The position numbers and the translations under genes were made by a program. The notes beneath the pieces are model-generated. The model did not search any database. It was not told where the DNA came from and saw only the letters and a list, made by a program, of their open reading frames with translations. A stretch of DNA of 64,000 nt, from the NCBI GenBank assembly GCA_964016885.1, contig OZ024741.1, forward strand, positions 200,012,001 to 200,076,000. Direction: 5' to 3'. This stretch comes from Eledone cirrhosa (taxonomy: Eukaryota). Of the stretch, positions 1-64,000 are shown in pieces; within the stretch, counting starts at the first letter, position 1, and every line of letters starts with the position of its first letter.

Positions 1-2490
1 TTATCTTGAAGTTCTCGCCAGTGTTCATTTAACCGTTCTCCTATATTACGCGCTGTCTCACCTATGTACACTATATTCTTATCTTTACATTGTCCTTCAG
101 TACATCTTATACTATATACTACATTTCTAGTTTTACACTTAATATGGGGGCTTAGTTTACAGATTATGCATTTCTTATCTATACAGGGAGTTCTTTGAAA
201 AGGGTATGTATTGCTAATAAGTGTTTTTATGGAGGTACCTGGTCTTTCTACTATCTTAATATTAAGTTTATGTTTATCTAGGGCCCTTCTAAATGTGTAA
301 GCTAATTCACCTCTAGGGGTTGTATTGATGAACATTACACTCTGGTATTTATTGTTATCATACCATGAGTTTATTCTATTAACCTTATTCCTAGTTCTTT
401 CTATTCTATTCCAAAATTTGCTCCTATACAAGGGGCAGGTCCCATTTGTATCATTATTTACCATTTTTTCCCATTTGGTTCTGGCTCCTCTATATACTCT
501 GATTTTATCTCTCTGATTGTAACCAGAGAACTGCATACGATGGATGAAGTATTGTATGTGTCTCTCTAGTTCTTTGGGGTTGCACATGCGGGTCACGTTT
601 CTCATCACCCGTACGAAATCCGCAATCAGTATGTTGATTTTGGTGTGATCCGAAACAGCTGAGTTTCGGTGGATCAGATATTTGGAAGTCATGGGTTTGG
701 CATAATGGGAATGGAGGATTTGTTTTTTGTTATTAATGGTTTCTAACCAGAGCTCTGTGTCTAGCACAGGTAATCGATGGTTGGGGTGTTTGCTTGGGTA
801 GTCTATAGTAACTCTAATACTTTGGTGGATAGAGTTAGCTATTTGCTGGATGCTTTCCATGGCGTTTTTCTCTAATTCCTGACTGTTCTCTAGTGGGGGT
901 GTTTTTACTACGATGTTTATATCATCAACGTAGCGGGAGTACATTATCAGAGTTAAGAGGTTGCTGTCTTCTAATGTTCTTTAAGTTTAAGTTTAAGTTT
1001 ATTTTCCCACCATACCATGAATAGGTTAGCCATGTTACCTGCAATGCTAACACCAATGGCTGCTCCCTCCTTTTGGGCATATGTTTTTCCATTAAATTTG
1101 AACATATGTTCCTTAAGGGTTAATTTTAAACTGGCCCCCACCGCATGTGCAATCATTTTCTTTAGTTCATCGTGGTTTTCGGGGGTCCGTATGGCTCTGG
1201 TCCACCCTTTCCATCTTTCTGTGTTGGTTTTCTTGGCCATTGAGGTAATGGTAGGTGGTCTGCCTCTTGCTGGTCTTGTAGGGCACTGGTTGCTAAGGTC
1301 ATATGTATCTAGATAATCATTACTATAGGTACGTTTAAGTAGGAGTCCCAGCTCACTGGTATCAATCCCACGGAATTCAACATTGCTCTCACTGATTATT
1401 TCTCCACAGCAAAATCCACGTCAATGGATGGATATAGGGACACAGCATCCATACTACCTATTATACAGTCTGTTAGGTCCCTAGATCGGTTATTTTCGCT
1501 GATTCTGCTGAGGAGGTCCTCCGTGCTGTCACATATATCTGGGGACATTTCAATGATGGGGCGTATGATCAGGGAGAGGAAGTAGGAAAGTCTGTAGTTA
1601 CTAGCAATGTTAGCTCCACAGACTGGCCGTGTTGGTGGTCCTGTGACAGGGTCACTGCTCGTTTTATGGTCTTTTCGAAGCCCATACAACGCTGGCACGT
1701 CATTGTTCCAAGCATGGAAGTTGTTGGCAGTCCTTTTGTTGGGCTGCATTATGTTTGTCCACATCATCATATGGACATTGAGGCTTTTCTCCCTATCCTC
1801 ATGCTCTTGTGGTGTTACTTCTCTTGTGTTAGTGATGTGGGTTGCATTGCCTGGATGTAGTTTGACAGACTGTCAACCGACATTCTGCCAGACTTGTCTG
1901 TTGGAAAGTATGCAATCTCTCCATTACGCGAGCGCTGCATGAGCTTACTCAAACCATTTGCAGATTTTTCTCCCAGTTGCTGGGCCTCCATTCTATTTTG
2001 CTTCATGCTATACTGTTCTATAATATTTTTAAGTTTAGATCTAGCTATACTAAATTGTGCTTCTGTTTGTTCATCGATCTGCGACGGCAATTGCGTGCGT
2101 TTGTTAAAAACTAAAGTCGTGGCGTGGACTCGTCGTAGGTCGAAGGACATATCGGAAGGAGTATAAAAAGTAGAATTCCAGGTTGCTGCTTTATGTGTAC
2201 TATTGCAAGTGTTATTGTTAGTTGTGTTGTTTCTATTTCTATTTCCACCAACATCCTCATGGTTGTTTCTATGTCTCTCATTAGTACACCTGTCTCTTTC
2301 CTCTGGCTCATTGTTATTATCTACTCTATTTTGTGTGTCTGTGTGTTCGTCCTGGTTATTTTCTCTGTCAGTATCGATAATCTCCCTTCTCCTTTCAATC
2401 CCATTACCTTCCCTTACTTCTGTGTTACTGTCATTACCTGTTTTCTGTGTCTGTGTGTTTGTTAAGATTGTGGTAGTGGTGAGAGGCATA
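1..2490 (-). mobile_element. Degenerate Penelope-like element (RT + C-terminal GIY-YIG endonuclease), possibly Naiad/Neptune-type; runs off the left edge
   Basis: Minus-strand translation gives PLE RT motifs: PALYGLRKDHK..PTRPV, GSMDAVSLYPSID, FKFNGKTYAQKEGAAIG and YSRYVDD (~922-942). These are followed by MQFSGY..CPLYR..SWY..VMFINTTP, a Cys-rich linker (CIDKKCIICK..KC) and GIY-YIG NVVYSIRC..C..VYIGETARNIGERLNEH (~20-125). The frame is broken by stops and frameshifts. Confidence 0.9.
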
Positions 2491-2549
2491 GAATGTGTGT
2501 GTGTTGTTGTTGTTGATATGTGCTACGACGAGTCCACGCCACGACATAA

Positions 2550-2760
2550 CCTGCATTCATGGTGTTCCACGAAGCTATCATGGAACACCATTCTACAAAG
2601 AACTCCATATCTTGGGAACAGGAGAAAATGTAGGTTATGTTCAGGGGAGATCTTGGAAATGACTAAATCTAAGGACGATTTATTGAATAAAAAATAGGAA
2701 CTGATTATAGTTTGTAATCACCGTATACGAAAAACATTTAGATACTATAAACCTAATTAA
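2550..2760 (+). mobile_element. C-terminal GIY-YIG fragment of a second PLE family
   Basis: WNTILQRTPY..RKCRLCSGEILEM..LLNKK*EL..CNHR matches the W-IL..PY..CxLC..E..LLNK..C.H tail of PLE endonucleases; it has the same pattern as 6960-7300. Confidence 0.65.
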
Positions 2761-2939
2761 ATATTCTAAATAGCAACTCACTATAATTGTATATGGCGTA
2801 ACATTTGTTAGTATCCCTTTCCCCTAATTATACGCATTCATGGTTATTTCTTACCTTTTAATGTTTTAACTTCCTTAGATTTATGCGTTAATGACTAAGG
2901 GCAACAAGGTACACAACCTCCCGCAATTGCTTGATTAAA

Positions 2940-2967
2940 TATGTATCTATGTATGTATGATATGGGA

Positions 2968-3001
<34 letters not shown>

Positions 3002-3200
3002 ATGTGTGTATATGCGAGTATATGTGTATGAGTGTTTATATGTGTGTGTGTACATATATGTGTGTGTACATACATATATATATGTGTGTATAGGTGTGTA
3101 TATGTAAGTGTATATATATATAGATATATGTGTATATGATTGTGTGCACATGTGTAGATGTATGTATATATTTGCATCTATTTATGTGTATGTATATTTT
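2940..3200. repeat. Compound (TA)n/(TG)n microsatellite, representative of dozens in the window
   Basis: Seen directly; such tracts explain the many YIYI/HTHT/CVCV spurious ORFs. Confidence 0.95.
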
Positions 3201-3409
3201 TAGTTGAGTATCAATATAACTATACCTCTATCTATAATGTGGGTATATGCACTTTGTGATCTATGAAATTTATGCGTTTTGACTATGTTAACATGTATTT
3301 ATCTGAGTTTGATTATTTATACATAGACATACTTGAAGGTATTTTAAGGCGTATCATACGCTGTATTATACTAAGTACAATTCACCACACCGTACTATAT
3401 TATATTATA

Positions 3410-3595
3410 GGTGAATTGGCAGTATCGGTAGAGGGTTGGACGTCATGTTTTCTAGCATAGTTACGTCCTTTTATGGTCTGAGTTCAAATCCCGGCGAGGT
3501 TAACTTTGCCTTTCATCCTTACGGGGTCGATAAAATAAAGTACCAGTAATGTACTGGGTAATTGCTGGTCTTATGCCAAAAGTAGAAACAATTAT
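3410..3595 (+). mobile_element. tRNA-derived SINE with Meta-type central domain
   Basis: A-box TGGCAGTATCGG, B-box GAGTTCAAATCC, then GCCTTTCATCCTTACGGGGTCGATAAAATAAAGTACCAG; TSD attatattat. Confidence 0.85.
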
Positions 3596-4079
3596 ATTAT
3601 ATTATTGTATTTCTGTATCTTATCTTATTATAATTTTCATCTTTTAATATACTATCTTTCCTAGCCACGACCTTAATTTATATTCACCTAAAAACTCCAC
3701 ACAACACAACTCAGCATTTAATTTTTACATACCTTTTAAACTTCACTATACCATATACATTCAACTATCAATTTGACAATCCCTTTCTTCCTAATAGATT
3801 TTTTACGGCAATTCTGTTATTAACACCATTCAACCATTCCTTTCAAAGGGTCATGACCTCAACTAAAGTGAATTATTTTTCATCTTAACATCATATGGAA
3901 TAAAACAATCTGATTGGTTAGTTCTTCAACTACCTCCAAACAAGGTAATAGAACTAAACATAATACTAATTTACTACTAATTTTGAATAAAATTATTATT
4001 GCTTTTGACAACAGCTGCTGATATGCATGTAAGTAAATATTCTCTTTATCTGATATTTTGTAACTAACCTTACACAGAT

Positions 4080-4306
4080 CGATAACGAGGTATAGTTACG
4101 ATGTATTATCATCACCTAGAAACGATCGTAAAGCAGTGAAGTATATTTCTAATGACTTGATTTTTTATTTCATTGTTTTAACTTATATTATGACTCTGTT
4201 TTCCTTTTAATGTTTTATTGTTTTCCAGGATTTATTTTAACCTACAACATTTTCAACAAATGGATTACATTGAATTCTTCATGCACAACTTACCGTGGAT
4301 ATCTCC

Positions 4307-4310
<4 letters not shown>
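4080..4310 (+). mobile_element. Probable PLE pseudo-LTR remnant ending in (TA)n
   Basis: Half-HHR GAAAC-GATC-GTA (~4119-4130), an AT-rich intron-like stretch ending ttttccag (4228), then ATG at 4260 running into (TA)n. Confidence 0.35.
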
Positions 4311-4363
<53 letters not shown>

Positions 4364-4634
4364 TATAATATATATATATATATTATATATATATATACAA
4401 TATAATATATATATATGTAGATAAATCTACCAAAATAAACAGTAGTGTCCAATCCGTATTAAGAACTCAATGTAATCCAAATATAGAAGATATCATGAAA
4501 AGAGAAAATGCATTCAAAATTTAACGATAAAAATCATAGGAAAACAGAGTCAAGATAAATTAATAAAAACAATGAAATAAAAAATATAAGGAACCTGTAC
4601 TTTGTTTTTATTTCAATGTTTTTATTAATTTATT

Positions 4635-4673
<39 letters not shown>

Positions 4674-4714
4674 AGAAAACGAAAAATCAGTGATGCATCT
4701 GAACTCAATTTATT

Positions 4715-4802
4715 GTGTTACAATTGTTTCGCCACCGGACAGCTTGAGACGCGATCATTGTGTGGATCTGTCTGATTCTGGACCCGCAGGTTCGACGGAC
4801 AC
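4715..4802 (-). ncRNA. Hammerhead-like ribozyme, variant core CCGUCGA (copy A)
   Basis: GUGU-CCGUCGA-[long stem II]-GUGGC-GAAA-C-AAUU-G-UA-ACAC followed by AAUAAA; stem I GUGU/ACAC, palindromic loop 3. Confidence 0.55.
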
Positions 4803-4834
4803 GTCTAATGATTTCGGAATGCTCCGAAATCATT

Positions 4835-4935
4835 AGATGTGTCCCTGTCCACAGGGGAGTTTTGTACTCTCAGTCGCTTCACGCCATGGAACTGGGTTAA
4901 ACACCAGCCAAATGAGTCTTCTGGCTTAAGACAGA
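4835..4935 (-). mobile_element. Nin-domain SINE fragment
   Basis: Minus strand reads ttaacccagttccatggcgtgaagcgactgagagtacaaaactcccctgtggacaggga, resembling the Nin central domain. Confidence 0.5.
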
Positions 4936-5052
4936 CTTTAGACTTTTTAGCAATATTTATAAGTGTGAAAAAGGAAAAAAAGAAAACAGTGCTCAATCAG
5001 GAAGAGAGCAGGAATATTACATTATTTATTTATGTTCATACACGGAACAAAA

Positions 5053-5108
5053 GTGCTACTTAAAGTTTCAAGACCCAATATTGACCATATCTTCCTATCT
5101 TCAGGTGC
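5053..5108 (-). ncRNA. Degenerate type I hammerhead motif
   Basis: CUGAAGA...UCUU-GAAA-CUUUAAG-UA; the stem I arms (GCAC/GCAC) no longer pair, possibly through CpG decay of GCGC. Confidence 0.4.
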
Positions 5109-5369
5109 TTATATGAATTTATATATATATATATGAATAAACGCTAGTACAGGACTGGTACTTTTTATTTGACCTCAAAAGAATGAAAGGCAAAGTCGAC
5201 CTTGATTATACTTGAAGTCAGAGAGTGCAATGACCCAGAACATATACCGTAACACATTTTATCCGATATTCTAATGACTGTCAACTTGCCACCTCACTGC
5301 TTATTTTACTGTTAACCAATATATGGAATTAGTATCTTCCATAATTTTACCTTCAGGTTATATACTTAA

Positions 5370-5526
5370 CTCTTGACATTCTGTAATGGTTTTGCAGAAA
5401 ATATCTAGAAATGGATTTGTTAATTCACATGTTTTTAGGTGAGAGATGATTGTGTAAGGTCTTCAAAGTGAAACTTTTCAAGAATCTCTTATTAATGTGG
5501 TTTCATGTGGTACAGGACATTAAGAG
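5370..5526. mobile_element. Small piggyBac-like MITE
   Basis: TTAA-CTCTT ... AAGAG-TTAA termini; the TIR is short. Confidence 0.35.
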
Positions 5527-6566
5527 TTAAATGACCTACTAGTTCAGAGTAGATAAGCAAATAACCCATCCTGATTATAATATGAATTGACTTATTCATA
5601 TTGTTTTTAAATAGATTTTACTGGTAAAATATGTTGTCAGCTTCTCAGGGTAACTCAGGCTTAAAGATCATTTAATTACACTGAGTTGAAACTTTCAGTA
5701 AAAACAAATATTATAATTATGAGTGTATATTTCTAAAGTAAATACTTTGTTAAACTGAAAACAGACATAATGTTTCTAATAGATTGTTGATGCTTTGATT
5801 ATACTCTTATACCACTTGCTCATCTTTTTGTTTTGTAATTAACAGAGATTAATTAAAATTAGTGATCTCGCAGCATATGAAGAGAAAATTATTTCTAAGG
5901 TATAATTTTCTCAAATTCTTGTGATTGATATCTTTTTGAACTGTTAGTTAGTTGATAAGTTACAATCAACCTCTTCATTAATTTAGAAGTTCAGTATAGA
6001 TACAAAATGAGTATGTATTACGAAAGACACATACATGCACATACATGGCTCTCACCACCACATATTCTAATGAATAAAACATACACACAGCACAATATAC
6101 ATCTGTAACACAAAACTAAATAGATTTTTATTGTAAGCTTTGTAGAAGTAAATAGAAGAAATAGATTTGTAACATCACACAGATTGAAACAGTGCAATAT
6201 AAGAGAAATGAAACCTGTTGTACAATCCATTGATGTGACATTTTTAGCATATTGAAAGACAGTTGGAAAACAACATTTTGAATGTAAAAGTAAAAAATAG
6301 AAATACAGAATGTTTAGGTTTGAGCAAATTGAACTTCACTCAAATATCTAGTTTTTAAGGATAGTTTCAATGTAGAACATATTTCAGTTAAGACAGAAAA
6401 TGCAGCAGTATATTCACTGTTTTATGTATGTTTTGTAGAACATGTATCACACTATAGTCAGTGCTGGGCTTACCTATAAGCTAAATAAGCTATGAAGCCT
6501 AATTTTTAAAATATAATTTTATTTTATTAGTTTTTATACTTTAACACAAAATCATAGAAAATTATA

Positions 6567-6630
<64 letters not shown>

Positions 6631-6635
<5 letters not shown>

Positions 6636-7300
6636 GTAGAACACAGGAGGAGGGTATATCCGTAGTAGTAGAGCACTCTGTCCATGGGACGAGTTTGGTA
6701 GAAGTTAGTTCCACAGCAGTTAATAACCAATTTTGAGGATCTGACATTTCACCTTGTGGATTTTCAACTCGAGTGAATGGGTTATAACTGAAAAACGGAA
6801 GTCTATATGAAGAACGTCAATCATGTGCAAGTTAATCGACAAGGGGGGGTAACTCAAGTTAGACTGATGAAATGGAGACGATTGGGATTGTTCTGGATAA
6901 AAATAGGTTGGGTCCTTAGAGGATGATATTAGACTGGATCCTTGTAGTTACATAATAAGTACTTGGTTGCATGGGGACATCAATTATAGAAATCAGATCT
7001 TGTATTTAGACAGGAATTGTTACATAATGTCTGCAGGATATTTATTCGTTCCCTGATGCACAGCCCACAAGACAAATTCCCATTTCTGTATGGCCTAGAT
7101 TTGGTCGGAACTTTCCATTGAATGGAGTAATCCATGTCTGCATACTTGAGCGACCATATGTGGCTTCATGGACAACTATTTATCTGGGTGTTTAAATGTC
7201 ATCTGATGGTTAAGGAAGCGTTCTTTAAGCTGGCCCTTCACCATACCTACATATGTTTTGAACTACTGTTGTTGGTTTGGTCGGGTAGATGTAACTACAG
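6631..7300 (-). mobile_element. PLE 3' fragment (GIY-YIG domain + 3' UTR) between (TA)n tracts
   Basis: [75 protein letters not shown], with stops and a frameshift. Confidence 0.85.
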
Positions 7301-7304
7301 CTTC

Positions 7305-7371
<67 letters not shown>

Positions 7372-7470
7372 CATACATACATACATACATACATACATAC
7401 ATACATACATACATACACACACAGACACACATATATATATGTATGTAGAAATATATATATATATATATAT

Positions 7471-7753
7471 TTCGTTTCTGAATTTGTTTAGCAAGATTCT
7501 TTATCTGAAAACGTGTGTTGAAACCGATATTGTTATGCTTTGGGAGGGTCATGTTGCCAATAAGAAACACACACACCAGTTGCTTTCACTTCAATTTATT
7601 ATAAATTAAATTTATAAGTTTAGGAGTTTATAAATTTCCGGTTGGTTGGTTCCACAACTAAACGATTGTTCATATATTGTCAAAGTTGAAGTGAAAGCAA
7701 CTGGTGCGTGTGTTTCTTATTGGCAACATGACCCTCCCAAAGCATAACAATAT
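7471..7753. repeat. Fold-back element in (TA)n; family also at ~21400-21470, ~31160-31230 and ~31795-31928
   Basis: ~7528-7594 is the reverse complement of ~7686-7753 (GCTTTGGGAGGGTCATGTTGCCAATAAGAAACAC...). Confidence 0.85.
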
Positions 7754-7760
7754 ATATATG

Positions 7761-7793
<33 letters not shown>

Positions 7794-8035
7794 GTGTATA
7801 CATATAATTTATTTTCTTATCATTAATATTAATATTAAAAAAAATAATAATCATGTATGATTATTTAAAAAATTTTTACCAGAACTTTTTAGGGAATTGT
7901 CTCAAATTTCATTTAGCTTAGGGCCTCGGCAGGTGAATGTCTGGCCCTGGTTATAGTATACAATTTAGCTTAATAGTGATTTGTGTATGTATGTATCTAT
8001 GTGTGTATATAGTGGCCAATAGTAACAACACTAAC

Positions 8036-8223
8036 TAGTCAATGAAAGGTTGCCATGCCCTCCCATTTGTCTGCTCTACATCTCCAATGTGCAGAACTCC
8101 AGGCGTGTCTAGTTTATAATCAATAATTTGCTCAGTTTGTTTTGTAGAACTTATTCTATTTATAACATGAAAATTGACATTCTTAAATTTAGTAAATGGT
8201 AAATGACTGGGTTTCTTTCCCAT
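8036..8223 (-). CDS. Probable first coding exon of an unidentified host gene (exon 8036-8243)
   Basis: Strong acceptor ttttttctttcttttctatcatttag ending at 8244 and ATG at 8223. The peptide is non-repetitive (MGKKPSHLPFTKFKNVNFHVINR..DTPGVLHIGDVEQTNGRAWQPFID) and has a plausible donor TA/GTTAGT at 8035. Confidence 0.55.
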
Positions 8224-8868
8224 TACTTTATATACAATTCAGCCTAAATGATAGAAAAGAAAGAAAAAAATGGGAGGGATTCTACAGTTGTAAACATATC
8301 CTACTGATGATAATAATGAATACAGCAATGTTTATAATACATATTCTGCAATAGTTGATTTTGACCCTTTCATTACTATATTTTTAATGAAAGACACTGC
8401 TCATGTATCTCAAATAATTTTGAAAATAACCAAGAATTTAGATTTTGTAAAATACCTAACTTTCTCATTATTAAACTAGTGTTTAGAATATAACTTAATG
8501 AAGGTTCTTAAATTATGAAGGAAGGTTTTAATTTGAATATATACAGTATAAAATAAGGGATTGTGTATCATAGAATCATGGGGGCAATTTCGCTACTATT
8601 TCTAGCATGCCAAATGATCAAGCAGATGCCCTCCTCCATTGGCTCAAAGTGAATTTGGCTATTGTTGTTCTAGACCAGCCCTGATCAAACAGACCAACGA
8701 TAAAAATAACCCATCACTTTATATGCCAGGAACTACATTGTCTAATATATCATTTATTTAAACTGGTAGAGTGGGATTTGAAGGAAATATGGCTGCTTTT
8801 TTTGAGCCAGTCAATTGACCATGTAGAAGCTTCTTTATTGAACACCAAGACTACCTGTCATTTATTAA

Positions 8869-9123
8869 CCCTTTCATTACCATATTTCTAGTGAAAGACA
8901 CTATTCATATGCTTTAAATTATGTTGAAAATAACCAAAAATTTAGATGGATTTAGTAATATACCTGATGTTTCATTATTAAACTAATGTTTGGAATATAA
9001 TTTAACAAAAGTTTTTACATAATATTATGATGGAATGTTTTAATTTAAGTAAAGACAATGTTAAATGAGAGATTTTATATCTTAGAATCATGGGTGGTCT
9101 CTGACAGGTTGGTATTGAAATGG
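8869..9123. mobile_element. piggyBac-like MITE; related copies at ~8362-8600, ~52000-52075 and ~52665-52770
   Basis: TTAA-CCCTTTCATTACC ... GGTATTGAAATGG-TTAA. Confidence 0.65.
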
Positions 9124-9869
9124 TTAACATCATCTTACATAAAGAACAGTGTTAGGCAGCAATCCAGCAAGCAGAACAACTGATACTCTCATCTGCCAGA
9201 AGAATTCTTTCTTCTGAATGGTAGTGGGTGTAAGAGGTAGTGTGAGGTATAGGCTACTTCTATTTCATTACTTCAGAGCAGTAGTTGTTATATGAAGCGG
9301 TATGAAGTACTAGTGAGTTAGGGAGGTGTGATAGGTGATGAGAGAATGGACTGACTGTGTTTCAGTTACATATATAGATATACTTACATAGGCTCTAATG
9401 ATTGTCTAAAACATTTTACTGATTCATTAAAGTTATCTCCCTTGCCTATTGCTTTTCGGGTACCTCTTCCCCACTGAGAGAGTCTTTGTTTACTTGTATA
9501 ATCTCAGTTGACTGAAATTTTTAAGTTTGCTACATTAGAAATGTCAGGCCTTATTGTATTAGCATTTAATATGCAGAACACTGCCTTGAGTTATATTTTC
9601 CTCAGTTATATTATTAAAGTTCTATTTGCCATTATCATTCATGAAAACTGAATCATTTACTAGAATAAATTTTTTTTCAGTTTCTAACAAATATTTGCTG
9701 GTTGCAAAAATTTTGGAAGTTAAGTCGAAAGAAAATGTTACAGCTTTTAAATGACAATTTAGAAAAAGTAACAAATCTTTTCAAACTCACTCACTGTTTC
9801 AAAAAGCAAACTTACTTGCCATTATACTTGCTAAGAATGTAGCTTCTAATTTGAATGAAAGGAGGTGGG

Positions 9870-9940
9870 TGATGTGTTGGTGTAATGGTAGTACAGTGGT
9901 CTGGATAACCAAAGATGTGGGTTTGACTCCCATGTACGTG
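9870..9940 (+). pseudogene. tRNA-like head (SINE head or tRNA pseudogene)
   Basis: A-box TGGTGTAATGGT and B-box GGTTTGACTCC at tRNA spacing; the acceptor stem is not intact. Confidence 0.45.
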
Positions 9941-10097
9941 TCAATACTCTTCTTTTTCCATTTCTTAGAGGATTCTTAGCCCCACTATCAGGTTAAAATT
10001 TCTTTAGTAAAAAATATAACGAATGCTTCTATTTTCTATTTCTTTTCAAATCATTTTGGTTTATTTATTTCCTATAGAAAGTATGCTGCCTAAACTT

Positions 10098-11033
<936 letters not shown>

Positions 11034-11346
11034 CTATACATACAGCTTGCAGCTAGAATATAGCTGGAGGTAAACAAACCCTGACAATTACCAAAGTGCT
11101 GGAGGTATTTGATAATGTGAGAGTCCCAAGCACAGAAGATAACTGTAACAACAGTCAATCACTATAGATAATAGCTGAGAAAATTGGGTAAATTACACTT
11201 AGTGATAGAAAAAGTGTCTATTACCAACCAAGTAATATTCTGTCTTTAATTCAGCTGACTTTATACATGTTTCATTATTGTATTTCTACCCTGATTATGT
11301 TGAGTTGTAGAAAATGATTGAACCAAAATGATTTTAAAAGTATATA

Positions 11347-11381
<35 letters not shown>

Positions 11382-11451
11382 CATCATCATCATCACCATC
11401 ACTATCATCATCATCATTTAATGTCCATTTTCCACGCTAATATATATATCA

Positions 11452-11788
11452 TTTTCATTTCATTTTATGTCCGCTTTTTCCCTGCTTGCAAGGGTGGGAC
11501 GGGAACTGATTCTGGCTTTATTTCTACAGCTGGATGCCCTTCGTAACACCAACCTCATTTACAGTGAGTGCTGGGTGCTTTTTTGCTGTGGCACCTCCAC
11601 GACCACTTTGCAGTGGAATGATATGGACCCCAGTCCCTATCATCTCATTTCTACAGCTGAGTAAACTGGAGCAATGTGAAATAAAGTATCTTGCTCAAAG
11701 AAACAACACATCACCCGGTCTGAGATTTGAACTCACAACCTTTCGATTGCAAGGCCAATGCTCTAACCACTAAGCCATGTGCCTCCAT
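11452..11788 (-). mobile_element. tRNA/CORE SINE with RTE-type 3' tail
   Basis: Near-identical to the + copy at 60526-60866; CORE-like ttgagcaagatacttt..ctccagtttactcagctgtagaaatg. Confidence 0.9.
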
Positions 11789-11799
11789 ATATATATATA

Positions 11800-12150
11800 T
11801 ATTTTTTCCTCAACTCATAGATTTCCTTCATCAGCTACTCTGTCACGTTCAATTTTAAGATCAGCTCTAACTACCTCTGCAAAGGTTTTTCTCAGTTTTT
11901 CTTCTTTCCATTGGCGTCACCTCACACTTCTTCACACAGTATTCATTATCCATATGCATTACATGTCCAAATCAACACTCTTCTTTCTTGCACACTACAT
12001 CTGATTTCTCTTATAGCAATCTTTTCTCTCAGTTTATCCACACCTTGTTCATGCACATTAACAGTATACATCCTACAGATCATGTTCACTTCATTTCTCT
12101 CCAGCACCCATATATCCTCTGCTTTTACCACCCATGTCTCACTCTATAGC
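11800..12150 (-). mobile_element. RTE-clade LINE 3' fragment
   Basis: LERNEVNMICRM..LREKIAIREIRCSVQERR; same family as 15450-17648. Confidence 0.7.
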
Positions 12151-12450
12151 CATCCTTCTTTGGTTGGCCTTTGATGAATGGGGCAGTTTAACACTGCTGA
12201 TCCTGCCCTCATTTGTGTTTCTTGCTGTGATGAAGGCCTATCTGGAATCTCAGACAGTAAAATATTGAGGTGCTTCTTGTAAACATCTGCTTCCACTCCA
12301 TGTTGATCTCTCAAATTTTGGAGTAGGATATTGAAAAGCTGTGGCTCCTTGAACCTCAAGGCATTGCAGTATATAGTCTTCAATCTAGAAGAGGAGAGTG
12401 GGACCTTCGTTAACATATAGTGGTGTCCTTTTCGAGGATACAGAGACATT
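12150..12450 (-). mobile_element. CR1-group LINE 3' fragment
   Basis: LRFKEPQLFNILLQNLRD..VYKKHLNILLSEIPDRP resembles the G.LFN.LP..FK..LD..L..IPD.P tail of CR1-group ORF2. Confidence 0.6.
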
Positions 12451-15449
12451 TGTAACCTACAGAATTGAGTAGGCTGCAGCAGTGTTTAAAAGAAAGAATA
12501 ACATCTAGACAACCTCCTCAAGTACCTGCATGACGATCCTCCTGTACCAGACTATTATCTTGCCAATGAAAATCTAATCGGGAAATGTGGAAATAACTGC
12601 CAAAATCCCTCAGAAATGGAATGTATTCCATCAACAATGCTTGTGCAGAATACTTAAGATCACTTACAGGGACTGGTTCACCTACAATGAAGTCAAGATT
12701 AAAGGGTCATCTTTACCCTATGGTATCTCTATTCAACTATTCACCACATTACAAGATGTACTGAGTGCATTTTATTGTGGAACTAAGGGATGTCTTTACT
12801 CCATACATTCTCTGTTCTCTTAAGGCAAATATGGCTGGGAGAGTATTTGAAATGAAATAATGTTCAAGAATTGAAAGAGGGAAAGAGGGTCAAGAGGGTA
12901 TGATTTAAATGTGAAGGAGGAGTCCTGGAATGGTAGAGAAAAGAGTGACAGTGGTACATAGGAGGTTAAATGTGAAGCAACATGAGTAACATTGATAGGA
13001 CACCAATAAGGATGCATCAAGGTAGGAAATACTGAATGATGAGTACCAATGAGAAAAGAGAGTGATAGATATCAGTTAGGGATCTCATGCAGAGGAGAGG
13101 TGGTTGTGTTGTGGTGAATATTGCCCCCAACCACCAGCAAAGGATGGATATTATCTAATGATAGGTGATGGTAATTGAGAAGTGGGAGTGATAATGTCAG
13201 CAAAGAATATAGGCAGATTTTGTTGAACTTCCATTATTTCTGAAAACAAGCGCTCCTGTTGATTCAATCAATGGAACTGCCTGCTAGTGATATCAACGTG
13301 TAAGTGATTGAATATTCCACAGACATGTGTACCCTTAATGTAGTTCTCAGGTAGATTCAGTGTGACACAATGTGTGATGAAGCTGGCTCCTTGAATTACA
13401 GAGACAACTCATTTTTACCAACTGAGTGGACTGAGGTGACATGAAATTAAGTGTACTGCCCAGTCTGGGAATCAAACTCACAACCTTATGATCAGGAGCC
13501 CAGCACCCTAACCATTATGCCTTTTAATTTCACTATATATAGGCAAATACATTGTCAGGTAAGGAGTAATGGTGAGTGCTGGAAAACTGTTAATGGTACT
13601 GGGAGTGATAAGATAATGTTGATAATAGCAATAATGATAAAAATGATTATAAAGATTCTATTTATACTAGTAGTGGATGGTGATGGGTGAGATTGGATAT
13701 GGTAAGGGATAGTGTGGGGCTGATCTGATACCCCCCTCCTCCTGAGTCAGTGAGCCTGATGTATGGGTAAGATAGTAGTGCCATAGAAGAGAAAGTTGTG
13801 ACTAAATTGTAAACTATCACCATCATAACCACATTTACTTTTAGCATGGTAGTGTTTTTCCTGTTGAGCAGGACCTTTCTAGCATGGCTAGTTGCCAGTC
13901 AACACAGGCTTGTATCAACTTATTTGTGTGGTTTAGTTTCTTGAAATCGTTATTCACAATTTCATCCCATATCTTCCTTGGTTACCTTCTTCCAAAGGTT
14001 CCTTTTTAAGTACTTGGTACTTCTTTGTACAACTGCTGTTCTCCATATGCATCACGTTTGTTCCAGTACAATTGTCTCCCCTGCAAACTACAGCTGATTT
14101 GTCTTATACTCAGCTTGTCCCTCAACTTACTTATGCTCTGTTGTTCAGGCACACTAACAATACACCTCCAATGGAGCATGCATGCTTCATTTCTTCCTAG
14201 CTGTCATAAACCTTCTGCATTCAAGGCCCACATAGCAGTTTGAACACATGCATCACACAATCTGCCCTTTATTCTAAAGGACAAGTTCTTTATTGCCAGA
14301 ATATTGTCTTTATAGGGGGTTACCTAGGACTATCATTTTTAGTATGTTCTTTCCATATTTAGTGTGTGGTTTGAGAGAGATTTGGCTGCTATCTATAACA
14401 GGTCAAGTGACCAGATGGAGAAGGCTACATCATTAGTTTATGGTTTATTTGTGCTTGTTGGAAAATATGTTAAAATAAACATTGCAAAAATTGCATAGCA
14501 AACATTTGAAAAGAAAGTGATGCAAGACAAGGACAAAAATTAGGACAAAATATAGGCAAATTAAATGGATGTATATATATTAATTGAAAATATATCCAAT
14601 TTTCAGATATTCTCATTGAAATACATTATTTCACTAGTAACTTCTGAAATGAAAGGACTGGAAAGCATAAATCATGTAAACAATATTTCAGAAATAGTAT
14701 TCTTAGTTGTCCATTAGAATACTTCAAATTATTTAACAAATAATATATCAATACTATATTATATACAATTTTTGTATATATAATATACTTTGAGTAAAAT
14801 ATCAAGCTAGTGCATATTCCTCCAAATAGATATAAATTTAGAAAGTTAACATTTAATGGAATCAATCTATTTGTAGACACCCCTCTCCACAGACATACCA
14901 TATGACACCTTACTATTATTTTTATTTTTAATTTAATTCTTATTCTATATTGTTATTGCATTACAGATCAGAATAAATTCTAGAAGTTTCTAAAGCCAAC
15001 TTTCAATAACATCCTGAACTTTTGAACTCTACTTCCACCCACACCAGCCAAATTACATAAAAATATATATACCTGTGCACTGTAGATAGAGACTAACTAT
15101 AGGTTTAATAATTGTCAAAATATCAGATTTCAATTTAATAAAGAGGATTATTTTTTAAAAAGAATGTCTTAATCAATTGAAACCAATAAAAACGTTTGAT
15201 AAAATTTGACTCTACTTGATGTAATGTACCAAATATAGAAATATTTGTTTTGTCTGATTAAATAAAGAAATTTTTAAATACACTTCTGTGCATTTTCGTA
15301 TTTATATTTAACCTGTAGGCTTTGACTGACATGAATGCAACTTTACTTCTATTTTTAACTATACACACTTACACACACATATAATGTACACACACACACA
15401 CACATGTATACATACATAAATACATGTATGCATACAAGACACACGAGAA

Positions 15450-17648
15450 AATATAGAGATGGAGAGTGTGGAAGCTAAAGGACCTCTTGGTAAAATATAG
15501 ATTTAGAAAGGTCCTACAGGATACTCATGATGAGAGGGATGATGAGCTAGATACATATAATGTAGAGGACAACTGGAAATTCTTTTGTGAACTACTGCTG
15601 AGACTTGGTGGTGGAACAGCACAGTAGATACAGCCGTTAAAGCCAAGAGACAGGCTTGGAAAGACTGGAAAACTGGGAGTAGCAGAAACTGGTACTAAGT
15701 AACTAAGAAAGAAGCTAGGTGACAGGTATACACAGCTTAGAGAGAGACTGAAGAAAGTAAATTTGCCAATGTCTGTAAAGTGTTACATATTGCAAAGCAG
15801 TGTGTTAGTGTGAATCGAGATGTGGTTGGGTAAAAACGTATTAGAAATGACGCTGAAAGCCCAAAGAAAAGAGGCCTGGAAACATAACTATGAGAGATTG
15901 ATGAATGTGGAGAATGAAAGGGAGGAAGAGAAACTACCCCAACTTACCCAAAGGAAGGACAGCTATTGAAGTTGATAGTTTTAGGGTCAAAGATGCAATC
16001 AAGGAGTTGAAGAATGGTAAAGCTGCAGGACCATTAGAAATAGTTGCTGAGATGCTAAAATTATTGGGAGAGGTAGGAATCAAAATAGTAACCCGTATAG
16101 TAAATCAAGTAATACATGATGGAGTCATACCCAATGACTGGTGCAGCAGTGCAATCATAAATTGCTACAAGAGCAAAGGTGATGCTCTAGAAATGAGCAA
16201 CAACAGAGGAATAAAACTAATGGACACTAAATTATGAAAGTGAGAGAAAGAGTTATAGCACATCTACTTAGGGAAAGAGTAAAAATAGATGAGATGCAGA
16301 TTAGTTTCATGCCTGCGAAAAGTACTACAGATGCCCTCTTCTTAGTGAGGCAACTACAAGAGTAGTTCCTAGCCAAAAATAAGCTGCTATATTTAGCTTT
16401 TGATGATCTAAAGAAGGCCTTTGACAGAGTACCTTGATCTATTATCCGGTGTTCCTTAAGGAAATTAGGTGTAGAAGAATGGCTTATGAGAGCAGTGCAA
16501 GCCTTGTACAAAGGAGCTGTCAGTAAAGTGAGAGTAGGAAATGAGTTTAGCGAGGAATTCAAAGTACAGGTAGGAGTTCATCAAGGTTCAGTTCTTAGCC
16601 GATTGCTGTTCATCATAGTTCTTCAGGCCATAACAGGGGAATTTCAAATGGGCTGCCCATGGGAACCTCTCTATGCAGATGATTTGGTCCTTATAGCTGA
16701 AACCAAAAAAGAACTAGAAAATAAATTCCGATTATGGAAACTGAATTTGGAATCAAAAGGTCTGAGAGTAAACTTGGCCAAAACTAAAGTGCTAGTGAGT
16801 AGGAGAGAAGATAGGACCCCGATTCCTTAGGGAAATGGCCCTGCTCAGTATGCAGAAAAGGAGTAGACATAAACTCCATACAATGTACACAATGTAAATC
16901 TTGGGTACACAAAAGATGTAGTGGGATAATGAGTAGAATAACTGGAAGGAAGAACTTTGCACATAGAAGATGCACAGGAGTAATCAAGAGGAAGAGTGGT
17001 AATGATATAAACGTTTTCTAGTCACAGGAAGGGTCCATAGATGGGGTTGATAGCTTCTTCTTTCTATGTGACCTAATTAGCAGTGGAGGAGGATCTGCTG
17101 AGAATATAATAGCTAGAATAAGGATGGGATGGAAGAAGTTAAGAGAAGTACTCCCACTGTTGACAACAACAAGTTTCTCTCTATGTACAAAAGGATGGCT
17201 GTATGAAGCCTGTATGAAGCCTGTGTGTGATGCGTGATGCTGCAGAGTAATGAAACATAGGCTGTGACCATAGAGGACATGCATAGACTGGAGAGAAATG
17301 AAGTAACCATGTTTCACTGGATGTGAAATGTAAATGTGATAGAAAGGCAGCTTGGACGAGGGGAATCGGAGATGGTGTGTAGGGGGAGAAGACTGCATTG
17401 GTATGGACATGTGATGCGTATGGACAATGACCGATATGTGAAGAAATGCCAGGAAATTTCAGTGGAAGAAAGCTGTGGTAGAGGTGGACCAAGAAAGACC
17501 TGGGCAGAAGTTGTGAGAGGTGACTTCAAATTGCTAAGACTGGCAGAGGAGATGATGAAGGAACGTAACAAGTGGAGAGATGTCATGCTGAGAAGGACCC
17601 ATCCAACTCATACAAACATGGAAAAGCAGGTGTAAAAATTATGATGAT
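15450..17648 (+). mobile_element. Degenerate RTE-clade LINE (RT, PHD-like Cys domain, 3' tail)
   Basis: LKNGKAAGP, DLKKAFDRVP, GVHQGSVLS, LYADDLVL, GKWPCSVCRKGV..CTQCKSWVHKRCSG and RRLHWYGHVMRM..RGGPRKTW; ends in (ATG)n. Confidence 0.9.
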
Positions 17649-17666
17649 ATATATACACATACATAC

Positions 17667-17726
<60 letters not shown>

Positions 17727-17744
17727 TTAGTACTGATAGTCATG

Positions 17745-17925
17745 AGAATAAGTACTCAATATCATTGTCAAGATTGATATTATTTTTATTAAGGTGAAGT
17801 CAGAGTCCTGTTATTCTGAAGTATTGCTTGCATATTCACTGGTTCACTGGGTTATCATTCATGTCTGATGACTCTGAATACACACGCAAAACTCCAGAGT
17901 AACAAATAAGACTTTGACTTGAACG
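17745..17925. repeat. Old fold-back element, same family as 27830-28008, with decayed HHR motifs
   Basis: gtctgatgac...aaactccagagtaac on the + strand, with a degenerate inverted copy at ~17797-17845. Confidence 0.6.
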
Positions 17926-18019
17926 ATTTTCAGGCATGGAAAACCAAAACCAACACAAACCCCTCCCCCTCCCCTAAACTTTCATCCCCAACTTCCCTCC
18001 TCTCTCCCACTGTACTCCA

Positions 18020-18480
18020 AATCTTGGAGTTGGTACCTTGAACATAAGTACAATGACAGGACAATCAAGTGAGATTATAGGAGTGCTTGAACGAAAGAAA
18101 GTTGATGTTTGCTGTGTACAAGAGACTAGATGGAGGGGAAGGTCAGCTAGATTCATTGTGGGCAAAACCGATGCTACAAATATTTTTGTGTAGGTAATGG
18201 CAACAGACTGGGTGGAGTAGGAATTATCCTAGCATAAAATGGGTAAATAAGGTAATTGACATAAATAGAGTGAATGACAGAATCATTAAAATCAGACTGG
18301 TCCTAAATAGAACAACTGTGACAATTATATCTGCTTATGCACCCCAATCTGATCTACCAGACGTTATAAAAGACAGGTTCTATCAGTCGCTAATGCATAC
18401 AACTTCCCATAAATGACAATGACTACATAATTATTGCTGGTGACTTTAATGTGCATGTTGAACAACACTGCAATGACTAC
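18020..18480 (+). mobile_element. LINE AP-endonuclease fragment (RTE-like)
   Basis: VGTLNISTMTG..KVDVCCVQETRWRG..GGVGII..RVNDRII..ISAYAPQ..IAGDFN.HV. Confidence 0.85.
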
Positions 18481-18559
18481 ATAACTTTACAGTGTAAGGG
18501 TGGTGTGGACAGGAGTAGGTAGGTGTGTGTTGGGTGTGGGAGATGTATAGAAGTGGGTA

Positions 18560-19930
18560 TAGTGGTTAAGTGGTGCCTACTAGATGTATGTTTGAATCCG
18601 TGCACATGGGAAGGTGTGTCTTCAGTATTACTGCATGACACCAAAGATCTCAATCCTGTGTCATTGTCTTTGAGAGGTGTAATTGCACAAGATCATCCCA
18701 GGTCTTCCTACACCATAGTTTCCATCAACTTTCATCACTCTGCACCTTTTTATACAGCTGTTATCCTTCATACACATCACATGACCATATCAATGCAATC
18801 TCCTCTCTATCACACAACATCTGATCCCTTTTATTCCCAATTTCTCTCTCAGTTCATTTACGCTTTGCTGTTTGTGTATATTACTATTACACATCCTTCG
18901 GAGCATGGATGCGTCATTTCTTTCCAGCCTTTGCAGGTCTCTGCACACATTCCCAGGTCTCACCACCATGCAACATTGTTGCTTGTATACATGCATCATA
19001 TGGTCTGCCTTTTATTTTGAGGGAAAAACCTTTTGTAGTTAGCAGTGGAAGTAGCTCCCTGAACTTTCTCCATCCCATTCTTACTCTGGCTATTATGCTT
19101 TTGGAACACTCTCCGTCACTGCTGATTTCATCACCCAGGTAGCAGAAAGTGTTGACTATTTCTATAGAACCATCTGGGCAGTTGAAGGAACTAGTACCCT
19201 GTGGACACTTGCTACTTACTGCGCTTGTGCACTGGCCACATATAAAAGACTACATTAATGATAACCTACCTGTGATTCCATTATATCTCTTATGTACCCA
19301 TAGCTTGTATTTAGGACATAGAATGGAATTTCTACCTACTTCTTTCCTGCACACTGAACAAGGTCATTTCCCAGAAGGAATCTGGACCTTACTTTCCTTT
19401 CTACATACTAGAACTTTAGTCTTTGACAATTTAACTTTAAGAACTTTCTGATTCTAGGCCGCGCTTTCAGGTGTGGAATTTCATCTCTAATTCTGCCATA
19501 GATTCAGCTATGAGAATCAGATCATCTGCATACAGAAGTTCCTAGGGGTAGCCAGTCTTAAACTCTTCTGTTATAGCCTGGAGGGCAATAATAAATAGGA
19601 GAAGGCTAAGTATGGAGCTCTGATGGACACCTACCTATACAATAAATTCTTCACTATAGTCATTGTCAATACTAACGTTGCTGACTGTTCCTCTATACAT
19701 GGCTTGTACAGCTTTCACAAGCCAATCATCTACTCCTAGTTTTTTAAGAGCGGGATTTACTTTTGGCTAGGTACTTCTCCTGCAGTTACTTCATGAGGAA
19801 GAGAGCATCCATGGTACTTTTATCTGGCACAAATCCAAACTACATTTCATCAAGGTTAATTTGGTCCCTTAGTTGTGCGATAAGTCATTCTGTGACCTTC
19901 ATGATCTGGTCAACAAACTTAATGCCCCTG
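18560..19930 (-). mobile_element. RTE-clade LINE fragment, same family as 15450-17648
   Basis: ELLYADDLIL, GKxPCSVCRKEVGRNSI, FCYLGDEIS and GWRKFRELLPLL on the minus strand. Confidence 0.85.
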
Positions 19931-19941
19931 TGTGTCTGTCT

Positions 19942-20026
<85 letters not shown>

Positions 20027-20271
20027 GTATACACACACACACACACACATATATATATATTTATATATAAATCTGAAACTAGTTGTTGAACTGGCAAGAG
20101 CTCAGAAGTTGCCATCGGCCATTGGCAACTTCTTTTTCAGTTTTTAAAGGTCTTCACCCTATTTTATAAACTATTCTATAGCATCTCTATGCATGAACAT
20201 GCCACTCTTTATATCAGCTTTATCCCCTCAGCACTTTGTAAAAGTCTGATGGATCTGCTTCATATATATAT

Positions 20272-20329
<58 letters not shown>

Positions 20330-20770
20330 TACATACATAATAAAATATGCTATAATATGATATGCTGAGAGTGAGAAGGATATTCATATGCAATATGTAT
20401 CTTTGAATATACATGGAGATAGATTTATGTAGAGTATATATTATATAATTTTGAGATTTACTTTGATTATATTAACCCACATGCAAATATATAATGAAAA
20501 GACATTATAAAGGTACGATAAGAATAAAATATTTGTAGAATATGGAAAATATCAGATATTTCCTTTAAAATATACAAAGAATTTAAGTGTTTTTTTTTTT
20601 ATTCATCCTTATAAATGTCATATTTTAACTAATGTAAATTATTTTTTTTTTGTAATGAAATATCAACATTCTCTTCATCCCAAGCATAAGAAAAATTTTC
20701 AGAAGCAGAAATATAAAAAAAAAATGTATATGGTTAAATACATACATATATATAGAAATATGTATATGTA

Positions 20771-20808
<38 letters not shown>

Positions 20809-20864
20809 ACGAAGGAGGTATGGTAAGGATCCAGATGGACCATGACGCACCAGAGTACTCAATA

Positions 20865-20924
<60 letters not shown>

Positions 20925-21145
20925 TACATATATATATGTATATATATATATGTATACATATATATATATATATACATACATACATATATATATATACATA
21001 CATACATATCATCATCATCATCATCATCATCATCATAATTGTTTAATGTCTATCTTCCACACTAGCATGGGTTAGACAGGTTTGTCCCATTTAGAGGCAA
21101 GTTGGGTCGGGTAACCGTGTCTCACTCATATAGGACCGTTTCTGG

Positions 21146-21205
<60 letters not shown>

Positions 21206-21218
21206 CCAGAAATGGTCC

Positions 21219-21273
<55 letters not shown>

Positions 21274-21575
21274 ATATATGAGGTTAGAGTGTAATAGCAC
21301 TGCAATTTTATCTCATGAAAACAACTCCTGGTGTAACCAATTAACAGCTTTAATGTATTTTAAACATATTTATGAATTCTTAAATTTATAAATTTAATTT
21401 ATAATAAATTGGAGTGAAAGCAACTGGTGTGTGTGTTTCTTATTGGCAACATGACCCTCCCAAAGCATAATATATATATATATATATATATATTTCTATA
21501 TTCTATTCTTTTCCTAGTTTTAGTCAGTTAACAATGCAGAGTATTGTTTCTGCTTCAAATCTTTATCTGGCTATG

Positions 21576-21636
<61 letters not shown>

Positions 21637-21813
21637 GTGTGAGTGTGTGTGTGTGTATATATATATATACACACATTTATATATATATACATACACATTC
21701 ACACACTCATACAGATATACATACATATAAATAAATGAATATATTTAAAGATAAATCTACACACATTTACACAGTGATATCAATATACAAATATTAATAT
21801 ATTTTCATATATG

Positions 21814-21847
<34 letters not shown>

Positions 21848-21939
21848 TAAGGTATATATATATTATTGCTTGCACAATGATATATTCGTACATATAAATA
21901 TGCATATACACATCTATGTATATTATATCTATCTATATA

Positions 21940-22130
21940 GACGGTGGATTGGCAGTATCGGTAGAGGTTCGGACGCCATGCTTTGACGCATAGAGTTACG
22001 GCCCTTGCCATTCTGAGTTCAAATCCCGCCGAGGTTAACTTTGCCTTTCATCCTTACGGGGTCGATAAAATAAAGTACCAGTAATGTACTGGGTAATTTT
22101 CTGGCCTTGTGCCAATAGTAGAAACAATTA
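21940..22130 (+). mobile_element. Meta-domain SINE, full length
   Basis: A and B boxes plus the Meta domain; long TSD attatatctatctatata. Confidence 0.9.
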
Positions 22131-22136
22131 TATCTA

Positions 22137-22171
<35 letters not shown>

Positions 22172-22289
22172 GCTTGCCAGAGTCCCGGTATGGGCAAACA
22201 ACAGTTCATAAGATAAGTTTCAGCTGAATATTCAAGCAGTCATTCCAGTTAAAAAAAGTCTATATTAGTCACATGATCTAGTTCATTCC

Positions 22290-24540
22290 TTATATCAGTT
22301 GATCCAGCTTGTTATTGTGTCGTTTCTCCCTTTTTCTTCTGTCGTTCTGCTTCCTTTTCACAAAATATCCTTGATTGTGACCTTATACGTCAAGTGAGCG
22401 CATCCTAAATGTCGAACACCATCCTCAAGCTTGCCAAAAAGAAGTTTCTTTATAGGTCTACAATCATACATGTGGACGACATGGCCAACCCATCTGAGTC
22501 TATTCCTTATGAGGATAGTTTTAATGTCAGGAGTCTTTGCACATTTCAGTAACTCATCCTTTGGGAGAAAGTGATCCCATTTGATGTTGAGAATGAACCT
22601 AAGGAGCCATTGCTGAACTGTTCTTAACTGTCTTATGTGGTAACGATGGAGAGTCCACATCTCACTTCCATAAAACAAGAGAGAAGTCACACATTGGTTA
22701 TAAACTTTAAGTTTAGTCTCAGATGTCAGTTCCCTGGATTCAGACTCTCACTCTTAGTTTACCTACAGCAAAAGAGGCAGATTGAATAGTGCACTAAGTT
22801 CTTAATTTTGGTGACATAGCTGCCAAGATATTTGAAGTGTTCCAATCTGGCAAGTTTTTTCCCATAAATGAACAAATAAACTTGCTCTCTGACACTCATT
22901 GTTTCAGTCTTCTTAATGTTGATTCGGAAGCCCATTTCATTTAAACTGTGTTATATGCAGATATCAGCTGCTGTAGAGCAATGGGATCATTGCAGAAAAC
23001 ACTGGTGTCATCAGCATATTGGGCCTCCCTTATGAAATCATGAAGTATCTTTGTCTTGGACTTGAGGCAACGAAGATAAAAAATATCACCATCATATCTA
23101 AAGGGTACTTTGAAGGCTATAAAGAGTGGTACAGCAGCATAGAGTCCAAATAGTGTAGGGGCAAGTTTACAGCCTTGCTTCACTCCACTATTGTAGTTGA
23201 TTGGGTTCGACAATTTGCCATCTATAATAAGCCTAGCATCCATATTTGAATATAGAATCCTAATGGTGCTAACAAATTTAACTGGACAGCCAAGCTTTCT
23301 CAGGATTTTGAAATTTTGAAGAGTAGCTCTCAATTGCTGCGGTCAAAAGCCTTGGTGAAGTCTATAAAGGCGATGTGTAAATTACACTGCTGTTCTCTGC
23401 ATTTCTCCTTAATTTGACGTAAGGTGAAGATACCATCTATAATACTTCTATTTCTCCTATATTCAGATTGTGACTCGGGGTAAAATGTTTCAGCAAGCCC
23501 TTATAGTCTCTGGTGTATGATATCAGTAAAGAGTTTTCCAACCAATCTAAGAAATGATATACCTTGGTAGTTTTCACAAAGATTGCGATGACCTTTCTTA
23601 AAAAGAATAGAAATGTTAGTATCAATAAGATTAGATGGTAAGCTTTCTGGGATCCAGAACCCATTAATAATAGAAAACAGAGATGTTCTCAAGGCATTGC
23701 CACTATGAAATAAAATCTGGACTCTTCCTGAGTTTAGTGTTTTTTAGTGCTGTCTCAAGTTCTTTTATGGTGATAAGGTTGTCAAATTCTTCAAGGATTT
23801 CCCAATTAGCATCAGTCGGTTGGTTAAGGAGTTCGCTAAAGTGTTCAACCCAACTGTCTTTAATGTCTTCAGGTGCTCAAAGAAGGTCACCATTCTTCAA
23901 CCACACAGGATGCAGATTTTTGGACTTGGGACCATAAGCTGCATTGAGCGTTGCATAGAGTTCTCTATGATTCTTCTGAGCAAATCTTTCAGCATCATTG
24001 TTTTTTTTATTGAAACCAGTTGTTCTTGAGTTTTCTGATTTCATTTCTTAGTCCTTTTATATCGCTGCTCTGTCTCTTAGCTTTCAGAAGCCTCTGAATT
24101 TCTTGCCCCTGATCTTCAAACCTATCTTTACTTCTCCTTTTTTTCTTATGAGAGAATTGTTTGGCAGCACTTTGAAGGACTTCCTTCAAGTTATCCCAAG
24201 ACGACACCTCACAATCTGGACTTTGTTTGCTGAGGAACCTTTTAATCATGTCATTTTGTTTTCATTATTAGGCTTGCAGGGAGGATTGTTTGTCTTCTCT
24301 GTTTTCTTTATCCCAATGCTGCACTTGCCGATCAGGAGTTCATGGTCACTGAAACAATCAGCACGAAGATCAATTTTGGTGATGTTGATGAATTTCCTGC
24401 CCACTGGATCAGCAAGGCCATGTCTAGCTGATGCCAGTGTTTAGAGTGTGGATGCTGGCAAGTGTTCTTGAGACAATTCTTTAGTGCTCATAATTGAAAG
24501 TTGAAAGTGTATGCAAAATTCTAACAATAGATTGTGCTAA
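22290..24540 (-). mobile_element. Degenerate RTE/BovB-like LINE
   Basis: FIDFTKAFD, SGVKQGCKLAPTLF, EAQYADD, LLFYGSEMWT and RLRWVGHV. Confidence 0.9.
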
Positions 24541-25201
24541 AAGATGACGATGCTGCTCAATGCACTGTAGCATCCCTTAGCAGGATGTCCTGGAAACCAG
24601 TGGCACAGCAGGGCTGAGGCAGCTGCAGGAGCAGCTTGTTGGAGATACTATTTGTCCATAAGCTGGAGTAGGGATTGGTATAAAGCCAGGGCATATCCAC
24701 ACGGTGATGGGCCCTGTACCAAATACCTTCTGTGGGGTCCCTACTCCTCCTTGGTCAGAGCCTCATTAGTTGAATTACCCTCATGAACAAAATAAAAAAA
24801 CATGTTAAAAGATAAAAAAATGAAAAATGAAAATTTTTAAATGTATATGTAAAAGTACATATAGATAGTAGACATGTGTGGGCACATGGACACACAGACA
24901 CACACACACACACATGTACTGACTATTTGGATGGCTGTTGACTCTGGTGAGTTCCACCACCCTTTGCTGGGTCTTGTATTTCATCCTGCAAAGTGTCAAA
25001 ATATCACCCTCCTCACCAAGCAAGGTTTAGTCGCCGACGAACCGACCATGCTACAGGTTGTGCTGGGTTACATGTTACCAGTAGCACTCGTGAGCGACCT
25101 GACATTATATATATATATGTATATATATTTATACTTCTGAATAAATTCTACCTCCACATATACAGATTCACACAAACACACACACAACACATATATATAT
25201 G

Positions 25202-25275
<74 letters not shown>

Positions 25276-25387
25276 TGTGTGTATACCGTGATGATGATGA
25301 CTATGATATATATATATAAATAGTGATTTCTGATTTAGGCACAAGGCCTACAATTTGAGGGGAGGGCCACATAATAATTATTTCTGA

Positions 25388-25495
<108 letters not shown>

Positions 25496-25529
25496 ATAAA
25501 ATGTAGTTTACTTGAGGCATTGTATATAA

Positions 25530-26630
25530 TATATAATATGGAAAGTGATATATGTAATAAGGCTAAAAAATGTAAAATGGATGGTAAGATAAAGGTAACA
25601 AAGAAGTTAGTTAACTGGTAATCTTTTTTTTGGGGTGGGTGGGTTCTTTTGACCTAATATTTCAGGTCTTAAAATTCCCTTCCTCAGAGTATAAAGAACT
25701 CTCAGAGAAAAATGTTCTGGTCTCTTCTCTTTGGAAAAAAATTTAGATTTAAATTTTATAAATTGCTTTTCAGCTTTGTTTGATGTTTGCTTCATTATTC
25801 ACAAGAAGCTGGAGGATGACATCAATTGCTGATGTAATATTTCATGGAATCAATTTTCTTATGTAAATTGTTGTCTAGGTTGTGTGTGTGTGTGTGTGGG
25901 TGTGTCTTTTTATGTCAAGTATTGTGTCCTGAGTTCCATTCTGTTATTGACTTGTGGGTTGAGTGTATGTGACAGTGGACATATGTGGTATACCAGATTG
26001 ACTACAACAAATGTAAGGAGTTATACATTGGTAGCTCAACTCAAGCATTCCACAGCCACATTAAAGAACACCTCAATACACATTCATCCTCATTCCAAAA
26101 AAGACATTGACAAATTCAGAAACACTAACAAAGATATAACAATCAATATTGAAGCCAGAGAGAGAAATGTGGGCAATTTAAGAATTAAGGAAGCCTTGCT
26201 TATAGGTAGACTTAACCTACAAAAAATAAACAGAATGGAACTCAGCACGCAATACTTGACATAAAAAGACACACCCACATGCGCACACACATAACCTAAA
26301 CAACAATTTAAACAAGAAAATTGATTCCATGAAATATTACATCACCAATTGATGTCATCCTCCAGCTTCTCGTGAATAATAAAGCAAACATCAAACACTT
26401 AAAAGTGGTTTATAAAATTTAAATCTAAATCTAATTCCAAAGAGAAGAGACTGGAACATTTTTTTCTCTGAGAGTTCCTTATACTCCGAAAAAGGGAATT
26501 TTAAGTCCTGAAATATTAGGACGAAAGAACACAAAGAAGATTACCAGGTAACTAACTTTTTCGTTACCTTCTTCTTACCATCCATTTTGCACTGTTTAGC
26601 CTTATTACATATAACACTTTCCACATTATG
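25530..26630. mobile_element. PLE 3' end with inverted copy (fold-back; arms ~25530-25947 and ~26225-26630)
   Basis: The spacer/right arm encodes a GIY-YIG-like C-terminus (LRIKEALLIGRLNLQKINR). Minimal HHR on the minus strand at 25652-25690: ACU-CUGAGGA-AGG..CCU-GAAA-UAU-UA-GGU. Confidence 0.8.
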
Positions 26631-26687
26631 TATATATATATAGATATACATACATATATATAAATATATAAATATATATTTATATAT

Positions 26688-26764
<77 letters not shown>

Positions 26765-26773
<9 letters not shown>

Positions 26774-27156
26774 CAAAATATTAATAAATGGATACATTCA
26801 CATAATCAAAATATATGTTTTATTATATATATTTTATATATTTCGGAGGTACTGTGCTGTTTTTTCAGTACGTCCTCATCAGATAAAATACATAAATTGA
26901 TGTATTTGACTGCCAAGACTGGAATTGAACCATCAGCACGGTTGAGGTATGTCATACATCAATTTATGTATTTTATCTGATGAGGACGTACTGAATAAAC
27001 ATAAATTGATATATGACATACCTCAATTTATGTATTTTATCTGATGAGGATGTACTGAAAAAACAGCACAGTACCTCCTAAATATATAAAATATATATAA
27101 TAAAACATATATTTTGATTATGTGAATGTATCCATTTATTAATATTTTGAATAATA
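26765..27156. mobile_element. Fold-back element in (TA)n carrying HHRs
   Basis: ~135-bp near-perfect arms (~26767-26900 vs ~27023-27156), plus an internal partial third copy (~26959-26995). Confidence 0.9.
26818..26888 (-). ncRNA. Type I hammerhead ribozyme, complete canonical core
   Basis: UUUUAU-CUGAUGA-GGAcGUACUG..CAGUACcUCC-GAAA-UAUAUA-aaa-UAUAUA-UA-AUAAAA; all three stems pair. The + arm copy has GAAA>UAAA. Confidence 0.8.
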
Positions 27157-27241
27157 TTAATAACTCCAGAAAACTTCTTTGTTGAGTGCTTTTAATCTAT
27201 TGTAAAACTGAATAATCAATGAACCTTGTTTAACATTTGGT

Positions 27242-27273
<32 letters not shown>

Positions 27274-27366
27274 CATAATGTAGGAGGTGAGTTTTATTGT
27301 AGTACAATAAAGCAATGCAGTTATTGGATAAGTAGCACTCTACAGTTTGTAGGACTGGAGTATAAA

Positions 27367-27790
27367 TAATATAAGATCAAAAGATGGTTAAAAGAGTTCC
27401 ATGTATTTTATTATGCACATTTCAAAAACAAATATCATCATGAGATGACATTTGCGTTTTCGTCAGATAAAACAGGGATACATGATATGAAGGTTAAAAA
27501 ACACTTGTGAATAGTGGAGTTCTAAATCAACATATGAAAAGTAATTTAAAATTGATGTGTGATATTGGGAAAAAAAGTGATATTTTCCCAATATTACACA
27601 TCAATCTTAAATTACTTTTCATATGTTGATTTAAAACTCCACTATTCACAAGTGTTTTTTAACCTTCATATCATGTATCCCTGTTTTATCTGACGAAAAC
27701 GCAAATGTCATCTCATGATGATATTTGTTTTTGAAATGCGCATAATAAAATACATGGAACTCTTTTAACCATCTTTTGATCTTATATTAT
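27367..27790. mobile_element. Near-perfect ~205-bp-arm hairpin element next to (TA)n
   Basis: The arms mirror around ~27578 (gggaaaa..ttttccc) with only a few mismatches. Confidence 0.95.
27684..27750 (+). ncRNA. Type I hammerhead ribozyme (mirror copy on the minus strand at ~27406-27472)
   Basis: UUUUAU-CUGACGA-AAACGCAAAUGUCAUC-UCAU-GAUGAUAUUUGUUUUU-GAAA-UGCGCA-UA-AUAAAA; palindromic loop 3 as in PLE minimal HHRs. Confidence 0.85.
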
Positions 27791-27829
27791 ATATATATAT
27801 ATATATATATGCATGTGTTTGATGGTTGA

Positions 27830-28008
27830 GAGAAAAGAGTACTCAATATCGAAGTAGAGTGTTAATATTCATTTTATTAAGACTAAATAGTGATGCTTGT
27901 TACTCTGGAGTTTCACCTGCTTATCACAGGCTCATCAGACTAATGACCCTGTAATTAACTGACGAAACTCCAGAGTAACAAGATTCTCTATTTAGCCTTA
28001 ATAAAATG
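27830..28008. mobile_element. Fold-back with head-to-head HHRs (cleaner copy on the minus strand, 27899-27940)
   Basis: Minus strand: GU-CUGAUGA-GCCUG-ugauaag-CAGGU-GAAA-CUCcaGAG-UA-AC. The plus copy has CUAAUGA..CGAAACUCCAGAGUAAC. Confidence 0.75.
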
Positions 28009-28167
28009 TATATATACATACATGTTAATATATTTTTATATAGTTAAAACAAATAAACTTTTTTGAAAAAATATTAAATAATTATAAAATATAAAATTGA
28101 GAAATAAATAATCATAAAAATGTATAACAAATTGATACAATCCTATTACATAATATTCTGGTAACTT

Positions 28168-28285
28168 GACTGTTTTGAGCCTATGGTTGTCATGGCAACA
28201 TGGGGACTGTTAGAGCCTATGGTTGTCATGGAAACGTGGAGACAGTTAGAGCATACGTGTGAACTGAAAGAGCTTATGGTTGTCA
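28168..28285. repeat. ~36-bp tandem repeat (2 full units + partial) containing X-box-like motifs
   Basis: GTTGTCATGGCAAC at 28186-28199 and GTTGTCATGGAAAC at 28222-28235. Confidence 0.7.
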
Positions 28286-28403
28286 TTACATGATGGCCAA
28301 ATATGTGTTAACAAGCTTTGTCATCATATTTGGTAGGAATGTGTCAATCTCTTGCAAATTTTAATTTTTAATAAATTTTTTAATTATATAAAAATTTAAC
28401 TAT

Positions 28404-28437
<34 letters not shown>

Positions 28438-28460
28438 GCATCTATATATATATATATACG

Positions 28461-30462
28461 TTTGATTAAAACAAAGGAGGCCGGACTGGTTATGTTCCTT
28501 TAAAGTTTTATTGTTGCAAAATCACTATATATATTTATCAATGGCCTGGTTATGTAACATCCTGGCGACATCATCAGGTGTGGATTGCATAATTAGTTAA
28601 TCAATAAAAGAATTACAGAGAAAGTTCAGAAAAAATACAGAAAAATATTTAATTCAGGGACGGCCTGTGATCTAGGTATTATCATTGTTGCAGACCATCC
28701 CTGAATAGCAAGCTAGTCAATGCAAAACATTATGGGTTTGTTAGGCTCGACCAGGGTGGGCGTGGGACTAATATGGTGGTGGCATATATCCTGTTTTTAT
28801 AGATACTACTATGCTGATGATAGCTACTCTGACCATAGTGACCAGGGTGGGGGGCTTAGTAATGCATAAAAATACAATGACCAAAACCAACTAAGTGTGA
28901 CGCTGAAGAACATCAGGTTACTGTAGATGTGGCGGTCAGGTTATAAAATGCTTTAAAAATATAATGAAAGTTGGGTGTTAAATAAATGAGCAAAAATGAA
29001 TTAGAAGAATAGATTATGTACAAATTACTTTAAGAAAAAATTATAAATTAAAATTAAAAGAAGGTTAAATTAGAAAACTGTGTAAATTAGGGGTAAGTTT
29101 AGATAAAGTATAGATATTTTCTAGCATGGCTTCAGCTCCTTGGCTGGAATACAAATAAATAAATAAAATGCACCCACACACACACAAGTGCACATATATA
29201 TGTATCTTAGTCTTAGATTCTTCCGCGCCGTTCAGCGCATCGAGCAGTAAGTACTCGCCAGCGGTCACGATCAGTGACAACTTTTTTGAGAACGTGCCAG
29301 GTGATGTTGACTGCCATCAGGTCCTTCCGGAATGTTCGTCACCAGGTGATCCCTGAGCAACCCTGCCTCCGTTTACCGCCAGGCGGAGTCCAGTTCATCG
29401 CTGTTTTCGAATGCCGTTCATTTGGCAGACGCAGAATATGGCCAGCCAGACGGCACCGACGCTCTGTGACCACTCTCTGTAGCGTCCACGACTCGGCTCT
29501 CCGCAGGATCTCCTCGTTTCGCACTTGGTCGCGCCAGGACACACGAAGGATCTTTCGCAGGCACCGCTGGTGAAAAACGTTCAGCCGTCTCTCTATTTTT
29601 GCCGTACTCTTCCAGGTCTCGCTCGCATAAAGCACTGTCGGCAGCACGATGCTCTTGTACAGACGGAGCTTGGTCTTGGTGCTAATGTATATATTATGCT
29701 ATTTATTGCCTATGTTTCATTAAAATAATAAATGTAGTTCTCACTTATAGGTTTGTATTGCAAAAATACTTTATCTAAACTTACCCCTAATTTACACAGT
29801 TTTCTAATTTAAACTTTCGTAATTTTTAATTTATACTTTTCTTAAGGTAGCTAGTACATAATCTGTTCTTCATAATTCATTTTTGTTCATTTAATTAACA
29901 CCCAACTTTCAATGAACTGGGTAATTGCTGGCCTTGTGCCTAAAGTAGAAACAATTATATTTTTTAAACGCTTTATAACATTTTTTTTTACATTTTAGAA
30001 ATTTATAACTGGATCTCCACATCTACAGTAATCTGATCTTCTTCACTGTCACACTTAGTTAGTTTGGGTTAGTGCATCTTCACACTAGACTATGCCCCCT
30101 CCTCTCCCAGTCACTATCGTCAGAATAGCTATCTATGGGATAGTAGTATCTATAAAAACAGTATGTATGTCCCCAATATACTAGCCCAACACCTACCAAA
30201 CCCACAATGGTTTGTATTCACCAGCCTCCCATTTGGGGATTGTCTACAATGATAATACCTAGATTGCAGGCCGTCCATGAATTAAATATTTCTTCTGTAT
30301 TTTTTCAATACTTTCTCTGTTTGTGTATGCCATAATTCCTTTATTGATTAACTAATTCTGTAATCTACACCTGATGATATTGCCAGGATCTAACATAACC
30401 AGGCCATTGAAATATATATAGTGTTTTTGCAACAATCCAGCCTCCTGTCATTTTAATCAAAC
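28461..30462. mobile_element. Large diverged fold-back (arms ~28461-29112 and ~29765-30462) with an HHR motif in each arm
   Basis: The arms are colinear in inverted orientation. + strand HHR at 30367-30424: ACAC-CUGAUGA..GAAA-UAUAUA-UA-GUGU; the mirror at ~28523-28581 has GAUAA in place of GAAA. Confidence 0.85.
29205..29683 (-). mobile_element. Young-looking 5'-truncated RTE LINE inside the fold-back spacer
   Basis: LPTVLYASETW..RLNVFHQRCLRKIL..RLAGHILR; CpG-rich; ends in (CTAAGA)2. Confidence 0.9.
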
Positions 30463-30776
30463 CAATATTTAACTCCATATCTGCACCAACAAAGGGATTC
30501 AATATGAACGTTGGACGAGTTGCATAATGTAGAGTGATTTTCCTCCTATTACATCATGGCTGACTAAACTGAATGACCAGTCCTATCCAGTAGTGAACCA
30601 CTATACATACATAAATCAATATATATATATATATTTATATATATATATCATATATATATATATATATATTGTTATACTTGTATACACACATACTTGTATA
30701 TGCGTAAACACACATACTTGTATATGTGTATACACACATACTTGTATACACATATACTTGTATACACACATACATG

Positions 30777-30822
<46 letters not shown>

Positions 30823-30850
30823 TATATATATATATATACATATATATATA

Positions 30851-30971
30851 TTTAATATAGATGAGATTCTACAGGACTAGAACTGTTTCATTCTTTAGAA
30901 ATCATCAGGATTCCTGATGATTTCTAAAGAATGAAACAGTTCTAGTCCTGTAGAATCTCATCTATATTAAA
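30851..30971. repeat. Perfect palindrome (60-bp arms, 1-nt spacer) of two head-to-head HHRs; the right arm continues to ~31035
   Basis: + strand HHR at 30909-30957: GAUUC-CUGAUGA-uuucuaaagaau-GAAA-CAG-uucuaguc-CUG-UA-GAAUC. Confidence 0.9.
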
Positions 30972-31036
30972 ACTTTTATACTCTGCAATGTATTGAGTAC
31001 CTTACTTAGTGTGGTTACCTCCGATTCAACCCGGAA

Positions 31037-31129
<93 letters not shown>

Positions 31130-31159
31130 ATATATATATATATATGTATATGTATACTG

Positions 31160-31928
31160 CAATATTTGGGAAGGTCATGTTGCCAAATAAAACACAATCA
31201 CCAGTTTAGTTTCACTTTTGTTTTATTATTATTTAGGTAATACGGCCCTTGCCATTCTGAGTTCAAATCCCGCTGAGGTTAACTTTGCCTTTCATCCTTA
31301 CGGGGTCAATAAAATAAAGTACCAGTAATGCACTGGGTAATTGCTGGCCTTGTGCCAAAAGTAGAAACAATTATTATTTAGGTAATTATTCCATTCCTGG
31401 TTTAATTTAGCAACATGGTCATTATTTAATTCTCAAAACTCTTTCATCACACATTCTCAATGACTATTAATGCTTTCTTTTTCTCCTTTTTTTTTCCTGA
31501 TCTTGTTATATTTACTCAATTTTGACAACATATACAAATTAAACAATCATCAGTTTACTAAAGTGATTGAGGAATAGATGAGTTACCTACCCAATAATTG
31601 TTTCTACTTTTAGCACAAGGCTAGCAATTATCCCAGTGCCTGACTGGTAATTTATTTTACTGACCCCATAAGGACGAAAGGCAAAGTTAACCTCAGCGAG
31701 ATTTGAACTCAAATCATAAAGGTCATAACTCTATTCTATAAAGCATGGTATCCGACCCTCTACCGATACTGCCAATCCACCGCCCTAATGATAATAAAAC
31801 TGAAGTCAAACTCAACAGGTGCATGTGTTATTTTATTGGCAACATGACCCTCCCAACATATAACAATATCTGTTTCAACACAAGATTTCATATCAAGAAT
31901 TTTGCAAAACAAATACAGAAACGAAGTG
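31160..31928. repeat. Fold-back of the 7471 family with a Meta-SINE in each arm (31240-31372 on +, 31594-31785 on -)
   Basis: GGGAAGGTCATGTTGCCAAATAAAACAC vs GTGTTATTTTATTGGCAACATGACCCTCCC; flanked by (TA)n. Confidence 0.8.
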
Positions 31929-31938
31929 AGTATATATA

Positions 31939-32021
<83 letters not shown>

Positions 32022-32065
32022 ATGTGTGTGTGTATATATATATATATGTGTGTGTGTATATATAC

Positions 32066-32103
<38 letters not shown>

Positions 32104-32139
32104 GTATATGTATATATATATACTTATATATACATATAT

Positions 32140-32218
<79 letters not shown>

Positions 32219-32331
32219 TATATGTATGTATATATATGTATATATAATTAATTATACATCAGCCTATAATGCTTTATATATAATTTAGAATTTTGCATAA
32301 ATCTTTACATCCATAAATGCATACTGACACA

Positions 32332-32421
<90 letters not shown>

Positions 32422-32530
32422 AATGACAGCTCATAATATGTGGTTAAAAAATTAACATGTTTAATATTATCAAGAAAAAGTGTTAAATTTCATTCAGTTC
32501 TTTCAGCATCATTTGATCTTTAACCAAAAA

Positions 32531-32645
32531 TCATTTGATGACAAGAAAATCTGAATGTTCAAGTTTTTTAATTTCAATTTCATTTTTGAACACACACCGC
32601 ACTATACGGGACTTTGGACTTCCAGTTTTCTTCAGCCAATCCTTC
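32531..32645 (-). CDS. ACYP: Acylphosphatase, last coding exon
   Basis: Acceptor cttttattccag, then G-AAG..: (L)KDWLKKTGSPKSRIVRCVFKNEIEIKKLEHSDFLVIK*, matching the ACYP C-terminus WL..GSP.SRI....F.NE..I.KL...F. Its phase is compatible with the 47910-48019 exon. Confidence 0.93.
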
Positions 32646-32999
32646 CTGGAATAAAAGAAACTGAAGTATAGATTGATAGGTTTATATTGCAATATTTGAT
32701 GGATGTTTAAAAATAACTATGATTTTATTTATCACAAGAATATCAAACCTTTAAAAAATACCACAGTATAATTCTCAATAATACAATTGAAATTAATAAA
32801 TAAAGAGTTTGCAGGGATCAAAATCATAATAATAATAATTGTTTCTACTTTTGGCACAAGGCCAGCAATTATCCCAGTGTATTACTGGTACTTTATTTTA
32901 TCGACCCTGTAAGAATGAAAGGCAAAGTTAATCTCGGCGGGATTTGAACTCAGAATGGCAATAATAATAATAATGAAATTATTGTGTACAGTGCTCAGG

Positions 33000-33560
33000 T
33001 GCACTACAACTCATGAAAGGTGCATGTATAGTAGATAGAATAATGTTCAAATGTCAGGAAAATGAACAGTGTATGAGTCATGAAATATATGTGCGCGTGA
33101 GTATGGAGGGGGATATCAGGTGTAGTGTTGGTGAATTTCAGGAAGCATGGAGGTTTTAAAGGATGCAGTGCCTCAACAGCTAACAACTGATGCAGGTACT
33201 TTGTTCCATGCTTCAGCAACTTTGTAGGCATGCCCACATGTGTTAGACATGGAAATCACAAAGGTGCGCAGGGTTGTTGTTTTGCAAGATGGTTAATAAT
33301 TTTGTGGGTGTAAACCAAGTCAGTTGCCAGACGTCGGAGCTTCAATGTTCCAAGCCCAGGGAAGCAAGGCGTTCAGAGTATGGTAGATGCCTGATGGAGG
33401 GTATTCACTTGGTTGCACGTCTCTGAACAGTTTCCAGGCGGTCAATATTCTGAGCAAGATAGGGATTCCAGACTGGTGAGGCAAACTCTAAGTGTGGTCG
33501 CACCATAGCTATACATAGTTTTAAATAGATAGCTGGAGAGCAGCTGACAAAGGTCTTATA
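33000..33560 (-). mobile_element. CR1-group LINE 3' fragment
   Basis: MVRPHLEFASPVWNPY..RLETVQRRATK followed by HLPYSERLASLG. Confidence 0.85.
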
Positions 33561-33653
33561 GACAATAATAAAAATATATACACAAAATATGTACACAGTC
33601 CTATATACACATAACTGATTTGATATCACCAGTGAAATGTTCTTTTAACTTAA

Positions 33654-33873
33654 CCTGTTGCCTGCTGCATATATTTTACACAATTACAGTTGCTGTGCCG
33701 GTTTTATTTTAGTAAAATGACTATTTTGATTGACAGACATCAATAAACTAGTAATCCGATCTAGCTTTGAAGTTATGAACTGTTGGAAACAAGTTCATAA
33801 CTTTGAATCTCGTCTATGGCACTGGAATGCATATAGGTTAGGATGAGTTATCTCGTCTGCTGCACTGAAGAGG
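33654..33873. mobile_element. piggyBac-like MITE
   Basis: TTAA-CCTGTTGCCTGC ... GCACTGAAGAGG-TTAA; imperfect TIRs. Confidence 0.4.
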
Positions 33874-34479
33874 TTAAAGATAGAAACATATATACACATA
33901 AACATACATACTTCCATCCATCCATCCATACATACATATATAGATATATATATGATGGCTGCCACCTCGTTATCGAGTGTGGCCATTGCACGAGGAAAAA
34001 AAAAAAAAATTAATAGATAAATAAAAAATAAAATAAAATAAAAAAAAGAAATATATATATATATATATATACACACATAGATATACATATATACACACAT
34101 ATATATATACATACACACATACATTAATAACAATAATAATAATAATAACAACAATAATAATATACATATACATATATATATATACACACATCCAGCTGTA
34201 GAAAACACACCAGACAGTCCACGCTGTAATGTGGCTGTGTAGGCAACACAGTAAAAACCTCCCAGCCCCACACTGTAAATGTGGTTGGTGTTAGGAAGGG
34301 CATCCAGCTGTAGAAAACCCGCCAGACAGTCCTATGCGAGCAAGACAAGCACTCTTGCCTCAAGTGGGAAAACCCCCGTCCATACCCATGCAAGCGTGGA
34401 ACATGGACGTTAAACGATGATGATGATGATGATGATGACACACATGCGCACACATAAACATATCTATACACACACACAC

Positions 34480-36830
34480 ACACGATAGCAACTAACAGCG
34501 CTGCGATCGAATGTGGCTTTTTAGCCCAGCCAATGATCTAAAATGTCTTGCACAGAGTCGGCAACCAAAACATTCACTAGGAAAACCGGCTGTGGTTGGA
34601 GTTCATGTACTTCTGCATGTCGTTTGAGCCCTCCTGCTGATTTACCACATGCTTGGCAAGCATGATGTACTCATCTCCAACAGCAGTCTGGTAGTCAACC
34701 ACTGGTCTTACTTTATGACTGCGAAGATGACTTTCGAGTCCAGCTTTGCTTAGGCAGAGTCTCGCACATGTCAGCACCATAGGAGGACCTTTGCCGCCTG
34801 GAAGTGCAACAGCAATGCCCTTCCTCACATCCCGCTTTACTTTCTCGTATGCGATTCGAGATGCCTCAAAGGCAACTTTTCCCTCATATACAGTCTTTCT
34901 CCATTTATTACGATCAGCAGCAATATTTTCCCATGTATCAGCAGAGATGTTAGCGTCTTTCAGAGAGGCTTTCAAGGAATCCTTATACCTCTTTTTTGGT
35001 TTATGTGGCGGTCGTTTTCCTTTAACCAACTCTCCATAAAAGAGTTGTTTTGGTATTCTAGAATCCTTCATCCTGGCAAGGTGACAACTCCAATGGAGTC
35101 GTTGCCTAAGCAAAAGAGCTTCTATACTGTCACACATAAAGCTTTCCAAAATCTCGACATTACTGATGTGGTCCCTCAAGTGAATGCCATGGATCTGTCT
35201 GAGACACATCTGATGGAAACGCTCCAATTGCTTAAGGTAGTGTTGATATGTGACCCAGGTCTCGCAGGCATAAAGAAGACAAGAGAGCACACATGCCTTG
35301 TAAACCTTTACCTTTGTCCTCCTGCATATGTCTCGCCGACCCCAGAGTCGCCTTTCTAGCTTTCCGAAAGCATCACTTGCTTTCCTAATCCTAAGTGAGA
35401 TTTCACTGTCAAGGTTGCCGTATCGATTGACAGTGCTTCCCAGGTAGACAAACTGATCAACCACTCCAAGTCGTTTACCATACACATAGATATTTGGTTC
35501 ACTGTACTGCTTACCAGGGGCAGGTTGGTACATGACGACGGTTTTCTTGAGACTGACAGTCAATCCTAGGGCAGTGCAAGCGTCAGAAAATGCATTCAAA
35601 ATGTGCTGCATATCACTCTCTGTGCGCTACAAGATCGCAATCATCTGCATACAAGAGGTCTCTTATGATTGATGTAAATACTTTTGTCTTTGCAGCAAAG
35701 CGCCTGATGTTAAATATGCTGCCTGAGGTTCGATATCGGATGTAAACACCCTGCTCGCAATTCCTGAATGCAATACAGAAAACCATTGCAAAGTATATGG
35801 CAAACAGGGTCGGTGCTGGAATATCCCCCTGTTTCACTCCATTTTTTACTGAGATAGGCTCCGACATGTTACCTCCGACATTAACCCAAGCCTTCATGTC
35901 ATCATGGAAAGACCTAACCAAAGCAAGGAACTTATCAGGGCAACCAACTTTCTGGAGAACCTTCCATAATGCATCTCTGTTAACAGTATCGAAAGCTTTT
36001 GTCAGATCGACAAAAACCTGATACAGATCCAAACCTTGTTCCATGCACTTCTCCTGGAGCTGTCTAGCTGAGAAGATCATATCAGTAGTGCCGTGTCCAG
36101 CACGAAAACCAGATTGACTTTCAGGAAGAACACAATCTGCAATGTGTGTCAGCAGACGGTCCAGAAGCACCCTACATAAAACTTTCCCTACGACAGAAAG
36201 CAATGATATACCTCTGTAGTTCCCACAATCATTCCTGTTACCCTTTCCCTTGTACAAGACCACCATTACTGCATCTCTCCAGTCCTCAGGTACGGATTCA
36301 TTAGCTCATATCCTGCCAAACAAAGAGTGAAGATGTTGAAGGAGTCTCTCACTACCATATTGTAGGAGCTCAGCATGTATGCCATCCATACCTGGAGACC
36401 TTCCACTGTTCAGCTTCGAGATAGCCACTGCAACCTCCATAAGCATCGGAGGTTCTGCGAGAGCTACTTTCACAGGACTTTCTGGAATGAGATTGAGGAA
36501 ATCTTCACTGATGACAGACGGCTGATTCAAAAGATCATCAAAGTGCTCTCGCCACCTTTGTAGAATTCCTTGTGAGCCACAAAGAAGTTCTTTGCCATCC
36601 TTGCTGCGAAGCGGTGTCACCAGAGAAGAAGACGGTCCATAAACCTCACGCAAGAGACTGTACAACAGCTTTGTGTTATTGGAATCTGACGTAGTTTGTA
36701 TCTCACCAGCCTTCTCACTCCACCACTGATCCTTCATCTGAGAAAGATTCCACCTAACACGTGATTTTACATCCTTGAGTTCCTCATGCAACGTATTCCT
36801 CTCCTGTGGTTTTGCCGTCAAGTAGCATGA
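34480..36830 (-). mobile_element. 5'-truncated RTE/BovB-like LINE, lightly decayed
   Basis: Long ORF pieces with NYRGISLL, FVDLTKAFDTV, GVKQGD, LLYADD, LLYACETW and a C-terminal C2H2-like CARLCLSKAGLESHLRSH. Confidence 0.95.
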
Positions 36831-37769
36831 CAGATATATATATACATACATACATACATACATACATAATGGCTGCAAACTATGCTAAGAGTATTGCAAT
36901 CACTTGTCAGATTATAGAAACTGGTTACGGCCAGTCACATGAATCTGCAACAGATCCTGAACATATCTTTCAGACAACTGAAGAGTTCTCTTGACATTTT
37001 GTTTAGCAAGTTTTCTATGGTTGGATGCTCTTCATATCACCAACCATTTTACAGAGTGTATTTAGGTGTATTTTATCATGTCATCCACACTGGAGAGGAT
37101 GGACTTCCTGCACCAACCACCTTACAGAGTTTACAGGGTATATTTGTGTGGTGATTGAAGTGTTCTCTAAACAATTTATGGCATAGATTCTATGGCTGGA
37201 AACCTCTGTTAACACTAATTACTTCACAGAGTGAACAGCTGCATTTTATTGTGGTACTAGCATGGAGGAGTTGCCTACCATTGGTTTGACTGAAGAGCCT
37301 CTCTACACTATGGTGGGAAGAGGAGGTATAAAGGATGATGAGTATGTCATGAGTAAATGACAATATGATGGAATAAGTGTGCGTGCATGTGTCTGGGAAT
37401 TTTTTATATGCACGTGCATGTTTGTGCACATGCATATATGCGTATGTTTTGTATGAGTGTATGTGAATATAGTTATGCATGAGGGTGTGTTTGTGTATAT
37501 CCACGTGGGTGTCTGTGACTTTTTTTGTATTGTTTGTGTGTATGTGAGTGTGCACACGTGTGTGTCTGTGAATTCTTTTGTGTGCATGTCTGTACACGCA
37601 AGTGTGTGCATGTGTTATGTTTATATATGGGTATGTGTGTGTATGTCTATGTATGAGCATGCGTATGTTTATGTGAATATACACATGTGTGATTGAATTT
37701 TTTAAAGTTTTTGTGTGAGTGTGTGTATGCATGTGTGTGAGTGTGGATTCTTCAGGCATCATCATCATC

Positions 37770-38236
37770 ATCATTCCATTTTACATCCGCTTTTTCCCTG
37801 CTTGCAAGGGTGGGATGGGAACTGATTCTGGCTTGATTTCTACAGTTGGATGCCCTTCCTAACACCAACCTCATTTACAGTGAGTGCTGGGTGCTTTTTT
37901 GCCGTGGCACCTACACGTCCACTTTGCAGTGGAATGATAGGGACCCCAGTCATATTACACAGCTACTCCAACATTCACACTACACTCCTTTACCACCAAC
38001 ACACACACATTGCCATCACAGCTTCCATCCCATACCACTTGTTCTTCGTGCACTACACCTAGCCCCTCACCCACTCCAAAACTTCTTCCTCCTCTCGCCA
38101 TTTCTACAGCTGAGTAAACTGGAGCAATGTGAAATAAAGTGTCTTGCACAAGGAAACAACACATCACCCAGTCTGAGAATTGAACTCACAACCTTTCGAT
38201 TGCAAGGCCAATGCTCTAACCACTAAGCCATGTGCC
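37770..38236 (-). mobile_element. tRNA/CORE SINE, long variant with ~150 bp extra internal segment
   Basis: Matches 11452-11788 except for ~37950-38098; that segment recurs inverted at ~38405-38560. Confidence 0.85.
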
Positions 38237-39479
38237 TACCTATACTTGCAAACATGCACACATACATATATTTACACCTCTACATACATGGGCTTGTACG
38301 AACACAATGAGCTTTTTGTGTGATAGCTGGTTCATGTATGTGACTGGTATTTCATAATGGCCCTGGTCTGTCATGGCCATTGTGGTCAGAGCTGGGCTAT
38401 CTCAGGAAATGGCGAGAAGAGGAAGAGGTTTTGGAGTGGGTGGGGGGCTAGGTGTAGTGCACGAAGAACAAATGGTATGGGATGGAAGCTGTGGTGGCAA
38501 TGTGTGTGTGTTGGTGGTAAAGGAGTGTAGTGTGAATGTTGGAGTAGCTGTGTAATATGGCTGGGTGTGATAGAATGTTTAGTTTGATAATTAGTAGTAT
38601 GGTTAGTTAATTGAATGTGTGTATTCGTCTATGATTATATTGGTTAATTGGTGTGAGAATAGTCTGTTAGTATAATTGATTAGTTAATTAGTACCTTTAG
38701 TAGGATTAAATGTGTATCAAGAGATATGTAAAATCTCAACTGCAGCGCTAAGCTTGTGTGTTCAGCAAGCCTATCAAGGGTGTAGTAATATTTGTAGGTC
38801 ACTAGTCTTCGTAGCGCTTTGGTTGAATTTATCTAGTAGTAAACTGGGCTGATGGAGAAATGGGGTGGGGTGGGGGTCAAAGAATGGTAAGTGTATCGGA
38901 CAGGCAAAAAGTGGGTTATATAGAAGTAAATGAGCAAATGGTTAAATAAATTAGTAAATAGGATCAAATAAGATCAGGAAGAATAAAAGGGTTTAAAAAT
39001 AGATAAAGTGGATATTAGCGGTAGGTAACCAGTCATAGGTTACACACAAGTACACTCAAGTATACTGGGAAGTTTTAGAAGGTTTTACATAAAAATTCAT
39101 GAATAAACGAATCAGTTATTATTTTAATGAAAGGAATTGGGTGAGGTAAAAATTTAGAGAGCAAATAAATAAGTAGGTGGAAAGAGTGGGTAAAGTATGC
39201 ACACACAGGCACAAGCACATTCATACATGCATATACATACCTGTGTCCACACATACATACACACATGCACATTGACATGCCTGCATGTACGCATGCATGC
39301 ACAGTCAAGTGCAAGCATATATATATATATACATACAAAAGGCTTGCTGAACACACAAACCGAAACCGCTTAGCACTGCAGTCGGGATTTTACATATTTC
39401 TATATTCACTCTACATCACTCCATGTATAGAATACTTCCATGATTAGTGGACTCCCTGGCCTCAGCACTGCAGACTCCC

Positions 39480-39558
<79 letters not shown>

Positions 39559-39797
39559 ATTGACAAGATCCCAGACCTCATTCACATAATGTGTGGGGTG
39601 GACCAAGGAAACAATGTTTCCATAGGTCTTTCCAATTGCTAATACTATCTGTTGGTTGCAACTCCAGGCAGAAGGAACAACATGAAATGAAGTGTCTTGC
39701 TCAAGGACACAATGCATCGTCCGGTCTGGGAATTAAAATCACAATCTCACGATTGTGAATCCAATTCTCTAACCACTCAGCCACACACCTTCACACC

Positions 39798-39844
<47 letters not shown>

Positions 39845-39973
39845 CTGTCTATAAAATTTGTTCTGCCTTTGTTACTCTAAATATAGTTTTTAAAGAATTC
39901 CCTTTTCTTTCAATCCATTAACCAATGACCTCCCCCCATCCCAATCACCACCCTATCCTACCACTAGAAAAGG

Positions 39974-40135
39974 TATAAATACCACCAAATTACTTGGACA
40001 GTCAGCTTTCTGATGATTTCTCCCAAATGGAACAGTTCTAGTCCTGTAGAAGCCATTTCTATATTAAATATGTATACTCTGCTATGTATTGAGTACCTTA
40101 CTTACTGTGGTTACCCCTGATTGAACCTGGGATAA
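39974..40135 (+). mobile_element. Pseudo-LTR copy of the 30911 family: TATA-like box, HHR (40005-40053), tail into (TA)n
   Basis: TATAAAT at 39974; GCUUU-CUGAUGA..GGAA-CAG-uucuaguc-CUG-UA-GAAGC (GAAA mutated); downstream tattgagtaccttactta is shared with ~30991. Confidence 0.75.
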
Positions 40136-40163
40136 ACTTATATATATATATATATATATATAT

Positions 40164-40352
40164 AACGAAGGTGTTGTGGTAAGGAACCAGATGGACTATA
40201 ACGCACCAGAGTACTCAATACTTAGGGTAGTAGAGTGTGTAATAGGAAAACGTATGACCCCGACGGTAGAGCTCAAGCCGTTTTGATGGCTATTTCTGGA
40301 CTAAATAGCCATCGAAACGGCTTGAGCTCTGCTGTCGGGGTCATACATTTTC

Positions 40353-40354
<2 letters not shown>
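40164..40354. mobile_element. Fold-back element between (TA)n tracts; palindrome 40244-40354 with half-HHRs
   Basis: GAAA-CGGC-uugagcucu-GCUG-UC-GGGG at ~40314-40340 and its mirror; the left tail is shared with ~20808-20868. Confidence 0.8.
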
Positions 40355-40401
<47 letters not shown>

Positions 40402-40764
40402 CGATACTCCCCCACTCTCCCTATATGTGTCCGCATGCGCGCATGCACATACATGTGTGTATATATGCATATGGCTGTGTATGTGTGTGTGTGTTGATAT
40501 GTGTGGGCGAGGGTGTGTGTTGTGTGTGGGCGTGTTCGTGTGTGTATATACATCAATATATATGCGCATGTATACATATGTGTGTGTGTATACATATATA
40601 CAAAGTATTTGTCAGACGAAGAGTGTCTAGCTTTGTATCTCCGTAAGGACTCAACACCACCAACACATCCACCACACCACCACAAACGCCACTACCATAA
40701 ACAACAACACCACAACCACACCCCCACATGCGACAACCCGTCTACCGACAACCCACTAACCTCA

Positions 40765-41320
40765 TACCACAGCCCATCCCAGTAAGCGACCATAACCACC
40801 ATCTCACCATCACATCCACCCCCACATACACTACAGGCCAAGGTCAACCCGCCACCACCACACCACAGCCCATCTCATCCACCGACCGTCACCAACATCT
40901 CACCATCACATCCACCCCCACATACACTACAGGCCAAGGTCAACCCGCCACCACTACACCACAGCCCATCTCATCCACCGACCGTCACCAACATCTCACC
41001 ATCACATCCACCCCCACATACACTACAGGCCAAGGTCAACCCGCCACCACTACACCACAGCCCATCTCATCCACCGACCGTCACCACCATCTCACCATCA
41101 CATCCACCCCCACATACACTACAGGCCAAGGTCAACCCGCCACCACCACACCACAGCCCATCTCATCCACCGACCGTCACCAACATCTCACCATCACATC
41201 CACCCCCACATACACTACAGGCCAAGGTCAACCCGCCACCACCACACCACAGCCCATCTCATCCACCGACCATCACCAACATCTCACCATCACACCCACC
41301 CCCATATACACTACAGGCCA
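40765..41320 (+). repeat. 96-bp C/A-rich minisatellite, ~5.8 near-identical units
   Basis: GGCCAAGGTC recurs at 40836, 40932, 41028, 41124 and 41220. Confidence 0.95.
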
Positions 41321-41430
41321 GTACACCTCCTTGATCCTTCCCACCAATCAAAACAACTCATTTTGTCAAACTCTTGAAACTCTGACTTTACCACATAGCA
41401 TGTATTTCATTTTCTTATAGCATTTTAAGA

Positions 41431-41517
41431 GGGTCCGTCGAGCCGCCGATTATTGAGTCGGGTAGGATCGATACAGATCGAACCTTGAGCTGATCAGTGG
41501 CGAAACGCGCGTCACCT
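41431..41517 (+). ncRNA. Hammerhead-like ribozyme, variant core CCGUCGA (copy B)
   Basis: GGGU-CCGUCGA-GCCGC..GUGGC-GAAA-C-GCGC-G-UC-ACCU, then AAUAAA at 41521. Confidence 0.6.
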
Positions 41518-41689
41518 ATCAATAAATGCAATGAAGGAGTAAATAATCGTCCTTGTTATCCTTTCAATATAATACACTCTGTATAGCTCTACACCTCATC
41601 ACAGAAGTGAACCTAAACATCGAGTGCTCTCCTGGGCGAACCTGCAGTAACTCCAAGTTACACCCCCTGGATATATATATATATATAAT

Positions 41690-42675
41690 CATCATCATCA
41701 TGGTTCAATGTCCATCTTCCACGCTTGCATGGGTTTGGACGGGAATTTTCCCACTTGAGGCAAGATTGGTTGTCTTGCTCAGGACTGTCTCGCGGGTTTT
41801 CTACGGCTGGATGCCATTCCTAACACCAACCACGTTTACAGTGTGGACTGGGAGGTTTTTACTGTGTTAACTACATGGCCACATTACAGCGTGGACTGTG
41901 TGTTTTTTTGTCGTGACACCTACACGACCTCATTTATTTCGGACTGGATGTTGTGGTACCGACATAACTTTATATCGAAAGGGGTGGTGTGGATAGGGTG
42001 GGGGTATTGGGACTGGGGGTGTATTTTTATTAAGAGGTGCCTACTGACTGTAGGTTTCGCTTTGTACTTAGGCAAGGCGGGTCTTCTGTATTACTGTGTA
42101 GTGCCAAAGATCTCGGTGCAGTGACATTGTCTTGGAGAGGTGTAAGTGTGTGAGGTCGGAATTTATCAAGTCGTCCCAGGTTTTTCTGGGTCTGCCTACT
42201 CCGTGGCTACCGTCTATTTTTATCGCCCTGCACTTTTTTATACAGCTGTCGTCTTTCATGCGCATCACGTGACCATACCAACGTAGTCTTCTCTCGAGTA
42301 AACATCATCTGATCCCTCTTATTCCTAATTTCACCCTTAGTTCATTTATGCTTTGCCGTTCACGTATATTACTATTACACATCCAATGGAGCATGCAAGC
42401 TTCGTTCCTCTCCAGTCTGCGTATATCCTCTGCACACAATGCCCAAGTTTCACTGCCATGTAACATCGCTGTTCGTATGCAGGCATCATACAGCCTGCCT
42501 TTCATTTTTAGAGAGAAACCTTTAGCGGCCAATAGTGGTATAAGCTCTCTGAACTTTTTCCATCCCGTTCTGACTCTAGCTACTGTACTTTCAGAGCACC
42601 CTCCACCACTGCTGATTTTGTCACCCAGGTAACGGAAGGTGTCCACTATTTCTATAGAACCATCTGTGCAATGGA
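41690..42675 (-). mobile_element. RTE LINE 3' fragment followed by a SINE-like tail ending in (ATG)n
   Basis: FRYLGDKISSGGG..GWKKFRELIPLL..MLHGSETW, GRPRKTW. Confidence 0.9.
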
Positions 42676-43399
42676 TATATATATATATATATATTGAATT
42701 GTATATATATATATATTATATATATATATTATATATATATATATAGAATTGTATATACAACAAACTTCTGCGCAGTGTCTGTCTAACAAATTTCACTCAC
42801 AAGGCAAGGCATTGGTCAACTCAAGGCTATAGTAGAAGATCCGTGGTGCCAGGCAGTAGGATTGAACCCAAAATCACATGGTTATAGTACATTTGGCTTG
42901 CTTAACTAATTTTGACTCTTTCTATTTACATTCTAAGGTGATCAGAACGTCAGATGAAATGCTTTGTGGTATTTGTTCCAGCTCTCTGTACTCTCTGAGT
43001 CAAATCCCACTGAAGTCTACTTTGCTTTTCAACTTTTCAAGGTTCTTACTCTCTCTTTCTCTCCCCCTCTTTCTCTCCTTCTCTGGAAGAAATTGACTGA
43101 GTTCAGACCTGGAGAGGAGATGGACTCTATCAAGACATGATGTATGTTACTATGGCACCCCTATAACTCCATCACGAATTATGGGTCCATATATACATAC
43201 ACTTATTTTCTCCCGTCACACCCAAAAAATAACTCTGTCTGAACAGTATAGTCAAATGTTTGAGGATCGAAGGTGAACCGAAGGAAAAGAAAAACAAAAA
43301 AGACCACAACAAACAACAAAAAGAAAAACAAAAAAGACCACAACAAACAACATATATGATTTGCAAGATCCTCCTGCTCCTCCTCCTCCTCCTCCTTCC

Positions 43400-43810
43400 A
43401 CTTATTCTTGAAAGGGTGGTGAGGGCAGATTCCTCAACCATGCCTGCCAGAGGGTCCTATCAGAAGTAACTGTCTCCAAATGATATAGTCGGGTCCTTAA
43501 CCATTTTGTTCATGGTCTACCTTGTTGGTTTTGCCCATAAAATCAGTCCTATGATTCTTTCTTTAGACATTCTAATCACATGTTTGTAGTAGTGGAGCTG
43601 TGACCTTATCTCCTGATGCAGAGATCTGGCTCTACCTGAAATGACTCCCTGATCTCTGAACTATGCACTCTATTAAGCAACATTACTCCATAGACCCTTC
43701 AGAGGAACCTCATTTCAGGCACTTGTATTCACCTTACCCAAGATTCATGACCATAGATAAGGGTAGGCATAAATATGGAATTGAATTGAAGATAGCGAGT
43801 TTTTCTCCTG
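43400..43810 (-). mobile_element. Decayed RTE LINE 3' fragment
   Basis: Homologous to 50880-51453 (aagattcatgaccatag, gaagatagcgagtt). Confidence 0.7.
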
Positions 43811-43955
43811 GCACCGATCTTTATATTCAGCTTGTGAATGCCAAAGCTGAGGCAACACCACTAATATTTTCAATTTATTGTGACATTTTGGCACAAGTAA
43901 AATGCCAATTTATCATTGATTGATTGTTAAATTGAAGCAGTAGTAGTAGTGGTGT

Positions 43956-43995
<40 letters not shown>

Positions 43996-46298
43996 GGTGG
44001 TAGTAATAGAGTTAGTAGTAGTAGTAGTAGTAGTTACCACCTGTAATCAAAGAAGCTATATAAAAATTAGTTTTTAGCAGCTCTTCAGAGTGTAGCCAAT
44101 CATTTTCCAATCTTCATCTTATATATAAAGCTGGAAGATATTCAACAGACACACGTCTCCTTAGCAGAGCAATTACTGACAAAATTGCCTCATTAAACTG
44201 ATTCAAGTTCATATATAAAAACAAATAAAAACGTTTATTGGGTAATAACAAATAAAATAAAATAAGATAATTGGATTAGATTCAAAATTTTAAAACTCAG
44301 CTGAAAGATTATTTTTGCATTTAAAAAAAATCAATCATTACCTATATTTTAAGAGTTACACTTATTTATTCCTGAAACATAAAATAAGTAAAGATTGTGA
44401 CAGGCAATACTGAATTTACTTTTTATTTAATACTTGAAATTACACCCTGAGTGAAATAAAATACTGTGAAGGCATTTTTGTGACTTTTATTTGCAGACAT
44501 TGTAAAATAAAATCCATACTCATCTATACTATTTTACATTGCTTCTAAACATTTCTATATGCAGTATTCTCCACTCATCTAATTGTATACAATCTTGTTG
44601 ACAAAATGAACTCTAGCCAAACTATTCTACACAGAATATCGTTCAGACAACTCTTATAATTTAAAGAATACCAAAACTCTACTTTATATGTTAATTCTAC
44701 ACATCCAACTTTTCACGATTCTTACAGGTGATGATGTACTAAATATTTGTATAGACCTGTAACACCTGATAGAGTTGTGGGTGAGGCCTGTTGGGATATA
44801 TGGCACTTTAAACTTAGTGGAGATCATCTCTACTCCAGGTCTGAACACAGCCTATTTCTTCTAGAGAAGAAGAGACAGAAAGTGAGAGAGATGAAGTGAG
44901 AAAGAGACATATTGGGAGAATCAACGTTAGTACTGGACTCTTCTTCTTCTTCTTCTTTGCTCTTGCTCAATGGGACTGGTGTCATCCTAAATCAGCAAGG
45001 TATCTTCATACACAGAACCAACCAGGTCCACCAGTGCCCTCTATTGCTGATGGTTCCATGCCAGCCTGGCTGCATCCTCCAAAGGATGTCAAGCTTCTGG
45101 AGATCTTCCTTAATCACATCCAGCCATCTTATGTGGGGCCTGCCGCAGGGCCTCTTCCAGCCCACAGCTGATGCATTGAATGAGTGTACTGAAATAGTAC
45201 TTTGTTTTTAGTGACCCCAAAAGGATGAAAAGCAAAGTTGACCAAGGTAGGGTTTGAACTCAGAGAGCGCAGAGAAATAGAACAAATACCACAAGGCATT
45301 CTATCCTATGTTTTAGTGCCTTTGCTAATTCACCACCTCTTGTGCTAAATAATGTATACAAAAAATATCATAATGAGTTAGAATTTACTGTTTAGTTAGA
45401 GAAAAAAAAAAACAAATACCCAGTGACAGTTGTTAGTGACTCTCAAAGAAAGGGAGAGATAATTTCAAGAAATTAAGAATATATTTCTTTAGTGAAATAT
45501 TGAATTTTATTTTCACAGTCTACTATACATAAACAGTTCTGTACAGCTTACTTTCCATAAAGAGGAGTTTTCAGCTGAGTGAATGACCTCTCTAGTGCTG
45601 GAGCCACAAAAAATGCATCCAGTACACTCTATAAAGCGGTTGGCAATAGGAATGGCAAACTGCTGTAGAAACCATGTCAGGAGGACATGTCAGTTGTGTC
45701 AAAGACACAACATCCTCTTTAGTGTTGGTAACATGATACAACATACTTAGTGCACTCTGTAAAGTGGTTGGTGATAGGAAAGTCATTCAGCTATATGAAA
45801 CCTGCCAAACAAAGGCTGGAGATGGTGGTGGTGGTAGTGGGTGCTCTCCAGCTGTGTCAAACACATGCAAACCACCCTAGTGTTGGTCCTCTGGTAAAAT
45901 GTATTCAGTAGCGTTTAGGAATGTATGTGGGTGAGATGTGGACACCTGGACCATATGATGATGATGAGGATGATAGTGATAATGATGATGATAATGATGA
46001 TGATGATAATGATAATAATGATGATGATGATTCAGTATACTTCACACGGCCAACTAATTATAATACAAACCAATCTATACAACATTGAAGACTTAGGTTT
46101 CATAAAATGATATATATTTAGAATAAGGATTTTATTTCAATAGGAACAAGGAATCTACGATTTTCCCTTCATCCTTGCTGTAGAAACCATACCAAAAGTG
46201 GAACTATGTTAGGAAGATATGATCCCTAACCTATCTGACAGGACACTAGGTCAGACAAAATACTTGGTTTCTGATAACCTGTCAAACCCATGTCAGAC

Positions 46299-46350
<52 letters not shown>

Positions 46351-47620
46351 GGAGGAGGAGGAGGAGGAGGAGGGGAGAGGAGGAGGATGAGAAAGAGGGT
46401 GTGCACTGTTTTAGAGAAAAACACAATGTCAAACCTCCTAATGTTCTCACCTTTAAAACTTTCCTACTCTATATTTATACAACACATTAACATGAAAATA
46501 GAAGAGCAAATACTATTGTGTAAAAATTATAACTTCCACAAAGTTTGAGCTTTGTCCTGATTTTCATTCCTGATCAAAATAAATTCAACCCACTTTTGCT
46601 GCTAATATATCAGAAAATTATATTCCTTTCATTTATATTAGTTGTGTTGTACCTTTCATTCTTTTTGCACACCCTTCCATCAGTACCCCTCCAGCATGAC
46701 ACACTGAGCACCCTGGATTTGTAATGAGGTAGTACTGGTGCTATGATAAAAAGCACCCAGTCTACCCTGCATGGTGATAATGCTAGTACCATGATGAAAA
46801 GCACCCATTCCACCCTGTAAAGTAAGTGTCAGAGTCATGATAAATTACTCCCAGTACATGCTACAAAATGGTTAGCACACTAGCAAGTTGTAGTCTCCTA
46901 ACTAGTCTAACCTCAGTACATGACAGTCTGTCTAACTCATGCAAGCATGGAAAGTAGATATTAAATGGTGATAATTATGATGATGTACAAGAGCAAGAAA
47001 TCAATATTATAAAAACAACAGAGGATGAAGACTTCACAGTGCTAGACATTACAACATTTAGTATTAACTCCTCAGCTCTGAGATCAAATACTGCCAAGAT
47101 CAGCTTTGTCTTTCAATCACTCTGTGGTCAATAAAATTAAGTGCTAAAAAATCAATCAATTCAATTATCAATCAAAGTTGCTGTATATCTGCTTAACAAA
47201 TCAATATTATAGAACTAACAGCTGCAAACTCTCTTTGTTGGAAAAGAAGCATATTTTTCTGATAAATAAAAGAACATGATTCAGTCCCTGTCAGTTGTTA
47301 TTCTTACCTTTTAATATCCTGTAATGATTTAATAGAAAATATATAAAAGCAGGTCTCTTCATTCAAATGTTTATAATATCTTAACCAGTAAACTAAAGTA
47401 AAGACTATAATTTTTAATATGATGAAGTCATAGTGTTGTTTTATACTTTTCAAGAATGTCTTGCTAATGTGTTTTTTTTTTGGACATTAAAAGTTAAGCT
47501 AGTTGTTTAGTGAAAATAGTAAGATTAAATCCATTTGTGGTCAACTTTGCTTTCCATCCATCTGGTGTTGATAAATTAAGTACCAGTCATATACTTCAGT
47601 CAGTTTAATTGACTATATCA

Positions 47621-47805
47621 CAGGACCATCACCAGGCTTTGGGGATCAGGGGTGGGCTTCGGTGCTCAGGGGTGGGCTTTGGAATATTCTGGGTGGGCAT
47701 TTAATTCACAATAATTCTAAGAAGCCTATTACCATAATTTTTTCTAATTCTGAGGGCGTACCATTGTGCCATCCAGTGTCTATAACTTCCATGGTGATAA
47801 GCCTG
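47621..47805. mobile_element. hAT-like MITE
   Basis: TIR CAGGACCATCACC / GGTGATAAGCCTG; 8-bp TSD ctatatca/ctataaca. Confidence 0.6.
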
Positions 47806-47909
47806 CTATAACACACCCCTATAATCTGTGCAAGTAGCAATATGAAACATTAATAGCTGAGCAAAAAAAAAAAAACCCCAAAAAACGAAAATGGGAATGG
47901 CAAACTTAC

Positions 47910-48019
47910 AAAGTTTTAACACTTTCAGGAGGCCCTTGAAGCTGTCCTATAACTGTCCCACGTTTCGTATTCTGAACCCAGCCAACACAGTTGTTGTTCA
48001 TGGCCATTTCTTGCAGATG
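47910..48019 (-). CDS. ACYP: Acylphosphatase, internal coding exon
   Basis: Acceptor ttttctattccatag; HLQEMAMNNNCVGWVQNTKRGTVIGQLQGPPESVKT(L) carries the GWVxN..GTV.G..QG signature with the catalytic Asn; donor GTAAGT; 110 bp, phase 0 to 2. Confidence 0.95.
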
Positions 48020-49171
48020 CTATGGAATAGAAAATACAAAAATAATTCAATAAAAATAAAAATAAAAATAAATAAATAATAAAACAAACAAAAATAATAA
48101 AACAATTACAGATTTTTCTTTAAGATGTCTACAGGAAAGAAATGAACGAATGTATTAATCATCCCATTTGTAATTGATATGACTGAAATTATATGTAACT
48201 ATTTCTGTGAAGAGATTGATAGGCTACTTAGAAAAGAAAAGAAATAACTTTGTTGCAGAAAGTAGAATTACAAGCATCAGTAAATAAGGGTGACCAAGTT
48301 GTCAACCTCCTTGCAGTGGGCCCTGGAAACTGATCACAGACCTCAATGGAGTGAATGGCAACAATTTAAGACAACAACAGTCGCAAGAAGAAGAAGAAGA
48401 AGAAGAAGAAGAAGAAGAAATACTGTTGGGGTATTCTTATACACCAATATGATAAAATGGAATGTTTTCATGCATTTTCCTAATTCTTGTTGATGTAAAA
48501 AAAAAAAATTCTTTATGTAACTCTTGAATACATATATTCCAGCAACAAGTACTTTAGTTGTTTGAAGAACAGACCAGCCTACTTGTGAAATTAACCAGCA
48601 TGTGGCAAAGCTTTCCACAGATCCATGCACCTTTAACATAGTTCACAGGGAGATTCAGCATGACACAATATGTGGCAAGGCTGGCAATTTAAATTACAGG
48701 TACAATTTATTTTTGCTGGTTAAGTAGAAGGGAGCAGCATGAAACAAAGGTGTTCAACACAGCGTACCACTAGGAATCAAACTTACAATGTTATGAGTTA
48801 ACCAGGATTGCATAAATGCGTATATCAATGAAATATTGCGTATATATACATGTCAATTTTAAGTATTTTCATGTAAATTAAAAAAAAGAAAGAATATTTC
48901 TAGTGGGTTTTCAACCATTATTGGGGCCTCATCAGAAGATAATTACATCAGCTCAACAACCACAAGGAAACACATAATTGATGGACTTATAGGAGAATCA
49001 CTGAAATTGATATACTAATTGACCACATTGCAAAACTGGTAGAGAGCTGTGAAACCTGAGCTGCAGTCTTGACTCAAGACTGCAGCTCAGTCAAATAATG
49101 ATGATGATAATTAAATTTGCACTAAGCAACTTTGTTATAATTAATGTAGAAACTAAATATTATTTATTCCA

Positions 49172-49568
49172 GAGCGGTAGATTGGCAGTATCGGTAGAGA
49201 GTCGGACGCCATGCTTTCCAGCATAGTTACGTCCCTCTACGGTCTGAGTTCAAATCCTGCCGAGGTTCACTTTGCCTTTCATCCTTACGGGGTCGATAAA
49301 ATAAAGTACCAGTAATGCACTGGGTAATTTCTGGCCTTGTGCCAAAAGTAGAAACAATTATTTATTCCAGAGCGGTGGATTTGCAGTATCGGTAGAGGGT
49401 CGGACGCCATGCTTTGCAGCATAGAGTTATGGCCCTCTATTATATGGATTAAAATCCTGCTGAGGTTAACTTTATCTTTCATCCTTACGGGGTCGATAAA
49501 ATAAAGTACCAGTAATACACTAGGGTAATTGCTGGCCTTGTGCCAAAAGTAGAAAAAATTATTTATTC
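49172..49568 (+). mobile_element. Two tandem Meta-domain SINEs
   Basis: Two full units separated and flanked by attatttattcc. Confidence 0.9.
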
Positions 49569-50581
49569 CTTCTGTAAAACAAAAAGTTATGTACCCTTTG
49601 GCAGAAATATATAGAAAAAACAGTATGAAGTAGATTAGGATTGAAGAAAAATATCCCCTAAAGTTCTTTTATTCAGTCAGTAGACTGTGGCCATTCTGGG
49701 GGCACCATCTTATTTTATCAATTTCTTTTTTGTCAAACCACTAAGGTACGAGACATAAACACAGACACTGAGTGACACACACACTTATATATGTATATAT
49801 AAAGTATAGAAGAAAACACTTGCCTTAGGTAACATGCAATGGGACTGAACCAACTGGTTGTGATCTGAATTTCTTAATCATTCAGCCATACCTGTGTCTA
49901 TGAGGAAATAACTACATAGGGTGATTCAAGAAATCTCATTCACAACTTCCAATTACTCTCAGCAGCAGGTGTAGTTGTCGAGGATTTCATGCCATCACAA
50001 CCATTTCTCTTTCCTTTATATTAGTTAACACAAGCCAATGAGAGAGTCTCAATGTGGTTACTCGACTTACTAGAAAAAGCATCCATCTCATTTGAATCTC
50101 ATTTAAATTAAATTCTATTGTCTTAAAGAAAGGAAGGACATATTGGCTACTATAATTCTAGATATACTATATCTGAAAAAAAAAAGGTGGAATGGTCAAC
50201 GAGGGAAAGTTTTGATCGTAGTCCAAATGGATCAGTTATGATCTGGGGTTATCAGTTAATACTTTTATTGTCCACTGGTTTTCTCAGTTCCTTTTTTCAC
50301 TGTAGTTACTGCCAGACAAAAATTCAGGAGGAATCTTCAGCTGTGTCAAGAGTATGATAATCTCCCTAGTGCTGGTGCAATCATAAAATGCACTTAGTAG
50401 AGTGTGGGAATGCATGTAAGTGAAATGCAAGCCCCTAGCATATCTCAGCACTCAGCAGAATGCAGGAACATAAGTAAGATGCAGAACTCCAGCTCATGTA
50501 AGAGGTTGGTTTGATTACTGATTCAGTCTGTAATTAATTATCCAACCCTTGTTAGTAGGGAAAATAAATGTTAAATGCTGC

Positions 50582-50613
<32 letters not shown>

Positions 50614-50879
50614 ATGATAATTACTATATTTTTTACTTAAACTTCCCCCAACATTAATTATGTTACCTAGGTAGTAGAAACTAACTTAAAGCAAGCTATA
50701 TATTTCATTATATGGATGGATACCTTTGATGTTATCCAATTGATAGACAGATGAACGATCTTTGGTTGTCGTATACTAGAACAAACAGCCTTTCTCTTAC
50801 AAGTCAATAACAATTAAATAAATCATTCTTCTTCTTCTTCTTCTTCTTCTTCTTCTTCTTCTTCTTCTTCTCTCACTTA

Positions 50880-51453
50880 TTCCTGAGAGAGTCTTGGGGG
50901 TTGGGTTCTCCTTCCAGTGGGTCCTGTCAGAAGCAACCATTTCCAACTGACCCAGCTGGAGCCCCAAGCAAGACCAACCATGAATTTTATCCAACCATCT
51001 TGCTCATGGTCTACTCCTGGGTATTCTGCCAGTTGGTTTTGCCCATAAAATCTGTCCATCGATTCTTTTCTGAGACATTCTAATCATATGTCCATAGTAT
51101 TGGAGCTGTGATCTCTCAATTGGGTGAAGTAACGGCTCTACTTGGAGTGACTCTCTGATCTTCGAGCTACACACTCTATTGAGTAACGTTACTTCAAAGA
51201 TCCTTAGGAGGAACCCCATTTCAGCTGCTTGTATTTGCGATTGTATTCTTTTGGTCATTACCCAAGATTCATGACCATAGGTAAGGGTTGGCATGAATAC
51301 CAAATTGAAGATAGCGAGTTTGGCTTTAAAACCTACCTCCCTTCTGGTTAGTGAATGCTGAAGTTGGTACACTACTGCGCCAGCTCCTGCTATTCTTGCA
51401 CTTAATTCAACGTCCAGCCTTCTATCACTTGTAAACACGGCCCCAAGATACAA
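50880..51453 (-). mobile_element. RTE LINE 3' fragment ending near a (GAA)n tract
   Basis: YLGAVFTSD..PTLTYGHESW..IQAAEMGFL..YYGHMIRM. Confidence 0.9.
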
Positions 51454-53065
51454 TGTTGTAATTCATATCAACATCATTTATTATGTTGTTATGATGCTTA
51501 AGATTCATGGGGAAAGAAAGAAAGCTATTTTCTATCTTTCAATTTAATATTTTCTTATCTCATCGTCATCATAATCCCCCCCCCCCCCTCATCATCATCT
51601 TTATCTTTATCATCATCATTTTCATTATTTAATGTCTGTTTTTTTTTTTGTCATCTAATGATCCCAAATACTGTTATCTATATATATATTGAATGACACT
51701 TTTTGATAAAAGAAAATATAATATTCCTTTACAAAGACACTCAATGTTGTCTTTCACTCACAAGAAATACAGGGAGGCTTATAGACCCCACTCCCTTCAG
51801 ATATAAATTAAGGGCATAGATATGGCAACTGAATGACCACATACAAATTACAGACATGTATTAGACTTCAGTTCTAACATTGGACTCTCTATTATGAATA
51901 CCTCCTTCCAGCATAGAGACGTCCATAAATATACATGGTATAAGAGGAATCAGGGACAGATATCAATAATTGATTTTGTATTCTGTGTTGGATATTTCTA
52001 GTGAATATGTTAAAATTATTTATTAGTTAACTGAAATAGAGTGTATTTCATTAGAAATATGGTAACAAAACTTTAAAGGGAACCTGGAGTAATATCTGCC
52101 ACAAATTGAACCTAAAGCAGAAAATATAATCAATTTGCCCAGTTAAGATGCCAAATAAGGAAAAGAAACATACCAAGAGTTGCTAAAATTGATATACACC
52201 TGGACTCACAAGGGAAACTAATGTTTGAGATTGATTCTAATGCTATCAATAATGGGGAATCTTTTGTTAGCTCCCTTTCAATTCAGCAAAAGCAAGCTTA
52301 GAAATATTTAATGGAGTTCATTAATATGAGTAAAAACAACTAGAAATGGTGACTCATACACAACTAAGTGATCATCTGAGAATACTAATGGAATATCTCA
52401 ACAGTACTGGAAACTAAATTGCACGTCAACTTATAAATCAGATAGGATCAAATAATAATAGGAAAATCATCCAAGTCACAACTCAAATTACATTTTTACA
52501 AGTAGTTTTACATAAAAAGCAATAGGCCTTGACAATATCTTCCCATAAGAGTTAAAATATTTTTGACCTGAAGAATGAATATGTCTATACAAACTCTCTA
52601 CCACCTGAAATAGATCCTGGATCTACAATATAAAACTACTTATTTTAAAGTGTTTATATTTATTTAAACCCTTCCATCATAATTGCTTTCTTAAGTTAGT
52701 TCCAAACATTAGCTTAATAATGAGAAAGTTTGTTATATTACTAAATCCTTCCAAATAATTTGAAAATAATGGGTAGAGTCAGATAGAGTGCAGTATACAT
52801 TCTGGCTCTCTGTCTCTGCTCTCTTAGTTCAAATCCCACCAAGATCAACACACATAAAATGACCAAGGTGTTAGGTAAAGCGAAGGCAGTTGCTCTTTTG
52901 ATCTCACTCAATATGTAGAAGAAGAGTTTGAATAATAGAAAATTACAGGAACAAGATTTGTTGATTTCTTTACAGCTTAAGATATAGCTTAGTACTTTTG
53001 TTTTTAAAATATATAATACAATTTAAGAAATGGTATATATCTCACAAAATTCATCACCTCTATAA

Positions 53066-53258
53066 TAATTGTTTCTACTTTTGGCACAAGGCCAGCAATT
53101 ACCCAGTGCATTACTGGTACTTTATTTTATCGACCCCGTAAGGATGAAAGGCAAAGTTAACTTCGGCGGGATTTGAACTCAGAATGGCAAGGGCCGTAAC
53201 TATGCGTCAAAGCATGGTGTCCGACCCTCTACTACCGATAATGCCAATCCACACCGCT
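53066..53258 (-). mobile_element. Meta-domain SINE
   Basis: Reverse complement of the 21940 family; TSD ctataataat. Confidence 0.9.
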
Positions 53259-53760
53259 ATAATAATGAACGATTCTTTGTGATGCTGAATATCAAGAGGC
53301 ACTGCATAAGAAATTATGACCTGGCTCCACTTTTGTTTAACATGTACCAAAAGATGATAATGCCAGCCATTGTAACTATGTTGCTGATTTATGCTAGTAT
53401 GTCAACAACATACTGACTGCCAGCACTTCTAAAGATAATAATTTAATAACTAGCATAAACACGAATGGTGTTAACAATTTTTTATAGAGAAGGGAGAGAA
53501 AATATTTCTCCTGCTACTTACTACACAAAGATATGGAATAGTGAATCTTCATTTATTTATTCTTATATTTATTTCTATTGCAATTATGAAGTTAATAAGG
53601 TCAGAAGGCAAATTCTGAAATTGTTCATCCATCGATGTTATAATATTTTGGTTTTAAAATCTTGTAAGTCTTGATTTGAACAGGCAGAAAATGAAATAGT
53701 ATATGAAAAGTGTTCATGTAGTGAGCATGATTATTTTTTACCAAATTAGAAAGACAACCC

Positions 53761-53769
53761 TATCCATTC

Positions 53770-53843
<74 letters not shown>
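53761..53843. repeat. (TATC)n microsatellite at the 5' junction of the Tx1 array
   Basis: About 20 tetranucleotide units, seen directly. Confidence 0.98.
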
Positions 53844-54009
53844 ATTTCTATAGAAATTCTTGTCTGATAACTTTAATTTTTGTACCATTTTGTAGAGGGA
53901 CTGCCAGGTCAAACTTTGATCTGGTCAGTCTCTCAAAATATTCTACGCCTTTAGGCGAAATAGTTAAAAAAAAAAGTTTTTTCTTGTTGAAAAGTCAATA
54001 TTTTTTTAA

Positions 54010-55884
54010 ATGGCCGAAGCTTCTTCACCAAAATTCGAAGGAGGAAAGGGGAAGATGAACTTACAGCTTCCCCCTGCCACTGTCACAGTAGCAGAGGTCA
54101 AGAAGATAGGTCAGCCAGAGGAAGAATTCTCTCCACCTGTTAACCGACAACTTGACGTTGCCATGGCAACAACCCAAAGAACCAGCAGCAACAGCAACAA
54201 CAACAACAATGCGACGGACGAAAACAACACCAATAACAATAACAATAACAACAACAAGACCAATAACGGTGACAACAACAACAATGATAACAACAACACC
54301 ACCAACGACAACAACAACACAAACAAACAAAATTTCTCCTTCGCCGAGACGACAAGGAAAACCCTCGACTATCTGCCAGTAGATATAACAAAAGCGAAGG
54401 AGCTACTGGCGGATGCGAAAAAATATATAGTGTACGGGGAAAATGGTTCATTCACAATCCATTCCCCCCCGGAACTAAAAAGCCAGAGACTCCTAAACAC
54501 GGTCATATTTAGGACAATCTCGAACAAAAGTAAAAAACCAGCTCAACCATCACAGAGCGAGATAGAGCTGGTTTTAAAAGACGTCATGAAGGACATCACC
54601 TTCATTCAGAAGGATAGACTCTACGGGAGTCTATCCATTCTCATGAAGGACAGGGACACAGCAGTGAAACTGTCCATCAAACCAATCACATCCACCGCAT
54701 ACACCTTCTACCCTACGTACATGGGTAGAAGAACACAAAAAATAAAAATCCACACCATCCTGCCGATTATGGACATATGGTGGGTTTTGACAGGTTTTCT
54801 GGACCTGGAGGATGACATGCTGGTGTCCATGGGAAAGGCATCGGGTGACGCGTTCAGTGGAACGAGCCTCGAACTTGTAGTTCAAATGAGGCCCGAAAGG
54901 ATCGCCCAGATCCCTGAACGCGTCATACTGGATGATCTAACCTTCATCAACATTACCGTTGAGGGTAGACGGCCCTCGTGTTACCTCTGCGGAACCAGAG
55001 GTCACCTGAGGGCTGTCTGTCCCCAACTTAATAAGAAAACCCCAATCCTGCCTACACCACCAACAACTGCACAACCAACACAATCACCACAACTACCACT
55101 ACAAAAACAACCACCACAGCTCAAACCAAAACAAAACAATGTCCAACCCATCCCCTCCACTCAAAAAACAAAAACAATTTCCAAAACACCCGTACCGCAA
55201 ACACAACCCGAAAATATACCCCTCCCCTCCAACGCGGAAGATGACCCTAGTTCGTCGTCAGACGAGGAGGAGCACTTCCACACAATCAAAAGAAAAAAAA
55301 GAAAACACACCTCAGACACACAAATGAAAAAAAACCCTCCCCAAAACATAACACTGACACCAACACAAAAGAGCTCACAACAGCAAACAAAAAACACCAC
55401 ACAAAAACAAAAACATGCATACACATACATAAATACAAGAAACAAAAAACTGTTAAACATTGTGTACAACAACAATCTAATAAAAACACAAGGGCCTAAC
55501 TTCACCCAGGCAGGGGATTTCCCCCACCTCAAAATGATTAAGGCCCCACAGGACACCTATAAAACTTTAAAAAACAATTTTAAAGAGGACGTGGGTCCCC
55601 CCTGCGTCGGGCCCATTAACCGCGTCCTCCTAAAAAACTATCCCACCCCCTCCCCAAACACCCTCACAACTCCAAGCTCCCCAACCACACAACACACTTC
55701 CACAAACCACCACCCCACCCAACAACCCATCCCCCACCCTAATGGAAATTGTGCAGCCCGATACCCGGGACGCAGAGAGGTAAGTGCCTTTTCTCTTCAC
55801 CACCAACATGGCTATGCTAAGAGTAGGCTGTTTAAATGCGCGTGGCCTGGGCTCAACTTGGAAGCAAGCAATGCTTCTAAATGA
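54010..55884 (+). CDS. Tx1 ORF1 (gag-like nucleic-acid-binding protein)
   Basis: 624 aa; SFA motif after a poly-Asn tract, CCHC knuckle CYLCGTRGHLRAVC, P/Q/T-rich linker and basic KRKKRK. Confidence 0.9.
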   Translation: MAEASSPKFEGGKGKMNLQLPPATVTVAEVKKIGQPEEEFSPPVNRQLDVAMATTQRTSSNSNNNNNATDENNTNNNNNNNNKTNNGDNNNNDNNNTTNDNNNTNKQNFSFAETTRKTLDYLPVDITKAKELLADAKKYIVYGENGSFTIHSPPELKSQRLLNTVIFRTISNKSKKPAQPSQSEIELVLKDVMKDITFIQKDRLYGSLSILMKDRDTAVKLSIKPITSTAYTFYPTYMGRRTQKIKIHTILPIMDIWWVLTGFLDLEDDMLVSMGKASGDAFSGTSLELVVQMRPERIAQIPERVILDDLTFINITVEGRRPSCYLCGTRGHLRAVCPQLNKKTPILPTPPTTAQPTQSPQLPLQKQPPQLKPKQNNVQPIPSTQKTKTISKTPVPQTQPENIPLPSNAEDDPSSSSDEEEHFHTIKRKKRKHTSDTQMKKNPPQNITLTPTQKSSQQQTKNTTQKQKHAYTYINTRNKKLLNIVYNNNLIKTQGPNFTQAGDFPHLKMIKAPQDTYKTLKNNFKEDVGPPCVGPINRVLLKNYPTPSPNTLTTPSSPTTQHTSTNHHPTQQPIPHPNGNCAARYPGRREVSAFSLHHQHGYAKSRLFKCAWPGLNLEASNASK

Positions 55885-58800
55885 CCTCAGGTCACAACGT
55901 ATAGATGTGATGGTTATTTGCGAGGCCCGGATCAGCAACGTGCGACAGCTGTCCCCCACCTTTGATGACTTTGAGATGCACGCATCTCTCTGTCAGCCCG
56001 GAGGTGGGGGTGGAGTTGTCGTTCTGCTGCAAAAACATCTGGGTCTCGCAACACAGATGGTACATTTGGACCCGGAGGGTCGACTAGTGGTTCTGGACCT
56101 TGGCAGTGGTAAAGGCGGAGCGTTTAGGTTGGTAGCCGCCTACGGCCCTTTCGGGTCAATGCGGCCGGACTTCTTCCATCGTCTGGAGACTTTTCTAGGG
56201 ACGTCCCGCTCCTTGCTATTAGTGGGGGACTGGAATGGTATCCTAGATGCACGCTGGGACTACGTAGGGGCCTGCCCCGATAGAGAGGGGTGTAATAGCC
56301 TCAAAGGGTTAATCGGTCGATTTGACCTGGCCGATAGATATCGACTAGATTTTCCGACTGCGCCAACCTGGACTTGGGCAAATCGTAGCGGATCATCTAG
56401 GTCGTACCTAGATAGGTTCTTAGTTAGAATTAAGGATAAGGACTTTTTAAGTTGTCCAAAAATGCGCATGGTTGGCTATTCAGACCACAAATTAGTGACC
56501 TGCATGGTCAACCTTGACAGAACTCATAGACAGGGCCCCGGTTACTGGAAGCTCAACTTGTCCTTGCCGGCAAGTAGAGCCTACAGGAATCGGATTAGTA
56601 CGTTAGTTAAGGAACGGTTGACTGGAGCGATCGTCAACAGCAGGTGGTGGGTATCTCTAAAGAGAGAGATTAGAGTAGTCTCGATAGAATTTAGTAAGGT
56701 TCTAGCTGCGGATAGGAATAGGAAGGAAAGGGAGCTAATAGATAGAGTAGAAGAGGCAATTAGAAGCGGCGACGTGGCCAGAGTGCTAGCGTCGAGAACG
56801 GCTTTGAGCCAGTTTTTCGACGCGAAGCACGAAGGCTGCGTTGTCCGAAGTAAAATACGTGCTCTAGGGAACGAGGGGACCAAAGCTGTTAGCTGGGCCC
56901 GCGTGACAGAGGCCAACAGTGGAACTAAATCCACCATCCGGTCTTTGCGAGACCTGGATGGACGGGCGATTCTTGAGCCTAAGCAGATGTGTGAGGCCTT
57001 TCAAAGGCACTTTGCCCGACTGTTCGGGAGGGGCGGGGAGCCGGTTGGGAACGTGGACTTCGGTCCATACCTCGACGGCCTGCCGCGCCTCTCGGACAGG
57101 GAGGCGAAGTCCTGCGAGGAGCCGATTTCGGCCGCTGAGATAGAGGACGTGCTGAGCCAATGCGGCAAACGCAAATCCCCGGGTCTCGATGGTCTTCCTT
57201 ACGAATTATATCTAGCTATGCCGGACTTGTTCCCCGATCTCCTCGAGGCGGTCTACTGCAACTGGCAACAGAACGGGAGAATTCCCTGTACTGTGACCAA
57301 GGGCGTAGTCACGCTAGTGAGGAAGGACGAGAACAAGGGGGACGAAATAAGTAACTTCAGGCCCATAACACTGCTAAATACAGAGTTACAGATTTTGGCC
57401 AAGGTGCTAGCAAAGAGGTTGGCGCTTGTCGTGGGCAACCTGGTGGGAGATGCGCAGACATGCGCTATCCCGTCCAGGTCCATCCATGACAACCTCCACC
57501 TCATGCGATACATCATAGAGAGGGTTGGGAACGAACCCGGCTTTGGTGGGGCTCTGATCAACTTGGATCAATCTAAGGCGTTCGATAGGGTCGACCATGG
57601 TTACCTGGATGCGGTGCTAGCGGCGGCAGGCTTCGGACCCGTTTTCAGGGGCTGGATCACTGCTATGCACAGCAGCCGCATCTGCTCTAGGGTCAAGGTG
57701 AACGGCTACCTCTCGGAGCCGTTCAAAATCGCGCGGTCCATCCGACAAGGGTGCCCTCTCTCCTCCCTTCTGTATGTGTTGACTCTCGAGCCACTACTGC
57801 GGAAGTTGGAGTTGTTGCAGGGCATCCCTTTGGAACCGGGATTGCGGAAAGCGGTGTCAGCCTACGCCGATGACGTGACAGTAATGGTGTCGACGGCCTC
57901 CGAAATCGAGGCGGTCGGCACCTTACTGGAGGAGTACGAAAAGTTCACAGGGGCTAAGCTGAACCGGGACAAGTCGATCGGTTTGCAACTCGGCACGTGG
58001 AGGGGCAGACCGATGCCCTCCGATAGCGTCGTCGGACGCTGGACGGAGGGCCCGGTGAAGTTGCTCGGGGTCTGGTTCGGACCGGACCTCCAGGTGGAGA
58101 AAAACTGGGCGGAGGTTACGAACAGGGTGTTTGCACTGACCCAGAAGTGGGCCAGTTGCAAACTATCCCTGAAAGGTCGGGCGGAGGTGGCGAACACCTA
58201 CATAGCGTCCGTCATCTACTACCGCCTGACCGTAGTGCCCTGCCCAAGGGAAACCCTCACCAAGATGGAGCGCGCGCTCTTCCAATTCCTTTGGAAGAGG
58301 CGGGCTCCTATGGTGAGGAGATCCATCTGCTGTCAACACCCTTCGAAAGGAGGGCTGGGGATGCCGTGGCTAATGATGCGTAAACACGCATTAAGGCTAC
58401 GGCACCTCTACGTATTCCTCACCGGACAACCGGTGTGGGCCTCGTTTGTGAGACGAACCTTTCCCAGACTCGTCTCACTCACCGAGCTGCAATCCTGGGT
58501 CAAGCAAAGACCGAGAAAACTGGGCGCCTGGCACACTGAGTGTGCCCAGGCGCTCACCGCCCTCTGGCAGGCGGATCCGGTTGTCAGTGGAGACTCCACC
58601 GCAACATTCTATAGAGGGCTGGTACGCAACAGGTGCGACGACGCCCTCGGAGAAGCCCTAGACATGGAGGAGGACGAACTGGCTAGCCTGTTCGGTAGGA
58701 CATTCAGCCCGGGACCTATGGACAACTTCCAGAAGTCCCTGGCCTGGCAGTGCTACCGAGGGGCTTTACCCGTTCGAGAAAGGCTCTACAGACACGGGCG

Positions 58801-59245
58801 CCCGGGTAGGGACCCCGCCAAAAAGATCTGTCCCAGATGCGTGTGCGACGAGGAAACCGTTGCACACGCATTAGTACACTGCTCGGGCGTAGCCGATCTG
58901 TGGGGCTATGTCGAACAACTGCTGTCAAGGGTGGGACCGATCCGGCTGACCACCGAGTCTATTGTAATGATCAAGCCGCCTCCCCCCTTCAAAGATGAAG
59001 CAGAGGCGGTGTTTCTGTGCGTAATAGCCATGGCGAAAGAGGTTGTATGGTGGACGCGTCTGAAAGGACTGAGGTCGGGCACCTTTCTCTCTGGCCAACA
59101 ACTCGTCCGTTTCTTCCGATATCATTTCGGAAGAAGGATCAGGATGGAGAGAGAGGTGCTGCACCCCAGCCGTTTCTATGAAAGATGGGTGAAAGTGGCG
59201 AGAATGGCCCGTGTGAATGGGCCTTCACTCTACATCAGACTATAG
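55808..59245 (+). CDS. Tx1 ORF2: AP endonuclease + reverse transcriptase + C-terminal CCHC
   Basis: CLNARGL, GDWNG, SYLDRF, SDHK, GPGYWKLN, KSPGLDGL, NFRPITLLN, LDQSKAFDRV, IRQGCPLS, AYADD, KGGLG and CPRC..ETVAHALVHC. First ATG is at 55808 (the ORF track starts at GTG 55784). Confidence 0.95.
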   Translation: MAMLRVGCLNARGLGSTWKQAMLLNDLRSQRIDVMVICEARISNVRQLSPTFDDFEMHASLCQPGGGGGVVVLLQKHLGLATQMVHLDPEGRLVVLDLGSGKGGAFRLVAAYGPFGSMRPDFFHRLETFLGTSRSLLLVGDWNGILDARWDYVGACPDREGCNSLKGLIGRFDLADRYRLDFPTAPTWTWANRSGSSRSYLDRFLVRIKDKDFLSCPKMRMVGYSDHKLVTCMVNLDRTHRQGPGYWKLNLSLPASRAYRNRISTLVKERLTGAIVNSRWWVSLKREIRVVSIEFSKVLAADRNRKERELIDRVEEAIRSGDVARVLASRTALSQFFDAKHEGCVVRSKIRALGNEGTKAVSWARVTEANSGTKSTIRSLRDLDGRAILEPKQMCEAFQRHFARLFGRGGEPVGNVDFGPYLDGLPRLSDREAKSCEEPISAAEIEDVLSQCGKRKSPGLDGLPYELYLAMPDLFPDLLEAVYCNWQQNGRIPCTVTKGVVTLVRKDENKGDEISNFRPITLLNTELQILAKVLAKRLALVVGNLVGDAQTCAIPSRSIHDNLHLMRYIIERVGNEPGFGGALINLDQSKAFDRVDHGYLDAVLAAAGFGPVFRGWITAMHSSRICSRVKVNGYLSEPFKIARSIRQGCPLSSLLYVLTLEPLLRKLELLQGIPLEPGLRKAVSAYADDVTVMVSTASEIEAVGTLLEEYEKFTGAKLNRDKSIGLQLGTWRGRPMPSDSVVGRWTEGPVKLLGVWFGPDLQVEKNWAEVTNRVFALTQKWASCKLSLKGRAEVANTYIASVIYYRLTVVPCPRETLTKMERALFQFLWKRRAPMVRRSICCQHPSKGGLGMPWLMMRKHALRLRHLYVFLTGQPVWASFVRRTFPRLVSLTELQSWVKQRPRKLGAWHTECAQALTALWQADPVVSGDSTATFYRGLVRNRCDDALGEALDMEEDELASLFGRTFSPGPMDNFQKSLAWQCYRGALPVRERLYRHGRPGRDPAKKICPRCVCDEETVAHALVHCSGVADLWGYVEQLLSRVGPIRLTTESIVMIKPPPPFKDEAEAVFLCVIAMAKEVVWWTRLKGLRSGTFLSGQQLVRFFRYHFGRRIRMEREVLHPSRFYERWVKVARMARVNGPSLYIRL

Positions 59246-59507
59246 GTGAGGAAGATGAAAGACCAAGGGAGCACCCCCTCTCTGTGCTCCTGAGGAGAAG
59301 GGTTGCACACTTTTTTCGGGGGTGTGTGCGACCCCCCAAGGCGCCTCCTCTCTATTGAGGATTTTGTTAAAAATTTTATTTTTTGTTATATCTTATTTTA
59401 TTTTTATATTTTGTTATTGCCTCCTCCTTATTGAGGACGCCTTTTTGTGTAAACTCCCCCCATTGTACTTGTCCCACTTTTGATGCCCTAGTGGCAAATA
59501 AAAGAAA

Positions 59508-59530
59508 TATATCTATCTATCTATCTATCT
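59508..59530. repeat. (TATC)n spacer between Tx1 copies 1 and 2
   Basis: tatatctatctatctatctatct directly after the 3' end of copy 1. Confidence 0.95.
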
Positions 59531-61808
59531 AGCAGATGTGTGCGGCCTTTCAGCAGCACTTTGCTCAACTGTTCGGGCGGAGCGGCGCGCCGGGAGGGGC
59601 TATGGATTTCGGTCCATACCTCGACGGCCTACCGCGACTCTCGGACAGTGAGGCAAAGTTCTGCGAAAAGCCGATTTCAGCTGCTGAGATAGGGGACACG
59701 CTGAGCCAATGCGGCAAACGCAAATCTCCAGGTCTCGACGGTCTACCCTACGAATTTTACGTAGCAATGCCGGACTTATTCTCCGGTCTCCTGGAATCGG
59801 TCTACTGCAACTGGCAACAGAACGGGAGAATTCTCAGTTCTGTAACCGGGGGCGTGGTCACATTAGTCAGGAAGGATGAGAATAAGGGGGATGACATAGG
59901 CAACTTCCGGCCCATAACTCTGCAAAATACAGAGTTACAGATTTTGGCCAAGGTGTTGGCAAAGAGGCTGGCGCTTGTCGTCGAGAACCTGGTGGGAGAA
60001 GTGCAGACATGAGCAAACCCGACCAGGTCCATACACGATAACCTCCAGCTCATGCGATACATCATAGAGAGGGTAGGGTGTAAACCCGGCTGCGGTGGGG
60101 CCCTGATCAACTTGGATCAGTCTAAGGCTTTCGATAGGGTTGACCATCGTTACCTGGATATGGTGCTCGAGGCGGCAGGCTTCAGACCCGTGTTCAGGGG
60201 CTGGATTGCTGCAATGCACAACAGCAACATCTGCTCAAGGGTCAAGGTGAATGGCTACCTCTCGGAGCCGTTCCATATTATGCGATCCATTCGACAGGGA
60301 TGCCCTCTCTCCTCCCTTCTGTACGTACTGTCTCCCGAGCCACTACTGTGGAAGTTGGAGCTATTGCAGGGCATCTCTCTGGAACCGGGACTGTGGAAAG
60401 TGGCGTCCGCCTATGCCGACGACGTGACAGTAATGGTGTCGAGCACCTCGCAAATCGAGGAAGTCGGCACCTTACTGAAGGAATACGAAAGTTTCACAGG
60501 AGCGAAGCTGAACCGGGACAAGTCCAGGCACATGGCTCAGTGGTTAGAGCATTGGCTGTGCAATCGAAAGGTTGTGAGTTCAATTCTCAGACCGGGTGAT
60601 GTGTTGTTTCCTTGAGCAAGACACTTTATTTCACATTGCTCCAGTTTACTCAGCTGTAGAAATGAGATGATAGGGACTGGGGTCCATATCATTCCACTGC
60701 AAAGTGGTCGTAGAGGTGCCACGGCAAAAACGCACCCAGCACTCACTGTAAATGAGGTTGGTGTTAGGAAGGGCATCCAGCTGTAGAAATCAAGCCAAAT
60801 CAGTTCCCGTCTCACCCTTGCAAGCAGGGAAAAGTGGACGTTAAATGAAATGAAATGATGAATGATCGTGGAGAGGCAAACTGATGCCTTCTGATGGCGT
60901 CGTTGGATGCTGGACGGAAGGACCGGTAAAGCTGCTCGGGATCTGGTTTGGTCCGGACCTCCAGGTGGAGAAGAACTGGAACAAAGTAACGGCCAAGGTG
61001 TTTGCACTCACCCAGAAGTGGGACGAGTGCAAATTATCCTTAAAAGGTCAAGCGGAGGTGGCAAACACTTTTATAGCGTCCGCCATCTACTACCGCTTGA
61101 CCGTCGTGCCTTGTCCAGCCAAAACGCTCGCCAAAATGGAGCGCGCGCTCTTCCAATTCCTTTGGCAGAGGCGGGCTCCTTTGGTGAGAAGATCCATCTG
61201 CTGCCAATACCCTTCTAACAGAGGGCTGGGGATGCCGTGGTTGACGATGCGCAAACACGCATTCAGGCTGCGGCATCTCTACGTATTCCTCACTGGACAA
61301 CCGGTGTGGGCCCCATTCGTGAGGTAGCCTTCCCACGACTCGTCTCGCTGACCGAGCTGCAGTCCTGGGTCAAGCAAAGACCGAGGAAAATGGGCGACTG
61401 GCACATCGAATGTGCTCAGGCGCTCACAGCCCTCTGGCAGGCGGACCCGGCGATCAGTGGAGACTCCACTTCGTCATTCTATACAGGGTTGATCCGCAGC
61501 AAGTGCGACGACGCGCTCGGTGAAACTCTAGGCGTAGAGCAAGATGAACTGGCCAGTCTGTTCGGTAGGACCTTGAGGAAAAGGAGGAGGAGAGGAAAGG
61601 AGTAAAAACTCTTCGTACTCCTGGAGATGAGGGTTTCACATTTTTTCAGGGGTATGTGTTACCCATATAAACTGTCTCCCCCTATTGGGGAAAATCGACT
61701 AATTTTTAAATTGCATTTGTGATAACATTTTACACGTTTTTATTGTATGTAAACTTCCCCCTTTGTATTTGTCCCCTTCTTTTGTGCACCTGTGGCTAAT
61801 AAAGAAAC
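59531..61808 (+). mobile_element. 5'-truncated, older Tx1 of a diverged subfamily (defective)
   Basis: Starts at the equivalent of ~56982, has many synonymous differences from copy 1 and stops at 60010 and 61325. It carries a SINE insertion and has lost the C-terminal ~540 bp of ORF2; it ends AATAAAGAAA. Confidence 0.92.
60526..60866 (+). mobile_element. tRNA/CORE SINE inserted in Tx1 copy 2
   Basis: A-box TGGCTCAGTGG, B-box GAGTTCAATTC, CORE-like block and a (AATGA)n tail. Confidence 0.92.
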
Positions 61809-61882
61809 ATATCTATCCATCCATCCACCCACTCACCCATCCATCTATCTATCTCTCTATATATCCATCCATCCATCCATCC

Positions 61883-61931
<49 letters not shown>
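61809..61931. repeat. (TCCA)n/(TATC)n spacer between Tx1 copies 2 and 3
   Basis: Degenerate TCCA units grading into pure TATC next to copy 3. Confidence 0.95.
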
Positions 61932-61932
<1 letters not shown>

Positions 61933-64000
61933 TAATCGGTCGATTTGACCTGGCCGATAGATATCGACTAGATTTTCCGACTGCGCCAACCTGGACTTGG
62001 GCAAATCGTAGCGGATCATCTAGGTCGTACCTAGATAGGTTCTTAGTTAGAATTAAGGATAAGGACTTTTTAAGTTGTCCAAAAATGCGCATGGTTGGCT
62101 ATTCAGACCACAAATTAGTGACCTGCATGGTCAACCTTGACAGAACTCATAGACAGGGCCCCGGTTACTGGAATCTCAACTTGTCCTTGCCGGCAAGTAG
62201 AGCCTACAGGAATCGGATTAGTACGTTAGTTAAGGAACGGTTGACTGGAGCGATCGTCAACAGCAGGTGGTGGGTATCTCTAAAGAGAGAGATTAGAGTA
62301 GTCTCGATAGAATTTAGTAAGGTTCTAGCTGCGGATAGGAATAGGAAGGAAAGGGAGCTAATAGATAGAGTAGAAGAGGCAATTAGAAGCGGCGACGTGG
62401 CCAGAGTGCTAGCGTCGAGAACGGCTTTCAGCCAGTTTTTCGACGCGAAGCACGAAGGCTGCGTTGTCCGAAGTAAAATACGTGCTCTAGGGAACGAGGG
62501 GACCAAAGCTGTTAGCTGGGCCCACGTGACAGAGGCCAACAGTGGAACTAAATCCACCATCCGGTCTTTGCGAGACCTGGATGGACGGGCGATTCTTGAG
62601 CCTAAGCAGATGTGTGAGGCCTTTCAAAGGCACTTTGCCCGACTGTTCGGGAGGGGCGGGGAGCCGGTTGGGAACGTGGACTTCGGTCCATACCTCGACG
62701 GCCTGCTGCGCCTCTCGGACAGGGAGGCGAAGTCCTGCGAGGAGCCGATTTCGGCCGCTGAGATAGAGGACGTGCTGAGCCAATGCGGCAAACGCAAATC
62801 CCCGGGTCTCGATGGTCTTCCTTACGAATTATATCTAGCTATGCCGGACTTGTTCCCCGATCTCCTCGAGGCGGTCTACTGCAACTGGCAACAGAACGGG
62901 AGAATTCCCTGTACTGTGACCAAGGGCGTAGTCACGCTAGTGAGGAAGGACGAGAACAAGGGGGACGAAATAAGTAACTTCAGGCCCATAACACTGCTAA
63001 ATACAGAGTTACAGATTTTGGCCAAGGTGCTAGCAAAGAGGTTGGCGCTTGTCGTGGGCAACCTGGTGGGAGATGCGCAGACATGCGCTATCCCGTCCAG
63101 GTCCATCCATGACAACCTCCACCTCATGCGATACATCATAGAGAGGGTTGGGAACGAACCCGGCTTTGGTGGGGCTCTGATCAACTTGGATCAATCTAAG
63201 GCGTTCGATAGGGTCGACCATGGTTACCTGGATGCGGTGCTAGCGGCGGCAGGCTTCGGACCCGTTTTCAGGGGCTGGATCACTGCTATGCACAGCAGCC
63301 GCATCTGCTCTAGGGTCAAGGTGAACGGCTACCTCTCGGAGCCGTTCAAAATCGCGCGGTTCATCCGACAAGGGTGCCCTCTCTCCTCCCTTCTGTATGT
63401 GTTGACTCTCGAGCCACTACTGCGGAAGTTGGAGTTGTTGCAGGGCATCCCTTTGGAACCGGGATTGCGGAAAGCGGTGTCGGCCTACGCCGATGACGTG
63501 ACAGTAATGGTGTCGATGGCCTCCGAAATCGAGGCGGTCGGCACATTACTGGAGGAGTACGAAAAGTTCACAGGGGCTAAGCTGAACCGGGACAAGTCGA
63601 TCGGTTTGCAACTCGGCACATGGAGGGGCAGACCGATGCCCTCCGATGGCGTCGTCGGACGCTGGACGGAGGGCCCGGTGAAGTTGCTCGGGGTCTGGTT
63701 CGGACCGGACCTCCAGGTGGAGAAAAACTGGGCGGAGGTTACGAACAGGGTGTTTGCACTGACCCAGAAGTGGGCCAGTTGCAAACTATCCCTGAAAGGT
63801 CGGGCGGAGGTGGCGAACACCTACATAGCGTCCGTCATCTACTACCGCCTGACCGTAGTGCCCTGCCCAAGGGAAACCCTCACCAAGATGGAGCGCGCGC
63901 TCTTCCAATTCCTTTGGAAGAAGCGGGCTCCTATGGTGAGGAGATCCATCTGCTGTCAACACCCTTCGAAAGGAGGGCTGCGGATGCCGTGGCTAATGAT
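61932..64000 (+). mobile_element. 5'-truncated Tx1 nearly identical to copy 1; continues past the window end
   Basis: Colinear with 56309 onward at a constant offset of 5623 bp, with only scattered substitutions. Confidence 0.97.

Follow-up and report, generated by a model that had tools for sequence, protein, structure and literature searches.

Here we describe a hammerhead-like RNA motif on the minus strand of a 64,000-nucleotide stretch of Eledone cirrhosa DNA (assembly GCA_964016885.1, contig OZ024741.1, positions 200,012,001 to 200,076,000 of the forward strand), called the window in what follows and numbered from its first letter. This motif, copy A, is real: the minus-strand letters from 4802 to 4709 are exactly those given in an earlier note, which had been made from the letters alone. 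A related motif, copy B, lies on the plus strand some 36 kb away. Core numbering and consensus are taken from PMC4209133 (Cervera and De la Pena, 2014). The features of the two copies are as follows.

4799..4802, minus: GUGU, 5′ strand of stem I, pairing with ACAC at 4718-4715
4792..4798, minus: variant core CCGUCGA (C3-C4-G5-U6-C7-G8-A9), U4C and A6U relative to CUGANGA
4731..4791, minus: stem II, 61 nt, with internal loops, a GAUC/GAUC tip helix and an A.C opposition at its base
4719..4730, minus: 3′ core GAAA (4730-4727), C-AAUU-G (4726-4721) and UA (4720-4719); stem III is two pairs with a palindromic loop AAUU, followed by U16.1-A17
4715..4718, minus: ACAC, 3′ strand of stem I
4670..4714, minus: AAUAAA (4714-4709) and the 3′ tail of the element, longer in other family copies
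4631..4669, no strand: (TA)20 tract, probable insertion target, a role assigned by comparison with PMC8557442
4797..4844, no strand: inverted duplication of the truncated 5′ end, arms of about 22-24 bp
41431..41527, plus: copy B, with core CCGUCGA, G-C at the base of stem II, loop III GCGC, C17 and AAUAAA

By analogy with the hammerhead consensus, copy A is predicted to be cut between 4719 and 4718. The (TA)n tract, whose closeness had already been remarked on, begins 39 bases past the end of the motif and 50 from this predicted cut. In copy B (motif 41431-41517) the (TA)n lies 159 nt after the corresponding predicted site.

Copies A and B

A two-part pattern drawn from both copies matches the window twice, at A and B, and is found in none of 100 shuffles, the control that the earlier note had set. 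Since the pattern comes from the very sequences it finds, features outside it were tested too. Over the window and 115 further loci (113 viral and 2 metagenome) there are 112 matches, and a 4-bp stem I together with a palindromic loop III occurs only in copies A and B, in 0/110 of the matches from unrelated viral and metagenome loci. These outside loci, and three more matched in prokaryotic genomes, were set aside as chance; a model built on A and B reaches at best 14.2 bits among 82 of the 115 loci and 9.7 bits in the three prokaryotic genome loci.

The structural alignment with 41431-41517 that had been proposed supports the idea of a structure kept while its surroundings diverged. On the type I hammerhead structure drawn for this alignment, 42 of 48 cells pair (slid controls, 31-44%), including all eight of stem I, and five pairs carry double-sided compensatory changes, one in stem I and four in stem II. 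This covariation is suggestive of the type I structure, the test being one of two sequences against a structure derived from them, with 18 of 500 shuffles reaching the same result. The inner part of stem II aligns with a score of 33, against 7.4 +/- 5.2 in shuffles, none of 5000 of which attains it, and on this alignment the two copies are homologous across the whole stem II of about 60 nt. They are identical at 56 of 86 aligned positions (65%). The tails and the upstream flanks are unlike, as had been claimed, 96/300 and 267/300 shuffles respectively scoring as well.

Both copies arrange three helices around the core, with their ends in stem I, and both have the minimal stem III with a palindromic loop that characterizes the dimer form of hammerheads from Penelope-like elements (PLEs). 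Loop III has been wholly exchanged between them, AAUU for GCGC, and yet is palindromic in each; 8-bp self-duplexes of the segment from GAAA to UH are predicted at -8.4 kcal/mol in A, -14.7 in B and -12.0 in C, a third hammerhead of the window described below. The CCGUCGA core is identical, and the two copies share C3-G8, G5, A9, G12-A13-A14, A15.1-U16.1 and a letter other than G at position 17 (A or C), so that the 3′ core reads GAAA...UA in A and GAAA...UC in B. The 5′ core departs from CUGANGA, and from its C3-G8 covariants, in A, in B and in the family reads considered below, U4 and A6 being the changed positions. The closing pair G10.1-C11.1 is G-C in B and A.C in A. Taken alone, stem II of B is more stable than its shuffles (z -2.6; 6/500), and that of copy A is close to them (z -0.6; 134/500).

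The register of the core deserves a separate comment. At copy A Rfam gives no hammerhead match up to E 10, and window-wide there is no hammerhead among 126 matches up to E 1, these being only microsatellite-driven miRNA matches and weak tRNA-like ones. At copy B, Hammerhead_1 aligns weakly, with 16.6 bits against a cut-off of 34 (E 0.22), in another register, where the ancestral core would be the CUGAUCA just before GUGGCGAAAC, the motif would be a decayed compact hammerhead and CCGUCGA would be incidental. We consider it very improbable that the core has been misplaced in this way, or that it is there by chance, even if the whole motifs, as monomers, have no folding advantage over shuffles (A, z 0.07; B, z -0.63). 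In the CUGAUCA register, position 8 would be a C, stem II would be reduced to five letters and stem I would need a 4-letter insertion; moreover, this register is not conserved in A. The CCGUCGA register, for its part, gives covarying stems I and II. It is further supported by the model built from A and B alone, whose next matches are a canonical hammerhead of the window, motif D (27685-27754), and its inverted twin (E 0.062 and 0.075), and which aligns CCGUCGA with the CUGACGA core of motif D.

The designation of copy A as a second copy of B thus stands as regards homology. At 56 identities in 86 positions, however, the sequences suggest assigning A and B to two diverged families rather than to a single one; for copy B we infer the family status.

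The copy A family and its insertions

Part of 4672-5100 was found in six of nine public runs, none of them recorded as RNA, which has no bearing on expression. Four runs were mapped to the region of copy A at 80% likeness, leaving copy B out. In organism A the motif has a summed contig depth of about 52,000-110,000 (run X1) and about 540 raw reads at 4792-4806 (run X7), depths that are not copy numbers, and in X1 as many as 96 contigs cover a variant site. The motif is also present in organism C (run X6); in organism B (run X5) the depth is 0 over 4672-4836, and the same run does cover the neighbouring SINE-like repeat at 4844-4950. Read depth thus indicates that the family of copy A is abundant in two related organisms, which provides the further genomic copies that the earlier note had demanded.

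Copy A departs from the X7 family reads at 4734 (499 of 517 reads), 4735 (488 of 517) and 4745 (530 of 582). At 4735 and 4745 the family letters give Watson-Crick pairs, as in copy B, so that two of its three private differences break pairs formed in both B and the family; with all three family letters, stem II of A improves to z -1.9 (25/500 shuffles). A 118-letter contig piece from organism C (X6), covering 4703-4818, differs at the same three positions and by a 2-letter insertion; these being its sole substitutions, the core in organism C is identical. Furthermore, no difference falls at 4791-4798 among 40 of the 138 difference rows, and since every one of these 40 reaches at least about 30% in some run, a majority change in the core of the family is unlikely; minority changes may lie among the other 98 rows. 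We therefore take it from the reads that CCGUCGA, with U4C and A6U, is the state of the family and not a decay of copy A.

The base of stem II calls for a mixed answer. All seven T>C places of X1 are assigned to positions other than 4791, so that the A found there, opposite the C of 4731, is apparently a family state as well; 28 contigs of an X1 loose end show another letter at position 11.1. The family of copy A thus seems, from its reads, to lack the usual G10.1-C11.1 pair. The imperfect pairing that had been noticed at the base of stem II is partly decay of copy A (4734, 4735, 4745) and partly, with the A.C opposition, apparently intrinsic to the family.

As an insertion, copy A is a stub: it is truncated at its 5′ end, which is inverted, and its tail leads into (TA)n. 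The X1 depth, 324,714 over the tail (4687-4701), drops to 51,852 at the core (4792-4806) and to 61.5 at 4822-4836, a 3′ bias that fits 5′ truncation of the family copies. These continue at both ends, beyond 4675 (a loose end of 361 reads) and past 4818 (loose ends in X1 and X6). The drop to 61.5 from 51,852 also indicates that the inverted arm is particular to the insertion of copy A. The hairpin of 4797-4844 folds at z -5.3 and has miRNA-like Rfam scores far below cut-off; it was rejected as part of the family RNA, the family depth there being about 0.1%. In the predicted fold it takes up the 5′ strand of stem I together with C3-C4, so that a read-through transcript of the copy A locus would probably form no hammerhead. 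Being solitary, carrying three private changes in stem II and having its stem I tied up by the inverted arm, copy A is probably an inert stub with no host function. Dispersal, 5′ truncation, an inverted 5′ piece and a tail ending in a microsatellite are thus all found in copy A; in copy B the tail and (TA)n are present and the inverted piece is absent. For PLEs, truncation at the 5′ end has been described together with an inverted piece next to it, a tail that is not always present, and (TA)n as the target (PMC8557442).

In the same region, the inverted arm of copy A joins a SINE-like repeat (4844-4950) through a short shared GTCC; this repeat and a second one at 4960-5090 are also abundant.

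A PLE coding sequence does exist in the window.

1..2522, minus: broken Penelope-like ORF in four frames, with reverse transcriptase (RT), CX4CxxC linker and GIY-YIG, running off the window

Its GIY-YIG domain scores 22.9 bits in Pfam against a cut-off of 22.6. Of 759 candidate proteins, 47 match the ORF, most closely an Octopus vulgaris protein with 67% identity, which as evidence from a transposon would point to an octopus-like host. Library support for the RT is weak, RVT_1 staying below cut-off in two of four relatives, with two RT chains. Such scores are to be expected for divergent PLE RTs. Among viral contigs (43 stretches) and prokaryotic genomes (29 stretches) no relative of the protein was confirmed. 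Among described systems, the (TA)n-targeting PLEs of the Neptune/Nematis type, with their CX2-5CxxC linker, are one of the closest (Craig et al., 2021, PMC8557442). At 971-1420 (minus) an insertion of about 70 residues, common to the relatives, separates RT motifs A and B′, and the endonuclease is C-terminal; such insertions have been described in clades with an N-terminal endonuclease and in some Coprina (PMC8557442).

The earlier note had expected a PLE GIY-YIG ORF upstream of the motif. The PLE-type setting holds, but the ORF lies downstream of copy A on the same strand (2522 to below 1), 2.2 kb away, with about 2 kb of other insertions in between and its 3′ end outside the window, and no sequence ties it to A. 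Downstream is where the ORF of a tandem PLE would lie relative to its upstream repeat. Neither A nor B resembles the leader of this ORF, 150 of 300 shuffles being as good as the best comparison.

No coding remnant of that PLE family lies upstream of A or B in the window, and a 96-bp low-complexity array precedes B. These facts would suit a motif carried not in the pLTR of a coding PLE but in a short non-autonomous element, a non-LTR retrozyme or a SINE-like PLE derivative borrowing the PLE protein, with the same chemistry as in the explanation preferred below. Moreover, non-LTR retrozymes of animals have been reported as pLTR derivatives that are often monomers (bioRxiv 10.64898/2026.07.22.740005), and in that report they share with our motif the type I fold, the palindromic loop III, the lack of coding capacity and the many monomers. 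We nevertheless judge such an origin quite unlikely: A and B are solitary, the window holds no tandem array of the motif, the family goes on past 4818 in other copies, and a longer element that was truncated would account for both the steep 3′ bias in depth and the inverted 5′ end. The non-canonical core and the anatomy of truncated-insertion stubs also differ from those of the reported retrozymes.

The altered core and its prospects for cleavage

The explanation that we prefer, and to which we would give about an even chance, is a PLE-type 3′-end family with a variant hammerhead whose cleavage is slow, dimeric and probably protein-assisted. Copy A would be the 5′-truncated 3′ end of a Penelope-like retroelement family inserting into (TA)n, with a type I hammerhead in which the CUGA turn became CCGU and stem II lengthened to some 60 nt. 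On tandem transcripts, the palindromic loops III of two motifs would pair with each other, completing stem III and allowing a cut after U16.1-H17; since the two residues of the U-turn are changed, the cut would be slow and would probably need the protein of the element. Reverse transcription, primed at a nicked (TA)n, would start in the tail, mostly stop early and often leave an inverted 5′ piece, giving rise to scattered solitary stubs like copy A. We infer the PLE origin, the dimer formation, the cleavage and the help of the protein. The palindromic loop III, a dimer signature of PLE hammerheads (PMC4209133), counts for this explanation; against it count the lack of tandem copies among those seen and of a sequence link to the PLE ORF.

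The likeness to known PLE hammerheads is considerable. Those of metazoans (PMC4209133) have the same topology, a stem I of 4-5 bp, a tiny palindromic stem III, an AU-rich flank after stem I, and scattered solitary copies of high variability within a genome. They differ in their core, CUGANGA or UUGANAA as against CCGUCGA, in a stem II of 6-8 bp instead of about 60 nt with internal loops, and in the usual G10.1-C11.1 pair, present in B and apparently not in family A. On sequence grounds, then, the motif is like a PLE hammerhead but falls outside both the CUGANGA consensus and Rfam membership. It stands out through the paired change of U4 and A6, the family-wide state of this change and the conserved long stem II.

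No publication with the core CCGUCGA was found, and one that could hold it, on PLE hammerhead variants (Lunse et al., 2017), was outside our coverage. The string is absent from supplement file 2 of PMC4209133. Of its 23 places in the supplement of PMC8557442, 17 were covered and none of these falls in the two octopus Naiad consensuses, where an occurrence split by a line break, or lying on the opposite strand, would escape notice.

In the U-turn, U4 and A6 form the pair of hydrogen-bond partners. Natural changes at the same two positions have been described by Perreault et al. (2011, PMC3088659), where the phosphate after A6 is said to contact U4: a viroid U4C variant, poor in vitro and yet supporting infection, and a slowly cleaving A6C variant of phage Bcep176, with a rate below 0.1 per minute. 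Each of those is one change in one genome, whereas in our motif the two positions are altered together, with A6U and not A6C, and both an amplified family and a second diverged motif read this way. Full pairwise mutagenesis of a type III hammerhead left all single and double mutants of the CUGA region, the C-G swap excepted, with low activity and no rescue (PMC9901934). As published mutagenesis predicts poor cleavage for changes at U4 and A6, at most slow, dimeric and protein-assisted cleavage would be expected here. PLE hammerheads whose loop III is palindromic are considered to work as dimers, with poor cleavage in vitro (PMC4209133, PMC6765202), and the Anolis PLE hammerhead, the one so tested, cleaved only with its protein (PMC11167929).

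The same literature lends itself to another reading, clearly less probable in our view than a slow ribozyme but to be taken seriously: that the hammerhead has been catalytically retired, its three-way fold and long stem II being kept as a structural cis signal that binds or positions the PLE reverse transcriptase or dimerises the RNA, while the U-turn drifted once cleavage was unneeded. Both U-turn residues are changed, and no double mutant restored activity (PMC9901934). In the Anolis PLE, cleavage is not needed for insertion in vitro, dead mutants leaving it unimpaired, and no reads ended at the cut site (PMC11167929); Naiad PLEs thrive without canonical hammerheads (PMC8557442); and the base of stem II is mismatched in the family. 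Under free drift, however, one would expect more variation at positions 4 and 6, and what persists, with stems and loop III turning over at 65% identity, is the same seven core letters, the catalytic G8 and G12 and a permitted letter at 17. The motif would thus be either an unusual RNA that still cuts itself or one that is retired and retained for its fold.

Conversely, the lineage with a C4-G5-U6 turn could still cleave efficiently, the conserved long stem II supplying a new tertiary contact through its internal loop and GAUC tip. We consider this unlikely; were it true, such hammerheads would be invisible to CUGANGA descriptors and Rfam, and PLE families described as lacking hammerheads may carry cryptic ones.

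Whatever the outcome, U4 and A6 belong to a uridine turn that second changes did not rescue in mutagenesis, and an amplified family and a second motif sharing the same altered core at 65% identity constitute a natural test of the limits of the hammerhead core. They also bear on a second open point, namely whether PLEs need their ribozyme to cleave, for which either answer would be informative. Furthermore, hammerhead-fold families that are abundant in genomes of the cephalopod type escape standard descriptors and Rfam.

Other hammerhead stubs and repeats in the window

Three further type I hammerhead stubs of the same layout (C, D and E) occur in the window, with canonical and U3-A8 cores.

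4005..4130 (stub 3997-4310), plus: hammerhead C, with a UUGACAA U3-A8 core, an 8-bp stem I and a palindromic loop III GAUC
27690..27744, with a twin at 27412..27466: motif D, canonical type I, with a CUGACGA core and a palindromic loop III
26761..27162: E, a 145-bp inverted repeat with three CUGAUGA 5′ cores (26876, 26977, 27041), beside (TA)n

Hammerhead C has a stem II of 107 nt (z -2.6; 5/500 shuffles) and a tail of 180 nt to (TA)n, gives no match in Rfam, and is inverted relative to the PLE ORF. The likeness of its tail to the leader of that ORF (5/300 and 7/300 shuffles, among 20 comparisons) is a hint only. On the minus strand, 4420-4640 is a second copy of this tail (0/300 shuffles) with its own short inverted 5′ end; the two face each other across the (TA)n of 4310-4416, as related stubs lying in opposite directions on one microsatellite. 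Motif D and its twin belong to a near-perfect inverted repeat of 213 bp (27361-27795) that ends in (TA)n, and E is a rearranged hammerhead-bearing stub. By direct comparison, A and B have no significant likeness to C (57 and 79 of 300 shuffles) or to D (227 and 268 of 300). An ACTCTG shared by B and C at 63 nt after the cut was discarded, the similarity of the tails not being significant (66/300).

Among the remaining repeats, the stretch upstream of copy B (40620-41420, plus) is C/A-rich and open in all three plus frames; the 96-bp tandem array that it contains has 5.8 copies with 96% matches. An apparently intact LINE at 54010-59245 (plus) has an ORF1 of 624 aa and an endonuclease/RT ORF2 of 1153 aa, with two partial copies reaching to 63000. 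Finally, the tRNA-like Rfam matches at about gathering score (9871-9941, 11720-11777 and 38169-38232) are probably the heads of tRNA-derived SINEs.

Follow-up and report, generated by a model that had tools for sequence, protein, structure and literature searches.

We find that a hammerhead-like motif in the genome of Eledone cirrhosa, at positions 41431–41517 of a 64,000-nt window (the whole stretch of DNA analyzed here), is the hammerhead carried in the pLTRs of a Hydra-type Penelope-like retrotransposon (PLE) that has thousands of genomic copies. Its core box reads CCGUCGA, not CUGANGA. Of the two changes, U4C and A6U, the second arose at least twice, in families A and B separately, each time on a C4 background. 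Judging from sequence, we regard the motif, with moderate confidence, as a weakened and slow hammerhead that is probably assisted by dimerization or by protein. The original prediction had described the fold and the odd core; it recognized neither the PLE pLTR setting nor the stepwise, parallel change of the core.

Structure of the motif and its carrier element

All the predicted parts of a hammerhead (stem I, GAAA, a minimal stem III and the GUC site) are present, as are the core CCGUCGA with C3, G5, G8 and A9 kept and a stem II that, at 60 nt, has the length expected. We use the standard hammerhead numbering; G8 and G12 are the acid and the base of hammerheads. The features in the window are the following.

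41431–41517, forward strand: Type I hammerhead-like motif (copy B), subfamily B2y (U4C, A6U)
41431–41434 with 41514–41517, forward strand: stem I, GGGU with ACCU
41435–41441, forward strand: variant core box CCGUCGA
41442–41501, forward strand: stem II with internal loops; invariant UC/GA pairs lie beside a small internal loop
41502–41505, forward strand: GAAA box
41502–41513, forward strand: GAAA box, 2-bp stem III (C-GCGC-G) and GUC; C17 is 41513, with the predicted cut after 41513
41505–41512, forward strand: 8-nt self-complementary stretch at stem III
41521–41526, forward strand: AATAAA directly 3' of stem I, putative poly(A) signal
40399–41670, forward strand: 5'-truncated family B copy (3' UTR and pLTR end); right end approximate
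40766–41320, forward strand: 96-bp 3' UTR unit, 5.8 tandem copies in the B insertion
40356–40398, no strand: (TA)n run left of the B insertion; a second run lies at about 41671–41688
41514–41670, forward strand: 3' end of the B element (the PLE "tail"); copies end mostly near 41571 or about 41670
4715–4802, reverse strand: hammerhead-like motif (copy A) of sister family A, subfamily A2 (U4C, A6U, G10.1A)
4667–4844, reverse strand: short piece from the 3' end of a family A element; a small inverted stub lies 5' of it, and (TA)n adjoins

With a relaxed hammerhead descriptor, the 64-kb window gave four motifs, whereas 30 shuffles gave 0.6 on average. The three helices of a Type I hammerhead, open at stem I, form around the junction: 87% of 433 cells pair across 15 representative rows (28–38% in slid controls) and 16 of 29 pairs show two-sided change, figures that describe related rows from which the structure itself was derived and do not amount to a significance test. 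Comparison of the subfamilies bears out the proposed covariation, which involves both stem I and stem II as well as the palindrome of loop III. C3, G5, G8, A9, GAAA and U16.1 are invariant in all 15 rows, and C3-G8, G12-A13-A14, A15.1-U16.1 and H17 are in place. The CUGANGA box of a Type I hammerhead is replaced by CCGUCGA as the consensus, with the canonical box in sister subfamilies. The G10.1-C11.1 pair is found in copy B and in 12 of the 15 rows, and is an A.C mismatch in A1, A2 and copy A, a departure absent from the original prediction. A palindromic loop III that would permit a dimer is present, the 8-nt palindromes of the two families differing at four letters. The AATAAA 3' of stem I is shared by family A and several canonical-core families. 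Position and fold match a PLE hammerhead, and it is by fold and setting that the motif would belong to this class of ribozymes.

Left unaided, RNAalifold recovered no more of the fold than 12 pairs in the middle of stem II, eight of them with two-sided changes, and the single strand did not form the hammerhead by itself (z = −0.78 relative to shuffles). The unconstrained best fold mispairs core letters in the consensuses of all eight subfamilies, canonical ones included. As predicted for standard models, no Rfam hammerhead matched the motif at the gathering score; one weak match (16.6 of 34 bits, in a different register), which uses a CUGAUCA inside stem II with G8 replaced by C, was set aside. 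Rfam also missed the canonical-core hammerhead loci tested in this genome. Inspection of the internal loop led us to reject it as a SECIS element or a kink-turn: there is no shared UGA quartet and the register is wrong. Just 5' of stem I, at 41380–41430, a pyrimidine tract and AG resemble a 3' splice site; the position of the AG varies among subfamilies and no spliced joint was seen. The resemblance recalls Drosophila Penelope.

Inverted and direct pairs of the motif, a few kilobases apart, pointed the way to complete elements. L092 and L134 each have an RT-GIY-YIG ORF between two direct repeats that both contain the motif and lie about 4.8 kb from each other, and L132 holds an 859-aa open frame with DKT, YRDD, a CxCX5C linker and VY..YIG, a single ORF in which RT is followed by a C-terminal GIY-YIG, as in the Hydra clade. 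Family A has the same type of ORF upstream of the motif. DKT and CxCX5C occur in both families, and B has RWR where RWK is expected. Further features of the Hydra clade ((TA)n targets, partial tandem pLTRs and inverted 5'-truncated copies) are all present; the canonical hammerhead expected near the 3' end is found in B0 and C and is replaced by a variant in A and B1/B2. The Hydra-type assignment is one of motifs and layout, the RT tree (35 proteins) holding unnamed homologues and three Argonauta hians proteins. In this tree A and B are sisters (100/99), with the young canonical-core family C next (90/91). A and B proteins are 52–61% identical in the RT and 45–49% in the endonuclease region. 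The best named homologues are those of Argonauta hians, and a Pfam search of the family B ORF gave no match.

The window's B insertion belongs to such an element: over 41147–41681 it shares 92.9% identity with the 3' terminus of the complete L134 element. Among 104 3' ends of B copies, 35 lie at 41570–79 and 39 at the end of the query, 41660–69. A non-LTR retrozyme was rejected as the source, since the copies are dispersed 3' ends of an ORF-bearing element and form no short non-coding tandem repeats.

Copy A had been described as a diverged second copy 37 kb away. Its location (36.6 kb) and shared core hold, and so do its changes in stem I (GUGU/ACAC), loop 3 (AAUU) and the middle helix (AGAC/GUCU); it is not, however, a member of one family with copy B, as the two represent large sister families. 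They have in common the core, the GAUC hairpin, GGCGAAAC and the AATAAA that follows, and little else. A first pass gave 1,952 and 1,963 candidates for the two dispersed families, with 40 scored per family. Many family A insertions (L032–L060) are short fold-backs, with two 3' ends head to head just 5' of the core. The arms often carry the same private mutation (in L058, for instance, the GAAA box is broken in each of them), which reflects either a shared template or conversion between arms.

Other elements were also seen. Two more PLE-type hammerheads, with canonical cores, stem II of 31–36 nt and 8-nt palindromes, lie at 27686–27748 (+) and 30367–30424 (+). A decayed PLE of another clade, with a DKS motif and remnants of RT and GIY-YIG, occupies 1–2600 (−); it is not the parent of copy A. 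A 1,155-aa open frame similar to this decayed PLE adjoins a family B ORF at L132:6383–9847. Hydra-type family C (L151–L161, L351–L380) is young and has a canonical core, many open frames of 738–750 aa and about 1,000 ORF-start candidates; it was probably active recently. Four identical 310-bp tandem units at L170:2741–4070 are retrozyme-like, each with a small canonical hammerhead. A LINE at 54010–59245 (+) has an open ORF1 of 624 aa and an ORF2 of 1,153 aa (endonuclease, RT, zinc finger), and a second LINE copy reaches about 61300. Weak tRNA matches just over the Rfam cut-off, at 9871–9941 (+) and 38169–38232 (−), are probably SINE heads.

Core series and the age of stem II

The variant core was predicted to be conserved rather than decayed, and CCGUCGA is indeed the consensus in B2y as well as in A2. 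When the pattern put no condition on the seven core letters, a hand count found CCGTCGA in 80 of 100 B2y copies (the first listed of 316) and in 79 of 100 A2 copies (the first listed of 647). CTGANGA was read in none of these, which led us to reject two chance mutants of a canonical family as an explanation. The non-consensus cores are scattered and mostly CpG-type changes. Genome-wide, the pattern CCGTCGA N40-70 GCGAAAC had 2,148 exact matches, against 51 for a reversed control pattern. No amplified G8-dead subfamily was seen in A2, where G8A (35 copies) and C7U (29 copies) show the symmetry expected of CpG decay after insertion. The variant pattern had no match in the metagenome or viral contigs searched.

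Among subfamilies, the core forms a series from CUGACGA through CCGACGA to CCGUCGA. In pattern searches, the long stem II accompanied a canonical core in B0 and in family E, a more distant relative; in B1, Bt, A0 and A1 it accompanied a core box with just U4C. By hand count, the first 100 listed of 2,312 B-lineage matches comprise 56 C4/U6, 21 C4/A6, 19 U4/A6, 0 U4/U6 and 4 other cores. Subfamily trees were built from about 150 columns with positions 4 and 6 masked, on 65 and 60 random rows (at most 10 or 12 per group) out of 157 and 178 extracted copies. They give a ladder of E, Bt, B0, B1, B2o and B2y, with a B1+B2 clade (99/94) and a separate A clade (100/100) that holds A0, A1 and A2. An ORF tree (1.25 kb, 23 rows) has the same order, with canonical, C4 and earliest U6 elements in a basal polytomy, and its CCGUCGA lineage extends to the youngest, intact copies. 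We infer the two or more origins of A6U from the agreement between the masked-position trees and the ORF tree. Three cautions apply: the CpG context of C4 means that decay may account for some U4 copies, U4 in B0 could be a reversion, and the root of the series depends on family E, represented here by its motif region. Copy ages from short flanks failed to order the subfamilies cleanly (B2y 0.049 vs B0 0.046), and the ORF tree was therefore used for the order.

The confinement of fixed U6 to C4 backgrounds would suit an efficient ribozyme, one in which the two changes offset each other, or contacts from the long stem II rescue them, and which cuts and circularizes the element RNA. A protonated C may substitute for U in a U-turn (PMC4105743), which points the same way. 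We consider this explanation improbable, as stem II predates both core changes, the available part of a published pairwise scan has no positive epistasis within CUGA (PMC9901934), and canonical PLE hammerheads themselves cut slowly (PMC4209133). The idea that the stem II extension compensates for the core changes, raised in the original prediction, fails on the same point: canonical-core B0 and family E carry the same extension. Along the series from B0, 54 of 60 positions of stem II are identical or nearly so. Because canonical-core relatives already have it, stem II cannot be a response to the core changes. The near-constancy of the UC/GA pairs next to the small internal loop suggests a site for docking or for a protein, and the long stem II is probably an older structure, serving as a site for protein or for tertiary docking. 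Long stem II is common among the hammerheads of this genome, with 3,815 matches to one pattern (including L171–L199) in other canonical-core families, whose stem II spans 50–85 nt.

Constraint and cleavage

Over four subfamily steps, 26 of 140 cells changed upstream of the motif, 18 of 242 in stem II and 10 of 202 downstream. The first core box changed in 3 of 28 (U4C once, A6U twice). No change was seen in the 68 cells at C3, G5, C7, G8, A9, GAAA, stem/loop III and H17 (P0 = 0.005 if they changed as fast as stem II, 0.03 if as fast as the downstream segment). The two U6 steps taken by themselves give 0 of 34, which is weak evidence against either rate (P0 = 0.07 and 0.13, respectively). The youngest U6 element differs from the earliest at 50 of 149 fourfold sites and at only 31 of 463 second positions, and the corrected fourfold divergence of 0.445 includes some post-insertion decay. 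The lineage thus kept transposing for about 0.3–0.4 changes per silent site after A6U, while C3, G5, G8, A9, G12-A15.1, U16.1 and the dimer palindrome stayed fixed. This divergence places the 3' end under selection long after A6U. The constraint data are compatible with selection on catalysis and with selection on shape, and structure alone could explain the conservation.

Some features of the core are those of neutral erosion, in which the ribozyme no longer matters and changes recur through mutation bias and hitchhiking in master copies. C4 lies in a CpG, and the change from CG-A-CG to CG-T-CG would result from inversion of a tiny palindrome, a route by which A6U would also require a prior C4. 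Position 4 occurs in both states in several subfamilies, and three fixed core-adjacent changes on C4 are about what branch lengths allow. Yet the other junction letters remained unchanged throughout the divergence that followed A6U, and pair-preserving changes were gained (A-U/G-C in stem II of A1 vs A2, others in stem I of B2o vs B2y). These observations already weaken neutral erosion, which we regard as very improbable.

The strong conservation of stem II (7% change) and of the downstream 50 nt (5%, vs 19% upstream), far beyond that of silent sites, indicates that the whole 3' end is constrained and not the core alone. It agrees with a hammerhead fold that is catalytically dead but retained, either as a platform for binding or folding that serves the RT-endonuclease, or as part of a 3'-end signal. 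Three departures accumulate in A2 (U4C, G10.1A, A6U), and keeping the core unpaired costs more in the three U6 subfamilies (3.9–5.0 kcal/mol) than in the other five (1.8–3.4 kcal/mol). Hammerhead mutants leave insertion unimpaired in vitro (PMC11167929), and Naiad elements thrive without canonical hammerheads (PMC8557442). However, it is the catalytic letters that have not changed, and the fixed changes fall on the same two positions each time, whereas in a dead fold loss of G8, G12, A13 or A14 would be equally expected; the dimer palindrome is also intact in both families. A dead fold, the main rival to our reading, is possible but somewhat doubtful.

We favor instead a weakened, assisted hammerhead, in which two motifs would pair through the 8-nt palindrome and so build stem III, with G8 and G12 still acting as acid and base. 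Loss of the U-turn letters would lower the rate of cutting, and a lower rate may be tolerated or even favored: reverse transcription would start 58–157 nt 3' of the cut site, so that, once the 3' copy is cut, the element would no longer be joined to its start site. Rapid cutting in the 3' repeat would remove that site unless re-ligation turned the RNA into a circle. Among B-type 3' ends, 97 of 104 lie at least 35 nt beyond the predicted cut, and since the copies end downstream of it, most templates were probably uncut. Such 3' ends are reverse-transcription starts on uncut RNA in the Anolis PLE in vitro (PMC11167929). No 5' junction fell within 10 nt of the cut site in 30 B copies or in 30 canonical-core C copies. 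Starts upstream of the cut site were seen in 12 of 30 B and 18 of 30 C copies, and the junction test does not discriminate variant from canonical. Were the ribozyme an efficient one, a circular template would leave no cut-site junction and would explain the tandem copies (PMC4209133).

Published work on hammerhead cores bears on the rate. In a full pairwise scan of a type III hammerhead, single and double mutants of CUGA have low activity except C3G/G8C, with no rescue among the CUGA double mutants in the part of the scan available (PMC9901934); this mutagenesis predicts low activity for a CCGUCGA core and also counts in favor of a dead fold. The U-turn consensus is UNR, with a purine needed at the third place (PMC4105743), and CGU breaks it at both ends, although a protonated C can replace the U (PMC4105743). 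U4C, on the other hand, retains enough activity for viroid infectivity, and a natural A6C hammerhead variant cuts slowly (PMC3088659). A palindrome across stem III lets PLE hammerheads act as dimers, and even canonical ones cut slowly; a circular-template model has also been proposed (PMC4209133). The Anolis PLE hammerhead cuts only with the protein of the element and is dispensable for insertion in vitro (PMC11167929). Counted against a weakened but active hammerhead is the loss of G10.1 in family A in addition to the core changes. Going further, we suggest only tentatively that two lineages independently evolved a C4/U6 core that still cleaves as a dimer or with protein and was selected to stay mostly uncut.

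Relation to known hammerheads and significance

PLE hammerheads, palindromic helix III and single core variants are already known. The pLTR hammerheads of PLEs (Cervera and De la Pena 2014, PMC4209133) are likewise of Type I, with a 2-bp stem III and a palindromic loop; they too have a short stem I and occur in both pLTRs and in many dispersed single and inverted copies. They differ in their CUGANGA core, for which U3-A8 is the sole change described in the part of that source available, and in a stem II of about 6–8 bp, against the 60 nt found here; family A also has A10.1.C11.1. The Hydra clade of C-terminal EN+ PLEs (Craig et al. 2021, PMC8557442), which lists an octopus member, Hydra-1_Obim, shares DKT, CxCX5C, the C-terminal GIY-YIG, (TA)n targets and a hammerhead near the 3' end, with RWK there and RWR here. 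Unlike the present motif, the Hydra hammerheads in table S2 of that paper all have CUGANGA and a short stem II, and the elements are mostly <3 kb, compared with a repeat unit of about 4.8 kb with a long 3' UTR here.

Among natural core variants (Perreault et al. 2011, PMC3088659), U4C (viroid) and A6C (phage) occur singly and with reduced activity; the available portion of that survey describes neither the U4C+A6U double nor how it became fixed in thousands of copies and arose stepwise and in parallel. The Poseidon hammerhead of Anolis carolinensis (PMC11167929) similarly lies upstream of RT starts, with two 3' ends that define a tail; it has a canonical core and no long stem II, belongs to another PLE clade, and its cleavage was measured. 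In the literature searched, we found no report of a CCGUCGA or U4C+A6U hammerhead; Repbase, Dfam and subscription papers could hold such variants. The closest work is reportedly that of Lunse et al. in 2017 on dimeric PLE hammerheads, which could contain such variants.

The finding is of value mainly because it offers a graded series, made by nature, whose final step is repeated. The function of hammerheads in PLEs is in question, as they are nearly universal, poor cutters and dispensable for insertion in vitro. Here, one scaffold carries the canonical core, U4C and U4C+A6U, plus G10.1A, in lineages that are still mobile. Such a series bears on two possibilities: that lineages which stay mobile tend toward weaker cleavage, or that the core tolerates more change than mutagenesis indicates. 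Motifs with a variant core and a 60-nt stem II escape current descriptors, which bears on the PLE clades reported to be without hammerheads. If the parallel weakening of the core is true, this genome would hold a ready-made test of the purpose of Penelope hammerheads.
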